64,000 bases of DNA from an uncultured Nitrososphaeraceae archaeon. GTDB taxonomy: Archaea; Thermoproteota; Nitrososphaeria; Nitrososphaerales; Nitrososphaeraceae. Numbering within the stretch: position 1 is the stretch's first letter; each line of letters starts with the position of its first letter. This document shows, piece by piece, positions 1 to 64,000 of the stretch. Made by a program: the position numbers and the translations under genes. The notes under the pieces were generated by a model that was not told the origin of the DNA, did not search any database, and worked only from the letters and a program-made list of their open reading frames with translations. The stretch is from positions 480,001 to 544,000 of the forward strand of contig CAVZZA010000005.1 of NCBI GenBank assembly GCA_963779615.1, written 5' to 3'.

Positions 1-164
1 CTCATCAAGAGGTAACGGGCTCGATAAGGTTTTCAATGGGGCACCAAAACACAAGAGAAGAGATGGAAACCACAATAACAAGGTTAAAGGAAATAATTGC
101 AGAGCTAAGGGTTTTGAGTGAATTTGATTTTGACGTTAAAAAAAGGGTCAGGATCAGAGAATGA
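1..164 (+). CDS. iscS: 3' end of cysteine desulfurase (IscS/NifS family), partial
   Basis: Frame from base 3 reads HQEVTGSIRFSMGHQNTREEMETTITRLKEIIAELR...*, matching the GSIRFS(L/M)G..NT.EE C-terminal signature of class V aminotransferase cysteine desulfurases. Confidence 0.7.
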   Translation, partial: HQEVTGSIRFSMGHQNTREEMETTITRLKEIIAELRVLSEFDFDVKKRVRIRE

Positions 165-635
165 CTGATGCCGTTACAAAAGTTATTTTTGGATTTACCA
201 TAATTGTTGACAATAAAACGATTATCCCAAACAATAAAGTCAATATTTTTAACATATGTTCATGAAACAATTACCATTGTATTTAAGCGATTGGAATTTA
301 ACTATTTTGAGTTGACTGAAGAAAATTTCTTCTTATAAAACTTTTCAATATGTTCCATCTCGGGAATAAGAACTTCAACCACAATAAATAATGCATCATA
401 AGGAAAATAGTTCCCACATACTCAATGGATTCAAATATTGGATTTCATATTAAATCCCTGTGAATATCTTCATGGTTTCCACCATACTCGATATCTATTT
501 TAGTAACGATTTAGTGAGTGTCATAAATAATATTTTCCAATATTCCTTTGTATCATTGCACATATCACCTAGTTTGTTTCTTGTTGAAAATGGATCATAA
601 AAAAAGTAAAAAACTTGATGAATTATATAGATGAA

Positions 636-1658
636 CTATTTTTCTTTAACGCCTTCAATAACTCCAATGATTTTAGAGTTGGGATAATGGGTTTTATCAT
701 ATCCCCATCCAGACTGGTTTAAAATTGATTCATATTCTTCACTTGTTCTTTCTCTTCCAGATGTAGCACACATCATATGTATATCAAATAGTTTGGAAAA
801 ATGTGGTGTCTCCGGATTTGGTACAATATGTTCAATAATAAATACTTTAGATTTGTCAGATGCAGATTTATGAATGTTTGAAAGTATTTTTATACATTCC
901 TCATCATTCCAATCATGAAGAATCATTTTCATTATATATAGATCAGCAGAGGGGACTTGTTCAAACATGTCTCCTTTGACATATTTACAACGATCCTGCA
1001 AGCCCATCTTATTATGCCATGATGAATCATGGTTGTTGACTACAGGATCCAATTCCAATATTGTTCCATCGAGATGATCATATTTTGATAGCAAATGACT
1101 TAAAAGATGTCCTTGTCCACCACCAATATCACAAATATAAGATATATTCGAAAAACCGTATCCATTTAATGCTTCTAGTACCATGGCAGTATGCATTGCT
1201 GAATAGCTGCTCATTGCCTCATTGAAAACTTTAGAATATCCTGCATTTTTAAATGCATATTCAAATAGGCTATTGCCATATTCTGAAAGAAAGGCATTTT
1301 GTTGACCATCTTTAATCATTCTTGGTAAATGCTTCCATATTTGATAATGCTCTGGTCCTTCTTCCAGCAGCAAAACCCCTTGTAGTGATTGTGGATGATC
1401 TTTTCTTAACAGATCTCCTAAAGTGGTGATTGAGAATCTGCGGCCGTCCTCCTCTTCTTTTAAAAAACCTAAAGAGGCGATTGATCTTAGAATGCGATAC
1501 GCCATTGTTTCATCCAGATTCAAATCTTTTGCAATTTGACCTGTTTCCTCAGGGTTTGTTGTTAGATAATCAAATATCCCTAATTTGGCCCCTGTATACA
1601 GTATTTGACTTTTCCATCTGCCAAGAATTGTATCCGTGGCTTTATCAAATTCAGACAT
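636..1658 (-). CDS. SAM-dependent O-methyltransferase (Methyltransf_2 family with dimerisation domain)
   Basis: Motifs DIGGGQG, GDMF, ILHDW and GRERT, plus an N-terminal winged-helix dimerisation region. Confidence 0.9.
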   Translation of the reverse strand: MSEFDKATDTILGRWKSQILYTGAKLGIFDYLTTNPEETGQIAKDLNLDETMAYRILRSIASLGFLKEEEDGRRFSITTLGDLLRKDHPQSLQGVLLLEEGPEHYQIWKHLPRMIKDGQQNAFLSEYGNSLFEYAFKNAGYSKVFNEAMSSYSAMHTAMVLEALNGYGFSNISYICDIGGGQGHLLSHLLSKYDHLDGTILELDPVVNNHDSSWHNKMGLQDRCKYVKGDMFEQVPSADLYIMKMILHDWNDEECIKILSNIHKSASDKSKVFIIEHIVPNPETPHFSKLFDIHMMCATSGRERTSEEYESILNQSGWGYDKTHYPNSKIIGVIEGVKEK

Positions 1659-1993
1659 ATGATCATTCTGTCATTCTTTTTATTATCTGTTAATATGAAA
1701 AGATTAAGTTCCTGTATACTGTATTGTTGCTCTCCTCTGTCATTTTTTCATTCTTAGGCGATCTGTTGCATAACTGATCATTCTTTATTTTTTTATCTTC
1801 ATATTTTTAAAATGGATGAAACCCTTAACTAAACTCATGTAGATTTCCAAACGATTTCCACCACATTCGCTACCAATTTAAGTAACGATATTGTTACAGA
1901 TTGTGTAACAAGTCTAAGTTAACTAGGAATCATATTTTGTTTTTAAAATGCCTATTATATACACATCGTTATGAAATAAATGAGGTAGTTAAA

Positions 1994-2952
1994 ATGAGAG
2001 TATTAGTAACGGGGGCAACAGGATTTATCGGAAGCAATTTAGTTTCAAGATTAGAGTCTACAACAAAGACTTGGACCTACAAGCTATCACAAGAAGTGCT
2101 GACAAATTAAAGAAGAAAATCGGAGATTTGAGTATAGAGATTATTGAGGCTGATGTGATGGACTATTCAAGTCTAACGAAAGCCCTCAAGGGCTGTGATG
2201 TGGCATATTATCTTATTCACTCTATGGAAGGCTCGTCTACAAAGGAATGGAAAAAATTTGCTGAAAGAGACAGGAAAGCGGCTGAAAATTTTTCAAAGGC
2301 GGCCACAGAATGTAAAGTGGATAGAATTATTTATTTAGGCGGCCTAATTCACGCGAATGAAGGATTAAGCAGCAATAACAAAAGTAGCAACATATCAGAA
2401 CATATGAAAAGCAGACTTGAAGTAGGTAAGATACTTTCAACATCATCCGCAAAAGTTACAATTTTCAGAGCCGCTGTTATACTAGGAACTGGAGGAGCTT
2501 CCTATAAGATGTTAAGTTACTTGGTTGAGAGACTATGGATTATGGTTTGTCCAAAATGGGTTTTAACAAAATGCCAACCAATCGCACTAGATGATGTAAT
2601 CACGTATTTGGCTAAAGCGTTAGAGGTAGAAGAAACAAAAGGAAAGACTTTTGATGTTGGAGGTCCAGACACCCTAAATTATAAAGAAATGATGGTACAA
2701 TATTCTAAGATAATCAACAAAAAGTTCTTGAAAATAATTATAATTCCTTTTCTCACTCCGAGACTTTCATCATATTGGGTAGAACTCATTACACCGGTAA
2801 AAGCATCACTGGCAAGACCATTAAATGAAAGTCTCAAATTTAAATCAGTAGTCAAGGATAATCAAATAATAAAACTCATCCCAATTCAGTTGAAGAACTT
2901 TAAGGAAGCAATCATTATGGCTCGAAAGCAAAATGAAGAAAAACCAAAGTAG
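1994..2952 (+). pseudogene. NAD(P)-dependent epimerase/dehydratase (YbjT/NmrA-like), frameshifted near 2060-2070
   Basis: MRVLVTGATGFIGS Rossmann start at ATG 1994 is in a different frame from the body (2071..2952: AYYLIHSM, IIYLGG, FRAAVILG, QPIALDD). Confidence 0.8.
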
Positions 2953-3117
2953 CTTTGTAATTGATATAGAATTTGTGAAAGGTTGAGAAAATCCAAGCAA
3001 CTGCATATTTGATTGAACGTAATGCTCTTAATCGACTACCAAAGCATATTTCGTTGGAACCAAGGATTAAGAAAAGGAATGAGAGCCATTTGCATGTTTA
3101 TTACCTTGGTAGGACAT

Positions 3118-3525
3118 TCAGGATATCTCTTCCAACTTACTAAAATCCCCAAAAGTAACTATTGAACTTGGACTTATAAGTTCCATAAATTCCTTATACA
3201 TTTCATCCCCACTTTTATCACCCTCCATTGACTTCATAAACTCCTCTACATGTTTGGCATCCCTATAGGATTGTATTTCCAACCAGACGTCCTCGTCATC
3301 ATTAGCAGAAACGGTTCTTGATACGTTTACAAAGTCCATTATGTTCTCTCTAGCATTTAAGTTAAAGACTTCAAATTTTGATATACCGTGTTTCATAAAA
3401 AAATCATGAGAATGCTTGTTAATCCTTACTAAAGCATCATGATTTTTCTTTGGGGCACGGTAGAGAAAAATGGCTGCATGGCCACTAGATCCTTTTTGGT
3501 TTGTAATACTACCCGTATTGCTCAT
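3118..3525 (-). CDS. DUF1428-like dimeric alpha/beta-barrel protein
   Basis: Pattern Y.APKKNHDA...FMKHG...W.E.QSYRD..H resembles DUF1428; 135-aa clean ORF. Confidence 0.55.
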   Translation of the reverse strand: MSNTGSITNQKGSSGHAAIFLYRAPKKNHDALVRINKHSHDFFMKHGISKFEVFNLNARENIMDFVNVSRTVSANDDEDVWLEIQSYRDAKHVEEFMKSMEGDKSGDEMYKEFMELISPSSIVTFGDFSKLEEIS

Positions 3526-3729
3526 GCAGGATGGTCTAAAAGGGATACTATAAAAATGATCAAGGGATCAAAAGTATACGAGTAATCGATGAATTATTGA
3601 TTAAGTCAATTGTAATATTGGTTTTTTATTCGTTCTGTAGTAATGCTGTTGAGGATGGCCTTGCATAATAAACAATTTTGGTCCTTTATTCATTTTGGCT
3701 GAATTGTTCTCCTCCTTAAAAAAACCTTT

Positions 3730-3974
3730 CAAGTACTATTGCTATCCATTTCAATCAGTAATATCTATTGCCATGTACCTAACATCATTTGACCTTCTGT
3801 AAATGGGATAGTTAAGATTGGCCCAATCATGGATGAGCTTATGTGTGTGTACGTTTCCATCATGCCAAGTATCACATGTTCACATTCAATATCCTTTGGT
3901 GCTGCCCTAGATAACATCTTTGGACAGCCTTCCCTCCGTCCTGGTTCATACTCTATGGGCGTATTATCCTTCAA
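3730..3974 (-). pseudogene. yjbQ: YjbQ/UPF0047 (secondary thiamine-phosphate synthase) remnant
   Basis: IEYEPG...HISSSMIGPILTIPFTEGQMMLGTWQ*ILLIEMD; the LGTWQ signature is followed by a premature stop and the N-terminus is missing. Confidence 0.7.
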
Positions 3975-4636
3975 TTAATACGGTTCTGTTAACTTGATGA
4001 GGATGAATAAAACAAACCGACTTTACAAATTATTGTTATGATTTTAATTTGAAATTGATAAACAAGCCCAAGGCTATTACCTTTAAATTGAGTCCTGAAA
4101 TCTTTACTAGAATGCAGATTTTTACACATATTCAGAAAGGCTCTATTTGGGATGGAGAATGAAAGACAGCTCATAAAATAAAAGGTATCAAAACCCGATG
4201 AATAAATCCATCAAATTAAAAACTTACAATGAAAATAGGAGAAGTTTTAGTCGAATTAATAACATTTATTCAAGTCTCATAATTGCAGACTCGCTACCTT
4301 CTTTCAAAAAGAAGAGCCACACGCCTGAAAAATCAAATAAAAAATTGTTTGCCATATCAATAATATGGGAATATGGTAATGTGAATACCCCAATAGATGA
4401 ACCCCCATAAAATGTAGAGCCGTGGGTTAATTACGGCAATTCTCATCATAGTCGTAATACCCAACCAATGGCTTTGTTAATGATAATAAAAAGGAACCTG
4501 GATTTAGTATTATTTGGATTCAATGAAAACCTAAAAATTGTGTTAAAAATTGTTGATTGAACAAAATAAAAAGTGTCTTAACCCATCTTAAACACAACAG
4601 AAAGACTTTATTTGTTTTAATGTTTATCACATAACA

Positions 4637-5149
4637 ATGTCATCACCTTCAGAAACCAACAGCAACAATAACAATAATAACGGCAAGGTAAAAACAGGGG
4701 ACGCCGCTCCGGATTTTGAATTATTGGACACAAACCAGGAATTTCACAAACTGTCAAGCTATAAAGATAATCAGACCATTTTGGCATTTTTTCCAGCGGC
4801 AGGCTCTCCAGTTTGTACCACCGAAATGTGCAACTTTAGGGACTCTTTAAACGGTTTGCAGGACAAGAACACAAGGATTTTGGGAATATCTGTAGACAGT
4901 CCCTTTGCAAACAAAGTTTTCGCAGAGCATCATCACCTTAGTTTTCCCATACTAAGTGATTACAACAGAGAAACCATAGAAAAATACGATGTGGTAATGC
5001 CAAGTTTGGGAAAACTAAAAGACTACAAGGTGGCAAAGAGGTCAATATTCATAGTAGACAACAATCAAAAAATAAAATACAAGTGGGTATCAGACAATCC
5101 ACTCTTAGAACCTAACTACGAAGAAATTAGAAAAGCCATTGAAACTTAA
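4637..5149 (+). CDS. peroxiredoxin (AhpC/TSA, BCP/AhpE-like)
   Basis: GDAAPDFEL, FFPAAGSPVCTTEMC (PxxxSxxC), GISVDSPF, ILSD and the conserved Arg in AKRSIFIVD. Confidence 0.9.
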   Translation: MSSPSETNSNNNNNNGKVKTGDAAPDFELLDTNQEFHKLSSYKDNQTILAFFPAAGSPVCTTEMCNFRDSLNGLQDKNTRILGISVDSPFANKVFAEHHHLSFPILSDYNRETIEKYDVVMPSLGKLKDYKVAKRSIFIVDNNQKIKYKWVSDNPLLEPNYEEIRKAIET

Positions 5150-5735
5150 AAATAAGCGTACCAATAAAAAAAAGACAGGGAAATATTTCACCTAAACGGG
5201 ACAACACTTTCCTTTCCCATTTTTTTATAATTTTATTTTGTAGTGCTCACATGAAAAAATCAAGACACGGCTAGTCCGAGATTGATTTATCATTTTGGAT
5301 AATATCATGTGTCTAATTTGATTGACAGAAAAATCTATTCTTTTTGTCTTCTATCTCATTATAATATAACAATTATTAATTTTGTATATATACCATCTTT
5401 TATAAATTATTTGTAGAGTACATCAAGAAAAAACAATATTCTTTTGTTTTATATCATCATTATTGAAAATTTTACAATATCAATAAAAGTAATAGAGCAT
5501 ATGAAATCATGTTTCACAAAGGTTATATAGAAAGAATGTATAAAATTGTCAATGTATCACAATTCCATCTTCATTTTCATCTATTGCGGCGTGATTACGC
5601 CGTTTGAGGTGATATAGTTGGATAGCATACAGGACAAGAAAAAAGACAATGCAGTGTGCAATGCGATTTTTTTATCAGGAAAAAGACATGGCCATATAAT
5701 GACAAATCCCAATAGAGGGGAGTGTATGCACACAA

Positions 5736-6968
5736 ATGGGTATTACAGGTAAAGATTTTTCGGTTTATACGGATGAAGATACCAAAAGGCAAAACGCCCA
5801 GGTTTTAAAGGTAGAAAACACTAAGATTAACGAAGAACAAGTAACTTTCATTAATTATACCCACAGGTACTGTGTATGCTTTATTGACATAGTCGATTCT
5901 ACCAAAACTGCCAGCAAGATAGAAGGGTCGGAGAAGATAAGAGAGTTCTACTCCATATTCCTAAACACAATGGCCTCGATAATTAAAACCCATAATGGAA
6001 AGGTAATCAAGAATGCAGGGGATTGTTTGATTTACTATTTTCCCAAAACGGTAGACGGCTCAAATCAATTGGCCTTTAAGGATGTAATTGACTGCGGCGT
6101 GGCAATGATTGACGCAAACCCCATCATAAATTCAAGGCTAAACAAAGACGATCTGCCATCCATCAGCTATAGAATCAGTGGAAACTATGGAATTATGGAA
6201 CTTGCCATGTCACTAAATTCTAATAACGTTGATTTGTTTGGCCCCGCACTAAATGTTTGCTCAAAGATAAACCATTTGGCCCCACCTAACGGGATGGTTA
6301 TTTACAAGGATCTTTATGACATTCTAAAAGAAAATTTAGAAAATGAAGAATATCTCTTTAAAGAAATACAATGTAACAATGACGAGGAGTATAGAAAATA
6401 TTCAGATTTGGTATATTCGGTGCATCGCATTGAAAATCCTACAGAAAACACAAATGATGGCAGTGACAGCGAAACACAAAAGCGCAACACCCATCATCAA
6501 CTGTTACTGCAACAGCAAAATCAACAACAGCAAAATCAACAACAGCAACATCCACAGCAACGGCAACAAAAAAATAAACTAAATCAAGCCAATTCTTCCT
6601 ACAACATCTTACTGATAGATGATGATGCAGATATTCTTTTTACCTTCAGTGCTGTTATCGAGGGTGAAGGCTATCATTTAAAATCATTCAACAACCCCTA
6701 TGAGGCGCTTAATCATTTTTCCCAGGTGGACCCTTACTACTATGACCTCGTAATAACGGACATACGCATGCCAGGAATGAACGGCATTCAGCTTTATTCA
6801 AAACTCAAGGTCATGAACCCAGAAATTAAGGTGCTTTTCTTATCCGCTCTGGATGCGGTGGAGGAATTGTTGAGCATATTCCCCGATATAAAAGTCAGCG
6901 AGATTTTCAGAAAACCAGTTGAACCCCGAGAACTCATTTCAAAGGCATCTGCAATTTTAAAATTATGA
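5736..6968 (+). CDS. class III adenylate/guanylate cyclase domain fused to a C-terminal response-regulator receiver domain, with a poly-Q linker
   Basis: Cyclase motifs FIDIVDST, KNAGDCL and DLFGPALNVCSKI; receiver motifs LLIDDD, ITDIRMPGMNG, LSA and RKP. Confidence 0.85.
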   Translation: MGITGKDFSVYTDEDTKRQNAQVLKVENTKINEEQVTFINYTHRYCVCFIDIVDSTKTASKIEGSEKIREFYSIFLNTMASIIKTHNGKVIKNAGDCLIYYFPKTVDGSNQLAFKDVIDCGVAMIDANPIINSRLNKDDLPSISYRISGNYGIMELAMSLNSNNVDLFGPALNVCSKINHLAPPNGMVIYKDLYDILKENLENEEYLFKEIQCNNDEEYRKYSDLVYSVHRIENPTENTNDGSDSETQKRNTHHQLLLQQQNQQQQNQQQQHPQQRQQKNKLNQANSSYNILLIDDDADILFTFSAVIEGEGYHLKSFNNPYEALNHFSQVDPYYYDLVITDIRMPGMNGIQLYSKLKVMNPEIKVLFLSALDAVEELLSIFPDIKVSEIFRKPVEPRELISKASAILKL

Positions 6969-7753
6969 AATAACAGCAACAACAATTAATCTAATGCGTC
7001 CTAAACCAGATTTTTTTATTACATTTTTAACACAGGTTTTCTGAAATAGGCTTTTCCATTCTCTCAGCACACCGCTGTTGCTGTATTTATAGGATTGTTT
7101 TTTCGCCTTTCTACACCTGATGTCAACTCATGAGAAAGCGGTGACAGTGATGGCGAGGTGGTAAAACAATACACAATATGCAGGTAATGTAAACGAGACT
7201 GTGTTTTAGCTTTTTTCACAAAAACACAGCAGAGAAAATTGATATGGAGATATTTGATATACGCCCATTAGAATGGGTCATTAACTGTACGTCATGTTTA
7301 GACCCAAAACCAAAACATGTAGCTCTTCTTTGGTTATCCTACCGCTCTAAATTCCCACGGGTGTTTTGTTCAAGATAGTGTATGGTTTTTTGGGTTGAAG
7401 CCAGACCTTTTATGCCTTCCCTCCTTATCCTTTTGCCATTATCCGCAGTTGACGTTTGCTTCTATCAATCATGTCAGCAGATGCTTTCTGTCTGGTTACT
7501 GGTGACTAATAGATCTGTCTGCTACGCGATGTCCTTCCTAGCATTTTGTTCAGGATTAATGGTCATATGCCATTGTTCTGTTATCCCGCCTTGTACAATA
7601 ATTATTTGTTCTCACTTTGTTTATTGTGCAGGATATGCATCACACGCAACTTAGCTTAAAGTTGAAAAACTGTGATAGAAAGATCATCGTATATGTGTCC
7701 ATATAGAGAATATGGAAAAAGTATATTAGCAATGATGACGATATAGGTTTGCC

Positions 7754-8005
7754 ATGCCTTATAGATTTGCTATGCCCTTACAGATAGATAAGGGAACATA
7801 TATGGAAAAATTAGAAAGATTAAAGGATAACTTGGATTGGTTTAATGAAAATCATAAACACTTTAAAAAATATTATAGGAATCAATTTGTTGCAATTAAG
7901 GACAAGAGCTTTTTGGATAAGGACACTGAACTTGATGGACTGGTAAAAAGACTGGACATAAAAGACATTGATGATTCGATTGCGATAGAGTTTGTATATG
8001 GTTAG
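7754..8005 (+). CDS. small DUF5678-like protein
   Basis: WFNENH..FKKYYRNQFVAIKD pattern; paralog of 37352..37609. Confidence 0.6.
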   Translation: MPYRFAMPLQIDKGTYMEKLERLKDNLDWFNENHKHFKKYYRNQFVAIKDKSFLDKDTELDGLVKRLDIKDIDDSIAIEFVYG

Positions 8006-8558
8006 TATGCCAATCAGTATATATCCAAGCCACACTATCTCATCTATTTTTTTAACGTGCTAGTGGATAGGTTAGTTCCTGGTCATATTTTATGGGATTT
8101 TTTAATATGGAAATGCATTGTTTATCCTGAAATTTCCTATTTTGAGTGCTCTTTAATTGCAGAGTTATCCAGATAAAGAAAACTATAGTGAATTTAACAT
8201 TAAAATAAGTTTTAATCTTTATAAATTAGAAATTGACAAGCTTTGGTTATTCTGAAATTATCTTAATACATGATTCAAAATTGATCAGGGTTTAATTCCT
8301 TGTGGCAAATGGGTTCCAATATTTTAGAAATAACAGATTGTGAATGATCATAGATCTGTTTCATCAATTATGCAAGCATGATCCACTCCCATACGCAAAG
8401 CAACTGACACACATAATCTCAAAAAAAAGTCATGCAGATCAAACGCTCCATCGCGACTGGATGTATGTCACACGCCATCACCATCACCATCACCATCATC
8501 ACCTGATTCTTGCCTTCCTTCCATGCTCTAACAGTTGCAGTTTTTTGCCCTAAAGGAA

Positions 8559-9482
8559 TCAGTGGTTCTCTGCTGATTTTGTTTCCTTGGAGGCGCCATC
8601 CCGACCAACATAGTCGCAAAGAGACTTTACCATGGGCCCCATCTTGAAGACTTGGGGCATTACGTCCACATGACAACCATTCTCCTCAAGGGCTTCCCCT
8701 GTGGAGGGGCCAACTGCAGCTACGATGACATTTTCGTTCAGTGAGTCTTTTAGTGAGCTGCTCATGCCGTGAACATTGGCTATTTTGAAAAGATCTCTGA
8801 CGGAGGGGGGGCTTGTGAAGGTTATGGCATCGATATTCCCACCAATAATGTCCTCAATAAGCTTGACGACCTTACCCTCGTCAGGAGCAAGGAATTGAAA
8901 ACCCATTGCCTGTAGTATTGAGGCCCCATCCTTATGAGTCTCAAAAGAGTATGTGTAACTGGACGCTTCGATGATGTTTGATGCCCCTGCCCTGTAAAGA
9001 TCCTCCCTTATCTTTGCTGATTGCTCCTCGCCATGCCACAATATTGCAACAGTCTTCCCGGTTATGTCCCTACCCTTGAGCAGGTTCAGTATGCCTTTAA
9101 GGGTATTTTCCTGTGGTACAAAATCCACTTTAATGCCGAAACTTCTCAGTACCATCTGGGGTTTTGTACTTCTTGCGATGACGGTAACTTTCTTTAAGGA
9201 TGTGAGTAACGCCCCCTCCATTCCGCCACTTCTAGCCAGCGCCATAAGGGAAAAAACGCCTGGCCCGGTCATGAAGACCACATAATCTGCATCCTGTTTC
9301 ACAATCCTGTTGATGAATTCAGTGATGGACTTGTTTGGCTCGCTTAAGTTTGCCTCGATCCCAACGGTTGGGGCAATGTATGGCTTGCCGCCGAAATTCT
9401 CCACAATTCGCGCCAGCTCTGAGGCCCTTCGGCTTCCTGTGATTGCGACAGTTAACCCCCTGAGTGACATGGGGTTATTCAT
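8559..9482 (-). CDS. hemD: uroporphyrinogen-III synthase
   Basis: VAITGSRR, DYVVFMTG, DAITFTSPPSV and AAVGPSTGEAL motifs. Confidence 0.9.
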   Translation of the reverse strand: MNNPMSLRGLTVAITGSRRASELARIVENFGGKPYIAPTVGIEANLSEPNKSITEFINRIVKQDADYVVFMTGPGVFSLMALARSGGMEGALLTSLKKVTVIARSTKPQMVLRSFGIKVDFVPQENTLKGILNLLKGRDITGKTVAILWHGEEQSAKIREDLYRAGASNIIEASSYTYSFETHKDGASILQAMGFQFLAPDEGKVVKLIEDIIGGNIDAITFTSPPSVRDLFKIANVHGMSSSLKDSLNENVIVAAVGPSTGEALEENGCHVDVMPQVFKMGPMVKSLCDYVGRDGASKETKSAENH

Positions 9483-9818
9483 GTCCTTTCAAAAACTTAA
9501 TCGGATCATGGGAAATAGGGAGATTTAGTGGCATTTGCATCACATTGGACATTGTGAAGATTGATGATATATAGATTGGTTAAACTGCCGTCATTAGCCT
9601 TGCACATTGATGCGCATAACATGTGGCCAGTGACCTGTTGCTGTTGTCCGCTGTTAGATTACGGCTTTTGGATCAACCAGGCGCATGGGGGTTGAAAGTT
9701 AATTTCGGGTCTTTTTGGCTTTTTTTCTCAATTTCAACGGATATACCAGAGATGACACAAATACCGAACCATCATCCTTTGATTGAACTCGTATTCTGAA
9801 TTTCATAACCTGATTTTT

Positions 9819-11021
9819 CTAAGGCCGTTTCTCAAAAAACAGGTTAAGCTCATCTTTATCCAGTTTTGCCCTACTCAGATTCATTCCAATAGTTGCAACA
9901 GGCAATGGCACAACATTTGTGATGTAACCTGTTGGGCCTTTTACCTTTATTGCAAGCTGTTCCCCATAACGGCTGATATCAAAATCGGCCTTTTCGGTAA
10001 AAGGTACTTTCATCTTTATCCTTAACGAAGAATCCCCTTCTTTTAAAAATTCAAATACCTTTCCAGAGTAAAATATCCTTGAAGGATCGTCTTTTCCAAA
10101 TAGGGATTTAGCATTTTCCCCTAGCATTGCTATTCCTCGCAGCTCCTTTTCATACAATCTTGCCTCCTTGACAGGCAAGGGATAAAAATTGGATATGGCC
10201 TCTTCCACCTTTCTGTTCTGAAATTCGGCCCAATTTGCAAAATACTTATCAGAACTCCCCTTTGGCATAATTTTATTGATAATAACAAGGTCGACATTTA
10301 TGCCATATAGGTTGGCAGACATCAAGGCTCTTTTGGCGTTCTCGATGCTAAAGGTGTCTGGATTGGCCACTAACCTCAAACTTGTGGCATGAGAATCAGT
10401 TATCAGTTTTGACAGGGAATCAAGCCTGTCCATTAAATCCAGTTCCTTCTGCAATACATTGGAAGGAGGAAGGTGAGAGGATGAGGAAGAAGGGAAGCCT
10501 GAAAAAGCCTGGAACATTTTTGCAAATCCACTAAATACGCCTGTAAATCCTGTTAATTTTCTTCCAATACTTCCAGCCAACTTTGGAAAGTAAAGATACC
10601 TTAAAGCCTCACCTGATGCGGGCATATCCAACACTATAGCCTCATAGTCACCTTCATGCGTGACTTCTTCAATTTTTAGCAATGAGAATAATTGTGTCAT
10701 GCCTGGGAGCATGGCAAGCTCGTATGACAGCGTTTCATCAACACCTTTTGAAAAGAATGTAGATGCAAGGTATGATAGAATGGAGTTAAAATGCTTGTTT
10801 ATTTCTATAACCGGATCTACCTGCAATGCATACAAATTATCAATAACTTTTGAGGGTTCATTTCCAATGTAATCCATCATAAATGCATCACTTAGTGTAT
10901 GTGCAGGATCTGATGATAGTATCAAAGTCTTGTGATTATTGTCCGCAAGGTTTACAGCAGTAGAACACGACAAGACAGTCTTGCCTGTTCCCCCTTTGCC
11001 AGTATAAATTATTATTCTCAA
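9819..11021 (-). CDS. ArsA/Get3-family ATPase with C-terminal Hsp20-like domain
   Basis: Deviant Walker A GKGGTGKT, SSDPAHTLSD, DMPASGEALRYL and a beta-rich C-terminal extension. Confidence 0.9.
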   Translation of the reverse strand: MRIIIYTGKGGTGKTVLSCSTAVNLADNNHKTLILSSDPAHTLSDAFMMDYIGNEPSKVIDNLYALQVDPVIEINKHFNSILSYLASTFFSKGVDETLSYELAMLPGMTQLFSLLKIEEVTHEGDYEAIVLDMPASGEALRYLYFPKLAGSIGRKLTGFTGVFSGFAKMFQAFSGFPSSSSSHLPPSNVLQKELDLMDRLDSLSKLITDSHATSLRLVANPDTFSIENAKRALMSANLYGINVDLVIINKIMPKGSSDKYFANWAEFQNRKVEEAISNFYPLPVKEARLYEKELRGIAMLGENAKSLFGKDDPSRIFYSGKVFEFLKEGDSSLRIKMKVPFTEKADFDISRYGEQLAIKVKGPTGYITNVVPLPVATIGMNLSRAKLDKDELNLFFEKRP

Positions 11022-11728
11022 TAAAGAACATACACTACAAAAGACATTAAAAAATCTGTCAGTTTTCTTAGCGACTCAAAAGACAGGCAGAATCAGCCAC
11101 ACAGTGACAACGGGCACCTTTACACTACATTCTGCCTTCCAAATCAACGCAACTAGAACGGACTTGAACCCAAGAATGCACCATGCCAACAAAAGAGTAT
11201 TGTGAATTGAATTCCGTTGCCGGTTCAACCTATATTCTTTTGGTATTCAAGTTATCCAAACATGCATAAAGCTCAACATTAACTTTGAATCCACTAAAAG
11301 TTGTTATATTTAACTATCAACCCTCTTTAGGTTGACATGTCATTATTTTGAACTCCATCTTTTTTAATCATAGGAGATTCAGAAAATGTGACAATCGGCA
11401 TCTGTTTTGGCACATTATTTTTGTCTACTAGTGTTGCCACTCTGGCTTATAGGTTAGGGTATTAGTTATGGCGGTTGGGGCAAGGATCACGGAGGTCAGA
11501 GGTTGAGCCATGGTGGTGGTTACAGAGGCTGTGGCTGTGGGAGAGGCCTGGAGGTCCCCGAGAGGGGGGGTTGTGGCTGTGAGAGATGTTGTGGTGGCGG
11601 CAGGGGTTGTGGCATAGGTTGGGTTATCTGGTTCACTACACTTAATGAGTTACTCAGAGTTACTCACTACAAGCATACCAAATTTTTAGGCCTTTATAAA
11701 GGAATTGCAATATAAATAACTGATAACA

Positions 11729-12440
11729 TTGAAGGCTTCGCCTTATTTTTGTTCACTGCCATAAGGAGAGCAGCAGGAGGGGGAATGCCCTCCGTCATAA
11801 TAGGCTGGTACACGGCAATCAATGAGAGATATACGACAGGTCACACAATACAATATATAGCCCCCAAACACCAGGAGAACCATCTCTTGGGTATCCCAAA
11901 TCAAAGGATATTATCGACAGCATCGGCAGCAATGTCTTTCAGGATAAGGGTAAAAAATTCAATAACACAGGTAAATACGACCAACAACCCATTCTCAAGA
12001 AAGCCAAGAATAATATGGATGTCAAAAGTGGACAGGACTATCTTTTTTATGAAGAAGTTGGAAAAATAGGCCCTTTAACCGAAATACTTGAAGATATGCT
12101 ATCAAACTATCCTCAAAACACAAAGAAGAGCGTTTCAGAAATAATGCTAAGCTGTGCTTTGGCATCTCAAGATCCAGCACAGAATTATCTTGAAAACTTA
12201 TCATGGTTCAGAAATATAATATACTCTGACAAGTTTGCAGAATGTATTTCATCCTTTTGTAACATGCCAAAGGCTTCGGCTAATGAAATCCTAAGGAACT
12301 CAATTTTAAGGAAATATAGAGAGGGCAGATCGACTAGAAATGGAGATAATCAATACCCTTCATCTCACTCGCCCCCACCACCTCCCTCCTTTACTGACTT
12401 TTTAAACAATTCCAGCGCTTTAAAATCAAAGGGATCCTGA
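11729..12440 (+). pseudogene. N-terminal C2H2 zinc-finger protein, disrupted by a frameshift and an in-frame TGA
   Basis: TTG start gives LKASPYFCSL; after a frameshift, CHKESSRRGNALRHNRLVHGNQ* (TGA ~11823) is in frame with ORF 12015..12440; reconstructed C-x2-C-x12-H-x4-H. Confidence 0.6.
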
Positions 12441-13357
12441 AAGGCAAGGAAGAACTGGTCTACGCCTGCATCTGTATATTCTTTAACTCTTTTTGATATG
12501 GCATCAGGTTTACCGACAAGGCCATTGTTTAAGATTTGATTGTACACTGCGGGTCCCCTTTCCATTGCAAACATCCTTTTCTTATACTCCAGATCACTGT
12601 CAGTTTCGGCAATTAAAACATCAAGTTCAATTGATTTTGCTATTTTTTTATTGTTTTTGCCCTTGTCACCATTATTAACACTTTGTACAATTCTTTCAAA
12701 ATTAGCTCTCAGTGTAGAAAATTGTTGAGGCGACAGGTATGAGGATTCCCAAATGTCCCCATATAATGCCGCCAGATGCATCATTTTGTTTTTCTTTGCA
12801 GCAACCGTTATTGGAATTTTTTTTAAAGGCGGTTTAAAAGTAGCCCCGTTTATTCTGAAATACTCGCCATTAAACTTTACAGGGGAGGGCAATGGGGACG
12901 AGGTAGGTATAGATGAGGAAGGTTTATCTCCAAGTAACATTTTCAGGGTCCTAATACCTTCCTCAAATATCAAGACCCTTTTCCCTTTTTCAGGGTAATC
13001 TATACCGTAGGGATACCACCATTGGACGGCATATTGAAGAGTTGCTCCCGCACCGGTTCTAAACTCAAGCCTCCCATCAGATACATCTTGCAGGGTAATC
13101 GCTTGTTTGGCAATTAATGCAAGACTCCTATATTGAGGCAGCAGGTAGGTTATGACAGGGCCTAATCTTATCCGCTTAGTTAGAGATGACAGGGCAGATA
13201 TAACAGTCCAGCAATCCAAGTCCAAATCTGCAAGAGATTCGCCATAAAAGAACCCATGGTAACCGAGATCTTCAGCCAATAAGCAGGTTTCTTTAATTTT
13301 GGCATAATCTGTACCCCAGATTTCAAGGCAAAACCTTACATCCTTTTCTTCGGTCAA
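12365..13357 (-). CDS. LLM-class (luciferase-like) flavin/F420-dependent oxidoreductase
   Basis: AEDLGYHGFF.GE, TKRIRLG, TLQDVSDGRLE and GLVGKPDAI..RVKEYTDAGVD motifs. Confidence 0.85.
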   Translation of the reverse strand: MTEEKDVRFCLEIWGTDYAKIKETCLLAEDLGYHGFFYGESLADLDLDCWTVISALSSLTKRIRLGPVITYLLPQYRSLALIAKQAITLQDVSDGRLEFRTGAGATLQYAVQWWYPYGIDYPEKGKRVLIFEEGIRTLKMLLGDKPSSSIPTSSPLPSPVKFNGEYFRINGATFKPPLKKIPITVAAKKNKMMHLAALYGDIWESSYLSPQQFSTLRANFERIVQSVNNGDKGKNNKKIAKSIELDVLIAETDSDLEYKKRMFAMERGPAVYNQILNNGLVGKPDAISKRVKEYTDAGVDQFFLAFQDPFDFKALELFKKSVKEGGGGGE

Positions 13358-14081
13358 AGAACATATTTTCAGAGTATTCCTATATAACGCAATCTTTTTT
13401 TTTGATAATATTGATCAAGATATCATACCAAAGAAATATTTTGGTAACATCATTGGTTAGACTGTTTTCATCTAGAGTAGTTTTTCCTTCTATAACACGA
13501 TAGACTACATATATATCGAAAATATATATCAAGTAATTTGTCCCAAAATGGCATGTTGATGGAAAGAATCAGATTCCTAGATTCATTTGCCCACTATATT
13601 TTCCATAAGTATCAAACATAATGCCTGAACCTAGGGAATACTTTCTAGGTAAGAACTTAATTAGTAAATTTTTTAATAGATTTTAATTTGCTGTTCCTTT
13701 TGTAACATTATGATTGATTAAATTAGTAATTTAGTTGATTTCTGCTTTTATATTTAAGGATATGCCTTTATAATGTGCTGACTATACATCCTTACTTTCA
13801 GTTTGGCCCTGTTCAGGTTTATCTTTGGCGATAGTTTAAACTATTAATTAGCAAAGTATTAAAATTACTTTTCTAATCAATAATCTATTCTTATCTTGTA
13901 ATCTCATTGGGATTGGTAGAAAATTTCTCTATCTTTGATGGTGGTGTACAATTTGATTTCTGAACCTTGTGTTGCATCCATATTTGTTCTTTTTTCAAAG
14001 ACATATTAATTGTAATTTGATCGCTATCTTTGTATGACGACTTTTTATCTAGAGAATTTATTGGATTTCTGAGTAAAGTAA

Positions 14082-14500
14082 TTACCTATCGTAATACTTT
14101 GATAGGTTAGTAACGAAAGGTAGACTCCTATTAAGCAGAACAGATGTTTTGGTTAGGCTTGCAGTTATTTGGTGGCGATTATTTTGGTAGATGGTTTGCA
14201 TTTGGGATTTATAACGGTTAGCCACACTCCTTTTTGTATTCCTGCAGTTCATCCATCGCCTTTTTATGGAGTTGAATGTAAGCAATATGATCCTTGGCCA
14301 ATTTGAAATGCCATTCCCTGTTCTCCTGCTCCTGTCATTTTATCAATAAGTCAAGGCAAGACTTTTCTATTCAGTCGTTGTTTTTAGAGCAATGTGTCTT
14401 TGGGTGTTTACTGTATTCGAGTATTTGATACAAGCTTCCTTATAGTTTGGCCTTACAAGCTCTTCTCGAGCCTCGTCAACTGCCTTAATGACTTTACCCT
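14082..14500 (-). pseudogene. decayed hypothetical gene, paralog of the remnant at ~62200-62600
   Basis: Fragments QLTRLEK / ENREWHFKLAKDHIAYIQLHKKAMDELQEYKKE / LTVINP / SLTKTSVLLNRSLPF parallel QLTRIEK / NSGWFYRAAKEH...KRAMDKTEQHERE / LWSVVEDP / LHNLTETCVFLL at 62 kb. Confidence 0.45.
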
Positions 14501-14842
14501 TTTTGATACTGGTACAGTGTTATTATCCACCATACAAAAAACTGTTACTTTTTAAATGTCGGTCAATAATATTATTTGAAAGGTCAAGATTTTGTCTATA
14601 TTCCAGTAACCATCTTATTTTCCTTTTATCCTAATCTGATTGTTGTTCCTTTACTTTTATGGATTCTAATTAAATTACTTAATTTAAACATGATAATCAA
14701 GGGCTGTAAATAGCCACATAATCCAGTCAATGTTATCAATGTGAATTTCTCTGCATCAAAATAAAAATATGTTTTGGGTGGATGAAGCATTTACAAAATA
14801 ACAGTTACAATACCATAAAAATTTTAACAGGATTTGAATATC

Positions 14843-14995
14843 CGCATTCCATGCAATGTGCGACAAGGAAGAACCATGGGTCTCAGTTTTGGTAAGTACC
14901 CCTGTAAAGATACTTACCTCCGTGAGTGTAGTGGAGTTTGACTGAGGCCCATAGCAATGATGTACTAAATACGGTCCAGATTTGCATGAGGTGTG
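14843..14995 (+). ncRNA. candidate structured non-coding RNA (nested multi-stem)
   Basis: P0 14843-14856/14982-14995 (13 of 14 pairs), P1 14876-14888/14940-14952 (13 bp), P2 14891-14898/14911-14918 (8 bp perfect) and P3 14919-14923/14931-14935; about seven G-U pairs that work only on the + strand; lies in a region with no intact gene. Confidence 0.5.
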
Positions 14996-15784
14996 TTTGG
15001 TATGTGACTTGACTTGCTCAAGGGATGGCGTGTATATGCAATATATGTATACATATTACGGTAGTTAAACGCTATATATAAAATTATTACAGGATATAGC
15101 ATCTTTTTATAATTATATTTTCTTTTAATGGGGTATTGTTATAAATATTAATCTTTGACAACCGTCAAATTCAATAAAATAATATGACGATTTTTCCAAA
15201 AACACTCAATTTCTGCATGCTTCTAAAATCATATTGTTTAGGAACAGTTAAAGGAACTCTTTACTTTAATGGCAAACAGGTAAACTATTGAGATTTGTTG
15301 CTATGAGTTATGGTAATGACATTTTATTATAGTGAGATGATAAATTATAATTTGATATTGTAAATATATCCATATTTAAGAACGAAGCATGAATTATTTA
15401 TTAAAAGGATATTGTAAAATATTTTCCATCTATTCAAGAAATTTACTGATAGTTATAATAAATAGAAAATACGTTGCTTTGGGGACACTTGAAGATAATA
15501 TAACATATTTAACATAGAGATTTTTTTCATTAACTTATAGAGATTTATAATATTAAAGCTCAAATCAGACTAGACTGCCGTGTTGCATACTCTTGTTTTA
15601 TTGCAATTATTGATACTTTTACTAAACAACACGCACCGCAAGACCAAACCTATTTCTGCTTTTGAGACTCGTTATGATGGATGAAGAAGCAAACAAAAAG
15701 CATGACACCTGGGAGATATGTGCGCATTACACGCATTGTTTTGCGCATATCAATACCATAATAACCAATACCAATGCACTATAG

Positions 15785-16441
15785 TTGATTAACTGTCAAA
15801 TGACGTTTGGGATATTTAAAGAAATTGAGAGGCTTGTGGAGTACATTCCTGTTGAAACCCATGCCGAGGGCATTGGCAGGCTCACGGGCAACACGGATAT
15901 CGACACACAGTTTTATTTTGAGGACCTGGACGGAATTGCCGCAAGGCTGGGTGTGCTGGAGATGGGTAAAAACACAATAAGCTTAAGGGATGTTGTCAAA
16001 CTACTGAACAAGTTTCTGAAGGATGCCGCAATCGAGGAGATGGTGGAAAGCCCCCGACGCTACAGGCAGTTGCAGGCCAGTGGTTCGGGACAGCCGCTAA
16101 AGAACCTGCTGTTTGACTTCAGCCTATCCGCACTGGCAGGTGACTACATAGACGCCAAGCTATACCTTACACACTCCTTTTACATCCTTGGGCTTAGGCG
16201 GAGGCTGGTTTTGCTGCTGTCAATCATAGTCAACGAGCCTGAACACACCAACGACAGGGACGTCAGGAAGCTTCTTACGTACCTTGCGCTGATGTCAGAG
16301 CCAAACAACGTGGATGTTCATTTTGACATGAACAATAACGGGTTTAGCTCAAGATACAGCATGTACCTGCGGGAACTGCAAAAGGTTTCCCCAAGCAATA
16401 TCGATTTGACACTCGCCAACTTTGCCCAAGTTAAAAACTAG
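15785..16441 (+). CDS. hypothetical protein (start possibly ATG 15800)
   Basis: Intact 218-aa ORF, clearly more GC-rich than its flanks; no recognisable motif. Confidence 0.65.
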   Translation: MINCQMTFGIFKEIERLVEYIPVETHAEGIGRLTGNTDIDTQFYFEDLDGIAARLGVLEMGKNTISLRDVVKLLNKFLKDAAIEEMVESPRRYRQLQASGSGQPLKNLLFDFSLSALAGDYIDAKLYLTHSFYILGLRRRLVLLLSIIVNEPEHTNDRDVRKLLTYLALMSEPNNVDVHFDMNNNGFSSRYSMYLRELQKVSPSNIDLTLANFAQVKN

Positions 16442-16944
16442 CGTGCTGAACCCCGGGTTTTAATTTGTTTGATTTACTGCTTTACTAATTTTATAGAAAA
16501 AAAAATCGCTCGTTATTGAGGTCGTGTTTCGACTTGAAATGAATTTGATGCCATTTAAACAATCATTATTCCAAAGTAAAGAAAAAGTTTTTGGAAATTT
16601 GCATTTTTATTACTAAATATGTTATCCAATTTTTAAAAATGCAGTTTTTTCTGTTTATATGAATTACTTATTCATCAAGATAACAAGTCCCTAGTGGATA
16701 GGAATATCATTTATCCAATAAAATTCTTAAAAATATCTAAAAAAAACACAAATCCAAAACTGCACTTTTCCCTTATTTTTAAATTATTAAATATGTTTTT
16801 TATTTAAGACATATGCGTAACTTGCATATACATTATATAAAAAATATGCTATACAAAGTAAATATATGCAAATTTCACATATATTTTACATTTTTTTCAT
16901 ATTTTTTAGATAAATTTAAATAGCTTCCGGGGCACACTAAACTA

Positions 16945-17313
16945 ATGAACAATACAACTATTTCCATGTTAAAAAACCAGCAGTACTCTGGCTGCATCCA
17001 AAGCTGCAACGAGTGCATGATGGCCTGTGAGGCCTGCTGCACCGAATGCATGACCACGTCAAACACCCAGATGGCTGGGATGATGGGAAGGTGCATGATG
17101 ATGTGCAGGGACTGCGCCGACATGTGCAGGATGGCATCCATGATGATGTGCAGGGGAAGCGAGTACGCAAAGCAGGTGTGCAACATGTGCGCCGACATGT
17201 GCGAGGCATGCGCAATGGAGTGCGAGAAGATGGGCGACAAGATGGAGGTGTGCAAGCAGTGCGCCGACATGTGCAGGAAATGCGCACAGGAATGCAGAAG
17301 CATGATGAGGTAA
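16945..17313 (+). CDS. four-helix-bundle copper storage protein (Csp3/YhjQ, DUF326)
   Basis: Repeated CxxxCxxCxxxC helices, 22 Cys and 24 Met in 122 aa, no signal peptide. Confidence 0.9.
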   Translation: MNNTTISMLKNQQYSGCIQSCNECMMACEACCTECMTTSNTQMAGMMGRCMMMCRDCADMCRMASMMMCRGSEYAKQVCNMCADMCEACAMECEKMGDKMEVCKQCADMCRKCAQECRSMMR

Positions 17314-17465
17314 CTCCTTTATTTTTTTTAGTTTATTGAAAAAAACAATACATCACAAAGAAAATCAAATATTTACACCCATTTTTGTTTTAAAGAATGC
17401 AGGTGTTTTTAGATATCCAAACCAAAAAACCACTGTCTTAATTTAATACATAGAGAACAAAAAAA

Positions 17466-17508
17466 TTGATTAGAGGGGGCATTAATATGTTACTGCCCCT
17501 CTAATCAA
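17466..17508. terminator. hairpin downstream of the Csp3-like gene
   Basis: TTGATTAGAGGGGGCA-N12-TGCCCCTCTAATCAA, a 15-bp inverted repeat with one bulge. Confidence 0.4.
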
Positions 17509-18381
17509 ATGCATGTTCTTTTACAACTCAATTGAATTGTAAGTATTTTTATTAACAGGTTGTCAACAATATTACAATTCTCATGTATGACATTTTTACC
17601 ATACCCATAACATTATTGCATACATTTTGCAATTAATGTTAAATACCATTTTTTACAAAATTTAACTGCTTTATAACGAAGGTATCAAATGGATTTTTTT
17701 TATTTATTAATACCAATGCACTGTGTTTAGACGAATGGTATCGATAAATGGAAATTTTCATGACTGAACATGATATAGCAGGCTAAAATAATAATTGGTA
17801 TTGAATCAAAATTGTTCTGGCTGGCGCAATAACCTTGAGATATGGATAATTCGCAGGGAATATGAAAGAAAAGAAATGATATATCATATATGGTCTAAAG
17901 TAAATTGTAAAATAAATTATATGGAATCGAATATTGATTAGAATTGTATTTCATTAACAGTTGAATTTATCAAAATAAAAAAAAATTTTTTAATAATACC
18001 AATTCCTTTCGATCAAATACAATTTTATTGTTCTTTCCAACGAAAAAAAGAAAAATCAATTGACTTTAAAACACAATAGTCGCACATTATGAACCCCATT
18101 GTATCATCGCAATAAATTATTACAGGTATCGCATAGCCATAAAGAATACTCACCGAGGTATCTCTGTTATTGCATGAGATTACCATCCCATAATCTTCCA
18201 AGATCGATAGAACGTATATTCAATTGAATGATTTATTTTGTTGTATTATAAAGATAAGAATCTGTATATGAGGAAAATGAACTAACAATAACAAAAAACA
18301 TCTGCAAAATTTGCATATGTAGTGACAAAATGACACATTAGAAATTAGTTATATTGCCAAAGTACAGTACATAAGATGTAA

Positions 18382-18606
18382 ATGAGTCTTGTCCATAGAC
18401 AAATAAACACGTTATTGGAAACAAATGGTTCAAACAACAATGGCATTAGTCTGCCATTCAAACATCTTTTAAAGTGCAAATCTTGCTTGTGGAAGATAAC
18501 CTTTTACGAATCAACAGGCAGTATACGTCTTAACAGTGAAAACATGCGATGCCCCATGTGCAAAGAGAGAGAAACAAAATCGGCAATAGCAAGGATAATC
18601 TCATGA
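18382..18606 (+). CDS. small zinc-ribbon protein
   Basis: CKSC...CPMC pair in a 74-aa ORF, with a TATA-like sequence upstream. Confidence 0.6.
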   Translation: MSLVHRQINTLLETNGSNNNGISLPFKHLLKCKSCLWKITFYESTGSIRLNSENMRCPMCKERETKSAIARIIS

Positions 18607-19007
18607 ATTGTTTCTCTTTTTTTGAATTGAGCAAATGCTGCAAATAATCCAAACAACACATTATCCACCCAAGCTGTTTGCAACAACAGTTTGGTCATTT
18701 TAAACCAATTTCCTGAAATTTAGGTTAAATTATAAATTAATAGCTCAAAAGATTTTTTTGTGCCTGTACCTAAGAACCCTTCTCCGGGGCATTAACAAAA
18801 TAATTACATTTGGCTTATTGACACAATTTATCCATTCTAACAACATTCTCAAATGAAACTGGTACTATCATATGGACTGATATTTTTTATTCGCGATAAA
18901 TCTTATTCGTTGACAGTACTAATTATTTGGATAACAAATACACACATAATCAAAATATTTTGCGCATTTAAAAATACTCTAATACAGAACATCACCATAA
19001 TAAGGTA

Positions 19008-19340
19008 ATGTCAAAAATAAAAAACTATTTCGCATTTGCATCGGCAATATTGTTGGTAACCACAATACTTGTGGCCAACCCCCTAAGCTTGGCGGCTGCC
19101 CAGCAACCCTTGAACGCAACCGGGGCAAATCAATCTAACATCAACGTAGAACAAAAAATAAGTGAAATAAGATCGCAGTTTCCGTTGTTAAGCCAGGATA
19201 CCTCAGTGAGTGATGTAATTCACAAAGTTCAGGGTTTGGATAAAGACAATGCACTCAAAACACTTGCAGCCTTCCACATATTGAGGAACCTACAAGAGTA
19301 CCAGGCACTTGAAACAGGAGGCACAAATAGTACTGGTTAA
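19008..19340 (+). CDS. secreted hypothetical protein
   Basis: Basic N-terminus, hydrophobic stretch and AAAQ cleavage site; N-glycosylation sequons NAT, NQS and NST. Confidence 0.75.
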   Translation: MSKIKNYFAFASAILLVTTILVANPLSLAAAQQPLNATGANQSNINVEQKISEIRSQFPLLSQDTSVSDVIHKVQGLDKDNALKTLAAFHILRNLQEYQALETGGTNSTG

Positions 19341-20419
19341 TGGAACTCTTGATTTGGGGCCCAATGGTTTTATCTATAGTTTATATCCGTAGATGGGGGG
19401 CTTTTTCGTTCAGGCGAGACAACAACATCACGGGCCAGCCAACATCCCTATTTTTTTATTTGAGTAACTTTATTATACACTAATTAGGAAGACCGCTTTC
19501 TAATCCATTTTACTAGACAGATAATGAATTAGGAAGTTTTTGTAATTTAGGAAACAAGTTGTCATTACCCAGATAATCCTTACCATGAAATGCCATAACT
19601 TTTATTTTTAAAGGCATTGAATCACTTGCAAATGCATCATTTCTTCTTGCTGGCGACAATAAAAACTAAATATATTTAAAACATTTGAAATTAGGCTTTG
19701 GAAACGTCTTGATAATTCTTTTCATATCGCTTTTTTCCAGAGTATAGGCTATCTTAATATTTTTTATTCTTTATCATATTCTTTTATTTGGCCAACTTAT
19801 CAATCCGTGTTTGTTGGTCTACTTGCATAGACATTAGCAACCCACCGCTTAATTCAGAAGAGTTTCCAGGGGTCTTCATGAATGCCTGTTATTTACAGTA
19901 GCATTTACCTGTAGTCCAGAGTAATAATTGTTCGTCTTCACCTTGACAAACTTTCAATAAAATCACTCCAATTGCTAATTATTTTATCACAGGCTCCATC
20001 TTTATGAGGTGTCGTTGTTTATTGGATTTGACAATCATAGTCAAATAAATCCAGTCATTCTTTCACGATGATTGTAATGTATCATTATTTGTTGTATATG
20101 CGCATCTCTACAAAAAAAGGTGTCACAAAAAATCGAATTTATTTTTTTTTGTTTTAATTATAGCACATTGCATAAAATGTTGTTAAATAAAGATACATGC
20201 CAATTGGGTTCATTTATTCAATTCTTCTAAAATTTTATAAACTCTAACCTGTTACTAAAGTTATTGAACTTATTTACCTACCCAATTCAAACCCCAAGTC
20301 AAAGCTGAAAAGTGATTGTTCCCTTTTGTATAGTAACGCTAAAACCCATGCCAATGTATTATAGATCTATGGCATAATTAGAAATACCCCCATACGATCA
20401 AGGCTATCTTGGTTAGGCC

Positions 20420-21400
20420 ATCCATAGTAGTGATGATGTCCCATTATCCTGTGGTTTACCAGTTCGGATACTATATCCGATATCCTATTGTACTTAATCT
20501 GTTTCTAAATGTATCAGACATTATCCTGTGGTTTTTAATTCTGCACATATTGTGCTCCATATCTATCCTCTTTTTAGCATACGTACTGATTGTACTCTTT
20601 CCCCCTATGGATAGATTCACACCATTTCTCTTTCTCTTTGGTAATGATGATGCCTGTTTGGATAATCTTTTTCTACTCCAAGTTATCCAAGGTCAAAAAC
20701 GTTAACATTTGCAATATTTTCGGGGGTAGCAGGATGATTTTTTTTTGTACCTGCAACTATCATAGTATGCCTTTTTCCTTTCTTATGGCCTGTTTTGTGA
20801 ATAATGATACATTGGTTGTTAACCACAATCTGTGTCTTTACCTTATGTCTTTTTTTCCCTAAAGAATAGTACAGCTTTCCTCTTGTTTTCTGCCTGGGTC
20901 TTGATTGATCTAATTTTTTGTACAATCTATAAAGGTCATAAGGCCAGGAAAGTACCTTTCAATTTCTTGAGTGGTTCGCAGTCTTTTTGTTATTTTGTAT
21001 ACCTTATGAGGTATTTATACACACTTTCTTACCAATATTCTGTAAAATCTTTTGAATATCCCTGCAGACATTACTCTCCCAGGTCAAACAAAAAGCCAGC
21101 CAACGCGTAGGTTGTGTAAAGACGGCAATGGTAGACCAAAATCATGAGAAACCTGTTTTTAACACCTAGCTTAAAGTTTCTTCCAGCACCAATGGATCGT
21201 TCTCTTTTATTCTTCCTTTTGGATACCCGCTGTATCTCATGTTTGTCATATTTTTTTGTTATTTCTTTATCGTAAATGTCATCGAACTCCTTTACCGTGA
21301 GGGCGGTAACTGACTTGAAAAGCAATAGTTTTTTGGATAACCCACCATACATAAGCAAATAAAGGATAGATAAATTAGCAACCGCTACTCGTCATAAAGC
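20420..21400 (-). mobile_element. degraded IS5-family (ISL2-like; HTH_Tnp_4 + DDE_Tnp_4) insertion sequence
   Basis: Fragments LFKSVTALTVKEFD...AGRNFKL...RFLMILVY..LY.TY...GFLFD, then YYSLGKKRHKVKTQIVVN, DLG, and ...RNRLSTIG; several frameshifts. Confidence 0.8.
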
Positions 21401-21475
21401 TGATTAGGGCATTTACACAACAGATATCTGTTGTGTGCATGTATTCAAATCAAGACTAAAACTAAAAATTAAACT

Positions 21476-23401
21476 TTATGTGTTGCTATCAATTATTGTG
21501 TATTTGTATCCCCTTTCTGTCAGAAAAAGCTGTCTTTTAGATGCATACTCTTGATCTACGGTATCCTTTGAAACAATCGTGTAAAAGTATGCCTGTTTAT
21601 TTGGCTTTTTGGGCCTCAATATCCTTCCAAGCCGTTGGGCTTCTTCCTGCCTTGAGCCAAAAGTACCAGAAACCTGTACGGCAACGTTTGCATCTGGAAG
21701 ATCTATTGCGTAATTTGCTACTTTAGATACAACCAGAAGCTTTATTTCGCCCTTTCTAAACGATGAGTAAAGCCTTTCTCTATCAGAATTAGGAGTTTTT
21801 CCTGTGATAATGGGGGCGTTCATTAATGAAGAGATTTGCGTCAGCTGATCTATGTAATCTCCTATTACAAGGATACTGTCCTCTCCTTCGTGTTCCGAAA
21901 CAAGATGTTTAACAACATCAATCTTTCTTGGATTCTCTGCCGCTGTACGATATTTCATTCTCAAGGGAGAAATGGCGTATTTCATTCTGTAATCATAATC
22001 CATTCCTATTCTAATCTCGTAGCATGCAGCTTCCGCAATCCAACCCTGTCTCTCAAGCTCTTTCCAAGGGGAGTCAAACTTTTTTGGGCCTATCAAAGAA
22101 AAGACATCGTCTTCCATGCTATCTTCTCTTATAAGAGTGGCTGTCAAGCCCAGTCGTCGTTTGGCTTGAATATCGGCTGTTATCCTGAATACAGGTGCAG
22201 GAAGCAAATGAACTTCATCGTATATTATCAAACCCCAATTCTTTGCCTTGAAGATTTCCAAGTGCGGATAAATCTTTTGCTCATGTGTTTCATAGTCATC
22301 ATTACCATCGTTACCGTATTTGTTGTTTGCAGTATTACTCTCGATAATATCCAACTCATCACTTACAATTTCGCTACTGCCACTTATATCGTTCTTTTTT
22401 CCAACCACATTCAAAGCCCCTTTCCCTCTTTTTTTATCCCCGGTCTTGGTGCTACGGTATGTAAGGCACTGATATGTGGTTACAGTAATTGGTCTCAGTT
22501 CTTTCAAATCTCCCGTATACTCGCCTATCATTTTCCTGTCTATGAATGATTTTTCTACAAGTTCTCTTATCCACTGCCTTACGCCTACAGTACTACTCCC
22601 AATGATAAGTGTTTCTTGACAAATTTTTGATATTATATCAATCCCCACAATTGTTTTACCGGCTCCACATGGCATTACAACTACACCGCTTCCACCTCTT
22701 TCAGAGCCGGAGACATAGAATGCCTCTGAGGCGTCATATTGGTAACGCCTAAGGCAGAATTTCTCACCGGTAGAGACAATCCTGTCTCTAAGCTTTATTG
22801 GAAGAGGATCTCCTGTAACATATCCCACTAGATCCTCAACAGGATACCCTATTTTTATTAGGGCATTTTTTATTCTTCCCCTGTACTCAGCATCAATTAA
22901 GAGATTATTAGAATTGAGCTTGTGCAGCACGTACTTGTTAATGCTCTTGTTGTTGTAAATCTCGGTTATCAGTATATCATCGAATGAACTCAGGATAAGC
23001 AGATTGGCATTTGAATAAGGAGAATTTATCAAAGGTGAAGGATCATCAACATTAAATGATTTAACATCATTTCTCCCCTCGTCTGTAATCTTTTCGAGCT
23101 TGAGCTTTCCATACCTTGAGAACCAATCGTGTATGTCTGTTACTATGTTTTGAGGAAGTTGGTACTTGCTGAATGTTGCAAGAACTTCCAAAACTTTTTG
23201 ACTTTTTAATCCAGATGCTGCAGCATTCCATATTGCAATAGGGGTTATCTTGTAGGTATGCACATGTTCTGGAGACCTTATAAGTTCAGCAAACCTTGAA
23301 AGCCAGTCTCTACATTCGGAATAGAAATCACTTTCAACTTCAAGTAGAATGGTACCATCGCCTTGTATAATCATTGGTTTTGAGGGAGTCACATCTGTCA
23401 T
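21476..23401 (-). CDS. xpb: XPB/Ssl2-like SF2 DNA helicase, bacterial type with N-terminal Helicase_C_3 domain
   Basis: IIQGDGTILLEV, SPEHVHTYKITP, Walker A MPCGAGKT, DEVH, LGLTATL and QRLGRILRP. Confidence 0.92.
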   Translation of the reverse strand: MTDVTPSKPMIIQGDGTILLEVESDFYSECRDWLSRFAELIRSPEHVHTYKITPIAIWNAAASGLKSQKVLEVLATFSKYQLPQNIVTDIHDWFSRYGKLKLEKITDEGRNDVKSFNVDDPSPLINSPYSNANLLILSSFDDILITEIYNNKSINKYVLHKLNSNNLLIDAEYRGRIKNALIKIGYPVEDLVGYVTGDPLPIKLRDRIVSTGEKFCLRRYQYDASEAFYVSGSERGGSGVVVMPCGAGKTIVGIDIISKICQETLIIGSSTVGVRQWIRELVEKSFIDRKMIGEYTGDLKELRPITVTTYQCLTYRSTKTGDKKRGKGALNVVGKKNDISGSSEIVSDELDIIESNTANNKYGNDGNDDYETHEQKIYPHLEIFKAKNWGLIIYDEVHLLPAPVFRITADIQAKRRLGLTATLIREDSMEDDVFSLIGPKKFDSPWKELERQGWIAEAACYEIRIGMDYDYRMKYAISPLRMKYRTAAENPRKIDVVKHLVSEHEGEDSILVIGDYIDQLTQISSLMNAPIITGKTPNSDRERLYSSFRKGEIKLLVVSKVANYAIDLPDANVAVQVSGTFGSRQEEAQRLGRILRPKKPNKQAYFYTIVSKDTVDQEYASKRQLFLTERGYKYTIIDSNT

Positions 23402-23634
23402 TATGTAATTATTTTCTCAAGTTTTAAGTTGTTTTGGTTATTATTAACGACGTATGAAGATATGGCAATTATTTGACAGAAGTCCTATGCCTGTTCTAAA
23501 ACTACCGATAGCAAATATACAGGATAGCCACTTGTGAGGATAACATGTTATTTTATAAAAGTTAACCGCTCGTATAATTATATAGCGAGCAACATTTTGT
23601 TTCCAGCATTGCTTTATTTTCTTTTTTAGTATGC

Positions 23635-24792
23635 CTATGTCTTGATAAAGTATCCCAACTTATCGCACCTTGACAAAATATTGGATCTGCTGCCTGGTTT
23701 TATCTCTATTGTGGTTTTTCCTATTTTGGACACAATCTGCTTTCTAATAATAGGATCATTTATCAGACTCTCCGCGACAAGCTCGTCTTTGCAGTCCAAT
23801 ATTTCAATTGTCCTAATCTCTATCTCTCCATATCTTTCCCCCCAAGCCCTTAACTCGTGTTCAACATCCTCCGGAATATCCGATGGAAAAGCAGCGTTGG
23901 CAAGTAAGGAGGTTATCTTTTGCCAGGTATAGTTTCCTGTTCTAAAGGCCCTAACAAGGCTCGTCCTAATTAGCCTAAAGATTTGTACCGGATCGGCATT
24001 AGGGTCAGATTTACTTTGCAAGTCACAGAACTTCCTTAGATGGAATGCAAGAGCCCGGCCTTTTGACGATTGTGATTGCAAAATAACTTCAAAGTTTGAC
24101 GTCACTGTAATTAGGTTATTACTGGCACTTCTGGCCTGTCCTGAATGGTCTACCTGAGCGTTAATGGAAATCGGGGAATGCCCCCATCTTTCAAGCGCTA
24201 CTAACTCTTTCTTGGGGTTATTTGTTTCGATGATTCCCAAAAGGCATAGAGGAAATATGAGCATTGTAGAAAGAAACTCATTGAGGATTTCATTGTAGAT
24301 TAGTACGCCATTGGGTCCATGTACATTTAGGCCATATTCATTTGTGAAAAGTTTTCCTCCTGACCCGATCTCACATTTATCCAATTATGAGTGCAAAAAA
24401 TACCAAATGCCAGGCTTCATCTCGTTCTTTATTTGTTTATAAAGTAGTTGTCTTGATGCAATCTCGTCAGATTTTACTCTTCGCATACCCAGATCAAAAT
24501 CAAATACTTTGGATCTAAACAAAAAAGGAGCGATACCGTTCTTTCCTTGTGCCCACCATTCCAGAAAAGTCTCATTAAGCACCATATCTGATGAGAGCAT
24601 CTTACTTGCATTGGATGACATGACTTCTATTCTTTCTGTGTTTCCTTCCCTACCGCGTGATCTTTCTATCAGCCTTTTGTCATATGCAAAGGCCATAAGC
24701 ATCTCATTAAAATCCTTCCAATCAAAGTAATCTGCGCCGTAAATCTTCTTATAAGCCCGAGATTTGGCCACATGTTGTTTGAATATTGGCAA
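23635..24792 (-). pseudogene. XPB-associated Helicase_C_3-domain protein, split by an in-frame stop at 24385-24387 and probably N-truncated
   Basis: The two ORFs abut in the same frame; the C-terminal part has VTSNFEVI...FRLIRTSLVRA...IPEDVEHELRAWGERYG, homologous to the XPB N-terminal domain. Confidence 0.75.
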
Positions 24793-24967
24793 GATGACAC
24801 CTTTTGAAACTTCGACTTATTCTTCAAGAAGGTGTAGATTAACAAAAAACCATCAATCCATATTTTTTTAACTTGTTTAAATAGAATTAACCTCAGCTGT
24901 TTTGTAATTTTTGGTGTTACATTCATGGTAGTCTTTATAAAAAAGTATATTCAGTATATTATTTATA

Positions 24968-25315
24968 ATGGAATATGAAACCAAAGGAAAAACAATTTTG
25001 AATATGGACCCTGCCGTACGTTTTGTGACAATTCTTGAAACTAAGGAGGATAAAGTGCTCTTTTCTGAGCACAAAACGGGTGCAACAAATTATCTATCAA
25101 AGGAGGAAAGTCAGGAATCTCTTCAATTAGCAATCAATGCATGGAAAACTAGGAGTAAATTAGAATCAAAAATTGGCAAGGGAAAATATGTTCTTGCAGA
25201 ATATGAAAAGATAAAACGGATTACAATGCCCTTGGATGAAAGCCATTTGCTTTATATCACAACTGAGGTTGGGTGTGATGCCCTTAGTCTTGTTGACAAG
25301 ATTAGAAAACTATAA
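24968..25315 (+). CDS. small thaumarchaeal protein (DUF6659/roadblock-like)
   Basis: Shares ESL.LA.N.WKTR.KL..KIGKGKYVLAEYEKIKRITM with 58445..58834. Confidence 0.75.
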   Translation: MEYETKGKTILNMDPAVRFVTILETKEDKVLFSEHKTGATNYLSKEESQESLQLAINAWKTRSKLESKIGKGKYVLAEYEKIKRITMPLDESHLLYITTEVGCDALSLVDKIRKL

Positions 25316-25456
25316 TCTCATTTAATGATACAAAAGTATATTGCGAAACTAGTTTTTTAAAGGATAGCAATAAATTTCCAATTGGGTATAACTCAATTCA
25401 TTTCACAAAATAGTCTAATGGGTTTGAGGCAGTTCTTTATGGTCAGTAGGTTATTT

Positions 25457-25841
25457 TCAACCTGATGCACCGTATGTATCGATATCTGTTGTGCCTGCCC
25501 AGTTATTTTGAGTATTTCCATTGACTGCAATTCTTGCTTACCTAGCACCGGTTTCTGGAAAGTCATGGTTTTTTAGGTGATGTTGATGTTCCACTGCCTT
25601 TACCGCTAAATACATTGGCAAGGGTAGTTCCATTTGTGGAAACAGACATTACAAGGTTATTTTGGCGCTGGTTTCCAGTGTGCCAAGCAATATCCACACT
25701 GGAAACATTATTCTGTGCTCCTAAATCAGGCCTTATCCATGAACCGATACCGTTTCTTGACCACATGGTGCCAAGATTATCATCTATAGCATTTGCATGC
25801 ATATTTATTTGAAGAAGAGGATTGAAGATATACCCATTCAA
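25457..25841 (-). pseudogene. discoidin (F5/8 type C) domain remnant
   Basis: NAIDDNLGTMWS..GIGSWI..DLG...IAW..GNQR, continuing after a frameshift as DFPETGAR*ARIAVNGNTQNNWA. Confidence 0.75.
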
Positions 25842-26018
25842 TTAAAAATTCCAATATTGATATCCATTAATTTTGTATTTAACAGAAAAACATTGATAGA
25901 AAATCCAATTAGGAAAGATAATAATAAAAATAGAATTGTCTTTCATTTTTATCTGGAAGAATATTGTATTCCATTTCAAATTTAGAGGGATTTTTCGAGG
26001 CAGGCATTCTAATAGAAG

Positions 26019-26360
26019 TTACCTTGTTATCTTTGTATCCTCATAAGCATCAGATAATTTATATAATTTATTATCCATTATCTTATGATTCACAAAAATT
26101 TTATATTTTATTTCGCATCCATCCGGCACTGAAATTATAGAATATGCATCATAATTCGCCCCTTGCCTTTTGAAATAATGGATAGGATAATATGGAATTG
26201 TAAACAATCCCTCTTCATTTTCCACGGATTGGCTAAAAGGCAAACTTGACGGTGGATTAGAATTACGACATACTAGTTTTATTATTTTTGACTGTTCCTG
26301 TTTTATTCCCTCACATTTAGGCAATCTTATCCATAAGACATATGAAATATGTACATCCAT
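26019..26360 (-). CDS. hypothetical protein
   Basis: 113-aa ORF with a TATA-like sequence upstream; no motif recognised. Confidence 0.4.
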   Translation of the reverse strand: MDVHISYVLWIRLPKCEGIKQEQSKIIKLVCRNSNPPSSLPFSQSVENEEGLFTIPYYPIHYFKRQGANYDAYSIISVPDGCEIKYKIFVNHKIMDNKLYKLSDAYEDTKITR

Positions 26361-26525
26361 TTCTTTTAATAAACTAATATGTTTTGGATATGGTCAAATA
26401 GTAACTTAAAAATAACAAGATTTGGACCCGTATTTAGGTTACCAAGTCTTTTCGGGCCATGTCAATAAACACCATAAACCATGCACTTAAACCCAAAATA
26501 CAATCCTTAGACCATTATTATTACA

Positions 26526-27827
26526 TTGCATGCTACAAGAAGAATGATTCTGTCCATGGGAATGTTTTTGATAGGTATGCTCATGTTATCCTGCTTTTCT
26601 TATACTGTATTCAATCAACAAAACCAGGCACTAGCTCAACGATACATCCAGACAATAAAATACAGGAATGTGGATATAGATTTGGGTAACGGAGTAAAGA
26701 CCAAAGCTCAATTAACCTTACCTATTATTGGAAAAGGACCATTTCCTGCCGCACTGCTTGTTCCAGGCTCTGGTGCAGTAGACAAGAACGAAACCCTGGC
26801 TAAAAATGCTAAACCGTTTTGGCAGATAGCTCAATACCTATCTGAAAGAGGTTTTGCTGTACTTCGATATGATAAAAGAGGTGTTGGTGAAAATTTTACT
26901 ATTTTGAATCCAAATGTATGGAGAAATGCTACAGCCAATGATCAAATTCAAGATAACAACAAAGCCTTGAATGTTCTTATACAACAACCCGAAGTAGATC
27001 CAAAGAGGATAAGTATAATTGGCCATAGCGAAGGTACGCTTTACGCTCCAAGAGTAGCAATGGATAATTCGACAAAGGTAAAGAACATTATACTTCTGGG
27101 CATCCTAGCTCAGAACCCTTTAAAAGATGTAGAGTACTATCAAGATGTATCCTTACCATTAGAGTATGCTACACAAGTATTGGACAAAAACCACACTGGA
27201 TTGATATCAATACAGCAAATAGCAAATGATCCCTTGTTACTAAAGTTCTTGCCATTGCCACATTCTCTCCTGCTTACTAATAATACCAAAACTATAACTA
27301 CGACATTAGCAAAGGATTTTGGCACGAGTGATTACATAAGCATTGATAAACAACTTAAACCCATTCTGACAGAGAATTATGAAAACATTACTGCATTCAA
27401 CCCGCAAAAATGCAACACCCCTGGAGTATGTCCTGTCTTGTGGAAATCGTTTTCCGATATGACACCAAATGTAAACATCATTGGTAACGTCTCTAAATCT
27501 ACAGGCATCTTGATACTTAATGGAGAAAATGATACTCAAACTCCAGTTCAACAAGCATTTCTCTTACAACAAAAACTTACTGAAGTGAATCACCCTGACC
27601 ATATGTTGATAACATATCCAGATCTAGGACATGTATTCCATCCTTCATCACAATGGTCTACTCAAATTGGACCTATCCAACCTAATGTTTTAGCAGATAT
27701 CTACGCTTGGCTTGAATCTCACTCCGGTCTATCACACTCCTTTGGGCCTACCCCTGCTACCAATCAAATGTCACCAAATACTACTCTGAGTACACCTACT
27801 TACAACTCATCCTCTATCAACAAATGA
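26526..27827 (+). CDS. secreted alpha/beta-fold hydrolase
   Basis: Signal peptide (ALAQ), VPGSG..D, LRYDKRG, nucleophile GHSEG, GENDTQ and DLGH. Confidence 0.9.
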   Translation: MHATRRMILSMGMFLIGMLMLSCFSYTVFNQQNQALAQRYIQTIKYRNVDIDLGNGVKTKAQLTLPIIGKGPFPAALLVPGSGAVDKNETLAKNAKPFWQIAQYLSERGFAVLRYDKRGVGENFTILNPNVWRNATANDQIQDNNKALNVLIQQPEVDPKRISIIGHSEGTLYAPRVAMDNSTKVKNIILLGILAQNPLKDVEYYQDVSLPLEYATQVLDKNHTGLISIQQIANDPLLLKFLPLPHSLLLTNNTKTITTTLAKDFGTSDYISIDKQLKPILTENYENITAFNPQKCNTPGVCPVLWKSFSDMTPNVNIIGNVSKSTGILILNGENDTQTPVQQAFLLQQKLTEVNHPDHMLITYPDLGHVFHPSSQWSTQIGPIQPNVLADIYAWLESHSGLSHSFGPTPATNQMSPNTTLSTPTYNSSSINK

Positions 27828-28743
27828 TGCATTGAATATTTTTATCGTTAAATGCAACTCGAACAGAAAGCTATCTTTATCGTGTTTGCCTTACATCTCA
27901 CAAAGTCCATTGCACTTTTATATTTTTCTAGTTTCAAACTCAAATAATAAAGACAAGGCAGAGGAAACAGCTACAAATCACTAAAGATATTTCATAAAAA
28001 CCGCAACAATAGAAGAAACAACAATCAGACAAGAACAGATATAATTTTTAATCGTTGAGTTTTCTGTTCACAACTTGTCAATTTTCCACAACATAAAAGA
28101 ATTAATATCTGAACCCGTGACATATCTATTGCTAACCATTGGGCCCATGACAAATTTGACTGTTTTTCCCGGGTTCATCAAGATATATGAACACATTGAA
28201 CAGAGAAAAATTAATTAAACAAGAAATCCAAAACTGTTTTTGTCAAATCCACTAAACGATCACGATAGTCTATTTTGATCTGTTTTATATTTTCCTTCTC
28301 GCATTATGAGGGGAAAAAGCGTTAAACACGGGCATAAACATAATCGCCCTCTCCCTCCCTATCCCAAGGTAAATTCTGGATTCGCTTGGGATTCTTGACG
28401 TCAAGTCAATGTCATCAACCACGAGATGAACATCTATAACCCCTGTTCATCAAATTTAACAATGATGCTGTCCACTTTTGTCTTTATGTCATTTGCTCCG
28501 ACAAATCTGCAATTTGTAGAAAATTCATCCCATCACTCACATTGAAATGTTTACCGCATAACCTGATGCAAGGGATTGTAGTGCTAATGCATGCAAGACG
28601 TATAGAACCAGAGCATATCAGTGTTTAAGTATTGACATGCACAGGATTTTGTTGGTCCATCTTTAAACGCAGAAATCAAGCAAGTGTATGATTGCCTGCT
28701 AACGATGATGTTTTTGGGTTGATAAAATGAGATAAGTTATTCC

Positions 28744-29652
28744 TTAATTTTGTTTCATTGGCAAACTAAACCTAAATGTAGATCCCTTTCCATCCTTGTT
28801 GCTCTCTGCCCATATGTGGCCACCATGAGCTTCTACAATGTTTTTGCAAATATACAATCCCAATCCTGTGCCTCCGGTTCCGTCCTTGAATGTAAATTTT
28901 GAGAACAGTTTTGTCAATATTGCGGGGTCTATCCCTTTACCCGAATCCTTTATGCTTATGGTGACTTTTTTTAGGGTGTCACCAACATTACCCATGTCGC
29001 TCGTGATAGTGCTGTTTGTGTCTATGCTTATGGTGACTGCGCCCTCTTTCACAAATCTAACAGCGTTATCAAGAATGTTGGAGACTACCTGCGCTATTCT
29101 TTCCCTATCTCCCTCTATGATGACATCTTTGTCTTTTTCCCTTTCTGCCGTTTTTAGGCTCATGGGATCATAAATGATGTTTACACTTTTGTCCTCATGG
29201 ATAATTTGATTTCTAGCGTCTTCAACAACCTCCAACACTGTCTCTGTCAAGTTGAACTTTTCATTGTTTGGCATCAACATGTCATTATCAATCTTTGAGA
29301 TGTACAGTATATCGGATATCGTCTTTTGGAGTCTTTTTGCATTTCTCATGATGGGTTCCCCATACTCAAACTTTGACTGAGGATTCGAAAGCAGGAGATC
29401 GATAAACCCCAAAATGGATTGGGCTGGTGTTCGCAGCTCATGCGATGCGATCTGGATAAAATCTTTTTGTTTCATGTTGTGGTCCTTTATCTGCTCGTTA
29501 ATTCGCGCAAGTTCCTTGTTCACTGAAGCAAGTTCCTTGTTCACTTTTACGAACCTTTCATTAGTTTTTGCTAGTTCCTCGTTGGCCATCAAAAGGCTAT
29601 AATCGGATTTTGCCAAACCACTTTTTGATTTTTTTATCTCACCTATCTTCAC
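28744..29652 (-). CDS. soluble sensor histidine kinase (coiled coil + HisKA + HATPase_c); frame is open to ~29810, true start likely TTG 29818 with a 1-bp slip in a G4 run
   Basis: ASHELRTP, NILDNAVRF, DSGKGI and GTGLGLYI motifs. Confidence 0.88.
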   Translation of the reverse strand: MKIGEIKKSKSGLAKSDYSLLMANEELAKTNERFVKVNKELASVNKELARINEQIKDHNMKQKDFIQIASHELRTPAQSILGFIDLLLSNPQSKFEYGEPIMRNAKRLQKTISDILYISKIDNDMLMPNNEKFNLTETVLEVVEDARNQIIHEDKSVNIIYDPMSLKTAEREKDKDVIIEGDRERIAQVVSNILDNAVRFVKEGAVTISIDTNSTITSDMGNVGDTLKKVTISIKDSGKGIDPAILTKLFSKFTFKDGTGGTGLGLYICKNIVEAHGGHIWAESNKDGKGSTFRFSLPMKQN

Positions 29653-30112
29653 CTTAAGCTCACTGTTTAAAAGATGGAGAGACTCATTTGCTTCATCTAG
29701 CTCTTGAGTTTTTGCAATTAGCTCTCCAGTCTTTATTGCAAGAAGGTCCTCTGCGGTTAAACCATTTTTGTTATTGTCTTTATTATTTTTGTTAGAGGGG
29801 AACGTTTGGCTTGTTCAAAGAGTATTAAAGATAATGTTTTATAAAGTATAACCAAAATCCCATGGTCATTTAAAATGTTTATCCATTGCTCTCCTTATTT
29901 TAGTCTGGCACGCCATATGCACATGATGTAATGCATTGGCCAAATTGAGGCTGGGGTTGTTCTAATGTCTTTTATATCGAACCCCAAATCGACATGTCAC
30001 CTCTAAAATAAAACAGTTGTTGTTAAAAACACTGATTGCTATAAAGGCATTCAGGTATTTTTAAATACAGCAAACCCAAACCTAAAAACCATATAAGTTG
30101 GCTCTGCTTAAA

Positions 30113-30482
30113 TGCATCTTGATAACAGATGACCATAATGGCGTTGTTAATGTTTTGCATATCGTATTTCGAAAAGATGGAGTAGGGTGCATGGATACTG
30201 ACCCTGTCTTGGCATTGGACTGTAAAAACAGGCCCTAAAAAATTTGCGCTGATAACGACTGATGTGAGAATGCCGGGTATAAACGGATGGAGCTTTTAGT
30301 AAAAATAAGTGACAGGCCCTGATGTTAAGGCGTTTATCGTTACTGCTGCTGATGAGAATACAGTTAAAACCCGAAATCAAAATACATTCATTCCCTTGAG
30401 GTGGAAGTTGAAGAAATAACCCAAAAACCATTCTCACTAAAAGACTTTGCAAAAGGTGTTAAAAACACACCCATATGAATGA
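30113..30482 (+). pseudogene. response-regulator receiver domain remnant
   Basis: Across frameshifts: ILITDDH..., TDPVLAL, LITTDVRMPGI, FIVTA and QKPFSLKDF. Confidence 0.7.
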
Positions 30483-31308
30483 CGTAGGGCAGAAGGAAGA
30501 GAATTAATGCCAGGCTCGAAGCACATGCAAATTCTATTGTGTATATACGCCTGCCCTGGAAAATTAGTTTGTCAAATGACGGCACAATGTAAATTACCAA
30601 ACAAACCACAAATAGCCAAAAGAATGATGTCAAAGGAAGCCAAGAGAAACCTGCAACAATATTCAACACACAAACGAGTTTGCAGAAGACAGCATGACGG
30701 TAATAATACTGATGCAACATTTCAAACGTCAAAACAATCATCATTGCTAAATTTGGCTGGTTTTGATTTCACTTTGGGCATAACCTTTTGGGTTTTTTAT
30801 CCATGATGCCGAATTCACCATGGACACTTCATTTCCATCGAGTCCGGGCATGAGATTCTCCATTTTCTGGAAGGAGGTGCATCTACACTGATTTCCTGGC
30901 TCAGTAAAACCATAAATAAAAACAACACTGCCTGCAACAATCAAAAACACACAGGGAAGCCAACAACCGATTCTGATTTTTAAAAAGTAACCCGGGAACG
31001 CACAACACCTTGACAATGGTAACCAATCCAAATTTTGCAATTACTTTACTGCTTGTTGGTTAATGATTTTAGCATTATATAACCATGCCAAGCATCAGTT
31101 TTTATTTTTGATTCAGACTGACTTAAAACACCAATGTTTGCACGTTCTCTTTATCCCCGTAAGGTACCCACAAGTCCTTCTTTAGGTATCTAAATAATCC
31201 TTGGGAGTGGTGAACTGGCAACATACACTAATGATACCCTAATTGGGGACATCTGACTAAAGTTTGAGAGGGCTGCCAAAATTTTTTGTTTTATTTTTGT
31301 CCTGGCAA

Positions 31309-31372
31309 GCAGCAAAATTGCAACGGACTGGAAAGGGGCTTTTTGCCGATATCAGCATTCTAAACTGGATTC
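31309..31372. repeat. tRNA-3'-core repeat copy 1 (type A, degenerate)
   Basis: GCAGCAAAATTGCAACGGACTGGAAAGGGGCTTTTTGCCGATATCAGCATTCTAAACTGGATTC aligns with copies 2 and 5. Confidence 0.6.
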
Positions 31373-31464
31373 CATGTTTAGAAGCGAATAACATCTAAAG
31401 GTTGAGTGAATTTTGGCCTAAAAAAAGTACAACAACACCAGAGGGGGCAATCACCTTTATTGGC

Positions 31465-31911
31465 TTAAATAAAATCTTTGACTTCCAGGGTGTCAAAGTC
31501 AGTCCAAATATTATTTCCCGTAAACACAAATACCTGAAAATGCAAATGCGGGACATATGTGTAGCCCGTCATGCCAACCCTGGCTATTTCCTGGCCTGCC
31601 CGTACCTGCTGGTCCACCCTTACCATTGCGCTGCCGTATTCGAGGTGGTCGTATCGCGAGTGTTCTCCGTTTGGGTGGGTAATTGCGATAAAGTTGGTGT
31701 AACTCCAGTATGATGGACTGGGGCCACCAACATTGGAATCATCATGGACAAAGGCTACCACCCCATCTGCCGCAGCAAGGACCGGCGTACTTTGTGGAGC
31801 GATTAAATCAACCGCGTTTCTGAGGTTGCCTACATGTGCTGGAGAAGTTCTGTCTATTCTTTGTAGAAGGTTTTTTGATACCGGTAAAATATACTTATTT
31901 CGAGTTTTCAT
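31465..31911 (-). CDS. M23-family (LytM-like) zinc metallopeptidase
   Basis: H...AVDL, TPVLAAADGVV, YDHL and GMTG...PHLHF motifs. Confidence 0.9.
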   Translation of the reverse strand: MKTRNKYILPVSKNLLQRIDRTSPAHVGNLRNAVDLIAPQSTPVLAAADGVVAFVHDDSNVGGPSPSYWSYTNFIAITHPNGEHSRYDHLEYGSAMVRVDQQVRAGQEIARVGMTGYTYVPHLHFQVFVFTGNNIWTDFDTLEVKDFI

Positions 31912-32003
31912 AAAAAATATACGCCACCTTTTACACTAGTTTGTAAAACTACTATAAAGGGGTTGGACAATAATTGGCTGAACCTTTTTGAGGTTCTGGC
32001 TAT

Positions 32004-32639
32004 TTATTGCTTTTTTGCTGTTGTTGTAGTGCTGTAGTCTGTGGATGAGGAGGAGGAAGGTGTAGAGGCGGACACACTGACGCTAGAGTTTGCTGCTGCG
32101 TCTTTGGCTGCCGCTGTCAGGTGTCTTGAGTTTTGCTCAAATGTTTTTGCCGTGTTTACGCCCATGTTTGACAGGTGCTTTGAGTTGTCCTTTGCCTGTT
32201 GCAAAACTGTTTTCCATGAGTCCAGGTTTGAGAATATCACGTTGTTTGTGAGTCTGATTGCTGACACTGTGTTGTCTGCTACATTGCTGACAAACCTTGC
32301 GTATGCCTTGGTTGCTGCGTCAGGGTATGAGAACCTTGTGACTAGCCCGTTAAAGCTTTCGCTGTATGGAGCCCATGCTGATTGGAGTGAGCTGATTATT
32401 TCCTTTTGTGAGTCAATGTACTCCTCTGAAACCTCTTTTGCGGTTTGGAGTGATTGCTCCTGGTAGCTGTTAACGATGTTGTTGATTCGTGGAATCTGGT
32501 TTTTTGACTCGTCTATGGATTTTCTGATGTTGTCTTTGGCCTCGTCAAGTGACCTGTTGACTGACTCTTTGAAATCATTGTTATTGTTGTTATTGTTATA
32601 TGAGTAACTTTCTTGTGTTTCTATTTTCTTTGACATCAC
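32004..32639 (-). CDS. all-helical hypothetical protein (possibly phasin-like)
   Basis: Intact 211-aa amphipathic-helix-rich ORF with a Ser/Thr/Ala tail. Confidence 0.75.
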   Translation of the reverse strand: MMSKKIETQESYSYNNNNNNNDFKESVNRSLDEAKDNIRKSIDESKNQIPRINNIVNSYQEQSLQTAKEVSEEYIDSQKEIISSLQSAWAPYSESFNGLVTRFSYPDAATKAYARFVSNVADNTVSAIRLTNNVIFSNLDSWKTVLQQAKDNSKHLSNMGVNTAKTFEQNSRHLTAAAKDAAANSSVSVSASTPSSSSSTDYSTTTTAKKQ

Positions 32640-32864
32640 TATCTGTTGGTTGGCATCCTATATAAAGACTGGTATTAAACGGTTTTTAATGTCAATAATT
32701 TACAGAAGGGTGGTCAACCGCATGTGCATAGATGTCAGATGGCAGCAGCACCGTAACCTTGACCATGTAAATCATCAGCATAATCTGGACGTCTACTTTT
32801 ATCAATGATAGGCAGAGTTGGTTTTCGGTATTGGATAGCCCCCTTTTGCAAGGCGACAAGATCA

Positions 32865-32932
32865 CAGCCAAAATTACAGTAGCGGCGGGTCCGGAGGGCT
32901 TTGTGCCGATATCGGTCCTTTAAAATAGATTC
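32865..32932. repeat. tRNA-3'-core repeat copy 2 (type A)
   Basis: Core GCGGGTCCGGAGGG (32885-32898) followed by arm CTTTGTGCCGATATCGGTCCTTTAAAATAGATTC. Confidence 0.85.
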
Positions 32933-33247
32933 TTATTTTTTAGGCGATGTTAAATTATTTAAAGATTTACTTTTGATGGACATTATTTTAATAAGAAAAC
33001 AGACTCCACTTTTACATGGAGTTGAAATACTACACGATTTGTCCTGTGAATGGCATTAGTCTTACTGTAAATCAAAAGATCTTATATGACAATTTATCTC
33101 CATACTTATATAATTGTCCTACCATGACAAACTACGCCCAACATAAGTGGAGAATCTAGTCCTGATTATGGTGTTAAGCAAATCTCCCAAGCAACTGAAA
33201 TAAAGAATCTTTACTTCGATCTTTTAAAGTCACCTAAAAAGGAAATA

Positions 33248-34875
33248 ATGCTGATTTTGCCTACCAGTAATGCCTTTGAGCGTCACGTGCGAATTGGAAT
33301 ATTTGGTTTATTAAGGCAGGTTGAAAGAGAGAAAAACCTCCGGGTTAGAGTTAGGATGCTGGTGCCAGTGGAAAACTTAAAATACAGTGAGGAAATAGTG
33401 CAAGAAACATTTTCTTCAAAAGAAAACTATGAGCAAGATCCCAGTAACAATATCCATATACGGTATATCGCCGAGCAACGGTCTGTCGACCTACAAGAAA
33501 CCATCCTGATAGTGGACAGGGAAACCTCCCTCATAATTGAATTGATGGATGACACGAAAGCTGCTTTTGAAGAGGCAATAGGTCTGGCAACCTACTCTAA
33601 CAGCAAATCAACAGTGTTGTCCTATGTCTCAATATTTGAAAGCCTGTGGGGGCAAACAGAGATGTATCAGGAACTAAACCATCTATACAAGCGGCTCCAA
33701 GACCACGACAAGATGCAAAACGAGTTTATCAGCATTGCAGCCCATGAACTGAGAACCCCCATACAACCAATACTTGGACTGTCCGAACTCCTTCTTTCCA
33801 GGAAGGTGAACATCGAGCAGGAACAAGAGTTGCTAAACGTCATAATCAGAAACGCAAAAAGGCTGCGAAAGATTTCAGAAAACATACTTGATGCAACAAA
33901 AATTGAGAGTCAGCAGTTAAATGTTGACAAGCAATACTTTGGGTTAAATGACATGATAGCAAATGTTCTTGCAGAGAACAAAAAACTGCTGGAAGGCAAC
34001 AACCAAAGAAAAATAATGTTAGCATACTCCAGCAATGATGACAACATTGTTGTAAAGGCAGATTCAGAGAGCTAACTCAGGTTGTCTCGAATCTTTTGGG
34101 TAATGCCATCAAATTCACCCAGAGCGGGGAGATATCCGTTAATGTTGCAAAGGATGAATCCGATCAACAAATTATCGTCAGTGTGACCGACACGGGTCAG
34201 GGTATCGATCCTGAAATAATGCCAAGGCTGTTTTCAAAATTTGCCACAAAATCCATTGCAGGGACAGGATTGGGCCTGTACATATCCAAAAGAATCATTG
34301 AAGCCCATGGAGGCAAAATGTGGGCCGAGAACAATCCAGATGGAACAGGTGCCACATTCTCATTTACGATCCCACTGGTAACTCAGCAAGGCCATAAGGA
34401 AAGCATGGTTATCGACACTGTTTCCACCATGAACAACGGCATTGGGGAAGGGGTAAGGAAGGGAAGTGTGTATCATACCACCCATAAGGCAAAAACAAAG
34501 CGGATATTTTTGGTGGACGATGACCAGGATCACACTGTTACCTTCAAGTTGGGTTTGGAGCTCGCAGGATTTGAAGTTGATGCGTATAATGATTCAGCAA
34601 TCGCATTGTCAAAGTTCAGGCCGGACTACTATGACCTGCTGCTAATTGATGTCAAAATGCCAAAGATTGATGGATTAGAGCTTTATGAAAAGATAAGGAA
34701 AATGGACAACAAAGTTGTGGTGTGGTTTATCACCGCATATGAAACGTATTACAGATCATTAAAAGCAGTCTCACCAACGTCAAAAGGAGAAATGAGTCCA
34801 GGTCCTGTCATTGAAAAACCCATTGAGATAGACAGGCTAGTGAAGCAAATAAAGACAGAGTTGCATCTCAGATAG
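33248..34875 (+). pseudogene. hybrid histidine kinase-receiver protein, 1-bp frameshift at ~34070
   Basis: AAHELRTP in ORF1; LTQVVSNLLGNAIKF, DTGQGI, GTGLGL and receiver VDDD/IDVKMP/EKP in ORF2; junction GAT TCA GAG AG^CTA ACT CAG. Confidence 0.85.
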
Positions 34876-34996
34876 GCATCCCTTGTCACAGACCTGATTG
34901 CATGTGCATATGGGGAACACGCATCGCAGTCTTGCCCCTGCTGTTTTTGCCCCATACCCAACTATTGATTTGTGGGCCCATTATTTTGTTTTGATC

Positions 34997-35069
34997 CCCA
35001 ATAAAGTAGTGAAACTGCGACGGGCCCGGAGGGATGTGATTCAAGATTCAAAAATGAATGAAACCTAAA
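34997..35069. repeat. tRNA-3'-core repeat copy 3 (type B)
   Basis: CCCAATAAAGTAGTGAAACTGCG-ACGGGCCCGGAGGG-...TTCAAAAATGAATGAAACCTAAA. Confidence 0.8.
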
Positions 35070-35305
35070 TTCAGTAATAAAATAGCATCCTTTCATCTTC
35101 ACTGGAGTTTGTCTATACTTATTTTCTCCATAGGCCATGTGAATCCCATTTATGGTTATTGCAAGTCCAGACCTTGATTCATTCCGTCAATAATGCCGTC
35201 TCCTGGCTGGATGGGCCATCCATCGTAAAGTACTTTCTCCCCTCAATAGACGTTTGTTAAGGCTATTGAGGCGGTTCTATTTGTTCAGGAAGACCTGACG
35301 TTCTT

Positions 35306-36024
35306 TCAATCCTTTTTTGTAGCCAAAAGATAAAGTGTAACGGGCTCTTCACATTCCTCTTCTCTTATCCACAGAACGTGGAAGTTTTCATCAGACATTA
35401 AATTTAAGGTTTCTTAGTTTGAAGGGAATCGAATCTCAAATCCGTATATATCACAAATCCCATTTTCAACCTCAACGCCCTTACCACAGAATTTGCCATT
35501 ATGGTTTCTTGCCGAAAAGAAGTTTAGGCCATTTGGCTTTAGCACTATTTATTTCTGAAAGTATGGAATGAATTTCTTCTAAAGAAAACCTCGTGTTAAG
35601 CAGCATGTGGGGGAATACACCGCATCAAGATGAGCATCTGGAAAAGGAAACGGTTTATTGACATCGTAAACTCGCGGTTCTATTTTTAATTTTTTTCCTG
35701 TGCCATTTCACATAATATTTCGATAGCCGTGATGGAGTAGTAGTCCAATGCATCTACCGAAAGGCCTTTGGAAGCAAAAAATACCGTATCCCTGCCGTGA
35801 CCGGCCCCAATCTCCAATATCCCCTCTACATTGTTTGCCCTCATATCACCAAAACAAAGCATGGCAAAGCTGCTGGGTTCCTCCCCAATGAAACTGCCGT
35901 CTGAACCGTATACCCTGTTCCAAGCTTCACTGAACTCCTTTGTTTCTAGTCCTTTGTTATCATCATCTTTCCTTTTTTTTGTAGTGATAGAGTGCAGACA
36001 ATGCAATGTAATCATCAGACACAA
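35306..36024 (-). pseudogene. class I SAM-dependent methyltransferase (TehB-like), multiply frameshifted
   Basis: GEEPS.FA and LEIGAGHGRD motifs; continues in other frames as PFPDAHLDAVYS and LKPNGLNFFS. Confidence 0.8.
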
Positions 36025-36067
36025 AAAATGAACTTTTTTGTTCTATGAGATCTCAAAAATTTATGGA

Positions 36068-36883
36068 TTAGTGCTGCATCATTGCCATAGGCATTTTATC
36101 TGCAGTTTTGTTTGCCGCTGCCTCCTCAGGACCCATCATTGTTTTGGTTGAAATAGAACGGTCTATTCCAATTCCGCTAATCAGTGTTCCAAACATTTCG
36201 TTTGAGCTTGAGAAATGCCCCCCTGTTTTATTTACATCAATTGTGAGCCCTAGAACTTTCTTACCCATGAGGTGGACAATCAGGGGAACCTGGTCGTATT
36301 CCAACCCATTGTCAGAGTGAATATCTGCTGTTCCAGTTACAACTATGTCATTGCCTGTAGGAAATACATTATTCGATGAAAAGTTTTTGATTGTGTGGTT
36401 GTGCGAAAGGCTTCCGTCTGGCTTTATCATGGTGAAATCGGCAGCAAAGTTTGCTTTGTAGTTGCTGGCACTTGTCTGATTGTTGTCATTGTTGTTGTTG
36501 TTACCGTCATTATATGTCACATTATTTATTTGAAGGTTCCAAAACCCACCTTGAATCCATGTGACAACTCCCTCTTTAATCTGGTTGTTTGCAAAATGCC
36601 CTGATGCCTCCATTATGCTTTCAGGCTTGTTTTGGTTGTTTGTGTCTTTGTCTGTCGGCGAGATATTTGCAGAAGGTTGTTGTTGTTGTTGTGCAATAGC
36701 CTGCGGGATGTCGTTATTGGTATGTGATAAAGGTTTTGTTGGTATGCCTGTTGGCAGGTTTTGAAATGCTGTTATAAACAAAAATCCAATGAGAATTATG
36801 GTGTGCATGTTGTCCTTGACTGAATATTGAAGAAAATTGCTCCCCATATAGTATTTTTTATTGTTGTTGTTTATAAAAAGCAC
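36068..36883 (-). CDS. secreted or membrane-anchored beta-rich hypothetical protein
   Basis: Hydrophobic N-region, AIAQ and low-complexity Q/N runs; ADFTMIKPDGSLSHNHTI core. Confidence 0.75.
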   Translation of the reverse strand: MLFINNNNKKYYMGSNFLQYSVKDNMHTIILIGFLFITAFQNLPTGIPTKPLSHTNNDIPQAIAQQQQQPSANISPTDKDTNNQNKPESIMEASGHFANNQIKEGVVTWIQGGFWNLQINNVTYNDGNNNNNDNNQTSASNYKANFAADFTMIKPDGSLSHNHTIKNFSSNNVFPTGNDIVVTGTADIHSDNGLEYDQVPLIVHLMGKKVLGLTIDVNKTGGHFSSSNEMFGTLISGIGIDRSISTKTMMGPEEAAANKTADKMPMAMMQH

Positions 36884-36903
36884 CCATAAATTGAAAAATC
36901 AAA

Positions 36904-36921
36904 TTTTGAGGGCCCTCAAAA
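36904..36921. promoter_or_regulatory. perfect 18-bp palindrome, putative operator
   Basis: TTTTGAGGGCCCTCAAAA immediately upstream of the 36068..36883 gene. Confidence 0.35.
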
Positions 36922-37351
36922 GGACGGCCGGTTGGCGGTTTTTTTGCTTTTGTCATTTGAATCCTTAATGCGGCTGAGAGAAACCATTTGAAAAGGTATT
37001 TGTTTCTATTAATAGAGAATTGGAAATCTACAAAACCTGAATAAACCATTTATTTGACCATTTAACCATCCACCGCAATAGTTCTAAGGGAGTACAAGAA
37101 TGAGTCGGCCCCTTTCTAAAATTGTTTTATGGCCTAAAGAAAAACAGTACCAGAGTAAAGGACATCAGATACGCCATGGACAGCATGAACGCCATAATGG
37201 CCTAGAGCAGCGAAGGGGCAAAATGAAGGAGGAGGAGGAGGTTCATTCGCTAAAAGAGGAGAGGACATTGTTGGACAACCTGGGCGACATCAAAAGGGCA
37301 TGTTGTTGAATGTCCGCTTAATACCATTCTGAAAGAAGGTTTGACTGGTCT

Positions 37352-37609
37352 CTATTTTATAAACTCTATAATTGCTTGTCTTGGGTCAATGTTGTTTTCA
37401 TTCAAAGTTTCCAACAGTTTTAGTGGGTCTTTGGCGCTGTAGACTTTCCGGTTCTTTACTGCAACAAACTCGTTTTTGTGCTTTAGGCAAAGTTCGTCGT
37501 GCTTATCACTAAAGTACTCGAAATCCTTTTCATACTCTTTTGATAGTTCCCTTTCTTCACCCTTGACGGCTTTTCTCTTGCCCACACCCATAAGATAGGT
37601 CTCACTCAA
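37352..37609 (-). CDS. small DUF5678-like protein
   Basis: YFSDKHDELCLKHKNEFVAVKN...IEFI; paralog of 7754..8005. Confidence 0.6.
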   Translation of the reverse strand: MSETYLMGVGKRKAVKGEERELSKEYEKDFEYFSDKHDELCLKHKNEFVAVKNRKVYSAKDPLKLLETLNENNIDPRQAIIEFIK

Positions 37610-37848
37610 AAATACTTTTTGATATCAAAAGCTGTTATCCAATACCATTATAAATTCATAAAAAGATGTAACCGGGTGTTGTTTGTCAGCCACAATGAAC
37701 ACAGGTTTTAACATGTTCCTGATATAGCATGTTCGCCCTTTCACCGTCTCTTGTCCATCTTCTCAACCAATTAATTTTCGAGTTGTTCCTAAATATTTGA
37801 TGCACTAAATTACTCACATTTTGTAAAGGAATTACTATTGAGTTTGAA

Positions 37849-37913
37849 CCCAATAAATAGTCAATTTGATGCGGGCCCGGTGGGGTGCGGTTCAAAAATT
37901 AATGAAACCTAAA
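37849..37913. repeat. tRNA-3'-core repeat copy 4 (type B)
   Basis: CCCAATAAATAGTCAATTTGAT-GCGGGCCCGGTGGG-GTGCGGTTCAAAAATTAATGAAACCTAAA. Confidence 0.85.
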
Positions 37914-38160
37914 CTGGTTTATTTGTATTTCAATAAATGTTATAAGATATTATTCTAACGATTGTAAAAAAAGAACAACAAGGTTATTGTCCAAGTTCAT
38001 CGTAACCAAATTACCATAAAATTACTACAGGCCACATTTTACAGTCAACATAGAATTGAGAGGATATCAGTAAAAATAAAAAAAGGATTCTTTTAAATTT
38101 TTTACACATGTGTTTAGATGTTGGTCATGTTAAATTGAGTGATGTTTACACAGCATAACT

Positions 38161-38730
38161 CTATGGTCCGAATGCCAATCCGGAGTCCTTTAGACACTTT
38201 ATCAAGTTGTTGATTAATTCATCTGAAAGGGCAAACTGTTCCTTTAAGTAATCCCTAATCAACGATTCTGAAATCATACCCTCACTTGCCCCTGCTGCGC
38301 ATTCACCTGCAAGCGAAATCTGATTAGTGTCAATTAATATCTTGCTTATTTGTTCCGAGGTAAAGAATTTTGTGAAACACTGCTCACAGGTTAATGGTGC
38401 CGGTTGTGTTGGTGGTGTTGCAGCGGATGGTGTGGATTGTGGAACACTACTGCTTTGGTCGTTGAACCCCTTTGCGTCGTTGTCCTTGCCCACTATCTGT
38501 TGTGCTTCATTTCCCTGCTTGCAATCGTCGCTCCTGTAGCAGAAGTTGTCCTGGTCCAGGTGTTGGCCTGCGCTCTTTTTGTCAACTTCAGAGCCTGCCT
38601 TTACAGATGACTTGAAATCAGTGGCTTTTTTGTGCTGGTCTGCATATGACTGCATCGGGATTATGCTAGTTCCCATTATTAATAACGATGTGACTACTGC
38701 CATCAACAGAATGTTTCTAGTATTGCCCAT
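38161..38730 (-). CDS. secreted Cys-containing protein, paralog A
   Basis: Signal peptide (PMQSYA), conserved LDQDNFCYR.DDC.Q.N..QQIVGKDNDAKGFNDQS block and CEQC C-terminal domain. Confidence 0.85.
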   Translation of the reverse strand: MGNTRNILLMAVVTSLLIMGTSIIPMQSYADQHKKATDFKSSVKAGSEVDKKSAGQHLDQDNFCYRSDDCKQGNEAQQIVGKDNDAKGFNDQSSSVPQSTPSAATPPTQPAPLTCEQCFTKFFTSEQISKILIDTNQISLAGECAAGASEGMISESLIRDYLKEQFALSDELINNLIKCLKDSGLAFGP

Positions 38731-39073
38731 AATTGAAATTCAGACGCATTTGTTGATATAATTGAAGTAAGTTTGTTAATACTTAATATTTTGTCGGAAT
38801 TTATTAACCTGAAAAGACAAGTATAACATTTATGCCATATTGTTTAAGATGATTATTTGATAGAATCTTTACCTCATTTATCAAATGAAGTGTAGCTGCT
38901 ATATTTCGGTGAAACAACTTAAAAAACAACACATGTAACAAAGCCTTGGATGTTGTAATAGTAAATCATAATGGGCGATTTCTTGCATCTTTAAAAACCA
39001 ACCTGTATATCCACATCATATGTACGATGATTCTAAACAGACAGCAAAAACAAAAATTGGTCATAGACTTGGT

Positions 39074-39145
39074 CCCAGAAAAAGCGTTATCATTGAAGCG
39101 GGCCCGGAGGGCTTCGTGCCGATATCGGTCCTTTTAAATGGATTC
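39074..39145. repeat. tRNA-3'-core repeat copy 5 (type A right arm, B-like left arm)
   Basis: CCCAGAAAAAGCGTTATCATTGAA-GCGGGCCCGGAGGG-CTTCGTGCCGATATCGGTCCTTTTAAATGGATTC. Confidence 0.85.
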
Positions 39146-39437
39146 TAGTCATATTGAAACTGTTAGGATATAAAGTTATCAATTCATATAAAATACAATA
39201 TCGTTTTTTTCATAAGAGTATAAAAAAATATGCAAGTTATTGCAGTACCTTTTGTTGATTTTGAAGGTAGGTATAAAGAACATCGTTAAATTATAAGATA
39301 AAGTTATGCTAAACATTTCTCTTTGCATTTCTAGTGTAAAAATTATGCTTATATTTTCAGGTAAACAAATTCCAATAAAATATCAGGTATCAACAATCCT
39401 ATCCTAATTATACCAAAAAATGTATCATATTCCAATC

Positions 39438-40028
39438 ATGAATAACACAAAAAATTTATTATTGATAGCAATAATCGCGATAACACTCGTTTTGGGGACA
39501 AGCGTTATCCCAATGCAGTCATTTGCAGACAAGGACAATGACAATCACAAAAAAACCAAGGACTTTAAATCCTCAATAATCGCAGGCTCTGAGTCAGACA
39601 AGAAGAGCGCAATCCAAAAACTGGACCAAGACAACTTCTGCTACAGGGGCGACGACTGTGAGCAAGCCAACCAGGGACAACAGATAGTTGGAAAGGACAA
39701 CGACGCAAAGGGATTCAATGACCAAAGCGACAACCTCGCAATATCCACTTCAGCATCAGGCGCAGGCAATGGTACAGGAACGGGAGGAACAACAACACCT
39801 CAACAGAAATGTGAACTCTGTCTATTGGATGTTGACTTAACAGCCTTCTTCTCTGCTGCCCATGTTAGCGATTCAGGAATTGATACCACCGCAAAGCTTT
39901 GTGCATTGCTCTCGGCTGGCACTCTCGATGATGTCATTTTAGAGATATTATTGAGATTTTTAAGCGACCCTACAGAGCAATGCTTGATAGACGCAGGCAT
40001 TAATCTAACTGTTCGTCCTACACAATAG
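39438..40028 (+). CDS. secreted Cys-containing protein, paralog B
   Basis: Same signal peptide and conserved block as 38161..38730; start placed at ATG 39438 by alignment with the paralog. Confidence 0.85.
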   Translation: MNNTKNLLLIAIIAITLVLGTSVIPMQSFADKDNDNHKKTKDFKSSIIAGSESDKKSAIQKLDQDNFCYRGDDCEQANQGQQIVGKDNDAKGFNDQSDNLAISTSASGAGNGTGTGGTTTPQQKCELCLLDVDLTAFFSAAHVSDSGIDTTAKLCALLSAGTLDDVILEILLRFLSDPTEQCLIDAGINLTVRPTQ

Positions 40029-40504
40029 AAAAGAATTACAGAATCGTGAAAAAGACACCTAAAGATAGGTGTGAAATCTTTTTTTTTATAATCTAATACA
40101 ATAAGATTTATTTTCATGGATATACCCATGGGAATAGTTACAATATGAATTATTATTCTTTTTAAAGGACCTGGAAAGGTTTCTTAAGGTTTGAATTTCT
40201 GCATTTAAGAAAATAACAATAAATGCAAAATTAGAAAAACGAACCAGAAGAAATTAACCAGTCGCTTAAGGAAAGGGACAAATGTAAGGATGACGCCATA
40301 ACAATGCTCTCAGACCAGCTTTTGACAATCACGGAGAGCAGAAGGAACTGGAAAGAAAGCAACAATTCCAAGAAAACAAAAAATCCGGATATGTCATTCT
40401 ATTTACTAAAGTAAATAACTAGAGTTTTTAGACTATTATAATTATTTCCATCATATTTTTTTTAATAAATTTTCTTTAGTTAATGTGTTAATCTAGATTA
40501 ACAA

Positions 40505-40570
40505 CCCAAGAAAATAGTCAAATTTGATGCGGGCCCGGAGGGGTCCGGTTCAAAAATGAATTGAATCTAA
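40505..40570. repeat. tRNA-3'-core repeat copy 6 (type B)
   Basis: CCCAAGAAAATAGTCAAATTTGAT-GCGGGCCCGGAGGG-GTCCGGTTCAAAAATGAATTGAATCTAA. Confidence 0.85.
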
Positions 40571-40717
40571 TATAGTTACAACTATCCTATGCATTTCTAT
40601 GTTAAACAATATATAAAATAATTAAAAAAACAATTTTATCAAGTATCCAATGGATTGGTGTGGCCAGAATCCACAGAGTAGTTGGTCAGTTAACAGGTAA
40701 GGTATTCCCTTGCTTCA

Positions 40718-41797
40718 TCAACCAGAGGGTGTTGTAGTCGACAGGAATGTATTTAATATCTTACCAATTTCTTCTGGATATTGATCCATTACTGCATGAC
40801 CAGCATCTTTGATCTGTACCAACCATGCCCCTGGAATCTTTTCTACAATCTTTAAAGAATTGACATGCGGCGCGTAAGTCTTATCGTCTGTTCCAGTTAT
40901 GACCAAAGTGGGCTTATCCAATTTCGCAAGCTCATCACAAGCACCACTCCAGTTTGGATTATCCTCCCAATGCTTTCCTATGTTATTCTGGTTATTCATT
41001 ATTTCAGGGGGCAAATCAGGCTTTAATTGCTGCAACATTGTAATGTTTTCTGCAACGTCAGCAGATTCAGGATGCAATTTTATCCATCCAGACCCTAATG
41101 AGGCAGTTACAAGGGATTTCATCTCCTCCCGAGAAATAGATTCATTGTTTAGAGATTTGTTTACGATATCGGCCTGCAATTTTATAAACTCGGGTGGTTT
41201 AGGAGTATGATCTTTTCCACCACAGGTAGAACCAACAAGTATAAGACTATTGACCTTATCTGGATACATCATTGTAAGCTGTTGGGCCAAGTTTGATCCA
41301 AGAGAATATCCAAAGACATTTGCCTTTTGTATTTTTAGAGCATCAAGCAAACCAGCTGAATCGTTTGCTATTTGCTGATAAGTGTATGGCTTGAAACCAG
41401 CTGTTGTATTTCCAATCCCACGTTGATCAAACGCAATTACTGTGTGATTTGGAGAAACACTACTTATAAAGGACGGATCCCAGGCATCCATACCATCAGA
41501 AGCGCCATTGAAAAGTATTATTGGATCACCCTTGCCAACCATCTTGTAGGCAACATCAATGTCTCCAACATGGACTTTTTCCAATTGGATGTCTTGCATA
41601 TTCACCAAGTTCGCAGTATTGGAATTGGCCTGGCCAGGATCTGTTTGACCATACACTACATTGGTAATGCCATTATAACCATTGGCACTAATTGACGAGT
41701 TTGAGAAAACTAGAGTAGATATGACTGCAATAATGAAAAGATAATCTTTCCTTTCAACTCTATTACCATTCACAAACTTATGCTTTTTCTCAGGCAT
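40718..41797 (-). CDS. exported alpha/beta hydrolase
   Basis: N-terminal hydrophobic segment, FDQRGIG, GYSLG, GTDD and DAGH motifs. Confidence 0.9.
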   Translation of the reverse strand: MPEKKHKFVNGNRVERKDYLFIIAVISTLVFSNSSISANGYNGITNVVYGQTDPGQANSNTANLVNMQDIQLEKVHVGDIDVAYKMVGKGDPIILFNGASDGMDAWDPSFISSVSPNHTVIAFDQRGIGNTTAGFKPYTYQQIANDSAGLLDALKIQKANVFGYSLGSNLAQQLTMMYPDKVNSLILVGSTCGGKDHTPKPPEFIKLQADIVNKSLNNESISREEMKSLVTASLGSGWIKLHPESADVAENITMLQQLKPDLPPEIMNNQNNIGKHWEDNPNWSGACDELAKLDKPTLVITGTDDKTYAPHVNSLKIVEKIPGAWLVQIKDAGHAVMDQYPEEIGKILNTFLSTTTPSG

Positions 41798-42156
41798 ATA
41801 AACGAGATGCAGTAATAGACAAAATTACTACCCTATTTACACATAACACTCATGTTTTCCCCCGTTATCCCTTACCAATATTGGTAACTGCAATGTTTAA
41901 ATTTGGACAGGCCTGAAGCGTTGAACCAATCTCTACGAAAGATAGTTTTCAGGGTTTAAAGGGGGAAGAGATCTCCAATGGGCGCAAGGGGATGGTATTA
42001 GTAACAAACCTGACTAAACCAGGAGATTTGGGAAGATATCATTTCTCTGCTTCATTGAAGAGCATCCCAAAGAACCTGCAGCAGGTATCACCAAAAAAGA
42101 ACTAGAACGCTAACAACAACTAATACTCATTTTTTATTTACTCGCCTCCCTTGTTT

Positions 42157-42747
42157 TCAGTTTCTCTTTACCTCATAGTGGAGCAAAACTACACCAGATT
42201 CAAACGCTATTGATTCAATAAGTGTGAGTTTTTGGATCTCCTTCAGGCCCTTGAAGATGGTCTTCCCAGTTCCCATTAAAAAAGGGTTAATAAACAAGTA
42301 AAATTCGTCGATCAGTTTTTCCTTAATCAGGGAAGAATCGAATGAGGCACCGCCATAGACTATGATGTCCTTGCCGTTTTGGCTCTTTAGCTTGGTAATC
42401 TCATCCTTGAGGTCGCCTGTTGCAACATCTGTGTTTATCCACTCAGATTTGCTTAGTGTTTTAGTGAAAACAACTTTTGGGATTTCTATCATTTTTTTAG
42501 CGAATGCATTCCATGGCTCATCAGGTTTGCTCATTACATCAGACCAATATGAAATAAATACATCGGTCATTTTTCGTCCCAGGATAATGGTGCCGACTGT
42601 ATCAGTTAATTCGTTTACATATTCATTGAGTTCATCATCATCCAAGACTAACCAGTCCATTTCATCATTTGGCCCCGCTATGCATCCATCTATTGACATT
42701 TCCACCTGTAGTTTTAACTTTCTCAACCCTGTTTTGTTATTTGCCAT
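42157..42747 (-). CDS. dihydrofolate reductase family / RibD C-terminal domain protein
   Basis: SIDGCIAGP, ILGRK, PKVVF, YGGA, LIDEF.L.I.P and GVVLLHY motifs. Confidence 0.9.
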   Translation of the reverse strand: MANNKTGLRKLKLQVEMSIDGCIAGPNDEMDWLVLDDDELNEYVNELTDTVGTIILGRKMTDVFISYWSDVMSKPDEPWNAFAKKMIEIPKVVFTKTLSKSEWINTDVATGDLKDEITKLKSQNGKDIIVYGGASFDSSLIKEKLIDEFYLFINPFLMGTGKTIFKGLKEIQKLTLIESIAFESGVVLLHYEVKRN

Positions 42748-43398
42748 CCATGTTCCCTATCAATACATACAATAAATAGTAACTGGCGATTCTCGTTTAG
42801 CATATTTTTTATAATGTTTCTGCGCCCAAGGTAACACAGGGTTTATGATTATCCAGATTGGAGATATGGTATCCAGCAGAGGAAAACCATGCAAAACGGC
42901 TCAACTGCAACAATGCTTGCGATTTACCAATGACTCTCATGCGACAGTCCTCAGCCGAAAGGGGTCAGTGCCGATAAAGCCTCTCCACAGCAGATTCTAG
43001 TATTGGGTAAACTATAGATGGTATAAGGATTCAATGAATGAACTTCATTACAATCATACAAAATAAAACAAGTGTTACAATCAAAAGGTTTGAACTTTTC
43101 GGTATGAAACCATAATGGCAAATTACGGTGGCGGCAAGAGAAAAACGGTAAAGTAGGTGAATTCAAGGAACCTAAAGAATCAGAATTAAATTTTATGTTG
43201 TTAAAATGGATGAAAATTACATCACCTGGTATTTGATAAAGGTTAAAGAGAGTCCATACTCATCCCTTTTCCTCCTTATTGCTGGGTTGTGTGAGATGGG
43301 TGGTTGGTACCTGTTTGCTTATTGTGGGTAATCCGTATCCAACTATGATTAACATTTCCCTTTTCCGAAACCTATTAAATGGTGCACCGGAAAACACC

Positions 43399-43659
43399 CT
43401 AAAGACACAACCTGCAAGTTGAGGAACCCTCTGTCACACCAAGCGACGCTCTTGAGACCCCTAAACTGCTAACTAAGAAAAGGGGAATGACACCCAAAGC
43501 CACCTGTACCGAAAAGTCGGTAAAGAAACTTACCAGGCCCACCGCAAGGACATTGCGGATTCCCGCTGGCCTGCCTTTCTCTTTTTTTATCATCATCTTT
43601 GTATTCCTTGAGCCGCCTTTTGGAGTCAAACTTTCATTCATTCCTCCCCCATTCATCAA
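43399..43659 (-). pseudogene. MFS transporter 5' remnant
   Basis: RNVLAVGLVSFFTDFS....GVIPLFL...LG...LGVTEG is a typical MFS TM1-2 start; truncated afterwards. Confidence 0.7.
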
Positions 43660-43786
43660 ATATAGTTATTAGATCCTTTTTCTCAGGATTTATAAAAATT
43701 ACTCATTAGGTTTAATTTCAACAGTCTTAAAACCATCAGCAAGATATTTTACCAGTATCTCGCTTCCGTATGTCAGGCAGCAGACA

Positions 43787-44173
43787 ATGAAGGGAATTGA
43801 GTTTGTTTTTCTTGGAATGGGTGCAATTTTGGGTGCGTTCTTGAGATACAAAATAACAGCTGCGCCCCTGCTGTTTGGAAGTTTTGTCTCAAATGTGCTG
43901 TTGGTAAACATTGTGGGAAGTTTCATCTTGGGAATCTTTTCAGTGCTGTCCGCATCCTTGAATCTTGATTCAAGGTCATCCTTTCTTGTTGCAATAGGTT
44001 TTTGCGGATCCTTGACCACCATGTCCTCGTTCGCTTTGGAGAGTGTCAACATGCTGGATGATCGGCAATTTTTTAGCGTCGCAGCAAACATCATTGCAAA
44101 TGTTTCATTGTCCCTTCTTGCGGTGTATGGCGGTAGAATTCTAATATCTCAGATCATACAAGGTAACAACTAA
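43787..44173 (+). CDS. crcB: fluoride efflux channel Fluc/CrcB
   Basis: GAILGAFLRY, LLVNIVGSFILG and GFCGSLTTMSSFALE motifs. Confidence 0.93.
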   Translation: MKGIEFVFLGMGAILGAFLRYKITAAPLLFGSFVSNVLLVNIVGSFILGIFSVLSASLNLDSRSSFLVAIGFCGSLTTMSSFALESVNMLDDRQFFSVAANIIANVSLSLLAVYGGRILISQIIQGNN

Positions 44174-44487
44174 TGGTAAGACAATCAATGCTCTGCCTAA
44201 CCATACGAATCAAAAAGAATGACGAGGTAAATGGAAAAAGACTGGAAAAGGCATTGCTGGAATTCCTGAAGAAATCAAAAGTGTCAGGAGCAACAGTTTG
44301 GTTGGGTGTTGATGGATTTGGCAAGAGCGGAAAATCAACACTCCATTTGGAGGGCCTGACAATCAACCAGCCCATGATGATTGATATTGTTGAAGAAAGC
44401 TCAATAATAGAGCCACTGCTTCCCCAACTCAAAAGGATGGTAAATGACCATGGAATAATAACGATACAAAGGGTGGAGGTAGTTTAA
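44173..44487 (+). CDS. DUF190 (PII-like) protein, translationally coupled to crcB
   Basis: GATVWLGVDGFG, P.MIDIVE and GIITIQRV motifs; TAATG stop/start overlap. Confidence 0.9.
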   Translation: MVRQSMLCLTIRIKKNDEVNGKRLEKALLEFLKKSKVSGATVWLGVDGFGKSGKSTLHLEGLTINQPMMIDIVEESSIIEPLLPQLKRMVNDHGIITIQRVEVV

Positions 44488-44789
44488 TTAACCAATCAAT
44501 CAATTTCTCGCGTATTTAGAGTCATTGCTTTTTCTCATGTCCTAAATCTTTTAATGCCCATGCAACCAACAAATTCTCCATCTCTCTGGACATTGTTTCT
44601 GCTTCTGCAGACTTGAGTGCCTTCTTCCATTATTCCGTTTTTGTTCAAGTCGGCTTTATTTGACAGCAAATCCGGTGGAACATATGGAAGAAACCATGTC
44701 TCCTTGATCGAGTGAAAGCAACAGCATCAACTTCGTTACCCTCAAACATTGGGTGGTGTTTAATAATGTATGCTGCGTATTGGGTATTA

Positions 44790-45203
44790 ATGACACTAAA
44801 TAAACCAAATTACACCATTCTTGCAATTATTGCAGCAACAAGTCTAGTTTTGTTTTCATACAATGTTGCCTCCTCCTACGCACAGACAAACGCAACAGAC
44901 AACTCCACCTCTTCCGCATCCATGGCATCCAATGTTACCACTTCAGCAGCAGCAGCAGCAGCTCAGTCCCCATCCCCAGGCAATCCGGCAGTAACGAGCA
45001 TTGATGCAGGGATATCCGCATTGAAAAGCGGAGACAGTGAGGGTGCAAAGAGTAACCTGTACAAGGCAGAGGTGGCACTAGAAGGCAATCCCAATAGCGC
45101 AGGAGCAGAGAAACATGTCGAAGCAGCCCTGAAGGCATTAAAAGACGGTGACACCAAGGGAGCAACATTCCATGCTGAGGAGGCAAAAAAAGGCCTCTCT
45201 TAA
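44790..45203 (+). CDS. secreted hypothetical protein with a two-repeat helical C-terminus
   Basis: Signal peptide ending SYAQ; ALKSGD..GA / ALKDGD..GA repeats. Confidence 0.75.
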   Translation: MTLNKPNYTILAIIAATSLVLFSYNVASSYAQTNATDNSTSSASMASNVTTSAAAAAAQSPSPGNPAVTSIDAGISALKSGDSEGAKSNLYKAEVALEGNPNSAGAEKHVEAALKALKDGDTKGATFHAEEAKKGLS

Positions 45204-45234
45204 CTATCGAAATTCCGATTAGTTTCTTTTTAAG

Positions 45235-45681
45235 GTGAGTCTCATGGCAAATCAAAAAGTCATTGTGTACTTGTTATGCGCATTTCTAATCGCAAATGCC
45301 ATCATATACTTCTTGGTCGCACTGGGAGAATACACCGATTTAACGGAACTTCTCAGTTATGGCATTGAAGGCGAGACACAGGAAAAACAGGTGGAAATCA
45401 CCCTTTTTGTGGGCTCGGGTATTGTGTACTTGGGGCTATTTGCATGGGTGTTTAAGGCTGGAACAAGGAAAAGGCTCCCATACGTGGCTTCAATTGCCGT
45501 GGCAGTTGCATTAATCATAACCTATGTCGCATCAAGGACTGTTGGTGTGCCCATAGTAGGGGTAGAGTATTATGTAGGCAGGTTAGATGTGGTTTCAAAG
45601 GCCCTCCAGGCCATTGTGATCGGCATTTCGGGATTTGCGCTGTTTAACATGAAAAAGCAATTTACAAAAGGTGCCAAATGA
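45235..45681 (+). CDS. 4-TM membrane protein
   Basis: Four hydrophobic segments and a YVASRTVGVP motif. Confidence 0.75.
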   Translation: MSLMANQKVIVYLLCAFLIANAIIYFLVALGEYTDLTELLSYGIEGETQEKQVEITLFVGSGIVYLGLFAWVFKAGTRKRLPYVASIAVAVALIITYVASRTVGVPIVGVEYYVGRLDVVSKALQAIVIGISGFALFNMKKQFTKGAK

Positions 45682-45928
45682 CTGTTTTGATTCACCCCTG
45701 TAATTTATTTTTTCCCTTAGTTTTCCATATCTACTATGCTTCCATAAACCTTTTCGTTTGAAAGGCTCAAACCCATTGCGGTATGGCTCTCAATTATGTG
45801 CACCTGTAAACAACACCACAACTGAAGTAACAACAAGTCTAGAGAGCATGATACCCGGCATGAACGGTACAGAGCCTGAACGGGTATTTCCAGCAGGGTC
45901 ATAAAGTGGTTGATGAACTATATCGAGT

Positions 45929-47080
45929 ATGAAAATTACAAACAGTACTTTTGTGCTCCAGGCTACGTTTTTGTCATTGACAACCATCCTCCTTTTTCTG
46001 TCATCATCGGGTTCATTCAGCGTAAACACATTATCATCATCATCATCATTAGCATTTGGGCAAATTGATAATTCCACATCATACAACAGAACTTCTTCAG
46101 TTAATCAAAACACCACCAGCAATGCTGATTTAGTCCCGGCCACTCAAATACTTCCCTCTTGGAATCAGGGCACAGTGAAAGAAAGAATAGTAAATTTTGT
46201 AAACAACGTAACCAACCCTGAAAGCCCAAACTACGTTCCACCAGAAGACAGGATAGCGGTCTTTGACAATGATGGAACCATGTGGTCAGAAAAACCAACC
46301 TATTTTCAAGCTTTTTTTCTACTGGATAGGCTTGAACAGGTGTCCAATTCAAATCCCCAAATAAAGCAAAACCCGCAGATACAGCAGCTGTTGGATAAAA
46401 ACTTTACAAATTTGCAGTTAAATGAAAAAGATGTCATGTCTTTGGCATTGTTAACTCATTCAAACATGACTCAGCCCGCATTTAACAAAATGGTTGAGGT
46501 GTGGGCAAAGACAGCACAACACCCGCAGACACACATTAGATTTGTGGAGATGGTATACCAGCCAATGATTGAGCTCGTCGGTTATCTTAAAGCAAACCAT
46601 TTTAAGGTATTTATAGTCTCAGGGGGCGGGGTTGACTTTATGAGAGAAGCCCTCTCTCTAGTATATGGGATACCACCAGACCAGATGATAGGAAGCAGCA
46701 TAAAATACCAGTATGTTAACGGAACTGACGGAAGAAACTCAACTATATTTAGGGAGCCAAAACCGGATTCTTTTGATAACAATGAGGTGAAACCGGAGAA
46801 CATTCAACTGCATATAGGGCAAGTGCCCATACTTGCTGCAGGAAACTCAGATGGGGACCTGCAAATGCTCACATATACTGACGATAACAACAAAGTTGGC
46901 AAATCACTAGAAATTCTGGTCCACCATGATGACGGCACTAGAGAATACTCCTATGATAAGGGAGCTGAAAATGTTCTACAAAAAGCCAAAGACAGAAACT
47001 GGGATGTGGTAAGCATGAAGAATGACTTTAAGGACATGTTTCCTGTCGAAAATAAAAATAAGACCGCATTAAATCAATGA
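45929..47080 (+). CDS. secreted HAD-superfamily hydrolase (nonspecific acid phosphatase-like)
   Basis: LPSWN, AVFDNDGTMWSEKP, IVSGGG, GNSDGD and HHDD.TREY.YD motifs. Confidence 0.9.
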   Translation: MKITNSTFVLQATFLSLTTILLFLSSSGSFSVNTLSSSSSLAFGQIDNSTSYNRTSSVNQNTTSNADLVPATQILPSWNQGTVKERIVNFVNNVTNPESPNYVPPEDRIAVFDNDGTMWSEKPTYFQAFFLLDRLEQVSNSNPQIKQNPQIQQLLDKNFTNLQLNEKDVMSLALLTHSNMTQPAFNKMVEVWAKTAQHPQTHIRFVEMVYQPMIELVGYLKANHFKVFIVSGGGVDFMREALSLVYGIPPDQMIGSSIKYQYVNGTDGRNSTIFREPKPDSFDNNEVKPENIQLHIGQVPILAAGNSDGDLQMLTYTDDNNKVGKSLEILVHHDDGTREYSYDKGAENVLQKAKDRNWDVVSMKNDFKDMFPVENKNKTALNQ

Positions 47081-47972
47081 TACTGGATTAGTATCACATT
47101 TTTCATTTGTGTAGCTCGGCTTTGCAGTTTTCAATCAGGAAAAATTGTATCTATCGATATTTAGATTGATCGGGGTCAAAACACTGATCTAACGTATCAA
47201 CCAGTTTATCCCTGTGTTCCTTTACATTTTGGAGGATTGAGCCAGACAACCCCCTAGCGTTGAGCCTTTAGAATAGCACAGAACGGAAGCCCAAGGAAGT
47301 ATAATAGGCTAACAGTCCTATAAAGGGTACACGAAACGTCTTGTAGTCCAGTGGTGTTTGTTTTGGTAACATACACACAACTCCAGTAATGAAAAGAACA
47401 CATTTCATTTGGTGGTTGAAGATAAAGAAGCAGAATACAGAGCAAAACAATTCTGCCTACAGATGCGGAGGATATATATGTACATTAAATCTCGCATAAC
47501 TAGGGATTTCAAACACCACTCCTTATCATTTTTATTTGCCATTTAATGGTGGTGATTCCCATTATAAAGTTTAAACATCAAAAACATATGGCTGTACATT
47601 ATGACCATCATCGGCACAGGTAAGGGTTGGGAAGTACCAAAAAGACCAAAAGAATAAAGGCATTCCAAATGTAGTTGATGGTGTCCATTGTCATAGCAAT
47701 GACAGCATATGCACTTGCATATAGTTATAAAAAGAAAAACGGATGCCAATCTATCGACTAGTTAAAGTGGAAAAAAGACATATGACAAGAAAATCCGAAA
47801 CATCTTTCTTGTACCTGATAATCCATTACAATGCAAAAGTCAAGTAAAACACAAAAGAGATATCAAATTTATCCGGGAACAAAATTTGCGCTCTTGTGTA
47901 TATGCCCCAAAATAGTGTAATAACTTAATATGCACGTCTTAATATTGAACCAACATGAGTAAGGATATATAG

Positions 47973-48317
47973 TTGATACTTCAGGTCACTGTTGAAGAGG
48001 GAAGGATCGAGGAGTTCAAGAGGTTGGTAGAGGAGATTACAAGAGCTGTTGGTCTTAATGAACCAGGCACCAAGAGTTATCAATATCACCTCAATGATGG
48101 TGAAACAAAGTGCGTAATAAGCGAGTTATATGCAGACTCAGAAGCTGTTCTTGCTCACCTGAATGGAGTTGCAGCACAAACAATACTTCCAAAGATTTTC
48201 AACGTTTCGAAGATAAACCGGTTTGAAGTTTTTGGCGATCCAAGCGAGGAATTGCAGGAAGCGTTGACAAAGTCTGGTTCACAGAATTATCATTTTTTCG
48301 CTGGCTTTACTCGTTAA
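47973..48317 (+). CDS. antibiotic biosynthesis monooxygenase / quinol monooxygenase-like protein
   Basis: EPGT.SY, E.YADSEA..AH and EVFGDP motifs. Confidence 0.8.
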   Translation: MILQVTVEEGRIEEFKRLVEEITRAVGLNEPGTKSYQYHLNDGETKCVISELYADSEAVLAHLNGVAAQTILPKIFNVSKINRFEVFGDPSEELQEALTKSGSQNYHFFAGFTR

Positions 48318-48491
48318 GAGTATCATGGGATTAAGAAAAAAGCGGCTGAACATTAGCAAAGATACCAAAACAGTTTATTGATCCTTCAGGCAGTCCCTGC
48401 TTAATTAACTATGCCAAGGAAGCCACACAATCCCCATGTTATTGATTGGAGAGCTTTGGACAAACACGCCATACAAAAGACCCTAGACCTG

Positions 48492-50627
<2,136 letters not shown>

Positions 50628-52019
50628 TCGTAAAGGTTATTGTTAGATATTATACAAGAGTTCAAAAAATTCTAAATCTTTTAACATTAACCCATATAGT
50701 CTCAAATATTCCATCTTTGTTGTATATGTTTAATTAAAAAAAAATATGTGTTTTTTAAAACCCCGGCATTAATTTATTAGCAACACAACGCAGACTTCTA
50801 AAAACATTCCTGCGGCTAACCTTACTCAATTGATATCCTTGGTTGAATCCTCCAAGGCCATGGCAATGTCAAAAGGCAATACGGGGTCCACAGACTTTTG
50901 GTTGGCCAAACTGGAATGAATCCCATGATGGGGAATAACGCATTTCAAACATTGTCTTTGGTTAAAAACACAAGCATCCAAATTGGGGCTGGTAGCATAG
51001 TCACAAGGTTTGGTCAACACCTCGAACCATTTCCATGGGGCTGCATGGAGGCATGGGAGAAGATGGGGTGGAGAACCAGAAGCATCTGCCGTGCCAAAAG
51101 AATTTGGTGCAGTGTGGTTGTTCCTTTTTTTTGGTTAGTGCTTTTCAGTCCAGTCGATTAAATTAGTAACATGTGACAGGGATTGCTTTTTTTTATCTTT
51201 CCTGCTTCATGCAGATAACGGTGGTAGACTTCTTGGCTTCAATAAGCATGTTACAGCAACAACCTTCTCAGAAAAGATGGTGCTGCTGTATATCAATTAG
51301 GGATTGCATGCCAAAATGACAAATGGCTGCATAGAAATGACAAGTGTATCAAGCACTTGCCTCAGCATTGCTGTGGGTGCTATTGTTGGTGCTCTGACAG
51401 GAGGGTGGCATATCAAATGGCATCACATCAATTCGATCAACGTTCCTACAATTAAAACTGACAAGAAGAATCATAATAGAAACCAACAGTTCCCCTACCC
51501 ATGCCAGAATCGAGGCCCACCGGGACAGTTATTTCCTTTAGTAACACGGTGAGACAGGGAACAAAACACATCAAAACTACAATACTGCCATCCGGAGGCT
51601 CCAGTTTCTTTATGTTTTTCAGAATATGGTCATTGTTTGGCTATCTTATCTTTTATCGAATTTACAATAACGGAGGCATGGTCATAATTCATTTCATCGC
51701 TTGATGTGTTTCATAACATATTAAAGCTAACCTCTGGAATATTATTTTGGATATAACTGTAGCAAAGCAGATCGCCAGATTAAATGAATCCATCCTTTTT
51801 TAGCATCCTGTATCGTACAATGGTCCGGAGTGACAAACAAGGCTTGTGTCATTTGCCGGGAACTACCAAATGTTCCGTTACCTGAATTAAACAAAAGTGT
51901 GTGAAGTATTGGAATCACACTACAAAATTTTCTTAAATTCTTATATGAAATGATCCTCCTGATATTCTCAATATGCATGTTACCTTCCCCATATATAAAA
52001 TAATTTAGGTAATACTGCA

Positions 52020-52385
52020 ATGAAAAACAATCTTAAACTATTGTCAGCAAGTTTGTTCTTAGTAATGGTAATAGGAACTACCACTAGCGGCGCACTTAGC
52101 TCAGCGTATGCTGGCGGTGACAAGCACAAGGTTAACGACAGTGTGAAGGTAAACTGCAACGATGTTGGCATTGCTCTTGCAACACTAAGTTTGGCTTATG
52201 GAGACCTTGATTCAGATGGGAAGGCCACACTTGAGGACGAGCTTCAAGAAGGAGAGATAGCACCGAATGTGGATGCCATAAGAGATAACTTGCAAAGCGT
52301 ATTGCACACAGTTCAGGATAAGTGCGGGAATGTTGATTTTCTAGGCTTTGTTGACTTTAATTCCGAAGATTTTGTGGTGGATTAA
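52020..52385 (+). CDS. secreted acidic hypothetical protein
   Basis: Signal peptide (AYA), two Cys and a T-rich terminator downstream. Confidence 0.75.
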   Translation: MKNNLKLLSASLFLVMVIGTTTSGALSSAYAGGDKHKVNDSVKVNCNDVGIALATLSLAYGDLDSDGKATLEDELQEGEIAPNVDAIRDNLQSVLHTVQDKCGNVDFLGFVDFNSEDFVVD

Positions 52386-53142
52386 AACTTCCATCAAAAA
52401 CATAACCCCCTTTTTTTTATTGATTTATTCACAAGTTTAGGATTTGAATCATCAATTATTGCAAAGTTAACGAGATTATTGCAAACAATGTTTTAGTTTC
52501 CCGATTTGCCCTAACACTAGATGCAGACTCTATTGTGGAGGTTGAAATGTTTACGCCTTTTGCCAACTTGCCCATTCGCTCAAGGTCTGAAACCCTGTTT
52601 CTTCAGGGCCAAAAAACAGGTTTCAAAGTCCTGTGATCAGGTTAAGTCCATCACAAAGAAAAAGACAGTCCGCTAGGTGGATAAGGAACACCTTGCTATC
52701 CGTTATTTTTCACATTCTTTTTTTTTGATGAACGCGCAATAAAAAAATACAGTGTTTGCCTTTTTTCAGAAGAGGACGGAAACAACAGTACAGAGAACCC
52801 TGACAAAAAACTTGATTCGTTTTTCAAATATGGAACATGTACAAGTTAGTAAAAATATCTTTTTATGATTACATCATTTTTTGCCTAATCAAAAAGTTTT
52901 TTCCTGTCACACTACTCATAGATTTCTCTCGAGATGAGACTAATCACATCATTCGCTCAATTTAATACCTTTCGCAAAATAGATACAACAAATTTAATGG
53001 AATGGGACTAACTTTGGCAATCAGGCTAAAACCATTCTCAAAGATAGATTTTGATTAAGAATAACTCCAAAGAGGAAAAAAAAGGAGCGTTTAATGAAAA
53101 AACTATAAGATACCAAAACCACACAAGAAAAAGCGGTAGTGA

Positions 53143-53454
53143 ATGAGCTCCAAATCAGACATACTGAAAGACGCACCACAGGAAATAATGGCAACCTACG
53201 CAAGGTTGACCCTGTTGTGGGACGAGAAGCACCATAACGGCGACTGGAACGGGTTAATCCATGGAGAGGACATCGATAGGGTTTACGGTGGCAGGGACAA
53301 AGCGCAGGTGTCCGAATCCCTCAGGTTCCTGGTTGATAATGCCTACATTACGGTTGACAATAACGAGAAAGAAGATGTTGTGGGCATTACGATGTACTCG
53401 AGGGAGTTGGATGAGGAAGTATTGGGAAGCATACTAAAGCATATCCACACATAA
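53143..53454 (+). CDS. hypothetical protein (possible winged helix)
   Basis: Intact 103-aa ORF, more GC-rich than its flanks. Confidence 0.55.
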   Translation: MSSKSDILKDAPQEIMATYARLTLLWDEKHHNGDWNGLIHGEDIDRVYGGRDKAQVSESLRFLVDNAYITVDNNEKEDVVGITMYSRELDEEVLGSILKHIHT

Positions 53455-53638
53455 AATTTGCTTTGCCTCTGGTTTGATTGCGATACAATATTGATTACGG
53501 ATGCTAATGACGAGCGTACAGCAATGCGTTAAATAAAAAAAGGCATGAGGCATTTTCACAATTTACTGTCATGCAGTGTGTACTGTCTTCTTAAGCGAAC
53601 GGTAGAGGATAAATTAACTATTCCACACATGTATTGTT

Positions 53639-54207
53639 TTAACGGATTCTGCAATGTTTGCTTTTGATTTCGCCTAGTTCTGTCTCGTAATACTTTTTTG
53701 TATCCATCGGCTTGTCCATGTCGTATTCTAATAGGACTTTCTCTTGCTTTAGATTACATATTCTCCGTGCCAAATCAACAGCATGGCTCAAATCCCTCAT
53801 CTTGATGTTGGCTCCATTCACAAAATCAAATAACTTCAGGTATGCCCCTACTAGATTCCTCTTGTTTTCCGTTAATACACATGAGGCCTTTTCTATGTTT
53901 TGCAATATCAGATAGTCAAGATGGATTTTCAAAGCCTGGCCTGTGGGCAGGTCAAGCCCAATGGCAACTTGGACAATGGACTTGCCCTCCAAAAATAGAT
54001 TAAAGGCCTGGGATGAAACAGACAGTGGTTTTTTATTTTTATCCCCTTGTTGCTGCCATTCATCAACCTCTCCAGTTAGTTTCTGCCTTATCTTCTTGAT
54101 GTAGGAAAACAATAACATGGCCATCTTTGAAATCTCCATTGTAGTATGACCTTTTTTCAATAGTCAACAACTAGCGCCCATTTGTCTTTTGCGGAAAATA
54201 CTGTCAA
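53639..54207 (-). pseudogene. HTH/coiled-coil protein of a family expanded in Nitrososphaerales, decayed
   Basis: TTG 54207 gives VFSAKDKWALVVDY; after a frameshift, KKGHTT.EISK...LSVSSQAFNLFLEGKSIVQVAIGLDL. Confidence 0.6.
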
Positions 54208-54643
54208 CAACCGATATTTTATCTGGTTGCTTTATGAAGAGATGAGGTTGCCATCTGTGCTACACATTTTCTTGACTGTTACCGATGTTTTCAATTTCTA
54301 CATATGTTGTTTTGTATGTTGTTTTTGATTGGTGTTCAACATATTATCCATACATAAAAATAAATCTATAAAAATACAAACCACTAGTTATAAACAAAGA
54401 CAGATAGGCAGGGATACGAAAATTGGTGGTAGGTATATCTATTGCTATTTTTCTTTATTGCAATCATTTTTTTTACTTGTCTTTCTATTTTAACTGAGGC
54501 AAGAAAGATGGATTTGAGTCAAGATTGACATTTATTGATTGCAGTAATTCATTTCTAAGAACAGTAACTACCATATTTGTCTCCAACTTTCTTCCCATTT
54601 TCAATATAACTTAATAGCTCGTGGATGTTCTGGATTACCTATA

Positions 54644-56512
54644 GTGGCATTTTCTATAAAATATATTTTTTTAGGGATTTTAACTCTGTTTACTCCTTTT
54701 GCAATATTTCCCTGCATTTATGCACAGACACATGATAAAACCCTGTATGAATTGACAAAACAATCTCCCAAAATTGAAGTATCTCATATTGATGTAGGCA
54801 AAGAGCCTTTTACCATAAAATATGTTGCAAATGAAAAAGTGTATGTTGCCAACTCCGGTTCCAACACAGTTTCGGTAATAGATGCAACCACCAACGAGAA
54901 GACAAAAGACATAGTTGTTGGAAAGTTTCCCTTCGTTATAGGTTATTCTGGCAATACAGTGTATGTTGCCAACTCCGGTTCCGACACAGTTTCGGTAATA
55001 AATGCATCAAAAGGCGAGAAGATAAAAGACATAGCGGTTGGAAAGTTTCCCAAGGCTATAGATTCTTCCCGCGATGCGGTGTATGTTGCCAACTCCGGTT
55101 CCAACACTGTTTCGGTAATAAATGCAACCACCAACGAGAAGATAAAAGACATAGCGGTTGGAGTTTACCCTTGGGCCACATATTCTGCTTTTGATAACTT
55201 ATATGTGGCAAACTTAAATTCCGACACAGTTTCGGTAATAAATGCAACCACCAACGAGGTTGTAAAAAACATAGTCGTTGGATTTGACCCTATGGCTATA
55301 AACTCTTTTGGTGATTCAGTGTATGTTGCAAATTACGCTTCCAACACAGTTTCGGTAATAAATGCAACCACCAACGAGAAGACAAAAGACATAGCGGTTG
55401 GAGATAAACCCAACATTTTAGATTTTTCTGATTATGCGGTGTATGTTGCCAACTCCGGTTCCGACACAGTTTCGGTAATAGATGCAACCACCAACGAGAA
55501 GATAAAAGACATAGCGGTTGGAAAGTTTCCCTTCGCCATGTATTCCTCCCGCAATGCGGTGTATGTTGCCAACTCCGGTTCCGACACAGTTTCGGTAATA
55601 GATGCAACCACCAACGAGAAGATAAAAGACATAGCGGTTGGAGATAAACCCGGCGCCATATCCTCTTTCTTTGATACAGTATATGTGGCAAACTACGGCT
55701 CTGATGGAGTGTCGGTAATTGACGGGATATCTAATGAAGTAGTAGCAGGTGTAAAATTTAATGTTCATCCCATTAACTCAGGTTATATAGAGTGCAATAA
55801 GCTAAAAACTCCAACAGAACATTATCTATATGTATATTCTGGAGACAAGTGCACGGCAAAGGCATCCAAAGGTTTTGAGTTTCAAAGCTGGCAAATGAAC
55901 CTGAAAAATAATGCAACTCTTCTACTGAATACATCCTCTTCCACCTCCTCTTGGGACTCAGTTTTAGACATTTTCAACTTAAAAAAAGATAAGCCTGAAG
56001 CAACTATCAGCATTACAAAATTTGGAAGCTTCACCGCAAACTTTAATGAACTCCCACCGCCACTTCCTCCAGAATACTGGGCCACGCTGTTTGGTTTTGT
56101 TGTTACAACCATCTTGGGCACTTTGCTAATCCCTGCCATCGTACGCTGGTTTAAATCGAGGTCAGATATAAAAAATCTGAACAAATACCATAAAATAATC
56201 GCTAAAATATATGCTGACGAGAAACAGGATGAAAACGACATTGCATCCTTGAACCATTTAAGTGGCTGTGTTTCTGATGACTATTCGAGAGGAAAAATAA
56301 ACAAGGAACATTATGAAAGCTTGAAAAACGAGGTTTCTTCCACCTATGAAGAAATATTCAGAAAAAGATTTCATACAATAAACCCATCAGACAAAGACTC
56401 TAAAGAAAAGGTAAAGGAACTCCGGGATGACATCCTATACGCTTTCTCGAAGGGAAAGATAAATGAGACTCACTACAATATGTTGAAAGAGACGATTGGA
56501 GAGGACAAGTGA
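54644..56512 (+). CDS. YVTN/YncE-family beta-propeller surface protein with C-terminal TM and cytoplasmic tail
   Basis: Eight VYVANSGS.TVSVI.ATTNE..KDIAVG..P repeats, signal peptide and TM segment YWATLFGFVVTTILGTLLIPAIV. Confidence 0.92.
   Translation: MAFSIKYIFLGILTLFTPFAIFPCIYAQTHDKTLYELTKQSPKIEVSHIDVGKEPFTIKYVANEKVYVANSGSNTVSVIDATTNEKTKDIVVGKFPFVIGYSGNTVYVANSGSDTVSVINASKGEKIKDIAVGKFPKAIDSSRDAVYVANSGSNTVSVINATTNEKIKDIAVGVYPWATYSAFDNLYVANLNSDTVSVINATTNEVVKNIVVGFDPMAINSFGDSVYVANYASNTVSVINATTNEKTKDIAVGDKPNILDFSDYAVYVANSGSDTVSVIDATTNEKIKDIAVGKFPFAMYSSRNAVYVANSGSDTVSVIDATTNEKIKDIAVGDKPGAISSFFDTVYVANYGSDGVSVIDGISNEVVAGVKFNVHPINSGYIECNKLKTPTEHYLYVYSGDKCTAKASKGFEFQSWQMNLKNNATLLLNTSSSTSSWDSVLDIFNLKKDKPEATISITKFGSFTANFNELPPPLPPEYWATLFGFVVTTILGTLLIPAIVRWFKSRSDIKNLNKYHKIIAKIYADEKQDENDIASLNHLSGCVSDDYSRGKINKEHYESLKNEVSSTYEEIFRKRFHTINPSDKDSKEKVKELRDDILYAFSKGKINETHYNMLKETIGEDK
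54841..55730 (+). repeat. eight in-frame 120-bp tandem repeats (propeller blades)
   Basis: GTATGTTGCCAACTCCGGTTCC... recurs at 54841, 54961, 55081, 55201, 55321, 55441, 55561 and 55681. Confidence 0.95.
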
Positions 56513-56803
56513 ATTCAAAATCCCGCACTTAATTCCTTGGAATTTAAAACTTGAATTGAATTGGATTATTAGCCGCTGCATCTATCCTAGACACAGGAGC
56601 CGACATGGCCCTGGCGTTTGCCATCAGAGATTTTCTCTCACTGCTGTACCTTGTTCTTGGAGTAGGTCACAGAGTTTGCAGCTTGTGCTTCCTCAATCAT
56701 CGGGATGGCGGCGACTAGGCCTCCAGCCTGAATACAGCAAAGGCCAAGACTACTACATTGAAGGTGGTAGTGATTGATTTTGCATTACATACCATATGCA
56801 ATG

Positions 56804-57806
56804 TGCTTTGTTGCATGATTAGTATTTTACGGATAGAAAAATTGCTATTGATTTAGCAAGATGCAAATTTATTATACACTGAGGCTTTTAGCATCATTTC
56901 TTTTACCATATTCTCTAATTTAACAGAATAAACATTCTCTCCAAACGTTCTCTTTATACAAGAAAGCACGTTTTCTGCAATCCATCTTTGTCCACAGCTT
57001 ACGCTATCTTTCCATTTTTGTAAACCGTTTTTCTTCTGAGACATAACCGACAGATTTCTAATGAAATGGTTTGTTTTCTTGGCTTTGGCGTTTTTCCTTA
57101 CTTTAATACATGGCAAAATGCCACTGTCTGCAAGACATTTAAAAACAGTATTAATGTCGTAGGCGCAATCTGCAATTATTTTACCAACTGTCACATGTTT
57201 TGACTTTGAGATGGCATCAACTATTTTTGGTAACATCTTGCTATCATGGATATGCTCATAAGTTACCTTCATTGAAATTATTTTCTTGCTTTTTACATCT
57301 ACTGCAATGTGAATCTTCAAATAGCCTTCCTAATGTTCCATTTGTCTCTAATCCAATGGCCCCTGTTTGTTACCTTTATTCGTGTACTGTCTATTTCAAC
57401 TATAATATAGTTATCTTTGGTGGATTCTTTGTCAGTAATAGCAGCATCTTCAACTTTGATGTTCAATCGGTTGATTCTTCTGTTTATTGCAGTGTAATCA
57501 GGAATGGATGGAACCTTGTCTTTAGCATGCCCTTGTGCAATACTTTCGGTTTGTCTGCAAGGCAAGTGGAAATATACTTTGGCACATCCAAGCAAGAGAA
57601 GAAACGTGTTCGGATAATGAAATGGTTCACCAGCCTTGTCTTTATTCATCTGTTTTAATTCTTTATCCCAGTTGTCAATAACATCAAAACCAATCAGTAG
57701 TTCTCCTCGTCTATCTAGAGATTGGTTGTAGACGGACAATTTCATAGAGATTATTGAAGAGCGTTAGCTAAATGTATTTGGAAATCAAGAAATCATGCAG
57801 CAAGCA
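56804..57806 (-). mobile_element. IS5-family, IS903-group insertion sequence with frameshifted transposase
   Basis: ORFs 57317..57745 and 56853..57320 (YNQSL.RRGE, PDYTAINRR, IDST.IKV, KIHIAVD, AD.AYD, RWIAE); TIRs TGCTTTGTTGCATGATT (56804) and degenerate AATCATGCAGCAAGCA (57791-57806) resemble IS903 GGCTTTGTTG. Confidence 0.88.
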
Positions 57807-58444
57807 CATATACTCTACTGCTTTATCACGGTATTTTTCCTCGGTAGGATTGTGATTTTTTGTTATCTTGAACCAAGTGGTTTCACATTTCGCAGGATAT
57901 GGTTTCGCAAGTTCTTCAATTACACCTCCCACTTCAAAATAGTCAGGCATAAAAATAAACTCCTATCTCAAAAGATTGGTTGCTAATATGGTGTCGTAAG
58001 ACCTGTTTACTACATCCAATAAATCAGTATATATGAATTACATGTTTATAATTTAATCTGTTGCTTATTTGCTTCCGCTCCCGATATTCAAACAATATTA
58101 ATATAAAACGCACTATATTTATCAAAGTAATTCAAGTTCTCTGTCAATCAGCACATGCACAAATCCAATGTCCAGTAATTCGTCTTGTTATGAAAATACA
58201 TCATGAAGACAAAATGCAAAAACTACCAGATGAGGATGATAATACCAAGAAATGAATCTAACTTACACATAGTGCATGTAATCGAAGAATTCGGTGAATT
58301 GATACAACGATGGGAGCAACACGACAGTTACGTAGAAGAAGTAAAACAGCTTCGTAAAGACTTGCTTCGTCAATGTCTTCTAAATTAGATCTAATGTACG
58401 TAAATACTATGAAGTGGAAGTTCCTCTTCTGTTGTCAGATAAAG

Positions 58445-58834
58445 TCAAAGCAATAATTTTCTTATAGTTATTTCACCAACTCTACGGATAATGTTTGAAT
58501 GGTCAGCTTGTACTTCTGTAGTTATATAAAGCAGATGATGATCATTATCATCACCTAATGACATCGTAATACGTTTAATCTTTTCATATTCTGCCAATAC
58601 ATATTTTCCTTTTCCTATTTTTGGTGCAAGTTTGGTGCGTGTCTTCCATGAATTTACAGCTAGTTCAAGTGATTCTTTACTTTCTTCTGGCGTTAGCAAA
58701 TTCTTAACACCTTCACGATGCTCAGAATATACTGCTCTTCCATTTGAATCGCATATGGTAACTAGTCTAATCCCTGCATCTATGTTCATAATATCTTCAT
58801 ACATTTTTTCATAGTCTGTTTTTTTATAGTCCAT
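58445..58834 (-). CDS. small thaumarchaeal protein (DUF6659/roadblock-like), transposon cargo
   Basis: Paralog of 24968..25315. Confidence 0.75.
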   Translation of the reverse strand: MDYKKTDYEKMYEDIMNIDAGIRLVTICDSNGRAVYSEHREGVKNLLTPEESKESLELAVNSWKTRTKLAPKIGKGKYVLAEYEKIKRITMSLGDDNDHHLLYITTEVQADHSNIIRRVGEITIRKLLL

Positions 58835-58998
58835 CTGCTTTAACTATATATAACACTGGATTTAAAAAAATCTTTTGAAGGCTTTCATTGCAATAATTGA
58901 ATCGATTACCCATTTTGATAAGGCTTTAGTTATAGATTCAAAGAATGTTGCTACACTAACTGGTAAAAAAATAAATGCATTGCTAACCCGATAAAGAT

Positions 58999-59313
58999 CT
59001 AATTTAGTAGTTGGATTCGAGCTTGCCATGTTACATTGTCAAGAATTATATCCTGCATTCTTCCTTGAACCCGTTCTAAAGCTTGTATCCTTATCATTGC
59101 CATATCTGCGTCATAATGATTATCTGACTTTTGCATAGCGATTTTAAGCTTTTTTATCTTAAGTTCTAACACATACCAAAACCTATCAGCGAAATTAACT
59201 ACGTCTTTAACTTCGGGAGAATCATGTTTGATATAGGAATCTTTAGCGGTATTGAGTTTATCGAGATTGTACATATCATAATTATTTTCTTTGTTATTTT
59301 TAGTAATGGTCAT
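58999..59313 (-). CDS. hypothetical helical protein, transposon cargo
   Basis: 104-aa ORF; a homologous truncated unit (VLDLKIRK...IQDIVIN) lies just upstream at 59318-59541. Confidence 0.55.
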   Translation of the reverse strand: MTITKNNKENNYDMYNLDKLNTAKDSYIKHDSPEVKDVVNFADRFWYVLELKIKKLKIAMQKSDNHYDADMAMIRIQALERVQGRMQDIILDNVTWQARIQLLN

Positions 59314-59542
59314 ACGGCTAAACTAACATGGCCATCTTTTTTTGATCTATCAATATCAGTTTCTTGGTATCTTTGCTTTCGTTATTATTATTATTGTCGT
59401 TGTTGATGTTGATAACTATATCCTGTATGGGTGCTTCAACCCATTGATACGTCATTATTTGAGATTGTATCCTTTCAACGTCTATAGTCATGCAGGTATC
59501 TAACATTTCTCGCCTACATTTTCTTATTTTAAGGTCTAAAAC

Positions 59543-59682
59543 TGCTTTGTTGCATGATTATTTTAAATCGTTTTTTGTTGACGTTTTGTTGATAGGAGTA
59601 TGACGAAAACAATGAACATTGGATTATAATTGTCCTAGCTGAAGTATAGTTTTAGCTGTTTTTCGAATCATTCAACAAAGCA
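59543..59682. mobile_element. 140-bp MITE with IS903-group TIRs
   Basis: TGCTTTGTTGCATGATT (59543) ... AATCATTCAACAAAGCA (59666-59682); no ORF inside. Confidence 0.85.
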
Positions 59683-60181
59683 TATGCAATGAAATAAAAT
59701 ATGCATTTAAATATATCGATGAACAACAATGGTAATTCCAGACAAAACTATTCTTTATCCAAGTAAATTGAAGTTTATACCCAAAACTTTAAAACTTATT
59801 CCGATAGCAAGGCAAGAAAATTTGTGCCTAAAAAAACAAGAATGAAATTGCCTGAACTAATCACCCAACAACAACAACACTCCCACAACCACCGCTAGCA
59901 AAATAACGCTATTTACAAAGATTACAATAAGTACTATATTTTCAAACAAACAATCTCTGATTTCTACAACTATTTTATATATCCATTGGTCATGTAAGGC
60001 CCTGTTACCTTATCTGTCATTTGTCCATTCCAACTAGTAAAAGTATGCCAAACAACCTGGCATTATTGTAGTGGCTTTACAATAAAAATTCATTATCATG
60101 ATAACCATAGCTTTGGTAGAAAATAGTCAATATTAATTATTTAAGTCAGTGAACTTGTACAAGTTGGTATAGTAGGGCACC

Positions 60182-60655
60182 TTGTCTGACAATACAAATA
60201 GCGGATTTCAATTAAAAAAAGGCAAAGGAACAGAGATTTACTTTCGTGGTACAAAAATGACCGTCAAGGTTTCTGGAATTGATTCTGAGAACAGGTACAG
60301 TTTGATAGAGATGACACATCCCCCAAATAGTGGTCCTGCATTACATGTTCACCCAAAAGCGTCGGAGGCCTATTTTGTACTTGCCGGCGAATACTCCATA
60401 AAAAGCGGCGATAGAACATACCTATCCCAAATTGGCGATTTTGTTTTCATTCCAAAGGATGTTCCTCACAACTATCAATCAGGTCCTAATGGTGGAAAAG
60501 TGCTGGTGATATCCCCTGCGGGACTAGAGGAGTATTTTAAAGAGGTTGCAGGCATTCTTCATAAGCAGAATAAAATCCCATGGAGCACAGAAGTAGAAAT
60601 TGCACAACGGTATGGCCAAGAATTTCTGGACAACCTAAAACATTGGGGTCAATAA
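60182..60655 (+). CDS. cupin-domain protein
   Basis: GPALHVHPKASEAYFVLAG and GDFVFIPKDVPH motifs. Confidence 0.9.
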   Translation: MSDNTNSGFQLKKGKGTEIYFRGTKMTVKVSGIDSENRYSLIEMTHPPNSGPALHVHPKASEAYFVLAGEYSIKSGDRTYLSQIGDFVFIPKDVPHNYQSGPNGGKVLVISPAGLEEYFKEVAGILHKQNKIPWSTEVEIAQRYGQEFLDNLKHWGQ

Positions 60656-60738
60656 AAATTATTTATTATTATGCATGTGAAAGATAAAAAGTCTATTATA
60701 TTCTCGATGACACAAGAATAACCATTGCACAAAAACTG

Positions 60739-61455
60739 CTAAGCAATGTTAGACCTCTTGTCGCTCTTTGCCAGCGAAGTCAATGCACTGGCCTTTATGG
60801 AATCCACATCACAATCAACATCTAACCCAATTGATTGTAGCATTTGCCTGGCCTCAACAGTATCGGGTATATTTTTTATCCTAAAATAATCGCCATCTTT
60901 ATAAACATAGAATATGGCAAACAAGCCTGAAACAGCAGCTCCTGCAAATACTGGCTTTACATCACTATTTTCATTGCTGCTGGATATCTTCAGGATATTT
61001 TTTAACCCTTGAATCCCTTCCTTCTGCTTCTTCCTGTTTAGTTTTATTCTGCCCATATCCACAAAATTATCCTTTTTTGGTTCTGCTTCCTCCTTACCAA
61101 ATCCCAATTCATCCACTAATGGCTTGCCGGGTAATTTTATGCTTCGAGTGCAGTCACAGGCTTCGCACTCCATTGTACATTCGTTTCTTAAGCGGGCGTC
61201 TTTAACTTCGACAACATCTTCAAAATATTTGCTCAATTCGGGAATTTCCATAGCCATGGGATATAATCCAGCCTCCAGGCAATAGCAAATTTCAATAAAA
61301 TGTATCAGATTGTCCTCATCTATAGTTGCTTCTCTTAACGCCGTTTGCATCCCTTCATAAAATACCTTGCCACGACCTAACGAGCCGTTTTTTAATGAAT
61401 CTGACAGTTTTTGCTTTTCCAAAGGACTTAACTTGCATTTAACGTAATATCGCAT
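60739..61455 (-). CDS. hypothetical protein with Cys clusters
   Basis: Intact 238-aa ORF; EICYC and CTMECEACDC motifs. Confidence 0.75.
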   Translation of the reverse strand: MRYYVKCKLSPLEKQKLSDSLKNGSLGRGKVFYEGMQTALREATIDEDNLIHFIEICYCLEAGLYPMAMEIPELSKYFEDVVEVKDARLRNECTMECEACDCTRSIKLPGKPLVDELGFGKEEAEPKKDNFVDMGRIKLNRKKQKEGIQGLKNILKISSSNENSDVKPVFAGAAVSGLFAIFYVYKDGDYFRIKNIPDTVEARQMLQSIGLDVDCDVDSIKASALTSLAKSDKRSNIA

Positions 61456-61674
61456 TAATGGGCAACCTTATGTCATCAAAAAACCATTTAAGCATTTAAT
61501 CAAGGCAAGAGGAAAAGGAAATGAATCGTACCATGTTCATTAAATAAGAAGACTGTGGGATACGAAAACAGCAAAGAAGAATCAAAGGTTAAGTAACTGA
61601 CTCGGTTTCTTTTATTATGACAACAATATATTGGTTAAAAGGGCCCTGTTCACCTAAGGATTTTCAATTCTTTA

Positions 61675-61940
61675 TTGTGACAACCTACAAAAAGATGCAG
61701 CCAATTCATGGCATGCTTTAGTTTGCATTTCTTTTTTTTGCAGGATAGCAGTCAGTCACCATCAAGGCCTTCAGCTCCACCATCCTTCAAGTATTGCATT
61801 GTTCCTTCAACAATGCTTTTCCCATAAGGGGAATGCGGACGTGGTTTACCTTTCAGAATCCACAGGCTTGAGGATACCAAGTACCACAGTCTGTTGACAC
61901 AGGGTGTAACAGAATCAGGGAATATAGCAGATGTCAATGA
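61675..61940 (-). mobile_element. IS6-like DDE transposase 3' remnant
   Basis: HSPYGKSIVEGTMQYLKD...D...CKKKKCKLKHAMNWLHLF resembles the C-terminus of thaumarchaeal IS6-type transposases. Confidence 0.6.
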
Positions 61941-62199
61941 CGCAAAAAAACTATGAACGCAATGGTGGTTGCGGCTGGCCTGAGAATCTAAGGCATTATT
62001 GGCAAAAATGCCAGATTATGCGGAATGTCACACTTGGTATAACGATACACCGTACAGCAATTTAATGGCCAAGCCTCAATAGCTTGAGTTCAAAAGCATG
62101 TTCACTTTTTCAAAAAACTCCATGGACGATGACATCAAAGGTTACACAAATAAGGACAGTCCTTTAGATGACAGCAAAATAACATTATCAAAGAGAGTC

Positions 62200-62600
62200 T
62201 AGTCCCTAAGTCAACTTACACGGATAGAGAAAGAGATTGTGAAACTTATGCAAAGAAACAGCAGCAGCAGCATTAAGATGCCTAACTATGGAGGATACGC
62301 AAAAATACAGCCTTAAAAACCAAGACATTCATTGACTAGACCTGCCTTGGATTCCTAAAAAAACCGAAGAGCAAGGGAACAGTGGATGGTTCTACAGGGC
62401 AGCCAAGGAGCACGAGTGGCATATCCCAAATTGCAAAAGGGCCATGGACAAGACAGAGCAGCATGAAAGGGAACATCTGTGGAGTGTGGTGGAAGACCCA
62501 AACACAAAAGAAAATGCCAATTTAAAGCATTCCAAGAACTCCATAACTTGACAGAGACATGTGTTTTTTCTCTTAAGTGTTCTGTAAATACATTGAATGT
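62200..62600 (+). pseudogene. decayed hypothetical gene, paralog of the 14.1-14.5 kb remnant
   Basis: Same fragment alignment as given for the 14082..14500 feature. Confidence 0.45.
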
Positions 62601-62893
62601 TTAATGTAAAGTATTTGTAGTTATTTTGCTTCATTTGCTTTTTAAAAAATGGTTCAAATAAACGATTAGTGCAACCATTTGGTGTGTGAAAACAACCACA
62701 GTTTTTTTACAAACACAACTAGGCTATATCTGACACAACTCTCAATGGCTTGCCATTTGTAACTGATTTATCGAGATTCTATCACTAATATTTTAAAATC
62801 TAAAATATGAATTAAAAAAAGGTTGGTGTCTTTTCGTCAAGTGAAGATTGAAATTAGGCTGTCTATTACAAAAGATGCCTTGTTAAACGATTT

Positions 62894-63619
62894 TTAATTA
62901 AGGCTCTTAGCATATTGACAAAATCGTATTGTATTGAAGTATTTTAACTTTATTGGCTTTTCTCTTGCCCCATTACATTCATCGACTAGTATTTGAAATA
63001 AATTTGAATTGCCATGTTTGGGCCAATTTAAAGCAAAACCATCATACCTTTTCCGTTTAGTTGGAATGACAGGATACCGTATGCAGTTACTTGTTATGTT
63101 AGGAAATCTGCTATTAATCAGCATATTGGAGAGTTCCGGTGTGGAAAAAAGACCGATCATTTCAATTTGACTATGAGCAACGGCTGCCTCATCTATAGCG
63201 GGGCCTATCAGTAATTGGGTTGATAAATAGTATTCCCCATAGCTTATCGCCCCCCTTAAAAAAAAATTTGACTCGAGGGAAAAAATGAAAGGGTTTATCA
63301 ACAAACCAAATAGATAATTGGCGTAACCTGGTTCGCATTGGCAAGTGATGATTATGGTGTCAGAAATGGTCGTGAAATAGTGTTTAAATTGTTTAAGTGG
63401 GGTTTGTTGTAGCGAATTTGCGAATTGAGCCATTATGTTTTTCCACCGGTTAAACGCTACATTAGGATCCATTCTTTCCCAAATTCCTTTTACACCTAAC
63501 GCATCAATAAAAATCACAAACCCCGTCTGATGGTGAGAATGAGAATCCCTCATAACAGGACTTGTCCCATCATAGACTACTACTGGTGCGTTAGAGTGGT
63601 CATCTCCAATGTTTGGCAT
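62894..63619 (-). CDS. stand-alone class III nucleotide cyclase-like protein (start likely ATG 63619 or later)
   Basis: FIDALGVK, ISDTIII, LRGAISYG and LIGPAIDEAA motifs; the upstream part of the long ORF looks non-coding. Confidence 0.7.
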   Translation of the reverse strand: MPNIGDDHSNAPVVVYDGTSPVMRDSHSHHQTGFVIFIDALGVKGIWERMDPNVAFNRWKNIMAQFANSLQQTPLKQFKHYFTTISDTIIITCQCEPGYANYLFGLLINPFIFSLESNFFLRGAISYGEYYLSTQLLIGPAIDEAAVAHSQIEMIGLFSTPELSNMLINSRFPNITSNCIRYPVIPTKRKRYDGFALNWPKHGNSNLFQILVDECNGAREKPIKLKYFNTIRFCQYAKSLN

Positions 63620-64000
63620 TTTGCTATAGGAATGTATTGAATTAACCAATATATCTACTAGATAACAAAAAAGGTATAGGGTGTTTGTTATTGTTGCGGT
63701 ATTTTTTTTATGGGTTTTATACAGTCCAAGTCGCAACCACAAAAAAATCAAATGCATGATTTTGGTTTCGCCTTCAATTATGGTAGCAGGAATCGTCCTT
63801 AAGCCATATTTTGGTGAATGGGCATCCGCGACGGAATGTGCAGCAGAAGAAGAAGCATATGGGTTAATGATGACCGTAAGGCAATGTTCCAATCTGTCCT
63901 TACAACAGGGAATTAACCATAGTTAACGTAAAAAATATCCTGCAAGACGTCTTTGATACCCACACCGCCAAAGCGGCCTGAGAATAACTTTTGTCCAGAA

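Follow-up and report, generated by a model that had tools for sequence, protein, structure and literature searches.

How did a 9-kb stretch in the genome of a soil ammonia-oxidising archaeon come to be divided into small gene modules by six repeats that all run in the same direction? The stretch lies within a window of 64,000 nucleotides, the whole of the DNA analysed here. We conclude that the six repeats are probably att sites and that the array probably arose by tandem accretion of tRNA-targeting elements, which are now integrase-less, CIME-like modules.

Six sites built on a tRNA 3' end

Scanning the window with up to two mismatches allowed revealed five cores close to GCGGGCCCGGAGGG, each with zero or one mismatch and all on the plus strand, at positions 32885, 35020, 37871, 39098, and 40529. 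By chance, 0.04 matches are expected, and none of 100 shuffles reached five. The sixth core (copy 1, at 31324) was missed at this threshold because it has decayed, the type A arm beside it being still recognisable. The six co-oriented intergenic repeats reported in an earlier, sequence-only reading are therefore real, as five strict cores and one decayed core.

Site 1 (31324-31396) consists of the decayed core (31324-31337) and its type A arm (nhmmer E 3.8e-4; model R1 E 1.1e-12; family D2, 61%). In site 2 (32861-32960, E 1.2e-17), left flank L6 (32861-32884) is followed by the core (32885-32898) and a type A arm with the palindrome CCGATATCGG. Site 3 (34996-35080, E 2.6e-12) combines flank L4, the core (35020-35033), and a type B arm with an internal duplication of 7 nt, and site 4 (37847-37930, E 8.9e-16) has flank L5, the core (37871-37884), and a type B arm. 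Site 5 (39070-39172, E 3.4e-18) joins flank L3 to the core (39098-39111) and a type A arm; site 6 (40505-40582, E 3.3e-13) joins flank L5 to the core (40529-40542) and a type B arm, and the next gene is that of an alpha/beta hydrolase (40718-41797, minus strand). Across the 3.17 Mb of the genome, nhmmer found about 21 type A and about 18 type B sites at E<1e-3. None of the five contigs is free of these roughly 40 sites, and they are densest in the array of the window, with six in 9.2 kb. Between 202 and 870 kb of contig C5, nearly all of them are oriented like the tRNA-Arg-CCU gene at 869.8 kb.

The core is the reverse complement of the T-stem 3' strand, the acceptor 3' strand, and the discriminator G of tRNA-Lys-UUU and tRNA-Arg-UCU, which end in ...CCC(A/U)CCGGGCCCG according to Rfam and ARAGORN. 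Read by eye, tRNA-Arg-CCU has the same ending, and the 3' end of tRNA-Arg-GCG has one mismatch to the core. The repeat spans the last 14-18 bases of these arginine and lysine tRNA genes, type A sites sharing 18 nt with tRNA-Arg-UCU and type B sites about 15 nt with Lys-UUU and Arg-CCU. Four genomic tRNA genes thus carry such an end, which demonstrates the tRNA identity of the core, proposed earlier as that of a tRNA-Arg type.

Arms, flanks, and module genes

Alignment and search confirmed the two right-arm families (A and B) described earlier, as well as the left arm common to copies 3, 4, and 6. GATATC is invariant in all seven aligned type A copies, and both arms contain palindromes, the centre of which lies about 12 nt away from the core. 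In cassettes 2 and 5, arm A points a conserved TATA-like stretch, recognised by eye, towards the cargo gene. Arm A itself does not derive from a tRNA; elsewhere it is joined to cores that match the ends of other tRNAs, namely tRNA-Met (14/14, two sites) and tRNA-Arg-TCG (13/14). The repeats matched no Rfam family.

An oligo-T stretch is present in the left flanks when they are read on the tRNA-sense strand, and L3, the flank of site 5, also stands behind the intact tRNA-Lys-UUU and tRNA-Arg-CCU genes. Among 48 left flanks, L1 is paired with five A arms, three B arms, and one intact tRNA, L3 with two A arms, one B arm, and two tRNAs, and L6 with one arm of each family. Flanks and arms are assorted combinatorially, and the two sides of the sites vary independently. 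Arm A is mirrored by the L2 flank only; therefore, the cassettes in the window lack the symmetric arm pair of canonical elements.

The modules measure 1.2-2.9 kb and hold one to three genes each, on both strands, with unrelated genes of either strand following the arms. Cassette 1 encodes, on the minus strand, an M23 peptidase of 148 aa (31465-31911; Pfam PF01551, E 3e-21; PHROG endolysin/peptidase families) and a helical low-complexity protein of 211 aa (32004-32639), which has many copies in the genome and the genus and matched no family in NCBIfam or PHROGs. Cassette 2 carries a hybrid histidine kinase-receiver (HK-REC) pseudogene (33248-34875, plus strand), split by a frameshift near 34075-34096 into one frame with HisKA (33248-34075) and another with HATPase_c and REC (34096-34875). 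Its 94% identical paralog at L019:8960-10690 is an intact ORF of 576 aa, and one contig of the metagenome labelled X3 has an extra T behind 34070 in this region.

In cassette 3, all genes lie on the minus strand. A SAM-dependent methyltransferase pseudogene (35579-36042, motif ILEIGAGHGRD) is present as an N-terminal fragment and a further piece in another frame; its match to an MduS-type methyltransferase of NCBIfam covers only model positions 5-86 of 338, and no Pfam match was obtained at E<=0.01. It is accompanied by an Asn/Gln-rich protein of 271 aa with an N-terminal hydrophobic stretch (36068-36883; no family in Pfam, NCBIfam, or PHROGs) and a protein of 85 aa (37352-37609) with a weak DUF5678 match (Pfam E 0.0055, below the cut-off), whose paralogs occur in other arrays at C4:281264, C5:219159, and C3:1134931. 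Cassette 4 encodes a protein of 189 aa (38161-38730, minus strand) from a large paralog family with dozens of matches in the genome, and cassette 5 a 202-aa paralog (39420-40028, plus strand); the two genes form inverted repeat I1. Arm A and this gene family occur together at five other loci. These proteins, earlier termed secreted paralogs, matched no family in Pfam, NCBIfam, or PHROGs. The earlier gene list holds for the peptidase, the helical protein, and the paralogs, but the kinase is split, the methyltransferase is a fragment, and DUF5678 falls short of the cut-off. Two cargo genes, those of the kinase and the methyltransferase, are thus already broken.

Integrases, breakpoints, and relatives

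As noted earlier, the window has neither an intact tRNA (Rfam and ARAGORN searches) nor a Pfam-detectable integrase; the array is therefore not anchored like a classical tandem array. An integrase relic of 26-40 aa is present at 25366-25488. Inside the array, tblastn found no integrase remains (best match 19 aa, E 0.012, wrong strand), so former integrases are inferred rather than seen. Elsewhere in the genome, the link is demonstrated by integrase genes or fragments directly behind tRNAs and cores. In these canonical copies, a tyrosine integrase gene comes after the tRNA or core, and arm A with a core marks the far end of the element. The element at C1:130080-135117 comprises tRNA-Arg-TCG, the L2 flank, a truncated integrase, cargo, arm A, and a core. 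An array anchored at tRNA-Arg-UCU (C4:251943-283849) has integrase fragments behind two cores, at C4:267755 and at the tRNA itself; another fragment lies within the module that follows. Among 48 loci encoding relatives of the integrase in Nitrososphaeraceae records, 14 have a tRNA on the same strand whose end lies no more than about 160 nt upstream; in this search, every record with the family was labelled Nitrososphaerales or Thermoproteota.

In paralogous modules, homology begins or stops at the cores. From core to core, positions 32896-35069 and C5:588711-590876 share 94% identity, and five HSPs begin at core 5 (39099-39104), with partners at C5:226417, C4:277483, C5:202592, C3:438346, and C3:1001863. 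The homology of 31913-32885 stops at core 2, where the paralog at C5:829594 goes on with arm B, not arm A.

Cassette 5 (39093-40542) is a unit of gain or loss. X3 record 19 (395 nt, depth 5.5), from a strain about 93-94% identical, joins 38911-39082 to 40524-40737 with 11 letters between them that match the L3 flank; in it, the L3 flank runs into the core and arm B of site 6, and the 1.43 kb of cassette 5 are absent. The modules are therefore not fully syntenic among strains, and one precise gain or loss has occurred at a core. This evidence is a single metagenome contig, no other of the eight joints listed running core to core; the metagenome runs consisted of contigs only, with at most 0.22 of the words in any run. 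A k-mer assembly chimera at the junction is unlikely because the shared repeat is shorter than 31 nt.

Arm A was found in 25/25 other genomes of the genus and arm B in 16/25, and G005 has a dense array with smaller modules of 646 and 1155 nt; these two observations suit a maintained system no less than random decay. The orthologous tRNA-Lys locus, present with its tRNA in 10 of the 12 loci fetched, shows at least five flank types and no common downstream genes, and is a hot spot. In G018, an integrase-less insert of 5.3 kb lies between tRNA-Lys and an orphan core with L3, and in G000 one of 1.7 kb lies directly at the intact tRNA-Lys. In G007 and G015, flanks L3 and L5 precede integrase homologs with 43-57% identity to the integrases of this genome. 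As these relatives have L3 and L5 at the integrase-proximal ends of elements with an integrase, the tiny modules look like derivatives by integrase loss rather than a cassette class of their own.

Origin of the array

The integrase link of the canonical copies, the breakpoints at cores, the mixed combinations of flanks and arms, and the absence of cassette 5 from the X3 contig support the earlier proposal that the repeats are att sites of tyrosine-integrase elements. Each site would be a copy of a tRNA-Arg/Lys 3' end that arose as a tyrosine integrase recombined a tRNA-targeting element with the chromosome. Along the tRNA-sense strand, a site would show three parts in turn: arm A or B as the distal end of one element, the tRNA 3' end, and a flank of families L1-L6, which is where the following element has its integrase-proximal end and whose oligo-T would also end the tRNA transcript. 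Serial insertion would stack elements in tandem, and all of them would then have lost their integrases by internal deletion, leaving modules of 1.2-2.9 kb with both att sites, whose accessory cargo is partly broken. An integrase acting in trans may plausibly have stacked or shuffled the modules, and an enzyme encoded elsewhere, for which the intact 421-aa integrase beside tRNA-Arg-GCG is a candidate, may still delete, insert, or swap whole modules core to core.

Integrons also consist of small gene modules separated by tyrosine-recombinase sites, and precise module loss is possible in them. The array resembles them in both respects and differs in that it has, in place of attC hairpins, tRNA 3' ends bearing asymmetric arms, and in that its genes appear to have promoters of their own. 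It is not an integron: it lacks a dedicated or adjacent integrase as well as attI and a common promoter, its genes lie on both strands, and two of them are pseudogenes. In the strict sense, the integron-like system proposed earlier is not supported. The same architecture is general in this genome, where orphan copies exist for about 18 of 38 distinct 16-nt tRNA 3' ends.

The closest analogues are tandem accretions of ICEs, IMEs, and CIMEs and the partial-tRNA islands of Prochlorococcus, and att sites left by integrase-less mobile elements are an already known route to genomic islands. CIMEs such as those of the ICESt1/ICESt3 family are described as having lost their integration genes and kept attL and attR, and as being stacked by site-specific integration into att at a gene's 3' end, for instance that of a tRNA, in tandems that are mostly decayed (PMC5704250). 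Integrase-less modules that keep both att sites, stacked and partly decayed, are common to both; the present ones are archaeal and much smaller, with no conjugation module evident and six sites in a row without an anchoring tRNA. The tycheposon islands of Prochlorococcus are reported to adjoin tRNA genes, with a partial tRNA copy alone parting neighbouring elements, fragmented integrases and further partial tRNAs scattered throughout, and cargo modules gained and lost at these sites (10.1101/2020.12.28.424599). These features are shared, in another domain of life and with an integrase family that was limited, in the search above, to these archaeal records; conserved non-tRNA arms, as far as that account of the islands goes, are described only here. 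For Thaumarchaeota, Krupovic et al. (2019, PMC6563490) report 57% of integrations in tRNA genes, short att sites (median 17 bp), mostly cryptic elements, and, in a mention, arrays that grew through repeated use of a single site. All of this agrees with our observations; the elements of that account bear integrases, whereas the present array is a dense one of integrase-less mini-modules, and the name Nitrosocosmicus does not appear in its main text.

A dedicated integron-like platform, in which integrase-less circles with composite sites (L flank, core, arm) would be routinely put in and taken out at any core by an integrase in trans, the array being a maintained reservoir of accessory genes, is an unlikely rival. 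The small modules with one to three genes, the TATA-like stretch facing the cargo of cassettes 2 and 5, the precise gain or loss of cassette 5, the whole module duplicated at 94%, the inserts at tRNA-Lys in G000 and G018, the mini-array of G005, and the genus-wide arms would all suit it. It has to contend with the missing adjacent integrase or entry site, genes on both strands, two pseudogenes, and arms mirrored by L2 only and hence not symmetric in the window, while L3 and L5, as tRNA-integrase spacers of integrase-bearing elements in relatives, point to derivation by loss. We regard as improbable that the array is mainly a product of chromosomal rearrangement, with inversions, translocations, and deletions by integrase-mediated or homologous recombination between dispersed att sites joining pieces of different islands. 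The spread of about 40 sites over five contigs, the lack of an anchoring tRNA, the common orientation along C5, and the flanking genes, which are non-syntenic in five relatives, agree with it, and it is compatible with accretion rather than exclusive of it; alone, it leaves six tight, co-oriented sites and a precise module absence unexplained.

A cis-regulatory or small-RNA role, in which each repeat would be a palindromic operator with a promoter or terminator that spread as the paralog families expanded, is very improbable; the likeness to tRNA ends would then be incidental. Arm A does precede the same paralog family at six loci, and the palindromes and oligo-T could be read in this way, but the cores match different tRNA 3' ends exactly, by locus, the left flanks are common to real tRNA genes, integrases adjoin the canonical copies, unrelated genes on either strand follow the arms, and Rfam offers no family. 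A MITE-like family of non-autonomous transposons deserves hardly any credence: its dispersed copies, conserved over 60-100 nt and in both orientations on the contigs, would be expected of such elements, but neither terminal inverted repeats nor target-site duplications were found at the window's sites, and every copy has a tRNA 3' end on one side, with sides that assort independently.

tRNA-derived sites in the window and across the genome

The window has five copies of the 14-nt core that differ from it at no more than one base, and all are on the plus strand (32885, 35020, 37871, 39098 and 40529). By chance, 0.04 copies would be expected, and no shuffle out of 100 contained five or more. In the sixth copy, at 31324, the core is decayed and the type A arm is still recognisable. 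The alignments define two families of right arms: type A, found in copies 1, 2 and 5, has an invariant GATATC inside CCGATATCGG, and type B, found in copies 3, 4 and 6, contains ATTCA-N4-TGAAT, these three copies also having a left arm in common. Core count and alignments therefore bear out the six repeats in one orientation, with two arm families, that the sequence-only reading had described, core 1 being the decayed one. By eye, a short hairpin lies beside the core in copies 4 and 6, without conservation in the other type B copies. No Rfam family matched the window, and the base composition of the array (GC 0.38-0.42; 0.35-0.39 in the segments adjoining it on the left and 0.36-0.47 farther to the right) shows no clear foreign signature.

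The reverse complement of the core is identical to the last 14 bases of tRNA-Lys-UUU and tRNA-Arg-UCU, both with introns, in the host genome (3.17 Mb, 36% GC). The same end is found in tRNA-Arg-CCU (anticodon assigned by eye), and tRNA-Arg-GCG differs from it by one mismatch. The match spans the 3' strand of the T-stem, the 3' strand of the acceptor stem, the discriminator G and one further base; it extends to 18 nt between type A sites and tRNA-Arg-UCU, and to about 15 nt between type B sites and Lys-UUU/Arg-CCU. The core had been proposed on structural grounds to be a tRNA 3' end, which is correct, as genomic tRNAs with the matching end exist, and the window sites are such ends with two unrelated flanks. 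The tRNA-Arg-CCU gene, on the minus strand of the contig that carries the window (C5:869777-869880; positions 7777-7880 of the fetched locus L018), carries about 26 inserted nt in the region of its D-loop; it was found by Rfam at 38 bits and missed by ARAGORN.

Elsewhere, arm A is joined to cores from other tRNA ends: two of these sites match tRNA-Met at 14/14 positions, and another matches tRNA-Arg-TCG at 13/14. Arm A is thus not tRNA-derived but forms the distal end of a family of elements that have more than one tRNA as their target.

The genome contains about 21 A sites and 18 B sites at E<1e-3 (26 and 20 matches in the genus-wide search). Arm A was present in all 25 other genomes of the genus that were searched, with 2-43 matches each, and arm B in 16 of these 25, with 1-7 matches each. 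Orphan tRNA ends are a general phenomenon in this genome: about 18 of its 38 distinct 16-nt tRNA 3' ends have orphan copies with at most one mismatch, among them those of tRNA-Met (10), Ala-CGC (4), Gly-CCC (4), Ser-GGA (3), Val-TAC (3) and Val-GAC (3), mostly co-oriented with and downstream of their own tRNA over 20-150 kb. Arrays anchored on a tRNA occur at Arg-UCU, Arg-CCU, Lys-UUU, Met, Ala-CGC, Gly-CCC and Ser-GGA.

Between 202 and 870 kb of C5, a stretch that includes the window (480-544 kb), all but one of 16 A/B sites point the same way as the intact tRNA-Arg-CCU at 869.8 kb, which marks the end of an anchored array of 40 kb; on another contig of the genome, C1, the site orientation switches once, between 488 and 497 kb. 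Giant accretion islands, replication direction or chance may account for this pattern.

Recombination at the cores

Several alignments between paralogous regions begin or end at the cores. Window positions 32896-35069 are 94% identical to C5:588711-590876 from the core to just past the next core, beyond which the arm is clearly less similar. Cassette 5 (the interval between sites 5 and 6) aligns with five paralogous loci; in each, the similarity sets in with the first bases of core 5 and extends to the right, and the sequence to the left is different. Likewise, 31913-32885 aligns with C5:828595-829597 up to core 2, where the paralog continues into arm B and the window into arm A.

The left flanks, which correspond to the region downstream of the tRNA on the tRNA-sense strand, form families (L1 to L6) that are common to intact tRNA genes and orphan cores, and their pairing with right arms is not fixed. 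Among 48 flanks, L1 stands beside arm A in five cases, beside arm B in three and beside an intact tRNA in one; for L3 the counts are two (A), one (B) and two (tRNAs); and L6 is found once with each arm. The left flank was a singleton in 22 of the 48.

The orthologous tRNA-Lys locus varies between relatives. Twelve loci were fetched, with the tRNA visible in ten, and the flanks at these were L3-like (3), L2-like (3), L5-like (1), of another shared type (2) or unique (1), with no downstream genes common to the loci. In one relative (G018), a 5.3-kb insert that encodes a TrmB regulator, an NmrA-like protein and a beta-lactamase-fold protein, and is devoid of an integrase, lies between the tRNA-Lys and an orphan core with an L3 flank; three other relatives (G012, G007 and G036) have no such insert at this locus. 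In the genome of the window, tRNA-Lys is followed by a 1.7-kb module with one gene, for a beta-helix protein, and then by an orphan core with arm B.

Public sequencing runs, used as assembled contigs only and each containing at most 0.22 of the sampled words, provided one further case. In run X3, a contig of 395 nt (depth 5.5), about 93-94% identical to the window, consists, in order, of 38911-39082, an L3 flank, a core, the arm B of site 6 and the hydrolase gene, so that the 1.43 kb of cassette 5 are missing. The absence is seen in this one contig; an assembly chimera is unlikely, because the repeat common to both sites is far shorter than a 31-mer. Other X3 contigs span the junction of cassettes 3 and 4 and cassette 4. 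Seven other small joints in the runs, with a shorter side of at most 43 nt, are probably paralogs. The alpha/beta hydrolase adjoining site 6 has homologs in five relatives, where nothing else around it is common and no core lies within 1.5 kb (in one of them, within the 857 bases available).

Occupied and empty sites with their boundary in the repeat are thus found both for cassette 5 and at tRNA-Lys. The homology breakpoints, the assortment of flanks and arms and the absence of cassette 5 from the X3 contig uphold the sequence-only reading of the cores as att sites at which recombination takes place.

Integrases and complete elements

The Pfam integrase family PF00589 has three matches in the genome and none in the window. 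The earlier remark that the window contains neither an integrase nor an intact tRNA holds for the whole 64 kb, as far as integrases detectable by Pfam are concerned, and the array is left without an anchoring tRNA. A tblastn search with seven distinct integrases (E up to 10) gave only chance-level matches inside the array. An integrase relic of 26-40 aa of the same family lies about 6 kb to the left of it (25366-25488, minus strand; tblastn E 2e-5 to 2e-3). It sits in a gap of 1.7 kb with few genes and, by eye, has no core beside it.

Elsewhere, several of the left flank families lead to integrase genes. L2 separates a tRNA from the gene of a tyrosine integrase: an intact 421-aa integrase (C4:212888-214153) follows it beside tRNA-Arg-GCG, and truncated ones follow it behind tRNA-Arg-TCG and behind the orphan core C4:267755. 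A homolog of the intact enzyme is located at tRNA-Ala. The intact protein scores 26.3 bits in Pfam (cut-off 27.1), matches a PHROG integrase at 2.7e-14 and reaches 47.9 bits with the NCBIfam XerA/integron-integrase model, whose cut-off is 220; a sequence search of the PDB gave no relevant match. Its motifs, read by eye, are IRLGAW, HSLRKW and SNSYY, judged against the R..HxxR..Y pattern. Behind tRNA-Arg-UCU, the L1 flank is followed by pieces of an integrase of a second type. L3 and L5, which are the types of the window, are followed in relatives by integrase homologs of 422 aa (G007) and 417 aa (G015), with 43-57% identity to the integrases of this genome, and by a fragment in G036. In public Nitrososphaeraceae records, many of them labelled Candidatus Nitrosocosmicus, 48 loci encode relatives of the integrase; at 14 of them a tRNA on the same strand (Met, Ala, Arg, Lys and others) ends no more than about 160 nt before the gene.

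A complete small element, at C1:130080-135117, has the order tRNA-Arg-TCG, L2, truncated integrase, cargo, arm A, core and L1. The array on contig C4, anchored on tRNA-Arg-UCU, has integrase fragments behind the tRNA, behind the next core and inside the following module. When L2 and arm A were compared in inverted polarity, all six L2-type flanks gave matches (E 8e-5 to 0.086); none did so in direct polarity, and none of the 42 other flanks matched arm A. Canonical elements therefore have imperfect inverted termini of about 28 nt on either side of the core, which are putative protein-binding sites, as are the palindromes CCGATATCGG of arm A and ATTCA-N4-TGAAT of arm B. The 28-nt motif can be seen, for example, at C1:130155-130190 and C4:214176-214208. 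Arm B showed no similarity to the left flanks, either inverted or direct. The element with the intact integrase at tRNA-Arg-GCG also encodes a 791-aa protein (positions 4619-6994 of fetched locus L022, C4 minus strand) that has no match in Pfam, NCBIfam or PHROGs and may be a replication protein.

Class, origin and cargo of the array

The locus is an unanchored and unusually dense array of integrase-less modules between att sites derived from tRNA-Arg/Lys, and its two arm families occur genus-wide. Its direct repeats are identical to the 3' part of a tRNA, and each module lies between two sites without an integrase, as in a cis-mobilizable element (CIME), which keeps attL and attR without integration or transfer genes. 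No intact target tRNA stands at the end of the array, and no integrase at a tRNA-proximal att site in the window; such integrases are present in the sister arrays of the genome and behind the same flank types in relatives. The integron-like system that had been put forward for these cassettes finds no support as a dedicated one: there is no integrase, entry site or common promoter adjoining the array, an integron-type integrase is absent from the window, genes lie on both strands (-,-; +,+; -,-,-; -; and + in cassettes 1 to 5), and two cargo genes, for the hybrid kinase and the methyltransferase, are broken. Miniature transposable elements (MITEs) were rejected as well, since the repeat search found no inverted repeats at the window sites.

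The ends of the modules are the ends of integrase-bearing elements, with arm A or B on one side and the spacer between tRNA and integrase on the other. For this reason, the simplest origin of the tiny modules would be a series of elements that integrated one after another and then lost the integrase and most of their cargo. The same origin has been described for CIMEs and accretion tandems in bacteria (PMC5704250), and a comparable description, of degenerated elements and scattered partial tRNAs, exists for Prochlorococcus islands (preprint 10.1101/2020.12.28.424599). A more far-reaching reading, which we hold to be rather unlikely, is that the cores and the genus-wide arms form a working grid for gene exchange, served in trans by a few intact integrases through cassette circles. 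A segment between two co-oriented cores would leave the chromosome in circular form and enter it again at a different core, so that single-gene modules with a promoter (in arm A) and a terminator (in the L flank) could be shuffled, duplicated and accumulated. This would amount to an integron-like function built from tRNA att sites, and may contribute to the large genomes of these archaea and to their large paralog families. Mobility in trans is kept under consideration because the array has no integrase trace and no anchoring tRNA, and because denser mini-arrays occur in relatives and the arms are conserved throughout the genus.

Published accounts of integrated elements in Thaumarchaeota already include short att sites in tRNA genes as well as arrays that arose when one site was used repeatedly (PMC6563490); Nitrosocosmicus is absent from the text of that article, whose supplement may list small elements. 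For Nitrosocosmicus, the literature search found only a general remark on 'genomic islands flanked by integrases' (PMC13245735), in an article whose supplement may likewise list small elements.

In this family of ammonia-oxidising archaea, genomes are unusually large and many gene families are expanded, but little is known of the ways in which genes are acquired and reshuffled. The locus and its sister loci show that repeated site-specific recombination at the 3' ends of tRNA genes has produced dozens of att sites in a single genome, at which gene modules are gained and lost. If the integrase-less modules still move, they would be an archaeal counterpart of the bacterial CIMEs or of the tycheposon islands of Prochlorococcus, and the 421-aa integrase with sites of about 100 bp would make a simple experimental system; if they do not, the array is no more than a common kind of fossil left by earlier integrations.

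Mini-arrays in relatives are similar to or denser than that of the window. In G005 (locus L084, contig C280, 2190-4034), three co-oriented sites, in the order A, B, A, are separated by 646 and 1155 nt, and the intervals contain ORFs of 75-100 aa.

The gene contents that had been assigned to the cassettes were partly retained. Both the M23 peptidase and the 211-aa helical protein of cassette 1 were recovered. The HK-REC hybrid of cassette 2 is present as a kinase, but its gene is split by a frameshift; a paralog, 94% identical, is an intact ORF of 576 aa. In one X3 contig an extra T follows window position 34070, beside this frameshift, so the break may be specific to this genome. In cassette 3, the methyltransferase exists as a fragment but not as a full gene, and DUF5678 gives a match below the cut-off. 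The remaining proteins of the array had no family match. The 211-aa helical low-complexity protein (32004-32639, minus strand) has about 12 paralogs in this genome, several adjoining cores, and many copies per genome throughout the genus, with about 75% DNA identity and no family match. Cassettes 4 and 5 carry diverged paralogous genes that point in opposite directions, and 38452-38640 and 39540-39728 form a 189-nt inverted repeat, 80% identical, around site 5.
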